From Podarcis pityusensis (taxonomy: Eukaryota): a DNA stretch of 64,000 bases. The position numbers and the translations under genes were made by a program. Positions 1-64,000 of the stretch are shown piece by piece. Numbering within the stretch: the first letter of the stretch is position 1; each line of letters starts with the position of its first letter. Under the pieces are notes generated by a model. The model saw nothing but the letters and a program-made list of their open reading frames with translations. It searched no databases and was not told the origin of the DNA. The stretch lies in NCBI GenBank assembly GCA_964106645.2, contig OZ067043.1. The stretch is one strand, 5' to 3'.

Positions 1-311
1 TAAATTGGCATTCTGTCTCTGGCAGTAGACACAACACCATTCTTCCCCATATGCCTCTACTTCCTGCCCAAATCCCATTACTAAGTGGTTTAACCTGTAG
101 CTGGGGCCAACCCATGCCTCTCTCTAGGCTTTTGGATTCATGTAAAAATAGATTCTTACACTAATAAAGCTACCAAACGGTTTTCAGCGGCAGCCCCACA
201 AAGCAGTGCAACCTGCAAGATACTGTTTCTCTGTACGTCTTTCACCAGCTAGGATTAGCACGTTAAAATTGCAAGTGTCAGGCACTTCCACCAGTCCCAG
301 TCACCATTTCA

Positions 312-475
312 CAGTGGTTTAACGATCAGTTCCTCTTCCCAAGTGAACTCTGGGAATTATAGCCCAGTGAAGAGAATAGGGGTCTCCTAACAACTCTCAT
401 CAACCTTAACAAACTACAGTTCCCAGGATTCTTTGGGGGAAGCCATGACTGGTATAATACTGTTTTAAATATATA
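312..475. mobile_element. Partial copy of the palindromic MITE seen at 23030-23301
   Basis: Shares motifs (ctaacaactctca, ttaacaaact, gaagccatgactg) with the element at 23030-23301. Confidence 0.5.
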
Positions 476-1309
476 ACTCTGATGGGGCTTTTTCCAGTCC
501 CTGACAGTTGTGCTTTTCTTCACTTCAATAATCCTGTTGAACAAATACATCTCCTTATTGTTGCCTGTTTGAAAGCATTATATATTTGATTTTATGTTTC
601 AGGACTGTGCCTTTCTGTGTTCTGTTCTGTATCTTTCACACTCCGTAAGTGTCAGACACTCTGTCTCACTTTCCTGTTTTACAAATCATTTTTCCCCTTT
701 GGATTCCACCCCCCCCCTTTTACCTTGTTCATGTGAAACAAGTGTTCATCTTTGTTTTCTCTGACTCTTTTATCTTCTCCTCCTCCCCTTGCAATTTTCT
801 CTCTCTTGTGACAAGATGACACTCGTAAAATAAAGAGGGTGGAGAACTGTTGCATTCTTTTGCCTTTGTCTCTGCCAGATAAACAGGCTTCCAGTTGTCT
901 CTGCGTTAGGCTGGAAGAAGCTGGGGCCAACTTTTAAGGGCTTGTCACTAGTCCTTCTCTCTGATGCTTTTGTGAATATTCTTGACATTCGGAGGGTTTT
1001 ATGTGGTTACTTAAATATGAGTTCAGCCTGAATAGTTTAAAAGGCCACATGGAAAATGAAAGGGGGTAAGGGAGGAAATACAAATGAGGACAGTCAGAGT
1101 CAGCAGTGCACTCAGATTTAAAGCAATATTGACCTCCATGGGAAAGATAGCAGCTCCTCCAGTCAATTCTGAAGAGGCACAAGCGCTCTGACTGTCACAC
1201 GACAGTTTATTGCTGCACCATTCAGTTAAATGGAGACACAGGATGCCCTTGAGCTTTCCTTTGCACATGCTCATCAGCTGCCTATGTATAAATGAACAGG
1301 GGAGCTAAT

Positions 1310-1612
1310 CAGGGCTGTCTTCAGCATATGCGGCGCCGGGGTGCAAAGATCCATCCGGCACCCCCCCCCCAGGTTGCCCAGTCCCAGGTGCGCAGGAGGG
1401 CGGAGCCGGCTGGCTGCCTCAGCATCTCGCTGGCTCAGTCGCTCCCAAAGTCGCGGCACAGAGCCACCTGCAGTAGAAGAGCCCACCGTGGTGCTTCACC
1501 CAACGGGCGGGCTCTTCCCCAGACTCAACTCTTGGGCCCCGGACTCTTGGCCTGGTGCCCCTGAGAGCCCAGGTGCCCTGCACCCCTAGTGCCTATGAGT
1601 AAGATGGCCCTG
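1310..1612. mobile_element. hAT-type MITE, GC-rich
   Basis: TIRs CAGGGCTGTCTT / AAGATGGCCCTG; perfect 8-bp TSD GAGCTAAT at 1302-1309 and 1613-1620. Confidence 0.9.
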
Positions 1613-3735
1613 GAGCTAATATCTGTATATCAAAGCTTAAGCATAGCTTAGAACAGGAGCAAGTTCTGAGGATAGGGTCTCAACCCCTAATGAAATTTTA
1701 TGTAGTTGCTATAATATTTAGATGTTGAATCCACTGTAATCCTCTGCAGGCATTTACTACAAACATGTGAAGAAGGCTGCAGCATCAGTCAGGCAATCCC
1801 AGATCCAACATCCCTGCTGGTGACCTTTCTGACACTGGATTCAGCTGCGTGTGCTGACATCCTACGGACTCTAAGGACTATATTTTATCAGTGTGTACCA
1901 GTAAGGGGTACCAGACAGCCTCAGAACTAGGGCTCCTTGCATGTTTGATTCTGCAAAGTATGCTCCAAAAGGATGGACAAATCTTTCTGCTCTGGTTTCT
2001 CTTAGTTTCTCAGTTCTCCACACCAGTTTGCGTTGTTTAAAGGTTCTTATGAAAATTCATCAGCATTTTTGTATGTATTTCTCCATTTCTCTTTCCTTCA
2101 TTCCTAGAAATATTTTTTAGAAGAGCCACGCTAATATGATTCAGCAAAAACAACAAAGACATTAAATGCAAACAAATGTACGGTACATTGCTGCATGGGC
2201 TTAATAGGCAAGCATACTTCATCAGATAATCAAGTTGTTTCTGTGCTAGTACATATGACTTGTATTACTATGGGTGGATAGAGGAAAGTAAAGAAAAGCA
2301 ATTTTGTAAGATGCTTTTTTTAGAAAGTGAGTAACACATAGTAAAATCAGAGATATTAGACATGAATCGAAGTAAACAAGATTCAATCATTTTTCTGCAA
2401 CTTTATCTTCCAAGAGGTTTCATATGCTTCATTCCTCTACAAGTGTATAATGAACAAATTACTAACTGGGGATTTCATACCATTTCAGTTCTTACAAAGC
2501 TTTTTTGTGCTTCTTTTGCTGTATGCCTGAAGAAACCTACCCTTGGAAGAAGCAAGGGAATGATCAGCATCTCTCTTCCTTCAGGACCAAAGCCCTGTTA
2601 ATGAATTTGGGGCATGTGCTATAGCATTGTGTGGTGGGGGCATTTTCCTCTCCCTCAGCCCTCTCTCATTTTTCTTTGCAGGGGTCTATTTACCACTTTC
2701 TGAAAACTCTCAATTCCCTTAACAAACTAATTGTTATAATTAAAGCCAACTGTTTCTATGTAAATTTAATTAAAAACTGTTTTCGGCTGATTGTCAATGT
2801 TTAATCAGCTCATTAGTAGTATTAATCTCTTTTAAAAAAATAAATCAGCAACTACAAAGCACAGAATTTATTAGCAGCTTACTAAGGAATCTTTGCATGA
2901 GGGAGCCATATTCCAGATTCACAGACCGGTCCTACATAGTTATGTCAGGTGAGGAAAGCATTTGATAATTCTTTATTTGCTGGCTTTGTTTCTTCTTATT
3001 TGCAGAGCTGTGCACACCGTTTTGGCTAAGAGCAACAATATCCAGAACTGGATCCTTGGGCTGCTTTTTAAAAAGAAAAAAGAAAATGTATTTGATCTCA
3101 GATCATCTCCAGCCCACCACCCCACCCTCACATCCACACATACAAAGAGATCAGTAGAATATCAGCTTTAAGGTTCGGTTATGGAGTTGCTTTATTGTTG
3201 GTCAAAGTTATGTGTACAGTTTATGCCTCCACACATGGGAATGTCAGTGAAAACAAGATTCCCATGTGGCAAGTCCCACTGCCTCCTTCAGTTATAATGT
3301 CCAGGAGCACCTGCCATGTGAACATTGTTTTGACGCTGAATGGTGTAGCAGGTGCTTCTACATTTTATGGCACAGAGTGGGAGAACCCCCACTGGTGGCA
3401 TATTCCAGAAGCAGCAGGGATTCTCTTTTTATTACTATGTTCTGTATTTTGTGTTTTTATGTTGTAAGCTGCCTTGTGATCTTTGTATGAAGGGTGATAC
3501 ATAAATTTAATAAATCATAATAAAAATAATTTACTCAGTTTCTCATTCTATAATATAGGGATGGGTGAATCTGTCAATTTCAGTTTTTCTCGATTTCTCA
3601 TTTTTCCAATCCTAAATTCAGTCTGCCACATTTCTAAATCATTTTGTGGTTTTGTTTCCGGATCCTCTAAGCTCCGGTAGCAGGGCCTCATCATGTGGCT
3701 GCTAGCTTTTTAGACATACAACAATTTTGTAAGCT

Positions 3736-4196
3736 TTGTTGTTGTTGTTGTTTAGTCGTTTAGTCGTGTCCAACTCTTCATGACCCCATGGACCAGAGCA
3801 CGCCAAGCACTCCTGTCTTCCACTGCCTCCCGGAGTTTGGTCAGACTCATGTTTGTAGCTTCGAGAACACCGTCCAACCATCTTGTCCTCTGTCATCCCC
3901 TTCTCCTTGTGCCCTCCATCTTTCCCAACATCAGGGTCTTTTCCAGGGAGTCTTCTCTTCTCATGAGGTGGCCAAAGTATTGGAGTCTCAGCTTCATGAC
4001 CTGTCCTTCCAGTGAGCACTCAGGGCTAATTTCCTTAAGAATGGATGCGTTTGATCTTCTTGCAGTCCATGGGACTCTCAAGAGTCTCCTCCAGCACCAT
4101 AATTCAAAAGCATCAATTCTTCGGCAATCAGCCTTCTTTATGGTCCAGCTCTCACTTCCATACATCACTACTGGGAAAACCATGGCTTTAACTATA
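3736..4196 (-). mobile_element. BovB (RTE clade) LINE, 5'-truncated 3' fragment with (CAA)n tail
   Basis: ORF 3893-4183 MVFPVVMYGSESWTIKKAD..RIDAFELWCWRRLLRVPWTARRSN..LEKTLMLGK is the RTE ORF C-terminus; BovB 3' UTR and (ttg)n at 3736-3750. Confidence 0.95.
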
Positions 4197-4809
4197 CTAC
4201 TAACTGGCTCAGATCATACCATGAGTTTCAGAGATGAATGGGGTCAGTATTTGAACCTGGATTTCTCTACATCATCCTGTCACTTATCATGCATTGTGAA
4301 ATGTTGCAAACCTTTGAAAAGCTTCTATAAAAACTGCACTATAAAGGACATAAGAGTCTCAACTTTGCCATACCTTCCCCCTCCCTGCAGGAAATATTAG
4401 CATGCATTAGCCTGGACTTTGCAGGTCTGGTGCTTTCCTATAGCTTCCTGCAACAAATATATTCCTGGGGAGAAGTATTGATTAAATGAATACAGACTAA
4501 TGAGGTGCAAGCAGTACTGATGAAAGCAGTTAATTGCTTATTGTGCTTTCCTTTGCCTTCTCCCTGGTGGTTTTCTCCCTCCAATGAATAATTAATTCTG
4601 CACTATCGTATAAATGATGGCTCCTTATTTGCATCTAAGGATCATTCATTAGAAACTGAGCCTGTCCATTGGCTAATAGCAGGCCAATTAATACCTGCAG
4701 GGTGCCACATCTTTAGGAAAGCAAGGCTCTTGATGCTGGTGCTGTTTCACAAATCCCAATAATAAATTTAGTATGGAATGGACCAGAGGTCACTTCATCA
4801 ATTGCAATA

Positions 4810-4895
4810 ATCAATTTGTTAGTCTTTGAGGTGTCACAAACTCTTAGCTGTTTTTTTTTTTTGCTACAACAAACTAACATGACTGTCTCCCTGGA
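4810..4895 (+). mobile_element. Degenerate Penelope-like terminal fragment
   Basis: ttgttagtctttgaggtgtcaca...caaactaaca motif, similar to 62445-62470 and to the reverse copy near 57005-57040. Confidence 0.5.
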
Positions 4896-5143
4896 TATTT
4901 GGAATCATAGCAATGCTGAAAAGTTCAACTGGGGCATTAGCTTTGCAGTTTCAGTTTCATCTCACTTCTCCTATGTACCCTGTGGAAGCCTATAGCCGAG
5001 CTTATTATCACAGTACAAAAACAGGCCATGTGGATGGTTCTGGAGCAGCCATTCCCAATGATTAACGAGATGCATATGGTGAGAGAGAAGCACCCTTAAA
5101 ATACTGAGTAAATTCAATTTTAAAGCTTGGAAAGTTCCATATA

Positions 5144-5369
5144 CAGTGGTACCTCGGGTTACATATGCTTCAGGTTACAGACTCTGCTAACCCAGAAATA
5201 GTACCTCGGGTTAAGAACATTGCTTCAGGATGAGAACAGAAATCGTGCTCCAGCAGTGCGGCAGCAGCAGAAGGCCCCATTAGCTAAAGTGGCGCTTCAG
5301 GTTAAGAACAGTTTCAGGTTAAGTATGGACCTCCGGAACGAATTAAGTACTTAACCCGAGGTACCACTG
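5144..5369 (+). mobile_element. Tc1/mariner (Tigger/pogo-like) MITE, 226 bp, copy 1
   Basis: TIR CAGTGGTACCTCGGGTTA / TAACCCGAGGTACCACTG; TA TSD; five copies in the window. Confidence 0.92.
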
Positions 5370-5448
5370 TATATTTTAATTACACAAGCTGTCAACCCAA
5401 TAGAAAGGGAAGATGCTACTTCCAGAAGGGTGCCTGCCATCTAGTTTT

Positions 5449-5529
5449 ATTCCTGTATTGCAGGGGGTTGGACTAGATGTCCGTTGGTCTCCCTTCCAAC
5501 TCGACAATTCTATGATTCTACGGTTCTAT
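5449..5529 (+). mobile_element. CR1-type 3' tail fragment
   Basis: attcctgtattgcagggggttggactagatg...ccttccaact...attctatgattcta (CR1 terminal octamer repeat). Confidence 0.75.
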
Positions 5530-5868
5530 ATTTAAAATAATTAAGTGTTGTCCAATTCAGACTAGCACTGGAGAGTTGGGCCTTGCAAGCCATCTGGTCC
5601 AAGGCCCTGCCCCATGCAGGAAAGCCAGAGTTACAACATTCCCTGATTAAAAGTGTTTTAAAGTAGTTAACCAACTAGCCAATTAAGGGTTGCAGCCCTA
5701 ATCTCAAACAGCGGCAAAAAAGAAGATAGGTCCTGTTAAGGCTGCATCTCAGCACTAGGGTACGAGGGCTGCTTCAGCCTTTGCTTGATTTTTATTTTGT
5801 TTGATATGTATCTGGTTAGAGCATTCAGTATCTCCAGAATCTAATTGCACTCCTATGTTATTGGTTGT

Positions 5869-6359
5869 TGTGGCGTTGGCCCTCCTAGGTGTGTGACATC
5901 ATATTGGGTCATAAGGAAAGGGTTAACTAAGTGTAAAATGACTAATCAATAGAAACCCAAGGGGAGGAGTTAGAGTTAGAGCTGTTAAGAAGTCAGTCTG
6001 GAGTTAGAGAAGAGACGGAGAGGAGAAGTCTGTGGGTTGGGCTAGTCTGATGTGAGAGAGTGAGAGAATCTGTTAAGAGGAGTCAGTCAAACAGTTGAGA
6101 TAATCAGTCAGAAGGTATTAGGAAGGTATAGGCCCGTAAAGAAACTAAAGTTAAGAAACTGACCAGAGTATTATCTGAGAAACCATAAACTTGTTAACAC
6201 TTATAAAATAAACTTGTTTATTTGGTTCAGTTTAAACAACTGTCTGGACTCAGTGTGTACCCGAGAGTAACGGGTTGGTGGCAGCGGGAAAGTGGGCACA
6301 GTGGTGGCACAGGGATCAATAGACTGTCAAACGTCCGGGAACCCTGTGTGATCGCCACA
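5869..6359 (+). mobile_element. Solo LTR (probably Gypsy-type)
   Basis: Termini TGTGGCG...CGCCACA; 5-bp TSD GTTGT at 5864-5868 and 6360-6364; AATAAA near 6207. Confidence 0.85.
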
Positions 6360-9039
6360 GTTGTTAAGATTATTGTTTGCATATCTTATTGGACATTTGG
6401 CTATAAGATTATCTTGGCACAGTCTTTTTTAGCCACATGAGTGCAAAAGTATATTTTATTTATGAAGTACGTTGCCACCATATTTTGTAGTTATCAAGTC
6501 AAGGAATATATACTCTCTAGGTGTTCCTTTTATTAAATCACTACAAATATGAACAGTCTGCAAGGGATGCATCCCTAAACATTTGTGCATGGGATCAGGT
6601 CTCCCAAAACATCATCAGAGCTCCAGGTGCATGTACACAGACATTTAAGGTTTTATTTGCTCTTATGTTATTTGTTTGCTGCAGGGACTACCTGTATTCC
6701 TGCACAAATAAACACAGTTACATTTATGACTCTCTCATCTCCATTAGATTAGTGGAAGAGAATCACGGAGGGGGAGAGGTAGAATTCAGAAGAGCTGTGA
6801 AGTTGAGTTTTGGCATGCGGTATGAGCAGAGCAGCTACTTGTAGTCTACAGTGATCCTATAACAACTTTTCTTTGGCAGCAGGTCCAAATGTCTAAATTC
6901 CCTCTTCTTTCTGGCTGCTCTCTGTATTGACAGCCATTTCCATCCTTCATCTCTTTAGAATTTTTTTCAAAAGCTCTTTATCTGGTTGCACACACATTGC
7001 AGTGCTTGAATTGATCTTCAGAGCTGCTTTCCCTGTCATCTATAAAATGAGATTGGCTTGCTGAGGCTCAGCAGCTCAGCTGTGCTGCATGGACTATTAC
7101 CAGTAACCCACGTGGTCTAATTGCATACGCTCAGGTACAATGGTGATAGAGTGCCATACAACAACTCGCTCCTTTTCATGCATAGTTCTCAATGTATTTT
7201 CAAAGAGTGGTGGCTAATATAGTCCCCGTTATACACATTAGGGCATAACTACCAGGCTAATAAAGCTGAAAGAGGAACAGCAAAGATGCAAAGATGGTCT
7301 TTTCTGTCCAATCCAATGGTAGCAAGTGGTGGCAGCAGGAGGTGGGGTGCAGCCAAAGGACTGTTTTCATGACAATGGCACCACTTCCCTTTACAAGGCT
7401 GGGTCTGTGACATGGTGACAGCAAGCTTGTGGCCACACAATTAGCCCATAAAACCAACACTGGCTAATCTGATGGTTCTGCCACTGCAACCATGAGGCCC
7501 CAACCCCACCACCACCCTGCTCCTCCACTGTCCAGCTGGTGTTAGAAGGCTGGATCTGAGCAGGGGTGCCAAGTTGAATAAAATATTGGGGGCACAGGTA
7601 AGCACTGCCCCACATAATTGATCACACGATGCAGCAATGCCCATCAACTATTGGGGGGGGGCGCAGTGGGAATTATTTTTGGAATACAGAAATCAATCAG
7701 CAAACAGTTTGGGAAAGCCAATGAGGGGACATTGCCATTAGCAAAACTGCACCATGGGTCACAGAAAAAGTGACATTTGTAGAATAGGCATTTATATCTG
7801 TATCCTGGCCACTTCACTATTGCTCATGTAAACAATGACAAACCCAATGGTTATCCATGAGCCTGCTTAGTATTTGGGGCTTGCAGGCCTATTCCTTTAT
7901 ATCATCATCATCATCCCCTGCTCACACACACTCTAACCCAAGAGAAGCTAAAATAAGCAAAAGCCTTGTAAAGCAAAAAGAAAAGGAAGGCAATTAACCC
8001 GGAATCCAATTAGTCAGCAGAACTGAAGTCATTAGATAAGAAGCAGGATCTAGAAAGTTGCTAATATACACCCAGGTTGCTGGGTGGCCCAGTGTCTTGA
8101 TTGGCTCCTTATGTAAAATAGAGAGACCAGGGCCACAGAGATTAATTAGTGTCACCTTGCAGAGAACCCTCTGGCCTGGCTTGCTCCCAACCCTCATGCA
8201 CACAACTGCCACGCTTACCTCTTCCAATGGAATATCGTTCCACCCCAGTCATTAGTGTCTTCCAGTGGGAGCAAAGAGCAGGTGCATGCCCAGGGACAGC
8301 GAAAGGGGCATTTCCCTCTGTTCTTCAAGTAGGGCACGTGACCCTTGTTGCAAAGTTCTGCATCGCTGCTCTCTCTGTCAGCAGTGTGTTGTACAAGGCT
8401 GAGACATCATGCACTTGTCTAACACAATTTGCTCATGACAGGGAACAGGCAACACTCCATCTACTAGACACTCAAAGACTGACAGCCGCTGAGGGAGGAT
8501 GGGAGGGAGAGCGAAAAAGGCCTTGCTGCTCAGAAATCAGGCTTGATATTGATATCATCCTTTTGGCTTTCTGAATCACTGAGTACTATGTGGTTCTGAT
8601 AATCAGATTTACCAGGAGACGTTCTCTGTCTAAATGCCCGGCAAATCCCTCCTAATCTATTTCTTACACTTTTATCCACAGGGATGGCTTGTGTGTGTAG
8701 CCAACAGTAGCCATATTGCTTAGAACAATATTTAGTTTCACTTACCTTTTTTAAAAAGAAGTGTTCCTATTAACAGAAACTGCAGTTATCATAAATATAT
8801 GTGGTGATATCCTCACGCTATGAGAAACCCAATTATAGTGAGCAAATGTACTGAGTTTAATCCAAAAAAGTCAATGCATGAGTGGAACAGGACTTTCCCT
8901 CCCATGCGCCCACTAAATCTGCTCTGACAGCAGATTTGGGGGTGGGGGTAACAGGGATGCATGGTGGGAGGAGAGGTAAGTGAAATTCCAAGGTGCAGGC
9001 AGAAGAATTTGCCACTTGAGCTAAGTACACCTGGACAAA

Positions 9040-9413
9040 CAGAAGCTGGGACAGAGCAACAGGAGCTCATCCCGTCATGTGGATTTGAACCACTGACCTT
9101 CTGATCAGCAAGCTCAAGAGGCTCAGTGGTTTAGACCACCCACTCCAACCTAGCAGTTTGAAAGCACACCAGTGCAAGTAGATAAATAGGTACCACTGCG
9201 ATGGGAAGGTAAACAGTGTTTCCATGCGCTCTGGCTTCCGTCACAGTGTTCCATTGCACCAGAAGCGGTTTAGTCATGCTGATTACATGACCCGGAAAGT
9301 TTTCTGTGGACAAGCACCGGCTCCCTCAGCCTGAAAGCGATATGAGCGCTGCAACCCCATAGTCACCTTTGACTGGACTTAACTGTCCAGGGGTCCTTTA
9401 CTTTTAACTTTTT
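9040..9413 (+). mobile_element. Sauria SINE with inverted 5' segment
   Basis: 9040-9139 is the antisense tRNA-related head; 9145-9413 is sense body plus tail; 13-bp direct repeat ACCTGGACAAACA at 9029-9041 and 9414-9426. Confidence 0.92.
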
Positions 9414-11397
9414 ACCTGGACAAACACTTTAAGGCCTTTTTTATGGGATTAGCTTTGTACCTAGCAGCAGCACCAGATCTTCCTCCTCAAAATGTCCTTC
9501 CCGTTTTGTAAAAATCCTGTATTCCATTGATGGAAGTGTACAATTGGGAATGCAAAGCACCCCAAAGCTGACATTCACGACTGCAGAGCTTTTGGTTTAA
9601 GTTTTAAATGGGGTTTCCTAGAAAAAGCAAAATTGTAAGAATAGATCTTCACACATTTCACTAAATAAGGACCTGGGATTGAGTACTTCTGTATAAAAAT
9701 ACCAAGTTTGTAATGATAATGTATATGTAAGTAAGAGTAAGAGCAATATGAGTGAAATAAGAATTCATCATGTAAAGCCTTAAGTACACTATAACAAAAC
9801 TTAATAAACAACTCCAAAGAAAATGTCAGACCCATCTTTTTGTCACTGTGCACATTATGTTTCCACCCCTCCTCTAAATGAATGTTTATTACACCACAAT
9901 CTCACTGAAAACAGATATGCTGTGTTTTTTTCGAAGTAACTGCAAACAAATGGTGGAAACCACTACAATCAACTATAGTGCACTCAGATGGTGCTTCTGA
10001 AGAATAGATCTGTCACATTTGTCACATCTGCATCTGTCACACACATTTGAAAAGTGCTGCACGATCACAGCTATCACAGATTTTGCATATCAGCATCCAC
10101 ATAGGGCAGAGATGGGCACCTTCAGCCTGTGGGTCTCATTAACCCTGCCTGGCCTCCATTTGACCTGCAAGGCCATCCTGGCCAACCCATGCCTACATTT
10201 GATGTCATATATGGCACAGGTAAAGATATGGCTCAGCTTAAAGACCGTTTGCAGGCACTGCTGATGGGTGGTACCTGCACAAAGCACTGGGCACTGGACT
10301 TCTCAAACCCTGTTGGTCAGAGTTTTTGAAGTGCTCTGCACAGGGTTTAGCAATCTCAATCTTTTGTCTGATTGTAGCATTTTGCAGAGGGCTATGCATC
10401 AGGCTTTGCAAAATCCTGCTATCAGTTGATGTACAGGACTTTGTAGACCTTGCCTTTGACCACACAGTTTGATTTCGAAATTGTGTGAGCAAAAATTGGT
10501 CACCTAACATCATCTGAGTATCAGCTCAGTGACAGGTGACCCCACCCACTTTAAAACTTTACCTATGCAGTTGGGAAGATGGATCCAGTTCCCACCCTGG
10601 CATATAGGCACCAATTTACAAAAAAAAGTGTCTCTGTGCAAATGTGCTTTGGTCACAAGCTCAATGGGCAAACATGGGCACTCCCAAAGTGATGGCAAGA
10701 GAATCTTTCTATTATGTGTGACCCAAGTTAAAGGCACTGCGATGATAATGATGATAATAATTATAAGATTTGTGAGTCACCTACACAAAGCCTCTCAGCA
10801 ACTTACAACATAATAATTAGAAATGCAATTTAAATGTAACACATTAAGTGTGAGACCATGTGAGACATTCTGCACCCTCAATGCAGTTTACAGGATTTTC
10901 TCAAAAAATATACATTAACAATTTACCCTTGATATGTCATTATTTACCCAGGAAGGAAACTTTTGAGATCTAGCTTTGATCTGGAGGAGGAATCCTTCAA
11001 AGGAATGGTAATTGATTCAGCAATTAGCACTGCGTTAACATGGAGCCTGCAAGCAGCAGGTCGGAGGGGAAGCTAGGAAAAGACCTTTAAAAGACAGCAA
11101 GTGTCCTCTGAATTAATCAGAATAGCCTAATTCTAAGACTGAGAAGGATAAAACAATGTTTGCAGGCACGTGCATAGTGTAGGCACAGTGAAGTAAATAT
11201 GCAGTCATCACAGGAGAATTGTGTACTTCTTACACAGGAGTGTAGGAATTTTGACATATCTGAAGTGATGCCAAGAAACAGCATGGTCCAAGGGACCATA
11301 AGACAATGTCTTTACTGGGAACAAGCCCAAGTTCACACTTTAGCATGCAAGCTTTGAGTTGCATAGAACAGTTCCTCCTGCTGGGGTTTTAAAAATA

Positions 11398-11623
11398 CAG
11401 TGGTACCTCGGCTTACAAATGCTTCAGGTTACAGACTCCACTAACCCAGAAATAGAGCTTCAGGTTAAGAACTTTGCTTCAGGATGAGAACAGAAATCAT
11501 GCTCCGGTGGCGCGGCAACAGCAGGAGGCCCCATTAGCTAAAGTGGTGCTTCAGGTTAAGAACAGTTTCAGGTTAAGTATGGACCTCTGGAACGAATTAA
11601 GTACTTAACCCGAGGTACCACTG
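11398..11623 (+). mobile_element. Tc1/mariner MITE, copy 2
   Basis: Same TIRs and body as 5144-5369; TA TSD. Confidence 0.92.
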
Positions 11624-11657
11624 TATAAGAGGTAACTCACATCTGATACTTTTTTTC

Positions 11658-11928
11658 TAAGGTTGACATACGTCTGGGAAAACCTGGACAGGTCCTCTTT
11701 TTGGAGGCCAACATGCCCATCAGGGCAAATTTTTACATTTTAAAGGAAATGTCCGTTTGTTGGGGGGGGGGGCCTTGGGCTGCTCTGCACACCACAGCTG
11801 CTGCCAGCCGGAACCAGTAAAAGAGGTGCATGGACACAGTGGCAGTGGCCCCACATACCCACGCCTGTGTTTCTCTTTCCCCAGCTTGGGATGTCTTCTT
11901 TTTTGCTCTTCAAGATATGGCAACCCTG
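11658..11928. mobile_element. Old hAT-like MITE
   Basis: Ends aaggttgacata / tatggcaaccct are imperfect inverted repeats. Confidence 0.5.
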
Positions 11929-11967
11929 TTTTTACCTACACGATCACAGCTTCTCATGGGTAGGGGA

Positions 11968-11970
11968 AAA

Positions 11971-12009
<39 letters not shown>

Positions 12010-12010
12010 A
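11968..12010. repeat. (AAAT)n microsatellite
   Basis: Direct observation. Confidence 0.95.
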
Positions 12011-12035
12011 GGGAGAGCAGAAGAAATCCACTCTC

Positions 12036-12678
12036 TGGAAAGAAGAAAGTGTCCCAACTAAAGAAGATTGGTAAATTAAATTAATGGAATATGCTGAAAT
12101 GGCAAAACTGATAATGAAACTAAGAGGAAGAGACGACAACAAATTTAGAGAAGAATGGAAGACGTTTATTGCATCTATACAGAAGCATTGTACAATGATA
12201 CCTCAGGTTAAGAACTTAATTCGTTCCGGAGGTCTGTTCTTAACCTGAAACTGTTCTTAACCTGAGGTAGCACTTTAGCTAATGGGGTCTCCTGCTGCTG
12301 CTGCGCTGCCGCCGCACAATTTCTGTTCTCATCCTGAAGCAAAGTTCTTAATCTAAGGTGCTATTTCTGGGTTAGCGGAGTCTGTAACCTGAAGCGTTTG
12401 TAACCTGAAGTGTCTGTAACCCAAGGTACCACTGTACACAGGTTAATACATTAGCAGGGTTTTAAAAAGTACTTGTAATTTTGTTATGAATGGATAATAA
12501 GTAATTTAAATAGGTCTCAAACTGAACAATGGACATGCAATTGACATATTATAGCAATGGAACCAAGGAAGGGACTAGAAGTCAATCTGTATTGTATTGT
12601 ATTTGTATTGTTTTTGTATTGATTTTGTCTTTTTACTTTTTGTTATATTTGGGAAATCAATAAATTGTTATCAAAAGT

Positions 12679-12726
<48 letters not shown>
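12036..12726 (+). mobile_element. 5'-truncated L1-clade LINE 3' end, interrupted by a MITE
   Basis: Reads WKEESVPTKEDW*IKLMEYAEMAKL..KFREEWKTFI (resembles non-mammalian L1 ORF2 C-terminus); AATAAA at 12659; (GAAA)n tail; 15-bp TSD AAGAAATCCACTCTC at 12021-12035 and 12727-12741. Confidence 0.85.
12193..12434 (-). mobile_element. Tc1/mariner MITE, copy 3 (reverse orientation, nested in L1)
   Basis: Reverse complement of the 5144 family; TA on both sides. Confidence 0.9.
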
Positions 12727-12730
<4 letters not shown>

Positions 12731-14441
12731 AATCCACTCTCCATTTATTTATTTCCCTTCCCTTCCCTTCCCCACCTGAACAAACCTTCCCAGCTTTGGG
12801 AAGGCAGCAAGTTACGCCAGTTTCCCAAAGCTTGGTTAGTAAGGTGGCAGGCTTTGCGAAGGAGGTGTGAGGGCTCCTAGAGCCCTCCTTCCTCCTTCCC
12901 AAAGCTGATCAAGCACTTACTAGGCTTTCGTAAATAAGTAGGAGGACTTGAGGCCCCTATGAGAGCCCTCCTGCCTTCTTCCCAAAGCCAGGCAAACAGC
13001 CCTCCACCTTGCAGTGGGGGACGGTTCCGGGAGTTACTGGCTTTAAGCGATTTTGCTTATAGGCATGATGGCCAGGAACCTAATCCCCATGAAAGATGCA
13101 AGTTACATGAAGGGGTGTGGGAAGCTGATTCTCAGAGAAGCTAAGCCTTGCTTGCAGTTTGTTTTAGTTTTGAGCAGAACAGGAAGAAAATACAAAATTT
13201 TCATTTCCCGGACCTTTACACAAACCAAATCAAAGCTCTTCTTTGAAATTTGCACTTCTGTTAATTCTGCAGTGTAATACTCCAATCAAAGAATGTGTAC
13301 CAAAATACATATATTTCTTATATATGTAGTATTAGAATTGTTTTTATTATTAATGGCAATATTCAAAAACCAAAGGGGGGAACACCTAAACCTCACTCTG
13401 GCACATATCACAGTGGCCATACTGGAACAAAGAAATATCAAAGAGAGACTACAACATGAAACTGCTGAATTACAATTCACCAAGAAGTTTAATGCTAGCA
13501 CTTGTAGATCAAATCAGGACAAATAAGAGTTTCGCAACATTGCAGGTGTTGACTGGTAGTGCCAATATGTCCCTGTTCTTTCTACATTTAATTTTCCTCC
13601 AGTTTCACTGTTTACAACCCTGCTCCACAAAAACCATGTGCATATAATACCTGTAACTCTGTGCATATGATGAATGGACTTTCGTCTACAAAAACTTATA
13701 CCTTTCTAGTGGTTTCCTTACGGCCTGGCCTGGTGTCACTTTTCTGTTGTTTATTCTCCTACCTCAGGTGTGTGAACTTGAAAATCACATTCTGCTTTGA
13801 CCCGATCAAGCTGAGGAACCGAATAGTGTTCTTACTCCTTAAATATGTATGCAAAAACTAAAAATAAGACAGAAAATGGAGTTAGAATCACTGCTGTAAA
13901 TGCATTAACTATTTAGGACAAGTGCAATATTTCCAAATCAGCAGTATCTGGCTGGCTGTTTGTTTCACTGCAGAGGTGACCTTTGAATTTCAAAACCAAT
14001 CACCCCTTCGCTGAAGGAGATTTGGATCTTGGTAATTTTTTAATGGCAGGTTCCTTAACAAGGATACATGGTAGTCCCATTCTTAAAACACCTTGTGTTA
14101 GCACTTTAACCGGAAGCTTTAATTTACATTGAACCAATTGACTTGAAGCAATTCCAGATGTTCAATCCCCACATTTAATGCTTAGCACAACAATATCAGT
14201 AGGCCTGATCCAGCACCAGTAGCACAACATAATGTGCCCTTTTAATGCCCCAGAAGTAGGGCACTCATTGTGCATCAAGAAAAAAGAGGAAATGCATCAC
14301 TTTTTTTTAAAGCACAGATTTGTATTAACATTATATATGATAATTTATTTCTACTGCTATCCTGATTTAGATTGTTACTACAATGACTACATCTCAAGAT
14401 CATGGGGGAGGCTGACCAGGTTATCTGTGTCCTTCCTAAAA

Positions 14442-14727
14442 TATACCCCCCAAGTGCCCCGGAAAAAACGGGACATCCCTTTTCTGTGAGAGATCATGAC
14501 GGCCATTTTGGGTGCCACGATCTCGCACTCTCTCGCACCATGCTCTTGCCGGCCAAAAGCACTTTCTCAGGGCCGTGATTGTGTGTTTTGGGGCACTGTG
14601 CAAGATCTCACTCTGAAAAAGCTCTTCATTCAGGTTGAGAGTGCAGCAAGAGTCACATGACTCACTCAGGAGTGCATCCCACAAGACGCACGTCCCAATT
14701 TTGGCTCCGGAAAAGTTGGACGGTATG
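14442..14727. mobile_element. hAT-like MITE
   Basis: Ends tatacccccc aag / gttggacggtatg with subterminal cgggac/gtccc motifs; no clear TSD. Confidence 0.5.
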
Positions 14728-16153
14728 CTAACAGTTCTGCTCAGGTGCTACTGACAGGCAATGCTGAGGGCCCTGCAGGATAAATATACATGATGGGAGG
14801 GCTAAAAAAATAGCCACTCACCCAAGATCACCAAGTGAGTATAATTTGATCAAGGCAGATCCCAGTTTATAGTCCAACCTGTTAGCCACTATGCTGCGCC
14901 ACCTCTCTCACACCACAAAGAAAAGAAAGAAAATCAGCGAAATGGAATGCACATAGTGTAAAATAGACTTCCTCAGCCTGGTACCCTCCAGGCCAGTGAT
15001 GGCTAGAGCTGATGGTGTTGTAGTCAAAAATATCTGGAGGGCACCAGGGAAACAGATTGTTTAAACTGTTTGAACACTGCAGACTAAGTCTCTTAACCAA
15101 ATACTGTGCCTCAGTTCTACAGCCATCATATGGGGACAATGGTTGTGTTCTGTAAAAGGTTGTGCAATGTTCATACCTTCTGCAGATTGAAGTTACTGTA
15201 TGTACCTGAAGATGCCAAAGCCACCTTCTCTAAATGTTCCTTTCTCTAAATGTTCCTAAAATACTTTTTTAAAACTGCAAACCCCTACTGCCACCTCATA
15301 CAGACAGATGCAAGAAATTACCATTACCAAAACAGTGTAAGAATAAATGAATATTTTAACATTGATTGCTAACTGGTAAATTAACAGAGAAAGCCTTGAG
15401 GCAGAGCATGCAGAAATTCACTGCTACTTTTAATATTACTATGAAATTGAAATTGTTTTCGGAGGGGTTCCTATTGCTTCTTTTCAATGTTGTTCTTTTC
15501 TAGTCTTGCCTGTCTAGATTTCAATATAAAAATTTCAGGTGTGTTTTCTTGGAGAATTATAAGATCTTGAACCTGGTAAAGAGTAGCAACTGAGGATGTC
15601 CAGTTAGTTTCTCACGTTCTCCCCGCCTCCTAAAAAAACAAGAACACCACTCTTCCTCTAAAGCATAGCACAATGCACCGAATATGCATGGAGTCAGAGG
15701 TAGGTAACAATCCCCCCTTCTCTCTTCGTTGCTTCCAGGGGAGAGACAGATTAGTTGCTCTTATCAGATGTCTGAACCGATCACTTGCACAGTTGCTTTT
15801 GAAATTAGAACTAAAGTCAGTATGTCAGTATGAGCTGCAAGTTTCCCTTCCTATTTTCAGGCTTCGTGTGAATTGCACAAGTTTTCAAAGGAGACCAGGG
15901 GACTTCCCCAGCTAACGACAAAGGAGGAATCAGTTTTAAATGGATTATACACTAAATTTAGTGGTCCTGACCCAATAAAGTTTGCCCACATTAGACCTCC
16001 TCTTGCATCAAGCACCTGCTTATGTCCAAGCTGCTCGTGCATAGTTGTTGTTGTTGTTGTTTAAAAAAAACAACACAAGGTAATTATACACAAGGTTAAA
16101 CACAAAAATATGTCTATTGTACATAGAGTCAATTCACAAGTGGTACTATATTT

Positions 16154-16473
16154 CTCTGGGGTTGCGGTGCTCATCTCGCTTTATTGGCCAAGGGAGCCGG
16201 CATACAGCTTCTGGGTCATGTGGCCAGCATGACTAAGCCGCTTCTGGCGAATGAGAGCAGCACACGGAAACACCGTTTACCTTCTCGCGAGAGCGGTACC
16301 TATTTATCTACTTGCACTTTTTTCGGCATGCTTTCGAACTGCTAGGTTGGCAGGAGCAGGGACCGAGCAATGGGAGCTCACCAGGTTGCGGGGATTCAAA
16401 CCACCGACCTTCTGACCGGCAAGTCCTAGGCTCTGTGGTTTAACCCACAGCGCTACTCACATCCCTTTACCTT
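16154..16473 (-). mobile_element. Sauria SINE, body antisense but tail in sense orientation
   Basis: 16154-16465 matches the minus-strand copy at 41911-42248; CCCTTTACCTTTA tail sits at the head end; 12-bp TSD TACTATATTTCT at 16144-16155 and 16474-16485. Confidence 0.92.
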
Positions 16474-17368
16474 TACTATATTTCTACAGCTTAACTTTGT
16501 AAGTTATACATTTTATGCATTGTTGTGAATATCTCTTTACGTGCTGGTTAGTTTAGGAAACCTAGACTGTATATACATGTAGTGCATTTCTTAATATTAT
16601 GTGTATAATACTGGGTGCTATAGTGTATATAATGTGTAAGAATTGCTTTGAGTGAATTTTTTATGAATCTCATGGGGGGGGGGATGAAATGCAACTGATC
16701 AAAGTCAAGGAGCAAGATGGGAATTAGAAAAAAAAAAGCTGTGCAGAGAAACTCAACAGAATATTTATTTAAATATTTATAGATTGCAATTTTCCTAAAA
16801 ATACAAGAAGTTGGTATACAATGTACAATCCCCCCCCCCCCGAAAATTCCATCCCTATCCCCAGCATTGTCCTTTTAGGGCAGCAATCCTACATCCACTA
16901 AGGGTTTGTCCACACTTCTGCTTGCCCCCCCACGCCCCCCCCATGGGAAACCTACTCCTTACCACTGAATTGGAGCAAATGTCAATCAGATTGACATTTC
17001 TGCAGACTGACGTTTGCTCTGATTCAGCAGTAAAGAGCAAGTTTTCCCAGGAAAAGTGGTAGGGCAAACAGAAAACCGCTCTGACCCATGCCTAGAATGC
17101 ATGGAATAAAAGAAACCACTGAGATCCGTGCTTTCCAGGCATGGGAGAAGTCAAGTGTGGATGGGCACTTACTCCTGAGTAAATCTCCTTCAGATGAACA
17201 GACTCTTATTCTAAGTGCACATTAAAAAGAGGGGGCTTAATGGCTCACACACGGATTAGATAAGATCCTTTAGCCAAGTTTACCATGGTCTTCTCTGCAC
17301 ATCCCACAGGTCTTGCCTTGGAACTTCAGAGCTCCAATCTGGGAAGTTGCTCTCCTTAAAATTGTTTT

Positions 17369-17369
<1 letters not shown>

Positions 17370-17408
<39 letters not shown>
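17370..17408. repeat. (AC)n microsatellite
   Basis: Direct observation. Confidence 0.95.
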
Positions 17409-17409
<1 letters not shown>

Positions 17410-18697
17410 AAAACCCCATTTCCACTGACTGTCTGCCTTTTAAATACCGGTAAATTCTACATTTGTTGAAAGTATAGCTTTTTCTATGCAGAAATTTAAA
17501 ATGTGGAAAATACAACTGAGCCCTATTCAAAACGCCCTTGTGCAGCTCTTGTTACCCACTGGTTTCAAAGAGACTATGCAATTCACCAAAGACTCATTGT
17601 GTACCTATTAAAAGTGTGTTAGCGGTCAAGAGAAAGAAATGCCCTCTAAAAAAGAAAAGGTCTACTGGGAATGATGTGTCGAATCAGAACCAAATCGAGT
17701 GCTGCCTTTGGCCCAAATGTCCAGGGGAGACAAAAGCCTTTCCCATAACAGTCACGGACCTTTCCGGTTCAGACTGTGTCTCATTATAAGTGGCCTTTGT
17801 GACCTCCTATAAAAACTCAACTATTTAAAATAAAACCAGAAGCCCAGCACTCCAACAGGAAGATTGGAGGGGGAAATAAAATATTTTATTAGGGGCTGGT
17901 AGTCCATAAACGTGAAAGAGTAAATAAAAACCACCCCCCATGGAAAAATTCAGTGAACAGGGGAGGTACAATAAATTATAGGGCTTGCAAGCCCTTTCGA
18001 TCAGCCAGTCTCTCTGTATTATGCAAAATGTCATTGTATGCCCAGCGTGTGCAGCTGAAATAGGACAAAAATTAATTACTTTTTTTTCAGGTAATTACCA
18101 TATGTATAAGTTTGCCCACTGTTCCGAGTTCCCTGAGAACACCAGTGTCAAGGAGCAGAATGTGGTGCGCTGTGGGGAGCCAGCTCCCTACCAACTTATT
18201 TAGTAAGCCAGCAGGCTACCAACCCCTAGTTAATATTTCAGCAGTAGCCTTCTCTGCTGTCGAGTTTGTTCCCTGAACCATTTATTGCATGTTCAAAATC
18301 TCAGTGGAGAAGTTGAAAAACAAAAGGCTTGTGCTGAAATGTTTTATTACAACTGGGACTGTATCTCTGGGAAGAGTCTCCATTTTTATTAATGTGAGCA
18401 CAGCAGGAATCAGCAAAACCCTGTTGGCACTGGTGGCTCAGCCATTAAGGAAAATGGGGCACAGCCCCACCAACCTCAGTCTGCTCTCAGCCAATCTCCA
18501 CCAACCTTCCAATTTACACCCAGTTCAGGGGGTGCCTGTCAGTTTCCTCTTCCTTAATCTCAAAGTTGGCTTTGTAGAACTCAGCAGGTAGGAGGACGGG
18601 GGTAAAATGAGAATTAGTTGGCTCTGCCTATCATAAGCTCTGGCTTCACCTTCTCTTGGTCTCCCTGCCTTCCACCCTACCAGTCCCAGCCACCACT

Positions 18698-18871
18698 GCC
18701 AGTTCAGCATTGGAATGGCCTCCCACAGAAGGTGGTGGACTCTCCTCCAATGGAGGTTTTTAAGCAGCGGTTGGGTGACCATCTGTCATGGATGCTTTAG
18801 TTGACATTCCTGCATTGCAGAGGTTTGGACTAGATGACCCTTGGGATACCTTCCAACCCTACAATTCTATG
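18698..18871 (+). mobile_element. CR1 LINE 3' fragment
   Basis: ggtggtggactctcct...ggaggtttttaagcag..gttgg...attcctgcattgcag..ttggactagatgacc...attctatg. Confidence 0.85.
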
Positions 18872-18993
18872 AGTATTATTGTTTTCTGAGGTGGAGACTA
18901 GGCCTCACTATACCTAGGCTGAGGCATACAATTTGGTATGCCCAGAAAATGGTATGGGTACATAAAATCATAGAACTGTAGGGACCCTGAGGG

Positions 18994-19543
18994 CAGTGGC
19001 ATTGCAAGGGGGAGCGGGGGGGGGGCGGTGCACCCCAGGTGCCATGTCTGGGGGGGGTGACAAGAAGGCACCCCAGAGGGGTGCTTGTCCCACCACCCCC
19101 AGGCGCGGCAGCGCAAGCAGCCATTGTGCCGCCGCAGCCGCATGTGGAAGATCCTCCGTTTGCAGCTGCAACCGCGAGCAGAGGATCCCGCCACCGTCCG
19201 TACGGCATTCGAGCAGCACCGGCAGCAAACCGCTACATACAACGCATGTGCGGTGTCGCACACATGTGCTGTACATAGCAATGCCGCACATGCCCACAAG
19301 CGGAGGATCCTGCTGCCATGAGCAGAGGATCCCACCAGAGGATCCATACAGCACTGGGCAGCACCAGCAGCAAACCACTATATACAACGCATGCACAGTG
19401 TCACATGCATGCACTGTAGGTAGTGACGCCGCACGTGCGCCCTATGTAGCGATACCATGTATGCGTCGTACGTAGCAGCACAATGCATGCATAGCCGGCA
19501 GTTTCACTCACCCCTGGTGTTGGTTAGCCTTCGTTCACCCCTG
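18994..19543. mobile_element. hAT-type MITE with internal ~145-bp tandem duplication, inserted in a minus-strand CR1-type tail
   Basis: Imperfect TIR CAGTGGCATTGCAAGG / CCTTCGTTCACCCCTG; TSD CCTGAGGG (18986-18993) / CCTGTGGG (19544-19551); flanks rejoin as aatcatagaactgta..gggaccctgagggtcacttagtccaa. Confidence 0.8.
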
Positions 19544-21864
19544 CCTGTGGGTCACTTAGTCCAATGCCCTGCAATGCACAAATCTCAGCTAAATAATCAA
19601 TAAAAATAATAAATGAAATTCTCTAAGACAAATCAAGGATGATGGCCTGATGATTTATCCAGCTTTGAAAAGATACTGTATTTTACTTAGAACACATCCA
19701 CATACTTCACTCATATGCTAGCTCTGTTTCTTGATAATTACCTACACTCAAATCCCCTATGAAGTTATCTGTAGATCATTCCTTGACATATTGGGACAAA
19801 GGAATATGTTGCATTGATTGTTTGCATTGTTGTGCATAGGTTAGTTACACTTCTTTTAGAAGTGCTAAATCCTTTGACAGCACCTCAGCCTCTTTGTGAA
19901 AACACCTCCATCATATCCAAGCAGATATGCAGTCCTCCCCATCCTAATGCTTTCTAGATGTTTTGGACCATGCTTCCGTCAGCCATGGTGAAGCAACCCC
20001 TGCTAGCGCCTGTAGCTCTTTTTAAAGCAGTCAAAGTTGTTGAGTTTTTGGGGGAAATCAAAATAGCCAATGACTATTACAAAACAATGTGAACATAAAT
20101 TGCACAACTGCAAAACAGAAAAAAACAAACATTGCATACACCAGAACAAGGCAAATCTACAATGTCAGCATCCCTAGGATTTAGCACTTGCACCATCCAG
20201 AAAGGTTGCTCTTATATTTCTTGCCGCTAGTGCAAATAGGGCCACCCTATAGCTGATGCACTTATCAACATTTGCCAACAACCATTTAATTTTCAAATCA
20301 TCTGGTTGACCTTCTAAGGCGAGCTTGCCAAGCAACCACAGTGCCACCTGCAAACTCCCAAAAACAAAACCCCTGGTATGCAGCAGCCAACATAAAACAC
20401 TGCAGACCCCTGTGACACCCTACAGGCCCCACATCCACCTGGTGAGGACTTCAAAACTACTACCACCTGCCCCTGGCTACCTACGCTGTTGCCATCAGCC
20501 CCAGCCAGAACAACCTGATCTAACTGGCATTTTAGAAAGGCAATAGGTGCTACAGTCCAATTCTCTGGAGAGAAGGTCAGGCAATTAAGACAGTGTAAAC
20601 TTCAATAATTGTAATAACAGCAAATGTAGACCCTGGTTCTTCTCCCAAGGAACTCCTGCATCTATCAATCATTATGACTTGATTGAACCAAATGAAATGT
20701 ATATAAATTTGAATTTTTGGAAGCAAGTTTGAGTTAGATTCCCGCTCTCATCATTTGTTTTAATCTTATCATCTTGTCATTGATCTTTGCTTCTTTCTAA
20801 CATGAAATTATCTGGCAGATCTTCTACATTTGTGTAATCTGGGTTTAGCTTCATAAAAGCCAGAAGAACGATAGTGCAGATCTTCATTCTTCTAAGGTAG
20901 TCCAGAAGACATATTAGAGCTGAGTAGATGGCCCTTGCAGCCAGGAGTTATCAAAACACAGGGAATTTCCATTCCAGGTTATAACTAGATAAATTTCTAT
21001 TTTTTTCTAAGTCAGTATGAAGCAATCTTTCCTGTGTTTTTTGGGATCACTTGGAGAAATGGCTGTAAACGAGGCAGCCGATGGTTGACTGAACACTAGC
21101 TGAGTGATAATATGCTATAAATGTCACCAACCTACAACTATTCTGTTAAAACACAACCCAGCCCTCGCTGCCCCCCAAAATTCATCCTATTATATGTATC
21201 CAGTCTTGGGGTAAATGGAAAAGAAGAGCTAGAGGGTTTCTGTGTGGGAGAATTCATTCATTCGGTGATTTCACAGTTGAGAGAATAGCCATCTCTGTAA
21301 AAGCCCTGGGATGATAACAAGGACTTGCTCCTTGATATGATAATCCCAGGAGTTTGAGATGTGGCGTAATGGTTAATAGGAACATGACAAGGAAGTCAGG
21401 CATGGGAAGAAAAGAGAAGTGTTATGGCAGGTAAATTGTGCAACCTTGAGCTATAGATTCCGAATTAAAAACACGAAGCACTGGAGCGAAAAGATGGCAC
21501 TGACAGTTGCCTGGAGCACACTAATAAGATGAACAGCCCCTACTGACAACTTGGTTGCTGTGTTGCTGAAATATTGTATGAAGCTCAACCCGAATGAGGC
21601 ATCAGTTCCCCTGCAAGTCCACCCCACCCCAAAAAGGAAGCTGAGTAAGCTTAAAGCTGCACGTGATTATTTTTTTTAAAAAAGGAGATTAACATGGCCA
21701 CCTCAGCCTGCCCAATAGCATCCCTGTGGGTGGGCCAGTGCATCTAGCAACCATTTGCTTGCAATACCCTATAGTGAACAATAAGGAAGGAAAGATTTCT
21801 TCCACCACGATAGGTTATACTGGGGTGCCACATTGTTTGGAACTAAACCTACACTGCCGCAAAC

Positions 21865-22003
21865 AGAAGTGCTATTTTTCTAGAAAAAGAGGTGGAGGAA
21901 CTCACCCTGAGTGCCTCCCTTGTTCTCTTATAATGGCAATGGCGCCCACCTGAGAGGTGCCGGAACTCAATTCCAGTGAGTTCCTGCTGGGGGAAAAGCC
22001 ATT
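21865..22003. mobile_element. Short hAT-like MITE
   Basis: agtgctatttttctagaaaaagaggtg..ggaactc...gagttcc..aaaagccattg; ends resemble those of 38242-38393. Confidence 0.55.
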
Positions 22004-22216
22004 GTTCTACGAACGCAAGGTGCATTCCTCAGTTTCTACCAATTTCCCTCTCCCTGTTGCAATCTCCTGCTACACCACAACCCATATCAGTCTGACAGCA
22101 ATCTGAACTCATACCTTCCTTCCACCATGCCTTGCAGAACCACTAAGTGTATGAACTGGGGCTCAGGTGAAGAATATCCAGCTACCATCTCCCTTGAACA
22201 TTGTATTTTATAGTTA

Positions 22217-22583
22217 CCGTATTTTTTGCACCATAACACTCACTTTTTTACTCCTAGAAAGTAAGGGGAAATGTCTGTGCGTGTTATAGAGCGAATGCCT
22301 GCGGGTGACGGGGGGGGGATCTGCTGCAGTCGTGAGCAGAGGATCCATGGTTCCCCTTCCTTCCCTCCTCCGTGGTTACAAAGCATGGATCCACATGGAT
22401 CCTCAGGATTTTTGCATTGGGCTACTCCAAACTCACTGTCAGATCACATGTCTGTGGCCACAGCATGAACCACAAAAATCATATATCCACTATTTCGTTT
22501 AGAATATTTTTTTTCTTGTTTTCCTCCTCTAAAAACTACGTGCGTGTTATGGTCTGGTGCGTGTTATAGAGCGAAAAATACGG
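22217..22583. mobile_element. Tc1/mariner-superfamily MITE with CCGTATTT termini
   Basis: TA|CCGTATTTTT...AAAAATACGG|TA; subterminal repeats gtgcgtgttata. Confidence 0.88.
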
Positions 22584-23029
22584 TATTTTGTGTTCTGAAT
22601 GAAAGACTTTCCAAAAAGAAGCAATTACAAAGTTACGATGGAGTCATAGCTTCTAGGGTGACCTTCAAAGCCCGGGGTGGGTTTTAATTGCATTTGTTTT
22701 GCATTAAGCCTTTAAAAAAGAAGACTTTTGTTTTAAAGACATGCCACTCCTTTTCATTATTACAAACAGAACTGAAAAAGTGTTGGGTAGGAATATGAGA
22801 AAGTTGCAACTGTTGGTTGAGACTGGATTCTCAGCGGGGCTTGCCCTATCATTAGGCAGAGGAAAGCGGCTGCTTTAGTTAGCTTGTAGGGCAGCTATTC
22901 ACTGGTTGGTTCATTTTATTTTTTACTGTCCAGGGAGGGGAAACATTTGTGGGACTTTCTGCCTCAGGTGCCAAAATAATTTGGGATCACTTGCTGCTCT
23001 CTGCCTTGGACTGCAACATATCTAGGTCT

Positions 23030-23301
23030 GACCCCGTTCACATTCACAGCATATTTTCAAAGCACTATGGTGCCACTTTAAACAGTCATGGCTTCTCCCA
23101 AAGAATTATGGGAGCTGCAATTTGTTAAGTTGTTTGGAGATGCCTATTCTCATAACTCTCAGAACTGTAGGTCAATGAAGGTGGGGGAGGGGTTTTCTAA
23201 CAACTCTCAGCACACTTAACAAACCATTTGGGATGCTGGAAAACCATAATGGTTTAAAGTAGCATCATAGTGCTTTAAATGTATGGTGTGAATATGGTCC
23301 C
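23030..23301. mobile_element. Palindromic MITE (PIF/Harbinger-like termini)
   Basis: Long imperfect inverted arms attcaca..aaagcactatg..actttaaac / gtttaaagt..catagtgcttt..tgtgaat. Confidence 0.65.
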
Positions 23302-24874
23302 TGATTCGTACATCCGTATTTGTGATAGGTGAAAAGAATTTAGGCATCACAGCACCATGATAGCCACATTCAGAAAGGTAGCCAGAAACTTCAAAGTCTT
23401 CTTTGCATGTTTCAATGTTCCTATGTCTCCCTGGAGGAAAAACAGTGCCAATTTTGTTATAGCTTCTCTGGGGTTGGCTTATTTTTGTGAATCTCACAAC
23501 AATGCTGGTGCCAAAAGTGCAAGGCTGACTGTTGTTTTCTGTGTCTTTTTGTATCTGTGCTGGAGGGGTATATTTCTCATTAGCTCCCGATAAAGGAAAC
23601 GCCATGAAGATTGCAGGCAACAAAGGCAGCAACTGAGTGAAATGGATTGTTGAACTATGAAAAAAGGCCAAACTTTTGATATCCAGCAGGTGCAGAGTCT
23701 GACCTTTACATGGAAAAACATGGCTTGAATCTAAATGGCTGCTTAAAATAGGTAAGTTATATAATATCTACCACTTTATATTCCGCAACCCAACAGATGG
23801 CTCACATAGCTAACTGCTAATTCATTTTTTAAAGCAGTTTGCCTACAAGAAGATGGGATTTTAAGTGGAAAGAACCCAATGCAAAGGTTAAAGAAGCTAG
23901 TCTTTTCAGGGCAAGATGACAGCTCTGGTTTCAACTGAAGTGACAAGCATAGACAGACAGTTGTCCACTTAGATCATTAGCTTATAGCCCTGTAGGCACT
24001 TCTCTCTTAAACACCTAAATGTCTATCTCTAACCCCTGCTTTTTTATTTTAAAAAGTTATTTAAAAACTGCATGCAGTAATTTTGATCATACCCTGTATA
24101 TTTACTACAGGGGTGCTTAACCACAGACCTGGAGGTCATATGCTACCCTTCAGGTCTCTTTATCCAGCCCTAAAGATTCTGCATAGGCCACACCCCAAGT
24201 CATACTTCTCATGGGCCCTTCTCCTGCCCCCATTGTGGGCTTTTGCTTGGCTGTGATATGCCCTTGAGCTGCGGTCACTTGCTTGCCTGCAGGGAGAGAT
24301 GTGAGGGTTGGTTGTGGTTGTTGAAAAGCTCAGACTTTTGTGTGGCTGGTTCCACCCACCACTCTGACATGCATCTCCTGGAAGTTTCCCTAGATGGGAA
24401 TGCAACCTTCAGGCTGAAAATGATTCCCTACCTCAGCAAGAGGTGTGGTAGCAGTTCATAGGATTGTCACCGCTCCATTTTTTTAAAGGTTGAATTGAAA
24501 GCACACTCAGATTTATGGTGTTTCTGGCCACCATTCTCCCCAATTTCTCCCCCCCCCCCCGCTACAAGCCACCAGAAATCAGATTTAACGTTAATATGAT
24601 GTCATGTAGTCAATGAGGTCAGGTTATTTGTTGGTGACCAGTGCCAAATCAGAGTGAGGGCAATGCTTTCTACTCTCATTTTGGTGGCTTACGGGTAAAA
24701 ATAAAGAGGTAAACATGCTTTTCTGCACTGAGAAGCGTTATTGCCACCTCCAGTAAGACTACCAGAAAGTGTGGGCAAACTGCTGCCCCCCCCCCAAATG
24801 CCCTTCCCCAACTTCATAGCCTGCATGCAAGGCATTATTTCGCTCCCATCGTACTGATTTTAGACAAACTTAGC

Positions 24875-25191
24875 CAGTGGCATAGCATGTGTTGCCAGCA
24901 CCCGGAACCACGCAGAAGGGTGGGTGGGAGAGAGGGAATAAGATGGAGTACACATGCACATTCAGCTGCCTAACAGTGCCTGCGTCACCCAGCAGATTGC
25001 AGCCTCAGAGATAAGCAAAGAATAGTCATTCTGGTGTCTGGAAGAGGTCACTTCCTCGTTTGCATGGAGAAGCTGTTTTCAACAGAGCCCAGTGACGGAA
25101 GCACACAGCTGTATTGAGGCAGCACCGGGTGTTGAAATTTTGCATCCCCTAACAATATTACGCCTCCTGCTCTCCCAACACCATGCCACTG
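24875..25191. mobile_element. hAT-type MITE
   Basis: TIR CAGTGGCAT / ATGCCACTG; perfect 8-bp TSD AACTTAGC (24867-24874, 25192-25199). Confidence 0.88.
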
Positions 25192-26219
25192 AACTTAGCT
25201 GAACTGGGTGTTGGTGGTTGTTGCCACCCTTATCATCATATCGACTGTCATAGTTTTCTAGTTAAATATCCTAGGTGAACTTTAAAACAGCCAATTCATG
25301 AAAATTGCAGATTGAGCACAAGTCAGACAGTCCCTGTACTTTCTAAAAATAATGGGCTTTGTATGTGATAGGAATCTTTTATCATTTGTATCATAATTAA
25401 TATGAATTCAGTGGGCAAATTGGATACTGGCCTATATTGACACAGAGCTGCCTCTACTCCAGAGAGATTAGATTGTTCGCTTACAAACATCTCCTGTCCA
25501 TTATGCCTTATCTACTTCATGGAGGTGGCAAGGCAGATGGCTGCGCAAATGATACAGGAGCCCATCAACTCAGTCCGACTCACACCAATTAATCTCTTCA
25601 TCAGCAACACCTTTCAGCATTCTCCTGCCACTCAGTTTTTTAATCAAGTGACTCAATGGGTTCCTATAGAAACCAATTGCATACTACTTTAGTGTTATGG
25701 CTTTCATCTGAAGAAGGGTTATTATCAGAAGAGGAGCTCTTTTCCCCTGAATCTATAAGAAAGTTCAAATAGATATTTTAATGGTTATACTTATGGTTAA
25801 ATGCTCCAATTGTTCCCTACATGTTTCAGTGTGTGTTTCATTTCTTCTGTCTGGATTCCCCACTCTCTGGATGAATAGTATGAAATAATTTTGTGGCCAT
25901 ACATTTAGTGTCTCAGTGGCCTGCACCCTTAGTTTTCATTCAGACTAGAGCATTGTTGTAAGCATTACTTATATGACTTTTAGGTTATAGCCCTCACATA
26001 GAATCATGAAACAAAACATATCTAAAAACAATAAAAATCAACATAATAAGAGATAGCAAAAGCATATCAGGAGGACAAAGCATGACTTCCTCTGATGGTT
26101 GGGTCGGCTTATATGGGAAGAGGCAGCTGTTTCAATATCCTAGTTGAACACTCTTTAGGGTTTTATAGTTCAAGATCAGCACACTTTCATTTGGGTCTTG
26201 AGAAATTTGGGTCTCCTCC

Positions 26220-26470
26220 CTCCCTAGAGAAGCTAGACTGGCTCCCTCCTTGTTGTCCTTCTGCCAGCAGTTGAAGAACTGGCTTTGGGGGATTTAATTT
26301 AAGGGCTGGTGCCATGCTGTTTTTATTGCAATTATTGGTATGTTTTAAACAGATTTTTCTATCGATGTGTAATTCTATTTTAATGATTGCTTTTTCTATG
26401 TTTTTAGCAGTTCTTGTTTTTATCTATAAACCGCCTTAAGTCTTGTCAGGGAAAAAGCAAGGTATAAATG
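26220..26470 (+). mobile_element. Degenerate L2 LINE 3' end
   Basis: T-rich 3' UTR ending taaaccgcctt..ggtataaat. Confidence 0.5.
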
Positions 26471-29400
26471 TATAATAACATAACATTAGTGTCATTTTGT
26501 CAGGCAATCAGGATCCTGCCAACTTTCTACCTGCTCATTTTTCACAAGTTGAACTTTCCAGATGCTTTTCAGAGGTAGCCCATATAGAGCATCTTATGTT
26601 CTGTGGTCTATCTTCCCTGCTGCCTATCAACTAACATAAACAAACTCCTCAGCTCTAAGTGCAAGGATCTGCCTTTTTAGCTTATGTTATTATGTAAAAT
26701 TGATTGATGATGGTAATGAAGCCGATGATAATTTAGCATTCACATTTTACATTTTTAATGTGTTACACCCCCCCCCAAAAAAAACCCCATCACAAACCTT
26801 TTTGTAACCCATATCCCCACTTGCTGTTTCTTCCTGAGCTATGCTATCATCATATGTGCTAGGGGTGATTCATAGCAAAGCTGGTGCAGCCTGAGATGCA
26901 AAAGACAAGGAAAAAATGTGTTTTGTTGTATGATTATCTGTCTAATTTTAGCAGTGTTGGCTGTCTAGCAGTCAAATAGGAGGTACGTGACCTATCCTGC
27001 TGAACAGCCATGGTGCTGATTGGGTCCACTTATGTCCTGGCAAAATGCAAACTCACGTCCTGAGTAAGCTTCAGCCCTGGCTGTGATAATGTAATATTTC
27101 CCAGCGAGGCTGAGATAGTTCTTTGTGGTTGAGCAAGCACTGTAGGGAAAGGCAGGGTTTGCTGTCAGCACAGTCAGTCAGGAAGCATGTAAACAAAGTT
27201 CTAGCTGAGGGAGTGTTTCTCTAGTGCAAGACAGATCATTTAATAATTTATCTTCACTACAGACGTCTTGGTGTAGAAGAGCCCTTTAGCAATCCCCAAA
27301 CAGCAGGCTGATAGCAGCAATAGAAGACTTGGCATCTCTATAATGCCTTTCATCCAAAGACTTTGCAAAAGACTACAACAAAATAGGGCATTAACTCTCA
27401 TGTCACTCCTGTGAAAGAAAGGGTGACTGGATCAAAACTAGCTGGACCTTAGGAAAGACACACCCACCTTGAACCAGTACAGCCAACACAAAATTATATT
27501 TATAAAAGTGTTTAGTTACCATTCTGCTTCACACATCCTAAATTTTCAAGACAAGCCAGCTTTATTGGAGGACAAGAAGGAGACCTTTTCAAAGGGAAAA
27601 AAAAGGTTTACGGTTTAAAATGTGGCTTAACCAGAAATGCAGCAAAGAAAGATTGACAATGCTGCATGGCACCCTAATCTCTGAATGGTGTGAGACTCCA
27701 GGGGTTTCAGGTGCTTATCTAAGGTTCATGTTTCCTTTCAGAAAGGAGGCACAGCAGACACTGTTGTGTCTTTATGATAATTGGCTTATTTACACATATA
27801 TACAACCTGAGCCTATGATGGAGGGATTCACGGCATTAACACTCCCAAAGGGTCTTGTTTCTCCCATAGCCACAGCCTTGGATTCCAACAGAAATCAAAC
27901 ATTGCTCTCAAATGTTGCTCTGACTTTCTCTCCAGCTTGCTGTTTTATTTCTAACTAACTGCGAGCCCATTTGCCATCTCCCACAGAGCCCCTTCCCTTT
28001 GTTTCCCTTAATGGCCCATCACCCAGGCTATCGCCTCAACGCAGGAAACTAGCCTGGCTTATATTTTAACACTTGCTGGACCCAGGGGTAAGAAGGATCA
28101 CGTGTTCAACCTGCTTCCTTCTGCCACCCAAACTGAGTGCAATAGCAAATAATAAGCCCAGTTCTCCAGAGAGCACTACAAATCAGTATGTGTAGCTGAG
28201 GTTGTGGTGTCTGGCTCCAACACCAAAGCAATTTTAAATGCTGAACAGGGCCTCAGAGGATTGCTGGCACCCAGAGATATCAAAAAAGCGAGAGAAAGAA
28301 TGGATCCATTGCTCATGTGCACCACCTAAATAGTTCAGGGGAACAGACCCATCCACTCTGAGTCTGAAAGCCAGTTCAAGATATTTTATGTGTGAATTCA
28401 CACCCAGTCTCTCTTCTTCTTCTTCATATCTTGCTTTGTACCCAGACCAAGGCTGTCATCTCACCATCACCTCCCCGCTCTCCCTCGCCATGCTGGCATG
28501 TCACAGTGATGCAGCCAAAAGGAGGCCAGGTGAGCTGTGCACCTGCACTGCACCATCTCCTATTGATTAACACCTTGAATTGGGCCCAGAAATGGCTAGC
28601 AGACTGAGCAGTCACCTTACCTTAGCCCTCTCCATTATGGTAAGATGTATTGCATAGTAAACTATTGCATTGTAAGTATTATATAGTAAATTTATACTGT
28701 AATAACAATTTAATTCTGCTTCTATGCATATAAATTAGCATATGAAAAATGTTATGCAAATTTGTGCCCCCTTTTTTGGTGCAGCGTATGTAACCACCCA
28801 AATAATTGGCTAACTTCCTCCAAGAGTGTGACATATGCAGATAGTGTTATAAAATTGCCACAGCTATCAGACTCATTGAATCAGGAGATTCCCTTTCAGG
28901 CAAAATGTTCAATAGAGAACATTAACTCTAAGATCTTCCTCTCCACTGGGAGGAACAGCGATAGAAGAAAGAAAATCTTTGCATTGATGCCAATGAGAAA
29001 TCTGAGACAGTTTTGCCTTGAGTTGTGTTTCTCCATCAAATGCTCCGAGTGTAAATATTTACTGGCAACTATTCCCAGTCTATTAGCAAGTCAGCTTTGT
29101 GCTGCCGGTGTTACTAGGGGAACTACTTCAAAAATCTGCTTGATGTATTCAAACCTTCTCCAATGTATTCATTTAATTTGTTTATATCTAACTTTTGCTG
29201 CCGCACATATGGCTTTTGCTTGTGTTTCTGCTTGATTAGTTTCTACATTTCCATATGTAATTTATGTCAAATTGATCACAGGTGCATTCAGAGAAGAAGG
29301 AGGAGGAAAACGGAGACATTTACAGAATGTCCCATATATGCAATATTGAACCTTCTATATGGATGCTGTAGACCCATTGGGCTCATGTGTTATAAAGCCT

Positions 29401-29549
29401 CTTGGACAGAGACTTGTGGCAGGGGAAGGAAAAGGGCAAGGAAGGTTACCTAACCACAGTTCCACTCCCAGAGGAATGAGCAAGTTTTAAAGTTTGGATC
29501 CCATCTTGAAGGAGGAGTTTCCCGATCAAAGGAGAGTATGTTTAAAGCA

Positions 29550-29725
29550 CAGGAATCTGCCTTATACCAAGTCAGGCAAAATGTCGATCTAGCTAAATAC
29601 TGCCTACGCTGACTGGCAGCCGCTCTCCAGGGCTTCAGACAAGGTGTCGTATCTCAGCCCTACCTGGAGATGCCAGGGATTCAACCTGCATGTAATGCAG
29701 ATGCTCTACTGCTCAGCTACAGCCC
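29550..29725 (-). mobile_element. tRNA-derived SINE (Squam2-like)
   Basis: Minus strand gggctgtagctgagcagtagagcatctgc...aggttgaatccctggcatctccaggtagggctg: tRNA-like A/B boxes. Confidence 0.7.
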
Positions 29726-31098
29726 ATCAGACAGGCTACCAGGATTCACAGAAAGTGTGGAAAGCAAGCTGGGTGCTAATGGATTTGTTGGTGGGTTAAT
29801 TGGTGGCTGCAGTGCCCCAGACATGGGGTTTTCTTTTGCAAAGCCTCTGTCCGGATGGCTTGATTGCATTAGGGAGACAGGAGGCATCTGCATATTTCAA
29901 AATTATCATGCCTCTTTGCCCACTCACATTCCTTAGTTTACCATCTTGTTTCAGATGGCAAGGACGCTTACGATGCTCAGTCTTGCCTTGATACTCCTAC
30001 CATTTGCACAGGCAAAAGCTGGCTCAGGAAATAACAGCACATGTATGATTACTCAATCTTATACTTTTCAGGGGAATGCAGGAAGGGTAGTTGTCAAAAA
30101 TCAGGCCGATAAGTATCCCTCAGGCAGTAGTTTTGTTACTGCAATTCCTCCCTGTATAATATACGAAAGGAGATTATTTCCCTGGAATTTTCTTTAGCCC
30201 CAGCCATTCTCCAAGTAAATGGTTTCTGCACTGCAGAACAATTTCATGCACTAATATTGCCTGAGCTCAATTGTTCCAAGCAGTGGTTTGTCTTTATAAA
30301 GTCACATAGGCTACAATACAGCAAACTGAGCACAAACAGGCTCCACTGAAGTATGTGGAAAGAATCATGAGAAAAAGCCACTCCACACAATAGAGGCTTC
30401 TTGAGGCAGAATCTTAGGGCATTACAACTCCTGAGAACCACCATGGACTTCCTCTCAGTGATACCATCTTTGCATGAGATTGAGTCAGCAAGGGTCTAAA
30501 AAGAGATGTTCTTAGTGGTTGTTTCCAATTAGAACATTCTCTCTCTTGGCAGTAAAGACCTGACGATCTTTCAGCAGAGCTAGTGTTCCTACGCTGGTGT
30601 TTGGCATGATCTTTAGGATTAAGTTGGAAAATGGCGGACGTATTTCATGAATTATATGAAATCTAGTCTTATTAGTGTTTTAGTATTTTTAGCTTGCTTT
30701 TTTTTAACTAACAGAAACCCTCTTGATGGGCAGGCCAGACAGGAAGCAAAATAAATGAATAGCATAAGGGATCACCAAAGCTTTGCCCTAGAATATTTAT
30801 TTTTAAATGTCAGGACTCAGGACATTTGGAACATGCTAAGGAATAAAAAGAAAAGGCAGATAATATTTGAACGTCCACAGAGTGGGGTGTTTATATACTC
30901 ACAATTGAATGATGACAGTTTCATCTCATCTGAATTTAGGGCTAAAATATTGCAAGGCAGTATGATTTCCAGATAGAGTTGAGCCCTGGGATCTCCCATT
31001 TTAGAAATTAAACATCAACCAGTCATACCAGCAAATTGTATTTGCTGTTAAGCCTAATGTTTGAGCAGGAAATTGAACCCTTCACAAGACTTGGATGC

Positions 31099-31139
<41 letters not shown>

Positions 31140-31140
<1 letters not shown>

Positions 31141-31365
31141 AGTGGTGCCTCGGGTTACATATGCTTCGGGTTACAGACTCCGCTAACCCAGAAATAGTAC
31201 CTCGGGTTAAGAACTTTGCTTCAGGATGAGAACTGAAATCATGCTCTGGCGGCGCGGCAGCAGCGGGAGGCCCCATTAGCTAAAGTGGTGCTTCAGGTTA
31301 AGAACAGTTTCAGGTTAAGAACAGACCTCCGGAACAAATTAAGTACTTAACCCGAGGTACCACTG
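31140..31365 (+). mobile_element. Tc1/mariner MITE, copy 4, flanked by (TG)n on both sides
   Basis: Same family; (TG)n at 31102-31137 and 31364-31382. Confidence 0.92.
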
Positions 31366-32911
31366 TGTGTGTGTGTGTGTGTATATACACATCTTGTAGA
31401 GAATCTACTCTAAGAATCAACTCTTTGATAATGTTCTGTCACACCCTTAAAAGAATGCATAATAGATGGGTATCTTTTACATGTGTGGACTACATCTGCT
31501 GCACAATATGAGAGTATCAGTCTCACATTCAGATTCCTAGGAGACCTGCATGGTTGGCACATGGTGCTGCATGGTATGAGGGTTTGTCATTTGATTTTTC
31601 ATCCCCCCCAGTGTATTCCATCGTGAAACAAAAATGTTCCACTAGTGTGCTAGCCACCAGTATACAACTATTCTCTGAGTTTACACTTTTGTAGAAAATA
31701 GATAGATTTTTTTCAGATCCAAATCTACAACGATGGCATATGCTGATTTCTGTTGCTAGGACAGGGTGATGATTACTGGAACATGTGGTGAATTGAATGT
31801 ACGATTGAAAAAATGCAAAACTGAGAGAATTGAAGTTGTCATTCTTCCACCCCTAGTATAGACCCATTCCTCTTCCTGTTCAAAAGTCAGATGATTTCAA
31901 GGATTCTGAATGCATGATTGGGACAGCTGAGGTGAAAACGCTTCTTGACTGCAGTCGGGGCTCGATGGAGCCTGAGAAATTCATATTTGAAAGAAGAAGT
32001 GGTGGTATTTGAAGAAGTCAGCCAGGTGTCTGGCTGAGGAGGAGGTGAAGACAACTGAGAAGAGTGATGAGATGTGACAGAGGAAAGAAAGAGGCAGAAT
32101 TGGAAGATGCAAACAGATGAGCTGACAGCAGTAAACAGGTTGAGACTGAAATTGCCCTTAAAAGGGGGAAGTCAAAGGATGATTTGATTAAGATGAGTAA
32201 ATGACAAAAAGGAAAATGAAATTGGGAAGAAAAGCCCATCAGCATCCCACACAGCAAAAAGAAGAGCAGATCATTGTTGTTAATGAGGGCTCATGCCCAT
32301 CATTCTTATCACCAGCTTCTGTCTGGAGCATCTAGCCCCTGAGACATGGAAGAATGTATGCCTATATGCAGTTCAGATCATATTTCTGTCTAGCATTGTC
32401 CTTCAGATACATTTCTCTCTCTCTCTCTCATTATGCTGGAATTGCAGGCTCAGCTTTTAAACTTCTTTTTCTTAATAAGCAATTTGTACAATCACACAAA
32501 TTGTATGTTCTCTGATGCATTAACTTTGCCAAAACATGGTTGAGAAGAGATGGAGGGCATGAAATAGCTTGGACGCTGCTATTCTAAAGTAGATAGGCTT
32601 AGCTGCTGATCAAAGAGATTAGAAAATGAAATGGAAATTCAGTAGGTTAATATACCCTATGACTTATGACTATTCGGGAATATAAAGGTCTCATCAGCAG
32701 TATTTGAATTACGTAATATTCAGCTGTGAGTCCTGCAAGCTTCTGTATGTGAACTGGGAGGGGTCACCATCTTGTCCTATGCCTCAGGCAGCAAAATGTC
32801 TTGGGGTGGCCAAAGCTCTTAAAGTGTCCAATTAAATGTGTGGGTGAGTAGAACAATGCCATATACGGTACCTTGTAAGACTCAAAGTAGAAACAAAAAA
32901 AATAAGGGAAG

Positions 32912-35082
32912 ACAGTCAAAGGCTTTTACATAGTCAATGAAGCAGAAGTAGATGTCTTTCTGGAACTCTCTAGCTTTCTCCATAATCCAGCGCATGTTTG
33001 CAATTTGGTCTCTGGTTCCCCTGCCCCTTCGAAATCCAGCTTGCACTTCTGGGAGTTCTCGGTCCACATACTGCTTAAGCCTGCCTTGTAGAATTTTAAG
33101 CATAACCTTGCTAGCGTGTGAAATGAGTGCAATTGTGCGGTAATTGGAGCATTCTTTGGCACTGCCCTTCTTTGGGATTGGGATTCTCCAATCCTCTGGC
33201 CACTGCTGAGTTTTCCAAATTTGCTGGCATATTGAGTGTAGCACTTTGACAGCATCATCGTTTAAAATTTTAAATAGTTCAGCTGGAATATCATCACTTC
33301 CACTGGCCTTGTTATTAGCAGTGCTTTCTAAGGCCCATTTGACTTCACTCTCCAGGATGTCTGGCTCAAGGTCAGCAACCACACTACCTGGAGTGTACGA
33401 GACATCCATTTCTTTCTGGTATAATTCCTCTGTGTATTCTTGCCACCTCTTCTTAATGTCTTCTGCTTCTGTTAGGTGTATTCTTGCCACCTCTTCTTAA
33501 TGTCTTCTGCTTCTGTTAGGTCCTTTCCACTTTTGTCTTTTATTATGGTAATCTTTGTACGAAATGTTCCTTTCATATCTCCAATTTTCTTGAACAGATC
33601 TCTGGTTTTTCCCATTCTATTGTTTTCCTCTATTTCTTTGCATTGCTCGTTTAAGAAGGCCTTCTTGTCTCTCCTTGCTATTTTTTGAAAATCTGCATTC
33701 AGTTTCCTGTATCTTTTACTATCTCCCTCGCATTTTGCTTGCCTTCTCTCCCCCGCTATTTGTAAGGCCTCGTTGGACAGCCACTTTGCTTTCTTGCATT
33801 TCCTTTTCATTGGGATGGTTTTCGTTGCTGCCTCCTGTATAATGTTACGAGCCTCCATCCATAGTTCTTCAGGCACTCTGTCCACCAAATCTAAATCCTT
33901 AAACCTGTTCCTCACTTCCACTGTGTATTCATAAGGGATTTGACTTAGATTGTATCTTACCGGCCCAGTGGTTTTTCCTACTTTCTTCAGTTTAAGCTTT
34001 AATTTTGCTATAAGAAGCTGATGATCTGAGCCACAGTCAGCTCCAGGTCTTGTTTTTGCTGACTGTATAGAGCTTCTCCATCTTTGGCTGCAGAGAATAT
34101 AATCAATCTGATTTCGATGCTGCCCATCTGGTGATGTCCATGTGTAAAGTCGTCTCTTGTGTTGTTGGAAAAGAGTGTTTGTGATGACCAGCTTGTTCTC
34201 TTGGCAGAACTCTATTAGCCTTTTGCCCTGCTTCGTTTTGAACTCCAAGGCCAAACTTGCCAGTTGTTCCTTTTATCTCTTGACTCCCTACTTTAGCATT
34301 CCAATCCCCTATAATGAGAAGAACATCCTTCTTTGGTGTCATTTCTATAAGGTGTTGTAAGTCTTCATAGAATTGGTCAATTTCAGTTTCTTGGATTACT
34401 GTGATGTTAAAAGGTCTGCCTTGGATTCGTATCGAGATCATTCTATCATTTTTGAGATTGCATCCCAGTACAGCTTTCACCACTCTTTTGTTGACTATGA
34501 GGGCCACTCCATTTCTTTTATGGGATTCTTGCCCACAGTAGTAGATATGATGGTCATCTGAACTGAATTCGCCCATTCCCGTCCATTTTAGTTCACTGAT
34601 GCCAGGATGTCAATATTTATTCTTGACATCTCATTTTTGACCACATCCAACTTACCAAGGTTCATGGTTCTTACATTCCAGGTTCCTATGCAATATTTTT
34701 CTTTACAGCATTGGACTTTCCTGTCGCTTCCAGGCATATCCGCAACTGAGCGTCCTTTTGGCTTTGGCCCAGCCGCTTCATCAGCTCTGGATCTACTTGT
34801 ACTTGTCCTCCGCTCTTCCTCAATAGCATGTTGGACACCTTCCGACCTGAGGGGCTCATCTTCCAGCGTCATAACTTTTATATGCCTGTTGCCTTTGTCC
34901 ATGGAGTTTTCTTGGCAGGGATACTGGAGTGGCTTGCCAGTTCCTGCTCCAGGTGGATCACGTTTGGTCAAAACTCTCCACTATGACCTGTCCATCTTGG
35001 GTGGCCCTGCACGGCATAGCTCATAGCTTCTCTGAGTTATTCAAGCCCCTTCGCCACGGCAAGGCAGTGATCCATGAAGGGG
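32912..35082 (-). mobile_element. BovB (RTE) LINE: 5' UTR, endonuclease and N-terminal RT; frameshifted; 3' part missing
   Basis: ORFs give IGTWNVRTMN, IIGDWNAKVG, NQIDYIL, GSDHQLL (APE endonuclease) and NYRTIALISHASK, QAGFRRGRGTRDQI, CFIDYVKAFDC (RT); three frameshifts. Confidence 0.97.
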
Positions 35083-35164
35083 TTTGGGTTGATTACCTAA
35101 GAATATTGCCTTCCTCTCTATATGCCTACCTGAGCTCTAAAGCCTCTCCAGGAGCCCTGCTCCA

Positions 35165-35399
35165 CAGTGGCATGCGGTCAGTGGACTAGGGGGACTAGGC
35201 TAGTCCCCTAAATGTTCCCAGTATTAATGCTTGGTGCCTCCTTCCCAAAGCCTGGGAAGCTTCTGCCCAGCTTAGGGAGGGAGGCGCGATGCTCATGTGT
35301 GTGACGTTGGAAAGTCCACCCCTCCCCCCAATAGCCCTTGCAAGCTGGTGCCTCTGCCCCTAACTGTTCCCTTACGGAAAATTTCACCACACGTCACTG
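35165..35399. mobile_element. hAT-type MITE
   Basis: TIR CAGTGGCATGCGGT / ACCACACGTCACTG; perfect 8-bp TSD CTGCTCCA (35157-35164, 35400-35407). Confidence 0.88.
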
Positions 35400-35610
35400 C
35401 TGCTCCAGGTGCCCTGGTCAAGTGTGAGGTGTGTAGCTACCAATTCTATGGCCAGTTTGGTAGTGATATCCCAACTATGCAACAGACTCCTCAGAAAGTC
35501 TTATCTAATACCCTCTCTATGGTCTTTTTGACACAAAGGGAAAGCCTTTTCATTCACCCAGTCCTTTCTTTCAAATTTGGGGCAGAAAACAGGAAATGTT
35601 TTTTGTGCTT

Positions 35611-35693
35611 CATTGTATTGTATTGTATTGTATTGTATTGTATTGTATTGTATTGTATTGTATTGTATTGCATTGCATTGCATTGCATTGCAT
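35611..35693. repeat. Compound pentanucleotide microsatellite (TATTG)11(CATTG)4
   Basis: Direct observation. Confidence 0.95.
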
Positions 35694-37653
35694 AACATAC
35701 TGTATTATCCCAGGGAATATTTATTGATAGGCAGCCATAGATTTTTTAATCATACAAATCCTCCCCCTCATCAGAAATGTACATAATCCTCTCCTCAACA
35801 TTGCTTTTTAATTGGTGTTATTTGAGGGACTCTCTTTCCTCCTTCATGAAACTTTTTTCTGCCTTCCACAAACACCTTACCACAGGCTAATACAAATTCT
35901 GTTAGCAGGCTGCTATAAAGAAACTTGTTCCCTCCTGGCCCTAATGTCTATCATATCCCACAAGCACCCCTCTGTAACTTGACAGCAACAACTTTCCTTT
36001 AGAGCCCAACCACTTGGCAAGGGGCTTAGTTTGAGCAGCAAAATACTCTTCCACCTCCCAGTGGTCTGGAAGAGAGAGGAGCCCTTGAAAATAGAGAAGC
36101 TCTACATCTTTGTTGTACAAGGTGCCATTTTGCAACAGGTCTAATGTTCTCCCAGCCATTTCTATCAAGAACAACAACTCTCACCGAAGCTTCCATACAC
36201 AGAGCTACTGGTGCTTAAAATCTGTACTGAAGTGGAACTTAGAACCTTCTAAATAATGTCTTCTCTCAAGTTACAGGCTACACTCTGATGCTTCTGCTGC
36301 ATAAAATAAAATATGGCAATTATGGCACATCCCGATAATGCATTGAAATTTCACATAAGTGATGTATGAGTACATATGGGGAAAAGTCCCCCAAACTTAC
36401 TGAACCAAAGTCATCTGTTCTGCTGATCTGTCTGTAATCTGTTATCCTGTGCTTATTAGAAATGCTTAGAAATGTTTGTGATGAATATTATCATTCATTG
36501 GCCTCTCTGAGATGGCCATTATACAATCTCAACAGCTTGAGCATTGCACTTGTGTTTCCAGGGTGAACCTTGTTATATGTGCCTTAATCAACCTCTTTGC
36601 ACTTGGCCATCAGCAATGTGGAACAGAATAGTTCAGGTTGAGGAGGTTTAATCTTGTGTGTCGCATTGTAACCCTGATTGCAATATATTGCTGATTTAAT
36701 CTAGCCAAATGATATGCATCTGAATCACATCCCATCAGCGCAGCTCTGGCAAGCACAGGCACTTCAACAGTGCTGGGGGTTGTAGAACGAACAGATGGCA
36801 CAAACAGAGTGACTATGTTTCCCAAAACACCGAGTACCTGTGCACAGAAGTGGGTGCTCTTAATACACGCACAAACACAATGCACCCACATGCTCAGCGG
36901 AGGATCTTTAATACATGCATTGGAATATTTACAGGAATGGGAGACTCACATTGGACTATACTGTGAATTTTGCTTTGTGGCAGAAAGCAAAGACACTCAC
37001 ATTTTATTTTATTTTTTTACTATCTGCTGCATGTAGTCACATCTGAAAAAGGTATATTGTGTAAGCTTGGCATTTGCTCAGGCTATATGTGTGCATGTAG
37101 ACATGCAAACATGCCAGCTACTTTTCTTTAACCACCCCCTGCCCTTTGTATCTTGCCACATTTTCATTCCATTCTTCCTCCAAGAGTTCTTAGTGGCCAG
37201 ATCCACAGTGGGACATGGCTCTCAATACAAACCAGCCTTTGGTTTTTGAACCAAACCTCCCTGATGCCTCAGCTAGCATGATTATGTTGACTGGGGCTAA
37301 TCGGAGGTGAGGTCAAAATATCTGGAAGGCACTGGATTGGTAAAGGTTGGTATAAATGTTTTATTAAGTTCAAAGAATGCTGCCAGCAACTCTACATAAA
37401 GCTGGAGTTCCCCTCACATCCACAGGGAAAGCTCACATGTTCCCTTTTCATCCATCACAAAATGCAGTGGAAAAGGGGAAAGTAAGATTGCTTCCAGATG
37501 GTCATTATTTTTGCAGGTAGGATTCAATCCCATACTTGCAAATTCAAGTTGTGGATTTGGCACTTTTACTCAACTACTCTGTGCCCCCACCATACAAATT
37601 GGAGCACTTGTGTTAAGAAAAGGGATGCAACAATGCACTGAATAATGTAGAGT

Positions 37654-37922
37654 AAGAAGAAGAAGAGGAGGAGGAGGAGGAGGAGTTTGGATTTGATATC
37701 CCGCTTTATCACTACCCGAAGGAGTCTCAAAGCGGCTAACATTCTCCTTTCCCTTTCTCCCCCACAACAAACACTCTGTGAAGTGAGTGGGACTGAGAGA
37801 CTTCAGAGAAGTGTGACTGGCCCAAGGTCACCCAGCAGCTGCATGTGGAGGAGCAGAGACGCGAACCCTGTTCACCAGATTACGAGTCTACCGCTCTTAA
37901 CCACTACACCACACTGGCTCTC
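37654..37922 (-). mobile_element. Squam3-type (MIR/Ther1-derived) SINE, full length
   Basis: Minus strand starts gagagccagtgtggtgtagtggttaagagcggtagactcgtaatctgg; core ggtgaccttgggccagtcac; (CCT/CTT)n tail. Confidence 0.85.
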
Positions 37923-38241
37923 CAGTGTTACGTTGCTTGATGTTACGTTGCACAACCTCCCCACAAACAAATCCGAACAAATGTTCAGTTAATAGCAGGT
38001 GTTGTATAACCGCCTTGAAAACCCGTCAGGATGAATGCTCATGCATCTGCTTTGTGCTGCGTCTTGTAATTATGTTTTTAAACCATCTTATTGTTTAACA
38101 ATTGTTCATGTAAAATTTTCAGAAAGCAAACATAACGTAGCATAAATTCAGGCAAGTTTTTTTTATTAATGAAACTACAAAAATTAGACCTCATGAATAA
38201 AATAAACAGGAAATCTGCAGCACAGAAAATATAATCTATGC

Positions 38242-38393
38242 CAGTGCTTTTTTTCTTAAAAAAAAAAAAAGTTTAGGGGTACTCTCATTTTCCTACTCAT
38301 ATTGAAATACTGCCCCTCAATGAGACCAAACTTAGATTCACAAAATGATTAGGGGTATGTGTACCCCTGCGTACCCACAGAAGAAAAAGCACT
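38242..38393. mobile_element. Short hAT-like MITE
   Basis: TIR CAGTGCTTTTT / AAAAAGCACT; partial TSD ctatgc. Confidence 0.7.
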
Positions 38394-41239
38394 ATGCTTT
38401 TTGTAAATAAAGCCAAGTTGTGGGTCAAATACTAATTAGGCATGGTCTGATTAACACTTTCAGTACTGAAACTACAAAGTGAATATGATAATCCCTCATC
38501 TTTCATAGGTTCCAAGGGTTATGTATATACACAAAAATCAAACCTTTGGAGCTGCTCCATGGCTAGCAGGTGAGCAAGAGATGAGAGAGCTTCTCCCCCC
38601 CCCCCCAGCACTCTCAGAATCAGTGGGCCAGATGGGCCTTGCCCAGCAAGCAAGGCAGAGAACTGAAAGCTCCTTTTTGCTTTCAATCAAAAGTGAACAG
38701 TTTGAAAGCTCAGTGGACAGCTTAAAAGCTCTTTTTACACCACGTCCACTTGGGTTACCTGGCACACAGATTGCTTTTAAGCTCTCTGCCTTCCTTGGGA
38801 TTTGACTTGTACAATTTCAGCCAGCCCACCGTCAACTACGTGTGGTTGAAATCATGCAAGTGAAATGCACATAAGATGGTGGAGCTACTGTACTGCAGTC
38901 GTCCCCCCCCCCTGTGCTTTGTTTTGGGCTGGGAGGGTTATGTATTGGTCAAAGGTTTCCCTCTACCCATCCCTGTCAGCGCCCATCAGCCTCTGCTTGC
39001 AGAGTGTCACCAGTGTCACTGAGGTGGACAAAAAAATCTGTATTTTACCGTATCATCAATGACAGAGAGCAGCTGGGAGAAATCCCACTTTTTAGCTAAC
39101 TAGCTTAGCTGCCAATGTACTTATGAAACAAGCATTTGATACATCGTTAAAAACTATACCTTGCCCTTCCTCCGAGGAGCTGAGAATGATGTATATGTCT
39201 GTCTCCCTTATCCTCGCAACAACTTTGCAACTATAAAGGTTTCTGAGTGCTTGCCTCTGGTGCCACCATCGAAGGATTAGCTTAAATGGGTTAGAGTAGT
39301 GAAGCAATAATCATACAATCACTTTGTATATGTCCAAACTCAGCTCACGTTCCTTCAGGATATATCATTCAGGGTTCCATGCTTCATCACACCTTGATTT
39401 ATGCCTCATCACACATGTTTGGGATGAAGGGTGGGATAGAAATTGAATGAATAAATAATACATGTATCTTGCACATAGGGTGCAAGTTTGTACTAGCTAA
39501 CAACTCACCTTGACAGAAAATCAACCCAACGCGTTGCTGGTGGAATACCCAGGGCCACTGCTACTGTTATTTTATTTGATATTTATTTATTTATTTGTGC
39601 AATTTTGCAAATCCTTTTTTTAAAAAAACCTCTAAGCATAAAACGGTAAAATAATTATCAATAAAATACAGATAAAATCAACAGAATTTAATAAACAAAG
39701 ATACATGAGAGAGCTGTGTGTCTAGGTAGGGTTGCTGAAATAAAAGTGTTTAGCAGGCACCCAGAACAGTATAATGAAGGTGCCTGCCTAATATTGATAG
39801 GCAGGGACTTCCAAGCGCTGCCACATAAAAGATAGGTTTGTCACAGGTGCCATTAGGCAGAGTAGGCCCATGAGATATTATCTGGATTTTCTCCTTTGGG
39901 TACAACAATGCTTCAGGCCAATCCTCATAACTGAGAGCCATGGGAGTGCAGATTAAACCCTGCCACTCATCTGGGGCCCTTCTCAGTCTCAATTTTCCTT
40001 CCCCTAACCTCCAGAAGTTGTTCTGCAAGGCCCAGGATGAGGAAGACTAAGTGCTCTCTGGGGCCTGTTCATAATCCACCCAGTTTTCAATTACTCTCTG
40101 CATGCTTCATTTTCAGAAGAAGGATATTAACAGTTGCTTTTTGGTTACTTTGCATTCATGACTGCACTGAATAAGTTAAAACCAAAATACAAACTACGTT
40201 CACATTTTCAGGTCCTTTGCTTAAATCTTCCAGTTCATCATATGGAGTGATTTTGAGATTTTATGCTGTTTGCCATAGTGACAGCAGCACATGACCTGAT
40301 CGCAAGATAGTATCAGCTGAGATATTTGCAAAGTTTGTTTTAGGAGAAATTCCACAAACAATTCTGGGTTTTCAGTGCATTCCCAGTGCCAAGAAATTTC
40401 TACTAGAGTTTCAAAAAACTAACAGCGTAAATATTCAATTTTTTCCAAAATGTCCAGTATTCCCATTCATATTTTGCACTGAAAGTTTGCATCTGAATTC
40501 TGAAAGAGAAATGAATGCCTTCAGATTAAGAAAATTGAATATTTCAAACTTTTGGCATCTTTTGATTATTTTTATTTCCACAGATTCTTGCAAAGTGTAC
40601 CAATGGAACAAGCTGTGGTAATAAGATATAAACATCTCCAAAAGACTATCCAGGGGCTCTCCAAACTTTTGAGTCCAGTGGACACTTTTGGAATTGTGAG
40701 ACTGTTCCATGGGTTGCAAAATGGTCGCCATCAAGGTAAGACAGAACACAAAATGACTGCCACATCTAAAAGAGCAGAAAAAGCAACAGGCCCATGGAAT
40801 GATGCAGCAATGTGCCCATCCCATCACTGGGGAAAGATACCTACATCCACCACTGCCACATTCACTCACAGCTCTTTGCACATCTCTTCTGTTCAGAACA
40901 GAAGAAAGGGTTGGTATCCAATCCTGGAATCCATTTAGATGTTGACATATTTCAGGGGATGTGTTCAATGTAGGAGAGAGGAGGCACTGCAAAGAGGAAG
41001 TCAGCAGGAAGAGGAAGCAGTCTTTCATGCATTGCACATTTTGAGGGGATATTTATGGAAACCCTACATAGGCACGATTGATGCCCTGCTATGAGCTGAG
41101 CTTATTTGAGGAAGGTGTATTACAACTGGAATTAAGCAGACATAGTTTAATTTATACACGAGATAATTTATACACTTGAGATAGACCCTGAGGATATCGC
41201 TAGCTTCTGTTCAAGAAGAAGGGCTCCTCCACTTGCATG

Positions 41240-41490
41240 CAGGGGCGGAGGAAGGGGGGTGCAGTGGGGGCGGACGCCCCAGGTATTCCCCCCTTCCCCC
41301 TTCATTTTGACAGCTGGGGGGAGGCTCAGGAATTCCGGGCGGGCAGCACACTGAATGTTTGCCATCGGAGCCTTGCTCCAACCACCGGCTGCAGGGCACC
41401 CAAGCAGCTATCCCATGCCTGGGAGGGCACCCTCTGCACCCCTCGGGAGTGTGCCCACCCTGGCCAGCGCAGGCATATGTTCTGCTGCTG
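41240..41490. mobile_element. hAT-type MITE, GC-rich
   Basis: Starts CAGGGGCGGAG, ends tctgctgctg; perfect 8-bp TSD CTTGCATG (41232-41239, 41491-41498). Confidence 0.8.
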
Positions 41491-41910
41491 CTTGCATGTA
41501 TGGATAAATAGGGCAGAATCAGAAATGGTTTGCTATCTATAAAAAGTGATGTCTATTTCTCCCCTTTCTCTACTTATTGCTATCTTTTACCATTAATATA
41601 TGATATGATTTCATCATGCTGCAAGTTTCCCCGCTCCCAACAGCCAGAAACATGGGCAAGAACGGTCTCGGTGTGATGATGTCATGCTGTGTCATGCTGT
41701 GTGTTTCACTATACATATGGAGGAGAGGGAGAGAAGCAGACATGGGGGAGCTGACTTTGACAGCCTCCATCCTGTTGTCTTCACATTCAACTGCACAGAC
41801 AGGCAGACAGACATCAATAAATGTTTAATTTCAGATTACTGTTAACAAGGACATAAATGTCTACAGTAGAGTTGAGGTTCCTTAACCTTCATAAGAACTC
41901 TACAGTCAGT

Positions 41911-42248
41911 AAAGAGGTAAAGGGACCCCTGATTGTTAGGTCCAGAAGCGGATGACTCTGGGGTTGCAGCGCTCATCTCGCTTTATTGGCCGAGGGAGCC
42001 GGCGTACAGCTTCTGGGTCATGTGGCCAGCATGACTAAGCTGCTTCTGGCGAACCAGAGCAGCACATGGAAACGCCGTTTACCTTCCCGCTGGAGCGGTA
42101 CCTATTTATCTACTTGCACTTTGACATGCTTTCGAATTGCTAGGTTGGCAGGAGCTGGGACCGAGCAATGGGAGCTCACCCCGTCACAGGGATTCAAACT
42201 GCCAACCTTCTGATCGGCAAGCCCTAGGCACAGTGGTTTAGACCACAG
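41911..42248 (-). mobile_element. Sauria SINE, ordinary colinear copy
   Basis: ggtaaagggacccctg tail, gtacctatttatctacttgcac core, tRNA-related head. Confidence 0.93.
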
Positions 42249-42328
42249 TAGTACAGTGCAAATATTGCACAAACATAGAGAGTGGCATTATTTCCACAGA
42301 AAGCCAAACAGATGTTCAAGCCGGGCCC

Positions 42329-42696
42329 TGATTTATAAGGTACATCATGTTTCAGATTGAAAAAACATATGATGAATTTCTCAGGTGTCTCATTGATTTA
42401 TTGACCACATAGCAATTTATAAGTCATGTCAGTAACTTTATAAGTAACACAATTAATTCCAAAGTTATTCCTGAGTTACCCAAGTTGGGTGTCACTGATG
42501 GATAAGCAAAAGGACTGACTTATAAGTTGATGCTGAACTATAAATCAGGTAGCCGAGTAATAAATCATGAGATGGATGGATTTGATTACAACGCTGAATA
42601 GCAAGTCATGCAACTGTATCACACGTGCTGAGCAGTTTGGCCAGTGCTTCAACATCCATTTTGCGTATTTGTTTGGAAATGTGCAGATTGATTTAA
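42329..42696. promoter_or_regulatory. Candidate PBX-HOX/MEIS enhancer
   Basis: Four TGATTTAT, plus TGATGGAT, TGATGAAT and TGTCA motifs in repeat-free DNA. Confidence 0.4.
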
Positions 42697-43479
42697 CAGG
42701 CAGACGCACAAATCATCTCTCCGCTTTGTAACCCAAGCAGATTTAAAAGCTGTGTTTATCCAAGCCATGTTTATCAATGCACTCTTGATTTAGCACAAAG
42801 GTGCCTGCTTTACCTGATGTACATTTGCTACTCTGCAGGTTGGGCCTGGATGCACAAAAGGCAATGTCACTTGTTCCTTTGTCTTTTGTCAGGCAAGACA
42901 GGAGAGATATGGATTGATGCCATATGCTTTGTAAACAGAATTATAGGATGTTAGACCGGGAGTGTTAAAAACCCTTGCAGAAAATAGATCAAGAGTGGTT
43001 GGCTCTTGTTAACTACCCCAGGCAGTCATTACAAGAGATCTGAGAATTTCCTTACTGACTTCTGTTAATGCTGACAAGGCACATGAGTGAATAATGCCTG
43101 AGTGAGGCTGATTATAAAACAGAGCTGTGGTTACTCATCATGCTGCCAGGTAAATGTCTGCCGCCCTCTTCTAATACTTCCCCTGCCCATCTAATAAGCA
43201 GCAGCTATCTGTAGTCCTGTTCAGACATTGTTTGATCCCGTATTGTTCAGCATGGGAGCAACAAGTGGTCCAGCACCAAGTAGCCCCACCCCTGATGTTG
43301 CACCCTCCTCCCTTTCTGCCCCATGGACCAACATGGAGGAGGTTTCATGTGTCTTATTGTATGTATGACAGCTTCTCCAGGATCTGCCCCCTTGACGCAG
43401 ATGTTCACATTGTACAGACATAAGGGCAGTCAATGTGGAAGCAAAGAAGTAGAGGATTAATTTCTCCTTGCCTCCTGAA

Positions 43480-44350
43480 TAAGATGAAGCTGTGGAAGTA
43501 TCGAACTGGTGTCAGGAATCAATGAGGTGCTGAATGAGGGCCAGTGCACTGAAGATCAATCCTGATAAGATGGAGATGCTGTGGGTATATGCTTCCTGGG
43601 TTCAGGGAGATGGCAATAAGTCTTTTGTGCATGGGACTGCTCCCTGGGGATCAGCTTTGCAGCTTGGGTGTTCTACCCAAGGCACCTTTGTCACAAGAGA
43701 CATAAGTAGTCTCAGTGGCATGGAGTGCCTTTTATCAGCTTTGACTGGTTTGTCAGCGGCAGCCTGTCTTAGACAGTGGTTGTTTGGCCACAGTTACACA
43801 TGGTAGGATAACCTCTCATTGGTATTACTAGAATGCTTTATATGTAGGACTGTCATTTAAGATCGTTTGGAAGCTTCAGGTGGTACCGAATTTTTGGCCA
43901 GGATTTTTACTGGCACAGCCAATTCAGTTCATATGTCACCTGTGTCAAAAGCGCTCCCTTTCTGAGCCCAGTTCCAAATGCAAGTATTGACTTTTAAAGT
44001 ATTATGGTAAATAGACTGGGCCCTGAAGGAATGACTTCTCCCATATTATCTTGCACACATTCTCAGATCATCAGTAGAGTCCCTTGTTTCTGCTCCATCA
44101 TTGCCAGAGGTGAAACCGGTGACAACCAACGAGATGACCTTTTCCAGGGGATCCCCTCCCCAGAGAGGCTTGCCTGCAGCCAACAATACATTATTTTATT
44201 CTTCCACGTTTTAAAAAAAATTGTGGGCATATTAAAAATCTTGGCAATGACCCAGTTTTACTTGCTGGCCTGTTTTTATTATGTTATTTTACTGTTTTGA
44301 TGCTTTAACAGTGCCAATCACCCAGTGAAAGATAGCACATAAATAATGTA
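43480..44350 (+). mobile_element. Degenerate L2 LINE 3' fragment
   Basis: MRASALKINPDKMEML resembles L2 W(M)..NKLKLNPDKTE; downstream YYxNALYVGL..KLQVV-like remnants; T-rich 3' UTR. Confidence 0.75.
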
Positions 44351-46586
44351 AGTAAATAAAAACTGGTACCTTGCAGTTCAACATCTTATTTAGAAAAATT
44401 CAGTTTTGTAAGGAGAGGGTTTTGTTGCTGTTAGAATAATAAAATCATAGAATTGTAAAGTTGGAAGTGACCCCAATTCTCAGTCACCAAGTGCCCAGAA
44501 TTCTCAGTTGTGTTACAAATGCTTCTTCCTCTGCTCACTTGACCAATGATCAGATATTGACATCACTAGCACAAGAAAACCTCAACAGTGATTGCAAATA
44601 ATTGAGGGTGGTAGAGATGGATGAGTAAAACTCCTCTTCTCTCTAGCTCAACCAAAGGATCGTGCAAACTAAAGAAAAAAAGGAGGGGAAAGGCAGAAGA
44701 AGAAAAAAACAGGTACCCAAACTGTAAAGTAGGAAAGCAATGAGATTGGAACTAAATTATAGACCTGAAAACAAAGAAATGTCCTATTTCTCATATGGAT
44801 ATATTAGTCTTGCCTCAAAATATCTGGTGTGTGATTTGACAGTTTGCTTTTAAAGGAGAACAGGGGGAATTGCTCTGAATCAAGCAGTACCTGCATTGTT
44901 GAATGCTCTGTGTTTTGCACTAGTGATGATGGGACTGTGCCACACACCTGACCTCCCTCCAAGAGAGTCACTGCTGCATACTAGGATGTGGGGGGGGGGG
45001 AGGGGAGTAGCAAGATGACGGTGAGGTCGGCCTGTTGCAAATGTGCCAGTTGAGGCAATCCAGCACTCCTGCTAGCATGTTTGCATTGTGTCAGCTGTGC
45101 CGCCTTGCCCCACCCTTCCCAGTATGCAGCAGCAACACAGCTGTAGGAAACAGAACCCCCCCATCTTCTGCTGGTGTTTGGTTACAAAGAGTAGCATCCA
45201 TCCTCCCAATGCAAGATAAATCTGGACATTTTTCAAAGGCTGAAAAGCCAGTTGCCTTGGGTTTCTGAAACTGGACATGATGGAGCAACTGACCCCTATG
45301 TTGACTTTCAAGAACAGTTGGCTGCCCTAGAATGGCTCACCTGACTTGCCTCTTTCCTCAGCTGAGACAGCTGTCCTCCTAATAGCGGACTCTTGTCAAG
45401 GACAGGGAGGCAGTTGAAAGCTACAACAAATCCCTTGGGTGGTCACCTTGTTGCTTCCCGGACTGTCAAAATGTCTGAGCTGGATGTTTCAGACATGGCA
45501 TTGCTTTTCCACAACTGTCACCCTTGCTCCTGACTCAGCAAACTATGGGGGCCGTGTTTGCTCAGGAAGGAAAATGTCCTCTCTGAATTTTCTGCACGCT
45601 GTGTGACCCAACAGCTGCCTCCAAACATGGGCAAATTACATTAATCATCAAAGCTCTGTTCCTTTCAGCTCTGTCAAGAAGCAGAGAGGCAGCAATGATG
45701 CAGGGCAAACTGGGGCAGGAGCTGCGTGATTGATACAAGGCCACCGAGAGGAGAACAGCGCTCAGGTTAGGATGGGACAAAGTCAATAGATTTCAAAGTG
45801 TCGGTCTGTGAATGTAAATGCGGCACTCAGGAAGGCACACTCGCTGTTGATGGCCTCCTTTCATTCAGCAGGAGGCCACGCTCCACAACCTCCTGCCACC
45901 CGCTTGCACTTCTGGTTTTGACATGCATAAATCATAGCAGCACCATCCTCTCTCTCTATAATTATCTCCAACGCAGTCGGCCCTCTCATCTCAGGATGGA
46001 ACTCTGAAAACCTTCTCTACAAATGGGAATATGCATTTTGTATATGTAAACAGGGCATTAACATACAAATTGGTTGTTGTTAACGGTGCTGCTCATTGAA
46101 ATTTTTTAAATATACATTTTGGGAAGTGGGAAACGGCTTGTTTTGAAAAGAAGGGATTCGTTTTAAACAATTATCATTTCCTGCTAATTACTCTATGGTG
46201 CTTTCCCCCCTTAAAATGTGCATTTTCCTAACCGTCCATAAGTCAAAAATTAGCTTACAGACCAAGAATCTAGGGGTTGTTTGAAGGTCATTTCCTCTTT
46301 CTTGTGTCATAGTGAGCATCTGGGATGAATGTTACTTATGATAATGTGGCTGTATGATTGCTCCATCTCAAACGTAGCCTGCAAATTCAACCCACATCTA
46401 CAAACTATCATACTCTTGGCCTGTAACAGCTCAGGAGTGGTTTGATGACACAGAGGATGGAGAAGACTGAGTGCATCCCTAGAAAGAGCACCTGAAGCTG
46501 TTGCTCCAACAACATCTGGATGGCCACAGTTTCCCTATCCCTGTCCTATAGCTCTTGTTTGCCTTGTAACCAGCCTTATTCTATGC

Positions 46587-46835
46587 CCGAGGTCAGCAAA
46601 CTTTTTCAGCAGGGGCCGGTCCACTGTCCCTCAGACCTTGTGAAGGGCCGGACTATATTTTGAAGGGAAAAAAGAACAAATTCCTATGCCCCACAAATAA
46701 CCCTGAGATGCATTTTAAACAAAAAGACACATTCTACTCATGTAAAACCACGCTGATTCCTGGACCGTCCGCGGGCTGGATTTAGAAGACGATTGGTCCG
46801 GATCCGGCCCCTGGGCCTTAGTTTGCCTACCCATG
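46587..46835. mobile_element. hAT (Charlie-like) MITE
   Basis: Ends ccgaggtcagcaaact / agtttgcctacccatg; perfect 8-bp TSD TTCTATGC (46579-46586, 46836-46843). Confidence 0.88.
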
Positions 46836-49292
46836 TTCTATGCAGTTCCACAGTGAACTATCTTGCTTCCTTGTATACATCTGGAGTCTACTCAGTTCCA
46901 CAGTGAGCTAACCATGGTGTTGATCTCCTGTCTGGACTCCTCCAAACCTTCACTAGTACCCCCTATGAACTCCAGCCTACAACAAGCTACAATCCCATTT
47001 TGGGTAGTGGTGCAGTAAATGTGGGCCGAGTTGAAAATTATGTTCCTGACAAAGCTGCCACAGAAACATGTTCAAGTATACTCAGTCCACATTCTTTACA
47101 ACTGTTAGTCATGGGGAAGTGGATCTAAATGTAGCTTTGACCACCAGAATGACTAGTGGCATGTGGTAAGTGTTCCATCTCCTAGTCATATTGTGAAGCA
47201 GGACGTAACATATGACTCAAGGCCACCATGCTGTGATTTTCTGCATCCACATTTTGCATGAGTGACAGCTGACAGGGGTTAGAAAACCGAATGGTGGGTC
47301 CAACCAGCTGTATCCCTTCAAGAAGTGGAAAGCTCTCCATATTCATTCAGGCCAGCTCTTGCAGGTACTTGCTGTATTTGCTACAGAAAAATGCAAAATG
47401 CAGTGCATTCCATGTAGTAATAATTGCTGGCCTTTCTGCTTCAGCTTCCATAATTTTATCATTTTGCAGCCTCTGATTTTATCTTGTGACAATTGCAGGG
47501 ATCTGGTCCTACGATTTTTGTCCTCATTTTACCTGTGAAGCATGGGAGTGACTGTCCTGTTTTTCACAGTGGGATCCACCAGGACAAAGCTCTTGAGCAG
47601 TAATTTATTAGATGGGCGGATAATCCTTTGTGGTTCAGCACAACAATATAGGTAGTCTTTTCTCTGTTGATTAATGTCTTCTGAATAGAGCTTTTCATAA
47701 AACAGAGGCTAGACTCTTGGGATGTAAGTATTCTATCTGTTAATGTATTTGCTACATAGAGATTTCACCTGATACAGCACTGAGATACAAAGAGTTCACC
47801 TGACATAGCGTGGGCATACAACTTCGCACAACAAAAGCAGGGTGCATGCTTGTTGCGTCCTTCTCAGCTACCCTCCAGCTGGAGGATGCTGAGAAGGACG
47901 CAATAGCTTGTGATGGGACAGGGCGCCATGATGCATCCCCCTCAATCTGTGCCAGGCTGACAGCCCCCTCAACCCCCTCATACCACACCACTGTTTACAT
48001 CTGCTTTCATGTCTAGAATTAAGCAGCACCAGCCATGACTACGTCTGTTTATGCCAAATAGTATGGCAGTCTTAGGAGTAGCATCAACAAAACATGAAGG
48101 AATGAAGTGTTTGCCAGTGGGGTGGGGGACCTGCCCAGAATCCCAGAGCTAAATCACACTGCTTGAAGAAAGCTTTGTGATCTTGTATCAGCATAGAATA
48201 GAGGTTTAGTTCGATTATATTGTGCCTGATCCAGACCTGAAATGAGTCCAGTTTTCCTTGAACCAACTTATTCATAGGAGCCGCTTGAAACTAGTTAAAG
48301 GCATGGTTCAGGCAGAATATCATGGTTTCTGTAACTTTGCTCTAAAAATTAGGGGGAAGGGAGCCTTCCAACAACCCGCCATGCTTTTGGCAGACATTTC
48401 TTAACTAAGACAATATTCACCTTTTACAATATTGTTTGCAGGCAGCCATTGTTCATTGCTGCTGCTTTGGAGCCATTTTACGGCCTTCTAATATTTTTCT
48501 TCCTGGATGGGCAATCTCAGCCAACCACGTCTTAAAGGGAATCAGAGTTTGAATGGTGATGCCACAATTTTATGTCACCTTCAGATTTTGCTGCACGTTG
48601 AGAAATGAAGCCTTCAGATTTTGTAGCTTGGGGAGAAATGAAGCCCATTGAAAGTGCGATAAATGCTTCCTAATTCATACAGGGAAAACCTAACCCAATT
48701 AGGGATCACATATGCATGGAAGGTGTCATAGGACAAGTCTGGACATGGACTGGAAGAATATAATTTTCACATAAGAACTGCCTTCTTTTAATTGCTAAAG
48801 CTGGAATCTTATATACACTTATGGGGAGTATGCCCCACTGAACGCAGTAGGACTTACTTCTGAGTAAGCTTACTTGGCTTGTACTATTAACTATTCAACT
48901 AACATGTCTCTTGATAAACTTTGCTTCACTGATGTAAGTTCTCATGAATTGTGGCAGAATAATACCTTTGGGTTTTTTAATATAAAAAAACCATAGCATA
49001 AAGGTCAGGGTAAGAATTGCTTGCATATTTCAATACCAAATGCAGGAGATGTATTAAAAACACAAATACAATCACAAGGATCCTAAACCTGCAGCTCCTG
49101 TAGCTGACTTCCAGTCTCTTATTTTATCTGCTGCTATTTTGAATATAGTCCTTGGACTGTTACTGGGTATCTTTCCAATGTTTCATATAAGGCACCTTGA
49201 GAGATACTAGGATAAATAAAAATCTTACAGTAGAACTCTCCATTCAAGGGCTGAAGTTTAAATTAAAACGATTTTTTTACAAAACATGTTGA

Positions 49293-49460
49293 CTTGGACC
49301 TTGAGATAAGTTAACTTCAGCGAAGAAAAGTTAGCTTCAGAAGTAAAACTTCTCATCACCTCTTCTCACTTGCACCCCACCTTTAGTACCAGTGGAAAAG
49401 AGGGACTGGGAAAGTTTCATTCCATGAACCTCCTGAAGTTAACTTATGTTAGGATCCAAG
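49293..49460. mobile_element. Small MITE with ~28-bp inverted ends
   Basis: cttggaccttgagataagttaacttcag / ctgaagttaacttatgttaggatccaag. Confidence 0.55.
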
Positions 49461-50493
49461 CTAGTCTTGCCAAACCATCTTGAAAGTCCTAATGCAATCC
49501 CAAAGTGCCTTTGAATAAAGGCAATGAACAGAAGGTCTTGCAATGTAACCACTAATCAAACATTTCACAGTGCATTTCATATAGCCTTTTCCTCTGATTC
49601 TGTCAGTCATTTCATTCTGTAAATACCTGAAATAACTGGTCTCAGGGAACAGGCTGGGAAAAAACAGAGGACTCCACTTGTTTGATTCACAATGAATTTA
49701 TCTGCAAATATCTTTTTAAAATTTTTAATATCGAGCCATCATTCTCCTCATATTGTATATGTTGTGGGAGACCTAGTCCTGTGTATTGCTTATGGCACAG
49801 AGCTGACGTCAAGCGACAGGACATGAGTTGTTATACTAATGCACTTTGACATGGGGAATTAATAGGCACAACTGTGAAGGCCTGGGGTTGATTGTGATAG
49901 TATCAAGATGCCACGAGGATGCCCTGAACATAGAGCAGACGAATAGTCATGCTACAGGCCAGCTTAAATGCTCTAAGCATTTATCTGGGAAGACGCAGCT
50001 ACTGAGAGGGTACAGGAATACGATATTCATTTATTGGCGATCGTGAATCCCACTAGACAGTGGGAACAGCGATTTGAAATGTGTATGGCCAGATTTAAAT
50101 TTTGTATCTGCCAACTGCTTTGTTACTGAGATGCTTCATTGAGCTGGCACTCAGCACATGCCCTGAAACTACTTGGCTCTATTTGCCTCAAACTGTGTGC
50201 AGTGAGTGCTAGATTACTGCCAACAAAAGAAGAGAAAGGAAACATTGGCTCAGTCTGACCACACTCCTTAACACAGCATACATGGAACTGAGCAGAGTGC
50301 AGGCTCTGGATGTATGCTGATTAGGCACCCGTCCCATTTGCCACATCCAATGGAAGCATATGCCTTGGTTCAGTCATGAATCAACCCTGTCAAGAATAAA
50401 GGTTTCTTTCTGACCAGCATGATCCACCAGTAATTCTATTAATATGCCATTTGCATTTCCTGGGAGATAGCCACTGCTGGTTCCCTGGTTCCC

Positions 50494-50972
50494 TGGCAGG
50501 TTGGTCAGAGACTCACAGGAGACTAGTGTGCATGGGGGAAGGGGGGGACTAGAGTCTGACCTGGGAGAGGAGGGCAGGGATTTGTGGGGACCTGTACAAG
50601 CCAGGAGGCAAGAGTCAGAGGCAGGGGAAGCTTCAGAGCTGGAGGGTAGAACACAGGAAGGGTAGAACACACAGAAGAGGAATTAGAGGCAGGTCAGACA
50701 AGTGAAGGGCTGGGTGCTTCCCCACCCACTTTTGCACCATTGTCTCCCAGAACCATGAGGGGATTGAAGAGGGAAGAGCAGGGGCAGCTTCCACACAGGC
50801 ATAGTCTCCAACTGTGTGTGCACAGCCCTTCGGAGGAAGGTACATAAATGGGTGGAGGAGGAGTGTTACTGCAACTGCTCCATAGAGCACAGACCTACGA
50901 ATAGCTGCCTAGTGGCAAGACTAGTGTACATGGATATTCAGAGCTATAGAAACAACTGTGTCAGCTTTGACA
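50494..50972 (+). mobile_element. Possible degenerate solo LTR
   Basis: Purine-rich; TG..TGACA ends; similar in character to 57472-57929; no TSD seen. Confidence 0.3.
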
Positions 50973-51998
50973 AGAGTTAACAATCTGCTGTGTGCATTCC
51001 TTTGGCTGTGGAGCACCCTTGACAGACTGGCTCAGGATACACCAAAGGCGGGTTATTCAAATAAACTGCAATAACCTCTGTGGTGTGCAAAGGACTCTGC
51101 ATCAGAAATTCAAAATATAATGTGCCCATGGCTACATGGATAAACCCACCTGGTCATTTAATGTGTGAACCAGGACACTTGTAGGCTTTGTAACAGGTTG
51201 GTAGTTAAGTGTAGGCTTTCAGTTCTCAAATGAATGGTCTTTTTCACTTAGCATGGCTCCCAAATGTCATCTTTTCCTTATAGAGATAAGGGCAATGTGT
51301 TCTTTATGTACAAACCAGTACAAGTTCAGTCTAACATTTCCACATAATGGATCTCAGGTACCAGAAATGAGATAGATACGTATATGTGCCTAAGACCCTT
51401 GAGATTCTTGCAGAAAAGTGTAAAATAAGGATCACTGAGGTGGCTCGTTATAAAGTAGTCCCTTATATCATCCCGGCTGCTTCCTATTTGCCTCTACATC
51501 ATACGTTTTACTTTTCACATCAATGTATTCTTATGCACTCGCTCACTTGGGAGCAGCGGGTGCAGGGAGACCAGAAAGGCAATCTCTAGGCTGCTTCCAA
51601 GGTACGTATAAATGATAGAGTTTACTCCCAGAATACTTGGTTGGTGTTTAAAAAACCAGTGGCCTCCTTTCCAACAGTTGAATGCCAGAGTGGGAATCAA
51701 AGACATTGTAGAATTGTAAGTACAGTGAACAACATTTCTTAAATCTTCCCTAGTGGTCATGGATTTTCAAATGCTTCTCTGTGCCTGCACTGAGGGTTGG
51801 AGGGGAGGGCAAGGGGGGGGGGGCAGGCAGGGAAGAGAGGGAGGGAGAGAGGGAGGGATGGAGGGAGGAGTGACATGGAGTTCTGGCATAGAAAAGAATC
51901 TGCTCTGTTTCTTTGTAACATCAGAGCAGAAACCAATAAAAGCCACAGAAGCCATGCCTTGCTGTTCCATGAGACAAATTCAGCCACTGTGTCCAGAC

Positions 51999-52101
51999 CT
52001 GTTGAACCCACCTGAGCTTGCAGGGGCAGTTTGATGATTCTATAGACCTTCTGCCTATAGAATCACCAAATTGCCCCTGCAAGCTCAAGTAGGTTCAACA
52101 G
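51999..52101. repeat. Inverted repeat, 47-bp arms, 9-nt spacer
   Basis: 43/47 arm identity by manual comparison. Confidence 0.9.
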
Positions 52102-53379
52102 TCCTACCACCCCCATTTCTGATCAGTGACAAGAAATCCTGCCATGGAAAACAAGCAAGATGTGCATGTTGTCGGTTAATTTATGGAAATCTACACTGTT
52201 TATTCTACCAGCTGGATTAGGGCTCTTTACATGCTGAATTCCAGACCCCTAACCATGATGCTTCAGGGCCTTGCTCCCAAGCACATTACCCGAGTACAAT
52301 GTATCTAACCTTTTCACTTCTTCGAACCCCCAGTGTGTCACCTGTGGTCATGTATATGGCCCTTTCTCTCATCTGTGCACCCACAGCAGAGAGACTCATC
52401 ATTTGCTCTCAGCAGGTGCCTCTATTAATCACTGCAGGTGCATATGTGCTTTCTGCTAATGCGTTTCTCCCTCCTCATTGGGGCTCTGTTGCAAAACTGG
52501 CTGCCACCAGCAGATATCTTAGGCAATTAATTAAGATGTCATTTATAGGCCCATTGGGTGACCTTAATTAAACTGTAAAATGGTGAACACTAATAAGAAA
52601 GATGATATCCCCATAGGTGGCAAATCAAGTGAATTAACCTCCCAGTAAGGAATCGTGGCTTCATTTGATAGAGGGTCTGAGGAACAACCAAAGCATTGGA
52701 GCAGGACTATGGGTTGCCTCCCCCCACCACACCCCCTGCTAGCAAAGCACAGGATGCTCTGTGAAAACGATGCTGCAGCTAATGCATGCATTTGGGACTT
52801 CCCATAAAGCCAGCTCTCGCTTACGTGGAGCGCCTATTGATCGAAGTGTCTTGTATATTCCCTACATTGTCCCCCATCAAAATAGCGCGATGGCAATGGC
52901 ACTCCCAGTAATTGGAGCTTCTAATTGCCAATGCTCTGGATGTCTCCCAAGCCATTCTGATAAATGGCGCTATTATGCACACACAACGCAAACAGTCACC
53001 CATATTTTATTTATATGCATCTTGCAGAATTGAGTCAATAATTTACTCTACAGATGATTCCTATTCAATAGAGTTTTCTCTTTGATATATTAGCTACTTT
53101 GAGTAAAAACCGAACTTACTCACACCAGTCAAGATTAAAGAGCAGCAGAATGAAGACAGAGCAAACTGTGGCCGTCTCTGGAACATATCCTGGAGCTAAT
53201 TTTTAGGGGACGGGGGGTGGGGAGGAGTCTGGACTCACCCTATAGCCAGTAAGGGGGGGGGGAGGAAAATCCTATTACCATATGTCAGTCTTTGCCAACC
53301 TTGTGCCCTCCAGCCAACATATGTGTGAGCTTTGTGCCTCACCTGGGATTTGAAACTGGGTCTCCCAAGTCATAAAAAA

Positions 53380-53694
53380 GATAAAGGTAAAGGACCCCTG
53401 GACAGTTAAGTCTGGTCAAAGGTGACTCTGTGGTTGCGGCGCTCATCTTGCTTTCAGGTCAAGGGAGCCGGCGTTTGTCCACAGACAGCTTTCCAGGTCA
53501 TGTGGCCAGCATGACTAAACCACTTCTGGTGCAACAGAACACCGTGACGGAAACCAGAGTGCATGGAAATGCCGTTTACCTTCCTGCTGCAGCAGTACCT
53601 ATTTATCTACTTGCACTGGCATGCTTCCAAACTGCTAGGTTGGCAGAAGCTGGGACAGAGCAATAGGAGCTCACCCTGTTGCGGAGATTCAAAC
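53380..53694 (-). mobile_element. Sauria SINE, 5'-truncated, colinear
   Basis: Same subfamily as 9040-9413 (gtccacagacagctttcc and accgtgacggaaaccagag diagnostic segments). Confidence 0.92.
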
Positions 53695-54666
53695 TATAAT
53701 TATTTCTTTCCTACCTTTAGGGATGCAAATACAAATCTTTCCAAGGTAGGGCACCAAAGATCCTTATGACTTGGTGTGTGGGTGTGGGTGTGTATTCCTT
53801 ATTATTATTATATAATACAAGCCATCAGGGTCTTTCTGACTGGGTACATAGTATCAGTTCATCATCTTACTCTAACAGAGAACTCTGGGCCAAATTACAT
53901 AGCATGTTAGCTCATGTAGCTGGCCTTTAAGTTCAGGAGGTTTTAAAACACAAATTGCCACCATGCAGGGCAAGGAGAAATCTTAGCAATACTGGGTATG
54001 GATGCTTTTCCTTCCACACTCCAAATCCAGCTCAGGGCCCTTAAACCTGTAGTTTGCATTGGGCTGTTTGTTTGGTTTTTTGTTTGTATTAAAGCTCTCA
54101 TATGCTTCAAGTGGAACTTTTTCTCTCTATGCAGCTTGTAGATGATTTGGCGAGGGTGGGGAATCAGGACCAGGGACATAGTGGGGCAAAGAGTTAAAGC
54201 CATGTACTCCACACCCTTGAATCCTGCTCCAGATCAGGGGCCCCTCACTACCACCACAGCACAGCTAACTATGGGTGTAAGCAGGTAGCAGTTTCCACCC
54301 TGTCCTGTGTTCATCGCAAGCAGCACAGTTTCCATTCTGCTTCAGTTCAGCTTCCACTAAAGCCAGCCTTATTTCTGCCCCCATTTCCACGTTTGACAGA
54401 ATGCTCCAGCGTGCCAACAGCTAATGCAATGTGCAGTTTGGGCCTCGGATAGCTAGCACTAAAAGAAATAGAACTGAAACATGGCAAACAAGAGGCATGA
54501 GAATGCTTGTGGTGGGACCCTGAAGCACAAAAATTAGAGTGCTCAGATGCAAAAGAGGGCAGGGCAACTATTGTACCTTTAATAGTTGCACAGAAGACAA
54601 TGTTGCAGCAGGTGCAGTTTGCCAGGCAAGCAACAGCTGCTGAAATGCCATCTCCTATACAAGGCA

Positions 54667-54812
54667 AGCAGGATAGCTCTGTTAGTAGAGCATGAGACTC
54701 TGAACCTCAGGGTTATGGGTTTGAGCCCCACATTGAGCAAAAGATTCCTGTACTGCAAAGGGTTGGACTTGATTACCCTTGAGATCCATTCCAACTCTAT
54801 GATTTTATGATT
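54667..54812 (+). mobile_element. tRNA-Lys-derived SINE with CR1-type tail
   Basis: ggatagctctgttagtagagcatgagactctgaacctcagggttatgggtttgagcccca head followed by the CR1 tail gggttggact...ccaactctatgatt. Confidence 0.8.
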
Positions 54813-55099
54813 AAAGGTGCAGGAGCCCTGGACTTTTTCTTTTTTTTACAGCTGATTTCCCTACCTAAAGTATTATTTGGGAGAGGGCATCTAAATGGAC
54901 AGCTCACACACACACATATATATATGCCAAACACACAGCCCAGTAAAAACTGAGCGGGCTCAGTAGCCAAGGGATGTTAAGTGCCAGCTGGAAAATGAAA
55001 ATGAAAATGGTGTGGGAAGAGTGAGAAGCCCTTCTGGGAGGCTGGCTGAAGCCCTGAACAGAAGAGAGGATTCACTGCAACATTTTGTTGCAGGTCCCA

Positions 55100-55265
55100 C
55101 TTGCCATGATGAATAACCATTCCTCCAGGAATTGGTCTTCTTGTCCCCTCTTCAAATTATCTAAACTATTAGCCATCATGTGCTGTAGGAGCAAATTCCA
55201 TAAATTAGGTATGCATTGTTTTGAAGAAGTGCCACTTGTGCTTATAAAGCGTCCTATCAAGAAAA
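55100..55265 (-). mobile_element. Old CR1 3' fragment
   Basis: Minus-strand translation IPNLWNLLLQHMMANSLDNLKRG..QFLE resembles the CR1 ORF2 C-terminus. Confidence 0.55.
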
Positions 55266-55844
55266 TATTATTAGGTACACACGCTGTGCTAATAACTTTA
55301 AAAGAAAATTGGAAGCTTCTTGTTTATTTATTTATTTTAATGTTAGAAGATTTAGAAAGGGGAAATTCTTTATATCTACTGCAGCAGCCTCTATATGCAT
55401 TAGGTTTAGGAAGAATCATTACAAATTTCTGTATCAATGGCACTGAGTGCCAGAAAAATTAAGTAAGATATACGGCAACTGAAATATTAGAGACGTGATG
55501 AGGACAGAGCTGATTTTGAACAGATTATTGAGAATATTCAAGGTCTGTTGAACACACTTGTAAAGTATATTACAGGGTGCATAATTCCATTAAAAAGAAA
55601 TAGAGGTGAAAGTACTGAGTTATATTAAATATTCAGTTAATCAGGGGGAAAAGTGAGACCTGCAACAAAATATTGCTGCACAGAGTACTCCTGTTCAGGG
55701 TTCCAGCAAGCCCTTTACTTGGATACTCTATTCTGCCTTGATCCCCCAGTTTTCTGTTCTCCCTCTGCAACAGCTACTCAACATTCCTTGGCCAGAAAGC
55801 ATGCTAAGTCCTCACTGGGCTCTTTTCTTGTTAGGTAACAGAAG

Positions 55845-56113
55845 GCAGCCTTCCCCCAATCTGGTGTCGTCCAGATGTTTTTGCAGCTGGGTTCCAATTC
55901 CCAGCAGCTCCAGCCAGCACAGTCAATTGCCCAAGAAAATCTGCAGGGCATCAGGTTGGGGAAGACTGACATAGAGTAGGGATGGGAAACCTGTGGCCCT
56001 CTAGATCTTGCTGGAGTCCAATATCCATCATCCCTGACTATTGGCCATGCAGACTGGGGCTGATTGGAGTTGGAGATCAACAACATCTGGGGAGCCACAG
56101 CTTCTCTATTTCT
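55845..56113. mobile_element. Two adjacent short URR1-like hAT MITEs
   Basis: cagccttccccaa../ttggggaagactg and gggatgggaaacctgtggccctctagat../atctggggagccacag. Confidence 0.55.
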
Positions 56114-57165
56114 GACACAGAGGCATATATGCTGCATCCATATTCCTATCTTCTGTATTCTATTAATACACATTCATGAAGTATGCATAGGATACAGTGC
56201 AACACCTGCATGGCAAAGTTTAATATTTGTGTCTGTAAACCGTAAATGAAAATAAAATATTTATTAAAAAAAATAAAATTGGTATTTGTACATAGAAAGC
56301 AAAGGTTCTCTCCTGGAAACAGAGATGCATATCTCAAAGAACAGAGGGCTGATTTTTCAGCATCACCAGAAGACAGAATATTCAGCAGGCAATTACTTCT
56401 GCTGCTGAACCCAAGCAGCATAGCAGAGCAGCCCGATAACTACTGCTCACCTCATGGCTGCCGGAGAGCACATCCCTGGACCACTTCCCAGAGTATCAGA
56501 CACTTGAAGGAAAATCAAGATTGATTCTGCTTCTCTTGCCAAGGCTCTCCTCCCCTTTCAATTTATTTGGACCTCTTCAGAGACTCTTGCTGAGAAATGC
56601 ATCAATGCTACATATTGTGGATTCTCTTTGTATTTTTACCAGCACTCCAGGGCCAAACTCATAGCAAGACTCAACTGCAATGGTCTGATGAATTTACACC
56701 AAGGAGAATTTGTGGCTCTGGTTTGCCATGGTTAACCGTATGATGACGGGAGGCAGGCATGTAGGTGAGGAGCTCAGCCATTGCAAACGTTGCAAATTTT
56801 CCTATAGCAAGGCATTTAAAATGACTTTTCTTTTCTTTTTTTTATTAAGGCAGATATCTCAAAGACATTTTTAACAATTATATTTTATAGCATTACATAG
56901 TTTTGTATTTGATGAGAACCACAGAGCTAAAACTTAAGGTTATATTTCACTCTTTAATACTATCTGGTTTAACTAAGTTATGAGGCACGCAAATAATAAT
57001 AACAATCAAAGAGTCTTGTGGGACTTTTAGGACTAACATCTACTTAGTAATTCTATATCTATAATCTATCTATCTATATATCTATTCATCATCATCATCA
57101 TTTGCATTTCTTGTCTGCTCTTCAGAAGGTCCTAAGGTAGGTTATAGCATATAAAAACACAGTTA

Positions 57166-57437
57166 CCATACTTTTCTGTGTATAAGACTATGTTTTTTTT
57201 ACTGAAATATTATGTTTAAAATAGGGGGTCATCTTATACATGGGTAGTGCTTAGAGGGGATGTGGGATTGGTTGATACTGCGATCTGGAGATGGTCTGCA
57301 GCATGTTATGTTGATGATATTTGGCAATCCCCCCCTTTAAAAAAGCTCAACAACTCTGGGCAATTCTCTTAATTTTTAGTCCCTCAAAATAGGGGGCATC
57401 TTATACATGGGGGCATGTTATACATGGAAAAGTACGG
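57166..57437. mobile_element. Tc1/mariner-superfamily MITE with CCGTACTTTT termini
   Basis: TA|CCATACTTTTCTGTGTATAA...TTATACATGGAAAAGTACGG|TA. Confidence 0.85.
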
Positions 57438-57471
57438 TAATACAGCAAACAACAACAACAACAACCTCACC

Positions 57472-57929
57472 TGTAATGGTTTCTAAGGGGGTTGCTCGTG
57501 CGTAAGCAGGTGCCTATCTTCCTGGCTGGGTGCAAACACCTGGCTGGGCTGCCAAAGTGAACCTCCTCTGTCCGGACAGCTACTCACCCGTGGCTGACTC
57601 AATCGCTGGCAGAATCCATGAGTGGGCGTTTCTTAAACTTCTTCCAGCAAAGAAGCTCTTTGACGCCTAGTCTCCGCCTACCCTCTCTGCGTGAAAGCCT
57701 TCTGCGCAGGGAGGGCGTGGGCAACAGAGGACCCCTACTCTTCCCGCTGGTCCCAGGCAAGGAGTCATGAGACCGCCTCACCACTTCCCCCACCTGCCCC
57801 CCTTCTCCACTGGTGCTACGCTGATTCTCTTCCCCAGAAGATGGGCTGCTTCTCCCGATCCCTGGATGCTCTCTGGAATCCCTCTGGCTTTCGCGCTCTC
57901 CCTCCAGTACTGATGGCAGTTCCCTGACA
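57472..57929 (-). mobile_element. Solo LTR (Gypsy-like)
   Basis: Minus strand TGTCAGGG...CCATTACA; perfect 5-bp TSD TCACC (57467-57471, 57930-57934). Confidence 0.85.
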
Positions 57930-57939
57930 TCACCCATAA

Positions 57940-58320
57940 AAAAAATCACAGGGCAGTGTAAAAAGTGACTCTCCAACAACTGACAAAAGCTGCAAAGAGA
58001 TGTTGCTAGATGCACCTCTGTAGGAAGGGAGATCCATATTCTTGAAGTCATCACTGAGAATGCCCTCTCATGAGACACTATCCTCCTGAAACTCTTAAGA
58101 GTGGTAGAACTAACTACCTTGAAGGTTTCCTCCACTAACTGAAGTCTCCAGTCTGATCTACAGGGGCCAGGTATTAGGGGCCTATGGCTGTTAAGCCTTT
58201 GAACACTAACATGAGCACCTTGAAATGGGCTGAGAAGGTAATGGGGAGCCAGGGAAGCTGCTTCAGAACAGGTATTATCTGCATTCTCACCAACAAGGCA
58301 TGCCAGGCAGCTATAGCCAG
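57940..58320 (-). mobile_element. Degenerate L2 LINE 3' fragment
   Basis: IIPVLKQLPWLPITFSAHFKVLMLVFKGL and ERAFSV..RIWISLP match L2 ORF2 C-terminal motifs. Confidence 0.8.
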
Positions 58321-59729
58321 TAGAGGAGGAAAGATGTGGATACTGTATGTCCACATGCTACATTCACAGCCCCATCATGCCCAACACACCCATGGAATCA
58401 ACAAAAACTGTATACCACTACTGTGGTTGGCATTGCTAATCCCACCCTATGTGGTCAATGGGAGGGGAAAAGAAAACACAGTAGTCCACTCAGCCACTGT
58501 GAAACAGCAGGACACTGTGGCTCTGGTGGTTACTCTGCCATCTTCTTCCCCCACCCCCAGGTCATAATGGTAAGTTAGGACTGCTCTGTAAATCCTCTGG
58601 GAAGTCTATTTTAGCATTGCATTTCATCTAAGTTCAATAAGAACAACAACAATAAAAATAAATGCTGGTATTCCTCTGATACATGAATTACATTTGTTAT
58701 TCTTTAATGGACCTTGAATCCAGGAAGACATATGCAGTCATCACATTGATCCGTCCAGTCCAGTATTCTTGCTTACTCTGAGTCACAGAGTTACACAAAG
58801 CCTCAGGCAGCAGCCTTTCCTGGCTCTGCGACCTGAAATCAGGACAAGTCTGAGATTCAACCTGGGACCTCGTGCAAGTCAAGTCCTATTTATTTATCTA
58901 TTTTATTTATTTCATAAAAATGTATATATTGCTTGATTCTAAAAAGCCTGAAAGTGGTTTACAAAAAGATAAAATCAAGGGGGGAGGGAATCACAAGCAT
59001 GCTTTAAAATGAACAGATTTTAAAATAGTAAAAGGTATGTGCTTTTCCACTGCTATTGCTTGCAAAAGAAAGAAGGGGGGAAATTTATGTTTTTGATACA
59101 GAACTTATTGTTTTGACATATGCAAACATTGTTCTTAGCATATTGAGGTAGCACTCCATTTCCTTTTTCCATCTGGTATTAAATTGAACCTGTGTCTGTG
59201 TTGTTTAGACTTGAATACTATTAATTCCAGGCTGCTGGGGGCATGTCTGCAAAAGATGCTTTACTAACAGGCATTCGGTGGTGGAGGGAACACATACATC
59301 AAAGCAGTGCCAATTTAAAGTGCTCCATGTAAAGAGCTGGCCACAGCTTGTGTTCTTCAGCACAATGGAAAGCCAGGAAAGCAGTCAAATAACTAAGAAG
59401 AATGGGACAAAGGTCAATTCCCCCTGAAAAGAGGAAAAGGAATATGTTTAATTTCAAAGGAAAAACATTCTTCATAAGAAAAATAAATTAATACAAAATT
59501 GGCATGTCAACATGAACAAATAAAAGATCGTGCATAGTAAGTGCTATACCCGGCATGCCAAAATTTAGATTTCTATGAGACTTTGACAAACTACAAATGG
59601 AAATATGGAACAAAAGCTCTTGCAGTACAAACCCTCCTGAGTCATGAAGAAGAAAAGAAAAGAGCAAAAGTCCCAAGTCCCACTCAAGTGAAGGAATATT
59701 CTTCCCAAACTTCTTAAGAAAAAACAGTA

Positions 59730-59955
59730 CAGTGGTACCTCGCGTTACAGATACTTCAGGTTACAGACTCCGCTAACCCAGAAATAGTACCTCGGGTTAA
59801 GAACTTTGCTTCAGGATGAGAACAGAAATCGCGCGGCAGCGGCGCAGCAGCAGTGGAAGGCCACATTAGCTAAAGTGGTGCTTCAGGTTAAGAACAGTTT
59901 CAGGTTAAGAACGGACCTCCAGAACGAATTAAGTACTTAACCCGAGGTACCACTG
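59730..59955 (+). mobile_element. Tc1/mariner MITE, copy 5
   Basis: Same family; TA TSD. Confidence 0.92.
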
Positions 59956-60357
59956 TATGTGCTTCTGCCAGCCAACCAGTACAATCTCTGAGCCAGGAAG
60001 CAGCAGCAGGGGCAGCAGAGACACTCAGCAGAGGGGCAAGAACTTCCATGTACTTCTGTGAGCTGAGAGTAGGCTCATAACACCTAAGGCCTCAGGTACT
60101 GGGGCAGCTAAGGAAGGGGAAGCATTCTGTGATGGTTGTGGCAGATGGCACTGAAGGTCCTTCCTGTTCCATGGAGAGGGGTGGTGGTAGCTCAGTGGGT
60201 CAGTTTCTCACTATTTTCAAAGCCTCATTGAGCTTCTGTGAGGCTCAAACACCATACTTAGCTCCTTGGAACAAGATGGATGGATGGATGGATGGATGGA
60301 TATATAGATACTGGGAGTAAGGGATGATGACAAAGCTGTAATGATTACTCTGTAACC

Positions 60358-60479
60358 CAGGCTTCCTCAACCTGCTGCCCTCTAGATGTTGCTGGGCTAC
60401 AACTCCCATCAACCCTTACCAATGGGCTGATAGGAGGGAGTCTAAAAACAACTGGAAGACAGCAAGTTGGGAAAGGCTG
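60358..60479. mobile_element. URR1-like hAT MITE
   Basis: caggcttcctcaacct / aagttgggaaaggctg; TSD CTGTAACC / GTGTAACC. Confidence 0.75.
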
Positions 60480-61871
60480 GTGTAACCAGCTTTGTCTGGT
60501 ATGCCTGCTACAACCTAATAAGAGGGATATTCTAAGAAGAGGTACAGTGTCGATCTTGGCTTTAAATCATACTTGGGCCCTCTTACATGGACAACTCTTC
60601 TCCTGCCCATACATGTACAGAGAATTGCTTTTTATTTTATTTTTAATGAGGAGACAGTGGCACTCTGCCCTCTTTCCTAAATAAGTGCTGCACAATTCCT
60701 CAAGTGATGAAAACAGCAAGGTTAAAAATGGCAGCTTTGCCAAGTCAAAATGTTACCAGCCACCGCTGATTCTAAGGCAGCTGCCTCTTGGATACATTTA
60801 AGATCCTTGTTGAACTGAAGATGAAGTGTCTGGATATGTCAACTCCTTGCATGAGAAAATGAATGTCTGCTACCAGAGCCACCATGATCTAGTGTAAATA
60901 GTGTTCCGAAGGAAATGTTTTCAGAAACCTTTTAAAAGTGCATGAGGCCATTAAGATTCTCCATGTGACCTCCCACATTGCGAGAGCTGGAGAATTCACC
61001 CATTGGCCCCTACATCAAACCAAATACTTCTGAAACAACCAGGGAATGCCCTTTTAAAATGAAATACAGTTTTACTTTAAACAGTTTCCTACGGGAGGGC
61101 AACCTTCGCTTGGCCTGCAAGATATCCCAGTGCCCACAGGCCACACACATGCAGATTTTAAGTGAGATGAACTGAATGCTCTGCTCCTATCAATAACCAC
61201 GCTATAGCTCTTCGGGAGCAAAGTGCTCATAGCAAGCTGAAGTTTACACGAACCCTTCTTTCATATCGCTCTTCTGGTTATGAGACTACGGGGGACTGTT
61301 CACAGACTCTGTGCTCTGATATATTCCCACTTGATGTCAGAGTAAGTGGTCTGTGAATTGTCCCCCTATGTTATTTAAATTTCTCAGTTTGTCATGCTCT
61401 TGTTGACGTTAAACATGACTGAGTAGAGCGGCAGAAAAGAAAGAGCAAAGCCCAAACAGTCCACAGTGCATGGCAAGGAGAAACTGATCTGTCACTATAT
61501 TTGCATATCAGCCCCGTTAAGGTGTTGCATTGAGCAAACTTTTACTGGGACTACATGATGGGAAGGAAACATGGACTCCACCATAATGGTAAAGCAGAGG
61601 GGTAATTGCAAGAAAAATTGGTGCCCCCCCCACTTCCCCCCAAATTTGCTCCTGGGCCTTCCCAAGATTCTGAGGCTGCATACACACATTAAATTCTAAA
61701 ATGAATGGAGACTGCTTGTTTTTCTGTGTTGTCCGTACACAGTCTAGATCTATTGCATATTTTTTTGCCCCTGGAAAGTGCTTCTTGGGAAACTGGTTTC
61801 CTTCCAAAAATAAAAACTCATTGCAGATTGAGTCTGCATTACCCTGGAGTGTGTCCATTTGAAAACAGATT

Positions 61872-62000
61872 CAGAGGCAGATTTAGGGGAGTGCAACTGG
61901 TTCAGTCTCAGGGGTGCCACAGGGGACATGACAACTAAGATTTAGAATGGATCAAAAGAGATGGGGGGTGCCAAATTTGAGACTCCAAGGCCTGCCACTG
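61872..62000. mobile_element. Short hAT-type MITE
   Basis: CAGAGGCAG / CTGCCACTG ends; ACAGATT duplicated on both sides. Confidence 0.65.
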
Positions 62001-62299
62001 ACAGATTAAAACAGGTTCCAGCAATGGGAGTGGTGGTGTATCCACGCCTGCCCAGTGACAGTCTTGGTGGGCATATATCAAGATTACCATCACCCCTTCC
62101 TTCTTCTTTCACCTGGGGCAGAGAGGGAACAGCATGGAGAACCTAATCAAGAGGAGAATTTTCAACTGCATATCAAGAAAACTCAGTTGCCCTTCTGGAT
62201 GGCAGGATCTAGAATCAATCTTACTTGAAACCATTATGTTGAGGATGAACATGAATGACTGTGGATGCAAAGCCAGAAGATGGAGAACAGTGGGTGTTT

Positions 62300-62490
62300 C
62301 CCAGGAATGCCTATCTCCCATTCCCACCACCCTTCTTAGTAATACCCCTCCCCACCTTCTCACTATATAGAAGGATCTGGCAACTTCTGTTTCAGTGTAT
62401 CTGAAGAAGTGTGCTTGCACACGAAAGCTCATACCAAGAACTAACTTAGTTGGTCTTAAAGGTGCTACTGGAAGGATTTTTTTTATTTTG
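62300..62490 (+). mobile_element. Penelope-like element terminal region (5' boundary uncertain)
   Basis: ctgaagaagtgtgc..gcacacgaaagctcatacc...ttagttggtcttaaaggtgcta is typical of sauropsid Penelope ends. Confidence 0.75.
62397..62434 (+). ncRNA. Minimal type-I hammerhead ribozyme motif
   Basis: GUAU-CUGAAGA-a-GUGUGC(uu)GCACAC-GAAA-GC-UC-AUAC. Confidence 0.65.
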
Positions 62491-63559
62491 TCCCAGGAAG
62501 AAGTGTGCCTTTTTCAGGGGATAATCATTAGCAAGTGTGAAGGAAGCGTTAAGTAGCTCTTTGCCTGGAACATGGTCCTCCTTTTTATACCATTCTCTAT
62601 TTTGACCAGGTCCTATATGCTGAAACCTGGATCTGTTGCCTTTCCTCTCTCTTAAAACTTACAAGATTGTTTTACTTAGCTTACAGAGCTGCTAGGCGTG
62701 CTGCAAATTGCAGTGACAGCGAGATCTCAGACACCCACTATCTTAATTTGTGCATACACTTAGATATGAATATATATCCTATGCAAATGTAAAACAAATT
62801 TATGGATGGTAGCCAATGCTAATCTTACTGAGAGTAGACCCACCTAAAATCACAGTCATGACTAACTTGGTTCCATTAATTGCAGAGGGTCTGCTCTGTG
62901 CAGAACTTAGTTGGATACAACCCTGTGCCGCAGGACTGCTCCCCAAGTACATAGCAGCACCCCTGGTTGTGGCATTGTGCTTCCCCTGCCGCTGGTCCCT
63001 CGTCAGGTGCTACTACTCCTTCCCATCTGATACATGGTCTTTGTTTTAGGGTTATTTCATTAATGCTGAATTTATTCCACCAAAGTGTTTAAAATATTCA
63101 TTACTAGTCTTGTCACCTTTAAAATTCTGCTCTTCCAGTGTACTGTCAATAATTGTTCACTGCAGGCAGAGAACTTTAGAATGTCAATACCCCAGGAAGA
63201 AAAAGTCTTAAATGAAAAAGGTGCTAAGAAGAAGAAGAAAAGTCAATCAAAAGTTGCCAAAATAGCTCATGCCAGAATGAATTTCCACTCGGGTGCATTT
63301 TGAGCAAGGAAATTATTAACACATGCATCTGGAGCAGGTACATTAGAAGGAAGTCTGCAGAAAGAGCAAATTAATATATATGTATATTACTAAACGTATG
63401 AAATTGTAAATAAAAACACTGAGCAACAGGGCAGAAATAATTCCAAATGGAGTATAAAAAACCCCCAGAAGATCTCTCTTGGCTGCTTTCATGAATCTCA
63501 TCCAGCAGTGGTATATCTGCCCATTACAGCTATTATCCATGGTGATTATGCTGTTGTGC

Positions 63560-63950
63560 TTTATTTATTTTATTTTACTTAGCATTTTAAGCTTTGTCCT
63601 TTTTTTTTTTTATAAAAAAAACCCCTCCCAAAGTGTCTTGAAGTAAATTAAAACAATCAAAACAGAACAATGCAAATGGTCAAAGTAATTTTAAAAAGAG
63701 AGAGAAGTAAGATTACCAGCAGTGTTATAATCAGAACTAAAATATATTAAACGCCTTGGCACATCAAACAGTTTGGCACATGGCATCAAAAGGGCATAAG
63801 AATGGAAGCTGGGCAAACCTGCCTAGGAAAAGATGGGAAGTCATAGCAGAAAAGGGACCTATTCTGAGTTACTGCTCACCTTACTTCTGAAGATGGAGGC
63901 ATCCAGAGAAGATGGCCTTCATTGTTGGGCAGGATGTGCAAGTCATATAA
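63560..63950 (-). mobile_element. Degenerate L2-like 3' end
   Basis: (ttta)n tail followed by A-rich UTR and gcagaaaagg..cct motif. Confidence 0.4.
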
Positions 63951-64000
63951 AGGTGTGCTGTGCCTCCTACAAGTTGTCCCACATGGGACACTAGCCAGAG

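Follow-up and report, generated by a model that had tools for sequence, protein, structure and literature searches.

A rare 5'-inverted SINE copy in Podarcis pityusensis and its probable origin by twin priming

A SINE copy at 16144..16485 of a 64,000-nt stretch of Podarcis pityusensis DNA (assembly GCA_964106645.2, contig OZ067043.1; this whole stretch is referred to as the window) carries its body in antisense and only its tail in sense. The evidence supports well that the structure is real and that this SINE copy is a rare 5'-inverted one, at the extreme of a small class found in the genome. We consider it probable that the structure arose as one insertion of a Sauria-type SINE, inverted at its 5' end through twin priming by the reverse transcriptase of BovB (RTE clade).

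Positions within the element (c) are those of a 352-nt consensus, for which we took the 29 best of the other copies in the genome. Alignment to this consensus confirmed what a preliminary description of the locus had proposed, namely a 12-bp target-site duplication around an antisense body that runs to the 5' end of the SINE and then joins a sense tail (Table 1). The duplicated 12-mer is TACTATATTTCT in both copies, and this one duplication encloses both the antisense body and the sense tail, in agreement with the empty site described below. The antisense part starts internally, at c308, and abuts the duplication with a 2-nt overlap. The stretch missing relative to a colinear copy, previously put at about 30 nt, is 29 nt long (c309-337, equivalent to ~41927-41955 in the colinear copy). 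The TCCC microhomology reported at the inversion junction is also present, as 4 nt in the sequence read today and as 5 nt (GTCCC) by the consensus; the G is a decayed CpG in this copy, and CpG transitions make up 13 of its 27 differences from the consensus. At the 3' junction, TAC is common to the tail repeat and the right duplication. A-box-like and B-box-like motifs lie in the head of the antisense body (at c11 and c65 by a simple pattern). Because the head with the promoter no longer has hairpin and tail on its own strand, the copy is likely inactive.

Table 1. Parts of the inverted SINE insertion and their positions in the window
Feature	Position	Strand	Remarks
Left target-site duplication copy	16144..16155	+	12 bp; starts with TA; AATT 9-12 nt upstream
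CT common to left duplication and SINE c307-308	16154..16155	+	putative priming point
SINE body, c308 to c1, antisense to tail	16154..16465	-	91% to young-subfamily consensus
Inversion junction	16461..16465	+	antisense head and sense c338-342 both GTCCC in consensus; ATCCC here
Sense tail, c339-352, (ACCTTT)n type	16462..16476	+	final three letters common to right duplication
Right target-site duplication copy	16474..16485	+	12 bp

The window holds four SINE copies, of which those at 9040 and 16144 are inverted and those at 41915 and 53382 are both colinear and antisense. The 9040 copy, which the preliminary description took to be an independent event, indeed belongs to an older subfamily (74-81% to the young-subfamily consensus) and has another breakpoint (c115). 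It occupies 9027-9424, with c115-18 in antisense followed by sense sequence from ~c114, a duplication ACCTGGACAAACA and a 2-nt overlap. In a Pfam search of 55 of the 67 long open frames, which short exons would escape, a broken LINE at 32.9-34.6 kb was the sole match. This LINE lies on the minus strand (32885-34609), with endonuclease and reverse-transcriptase remnants across three frames.

To place the insertion in related genomes, public contigs of seven related organisms (A to G) were compared across the locus. E, F and G have an empty site (contigs X13, X19 and X20), in which 16143 is joined to 16474; the contigs skip 330 letters, 12 letters can be placed on either side, and nothing lies in between. 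Thus the duplication is genuine, and the insertion comprises all 330 nt, the tail among them. A tail already present in the target before insertion, which had been named as grounds for abandoning the inversion, is rejected: E, F and G have a single 12-mer and no tail sequence. A, B and C, which are closer than E, F and G, have the same inverted form as the window. Contig X1 of organism A spans 16430-16827 and reads through the inversion junction. For B and C, the contigs extend from the left flank over the adjoining 27 letters of the antisense body, slightly short of the 31 letters required by the bridging rule. Given both the empty-site contigs and the inverted-form contigs, the insertion is neither chance nor an assembly error. 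Among the matches listed for organisms A-G, D (X8) being without cover beside the site, there was no colinear, nested or intermediate allele. The insertion is a clean presence/absence marker for A, B and C versus E, F and G, and has no evident function.

The cut site agrees with insertion in the direction of the tail. Of 65 colinear copies examined, a duplication could be called in 47, and 43 young ones with such a call served to build a site matrix. TA falls within the first four duplication letters in 36 of the 43, and T is the commonest letter at -12 to -10. In the tail orientation the 16144 site scores 5.2 bits, a value attained by 0.4% of random window sites (the training copies have a median of 6.3), whereas the opposite strand scores -10.1 bits at the duplication start and at best 1.7 with a shift of up to 3 nt. 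Thus the first nick was most likely primed on the tail. A Tn-TA insertion signature, given in the accessible part of PMC13295347, agrees with the sites of the colinear copies and with the 16144 site. Separately, 32 of the 47 colinear copies (L066-L260) carry 1-7 variable extra letters between duplication and head.

The copy has the (ACCTTT)n tail by which Sauria SINEs are defined in the available sections of PMC6007223 and PMC13295347. A 16-nt hairpin (c305-320) has 15 of 16 letters common to the SINE and the 3' end of the genome's (CAA)n-tailed LINE; L100 and L255 also hold a motif present in the Bov-B sequences of PMC13295347. In the supplement of that paper, Bov-B copies are accompanied by a near-identical sequence that bears no label. 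Rfam gave no tRNA match for the SINE, with one chance match (E 4.3). From tail, hairpin and signature, we infer the family name Sauria SINE. Some Bov-B copies in the same supplement have a SINE head fused at the 5' end within one duplication.

With two of four copies inverted, the preliminary description suggested that such inversions may be frequent; the counts run against this. We sampled 160 stretches of 10 kb (1.6 Mb; 14 hand-chosen regions, some near SINE-dense places), which contained 192 copy clusters, 10 of them edge clusters that were dropped. Duplication-flanked inversions were found in 0 of the 182 remaining clusters (upper 95% bound 1.6%), a count that inverted pieces shorter than ~25 nt would escape. 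A genome-wide pattern, an antisense head followed by a sense pre-tail within 300 nt, gave 58 matches, for which the reference was the 23,959 colinear copies that contain both motifs. We examined 43 of the 58; one further match repeats the shown sequence of L267, and 14 were left out, their shown letters passing from a full head into unrelated spacer. Fourteen of the 43 were duplication-flanked inversions and five were tail-less inversions in which no duplication was found, the remainder being 8 nested pairs, 13 pairs of separately tailed copies and 3 small internal flips. The inversion rate is 0.058% (14/23,959; 95% interval 0.03-0.10%); counting the unclear cases and the repeated sequence as well raises it to 0.083% (20/23,959). 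Because these figures cover only young copies whose inverted part includes c16-31, inversions are somewhat more frequent overall. From a second pattern, which matched 18 rows at 13 loci, came L165, L168 and L176 as well as a 10-nt inversion, L171. The best 40 colinear-like matches of a DNA similarity search were uninformative on frequency. Frequent inversions are thus rejected (0/182 clusters in 1.6 Mb; 14-20 per 23,959 colinear copies): the inversion pathway is real in this genome but rare, at ~0.06-0.08% of colinear copies. At rates of 0.06-0.5%, two inverted copies of four are expected in ~0.05-3.5 of 23,677 genome windows, and their occurrence in one window is therefore best read as a picked rarity.

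The genome-wide scan proposed earlier, for an antisense head followed immediately by (ACCTTT)n and a duplication, does recover the 16144 locus, but the junction that it targets is not diagnostic. A scan for an antisense head directly joined to a sense tail gave 43 matches, all of which were checked; the pattern demands an exact match to the head, and junctions into which letters were inserted escape it. The copy keeps its own tail in 41 of the 43, including L159, which is split by a later insertion, and many of these junctions are nested in another copy's tail. A head-to-tail junction alone thus proves nothing. The two remaining junctions are L154, a nested pair with a deletion, and the 16144 locus, the sole tail-only form (1/43). 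With no second copy among these exact-head junction matches, a spreading subfamily with a flipped build is rejected. More generally, young copies often lie in antisense within the tail or pre-tail of older copies (L034-L038, L041, L042, L046, L048, L049, L125, L183, L271, L279, L289), and the tail looks like a preferred target.

There are 18 other duplication-flanked inversions of the same build: 13-14 from the genome-wide pattern, L165, L168, L176 and the window's 9040 copy. Across 19 inversions, the 16144 copy included, the overlap at the left junction averages 2.0 nt versus 0.74 by chance (p ~1e-5), with overlaps hand-curated, the lower value taken in doubtful cases, and with search patterns that favour inversions reaching the head. 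The gap from priming point to sense restart is +29 at the 16144 copy and -63 to +36 in the other inversions. L292, with c262-1 flipped, is a near analogue of the 16144 copy. L291 (675-1070) consists of antisense c151-1, a head-to-tail join, 7 nt of target and a switch to sense c142, with a single 11-bp duplication and no outer copy. At L134, the second cDNA would have joined at the other GTCCC, c103-107. The overlapping parts of L176 (1460-1890), also a duplication-flanked inversion, carry different subfamily variants and possibly come from two RNAs. The minimal inverted piece is found at L171 (1500-1875, minus strand), where a full-length copy is preceded by ~10 nt of antisense c112-122 within one duplication.

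Twin priming could generate the 16144 copy as follows. An endonuclease would nick at TA, and the first cDNA would be primed on the RNA tail through 3-nt pairing. A second nick 12 nt away would provide a CT 3' end. This would pair with c307-308, where the hairpin common to the SINE and the BovB 3' end has its foot, and the second cDNA would extend to the RNA's first base, hence ending in GTCCC. This end would anneal to GGGAC of the first cDNA at c338-342, and repair would close the site. The first cDNA may have stalled at the 3' structured domain, or may have been longer and then trimmed; it need not have been only 14 nt, because such pairing, as L291 shows, can fall inside a longer first cDNA. 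The shared BovB hairpin falls in the lost part of the 16144 copy, with the putative priming point at its foot, and the lost stretch, c309-337, corresponds to two hairpins in an RNA fold prediction. Head-to-tail pairing within the RNA has a predicted probability of 0.03-0.06, and as a cause it is unsupported by the predicted fold. Several features limit how far the locus itself speaks for twin priming. The CT shared with the left duplication is present as previously noted, but a 2-nt overlap has a chance probability of 18% and is weak alone (p 0.18); a head-to-tail junction arises far more often through nested insertion than through inversion; and the 14-nt sense part is too short to tie both pieces to one RNA.

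A more specific form of the twin-priming reading, which we put forward tentatively, is that the BovB/RTE enzyme twin-primes a 350-nt SINE RNA at points that bracket its recognition hairpin, with the GGGAC/GTCCC ends as a built-in splint (also at L291, and at L134 with the other GTCCC). First-strand synthesis would then stall at the protein-bound 3' domain, and the second target end would invade just upstream. If so, inverted copies would map where the RTE ORF2p holds its template.

The same arrangement could in principle be reached by nesting and deletion: a sense copy, either full or short and 5'-truncated, would make the duplication, an antisense copy would enter its tail, and a hairpin deletion would remove the outer body and the inner tail. 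The right junction is identical to that of nested pairs, it is common for sense copies to hold an antisense copy at the 3' end (3/182 clusters, 8/43 pattern matches), and short 5'-truncated copies starting at c312-316 exist (L057, L112), as do nested pairs with deletions (L074, L154, L183, L273). Parts of the route therefore exist, since sequence was lost in two of the three nested antisense clusters of the sample (L074, L183) and the inner tail was lost in L154. However, this history demands three events between the E/F/G split and the A/B/C spread, with no intermediate among the matches listed for organisms A-G. Its deletion must also stop at the duplication edge, whereas L074, L154, L183 and L273 all keep the outer head, and a remnant of a second duplication is not seen at the locus. 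We regard it as the main competing account, but as unlikely.

It is highly improbable that a colinear copy was inverted after insertion, between GGGAC (c1-5) and GTCCC (c338-342), and that the left end of the inverted segment was subsequently deleted. The right breakpoint does lie inside a 5-nt inverted repeat, and some copies that are otherwise colinear contain small internal inversions (L282, L286, L288), but a second, exact deletion would be required, a clean flip starting GGGACCCC without its own tail is seen in 0 of the 43 junction matches, and there is no colinear allele among the matches listed for organisms A-G. Hardly credible is a tail-less minus-strand copy, primed only internally at c308, whose tail-like letters would be extra 5' sequence, for example read-through from a parent nested in a tail. 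There are parents with AAGGTAAA directly ahead of the head (22 strict matches), but the orientation of the cut-site signature is plus and not minus, the 3-nt pairing between tail and duplication is that of a normal 3' end, and the empty site is without a tail.

Copies rearranged in other ways were also encountered. In head-to-head pairs, two tailed copies are fused with loss of head sequence and share no duplication (L167, L172, L174, L178, L269, L281, L283, L285); these may have arisen when inverted neighbours lost the sequence between them, or when two RNAs were primed. Internally deleted copies (L123:901-945, L082:8389-8584, L184:3056-3291, L044) have intact duplications where checked, with joins of c27 to c335, c113 to c262 and c70 to c188.

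The papers compared below are cited for their available sections. Twin priming has been modelled for L1 (PMC2912911, PMC4245944), and the likeness to the 16144 copy is close in build: in 5'-inverted L1, the inverted 5' part abuts the left duplication, the 3' part is non-inverted, the duplication is 10-20 bp, overlaps occur at the 5' and inversion junctions, and there is a small loss or overlap between the parts. In contrast with L1, the template at 16144 is a 350-nt SINE RNA with an (ACCTTT)n tail, likely handled by an RTE-clade enzyme, and the non-inverted part is the tail only. L1 is inverted in 31% of cases (639/2068, PMC2912911), as against ~0.06-0.08% for the SINE class here. In what is accessible of PMC4245944, nearly all 5' inversions in human cells are those of human L1, with the exception of one Nimb-2 insert, and they are tied to 10-20 bp duplications; PMC13174262, as far as available, treats L1 only. 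Alu, also a short non-autonomous element, is likewise rarely inverted, with one 5'-inverted copy in 5554 (PMC2912911) and 0.02% of 5936 (PMC12016303). The inversion rate here provides a figure for comparison with Alu; the two are of the same order and do not differ significantly (Fisher p 0.33; denominators built differently). Alu differs in its use of L1 ORF2p and poly(A), whereas the SINE here carries a LINE-derived 3' hairpin. The inverted chimeras of snRNA and L1 (PMC4476161), a case of twin priming on two RNAs, resemble the 16144 copy in that a 3'-truncated short RNA lies in antisense, internally primed on the second strand. They differ in that each part derives from a separate RNA and in involving L1 alone; for L2 and RTE, the sections at hand of the same paper have template-switch chimeras only.

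Also among the closest known systems is Sauria SINE (Squam1), mobilised by Bov-B; with this SINE the 16144 copy has in common the (ACCTTT)n tail, a T-first duplication with an upstream T stretch, and the 3' sequence of a (CAA)n-tailed LINE (PMC6007223, PMC13295347). The portions of PMC13295347 at hand describe duplications and the insertion signature of Sauria SINE but not inverted copies, and we found no report of inverted Sauria SINE or BovB copies in the open-access literature. The mechanism is one known from mammalian L1, here in a clade for which we found no such report. A set of BovB-type SINE inversions flanked by 10-14 bp duplications would bring the RTE clade, a reptile germ line and a 350-nt template within the range of twin priming. 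The single locus is of modest interest; the class would be a useful extension of twin priming, as known from L1, to RTE-mobilised SINEs.
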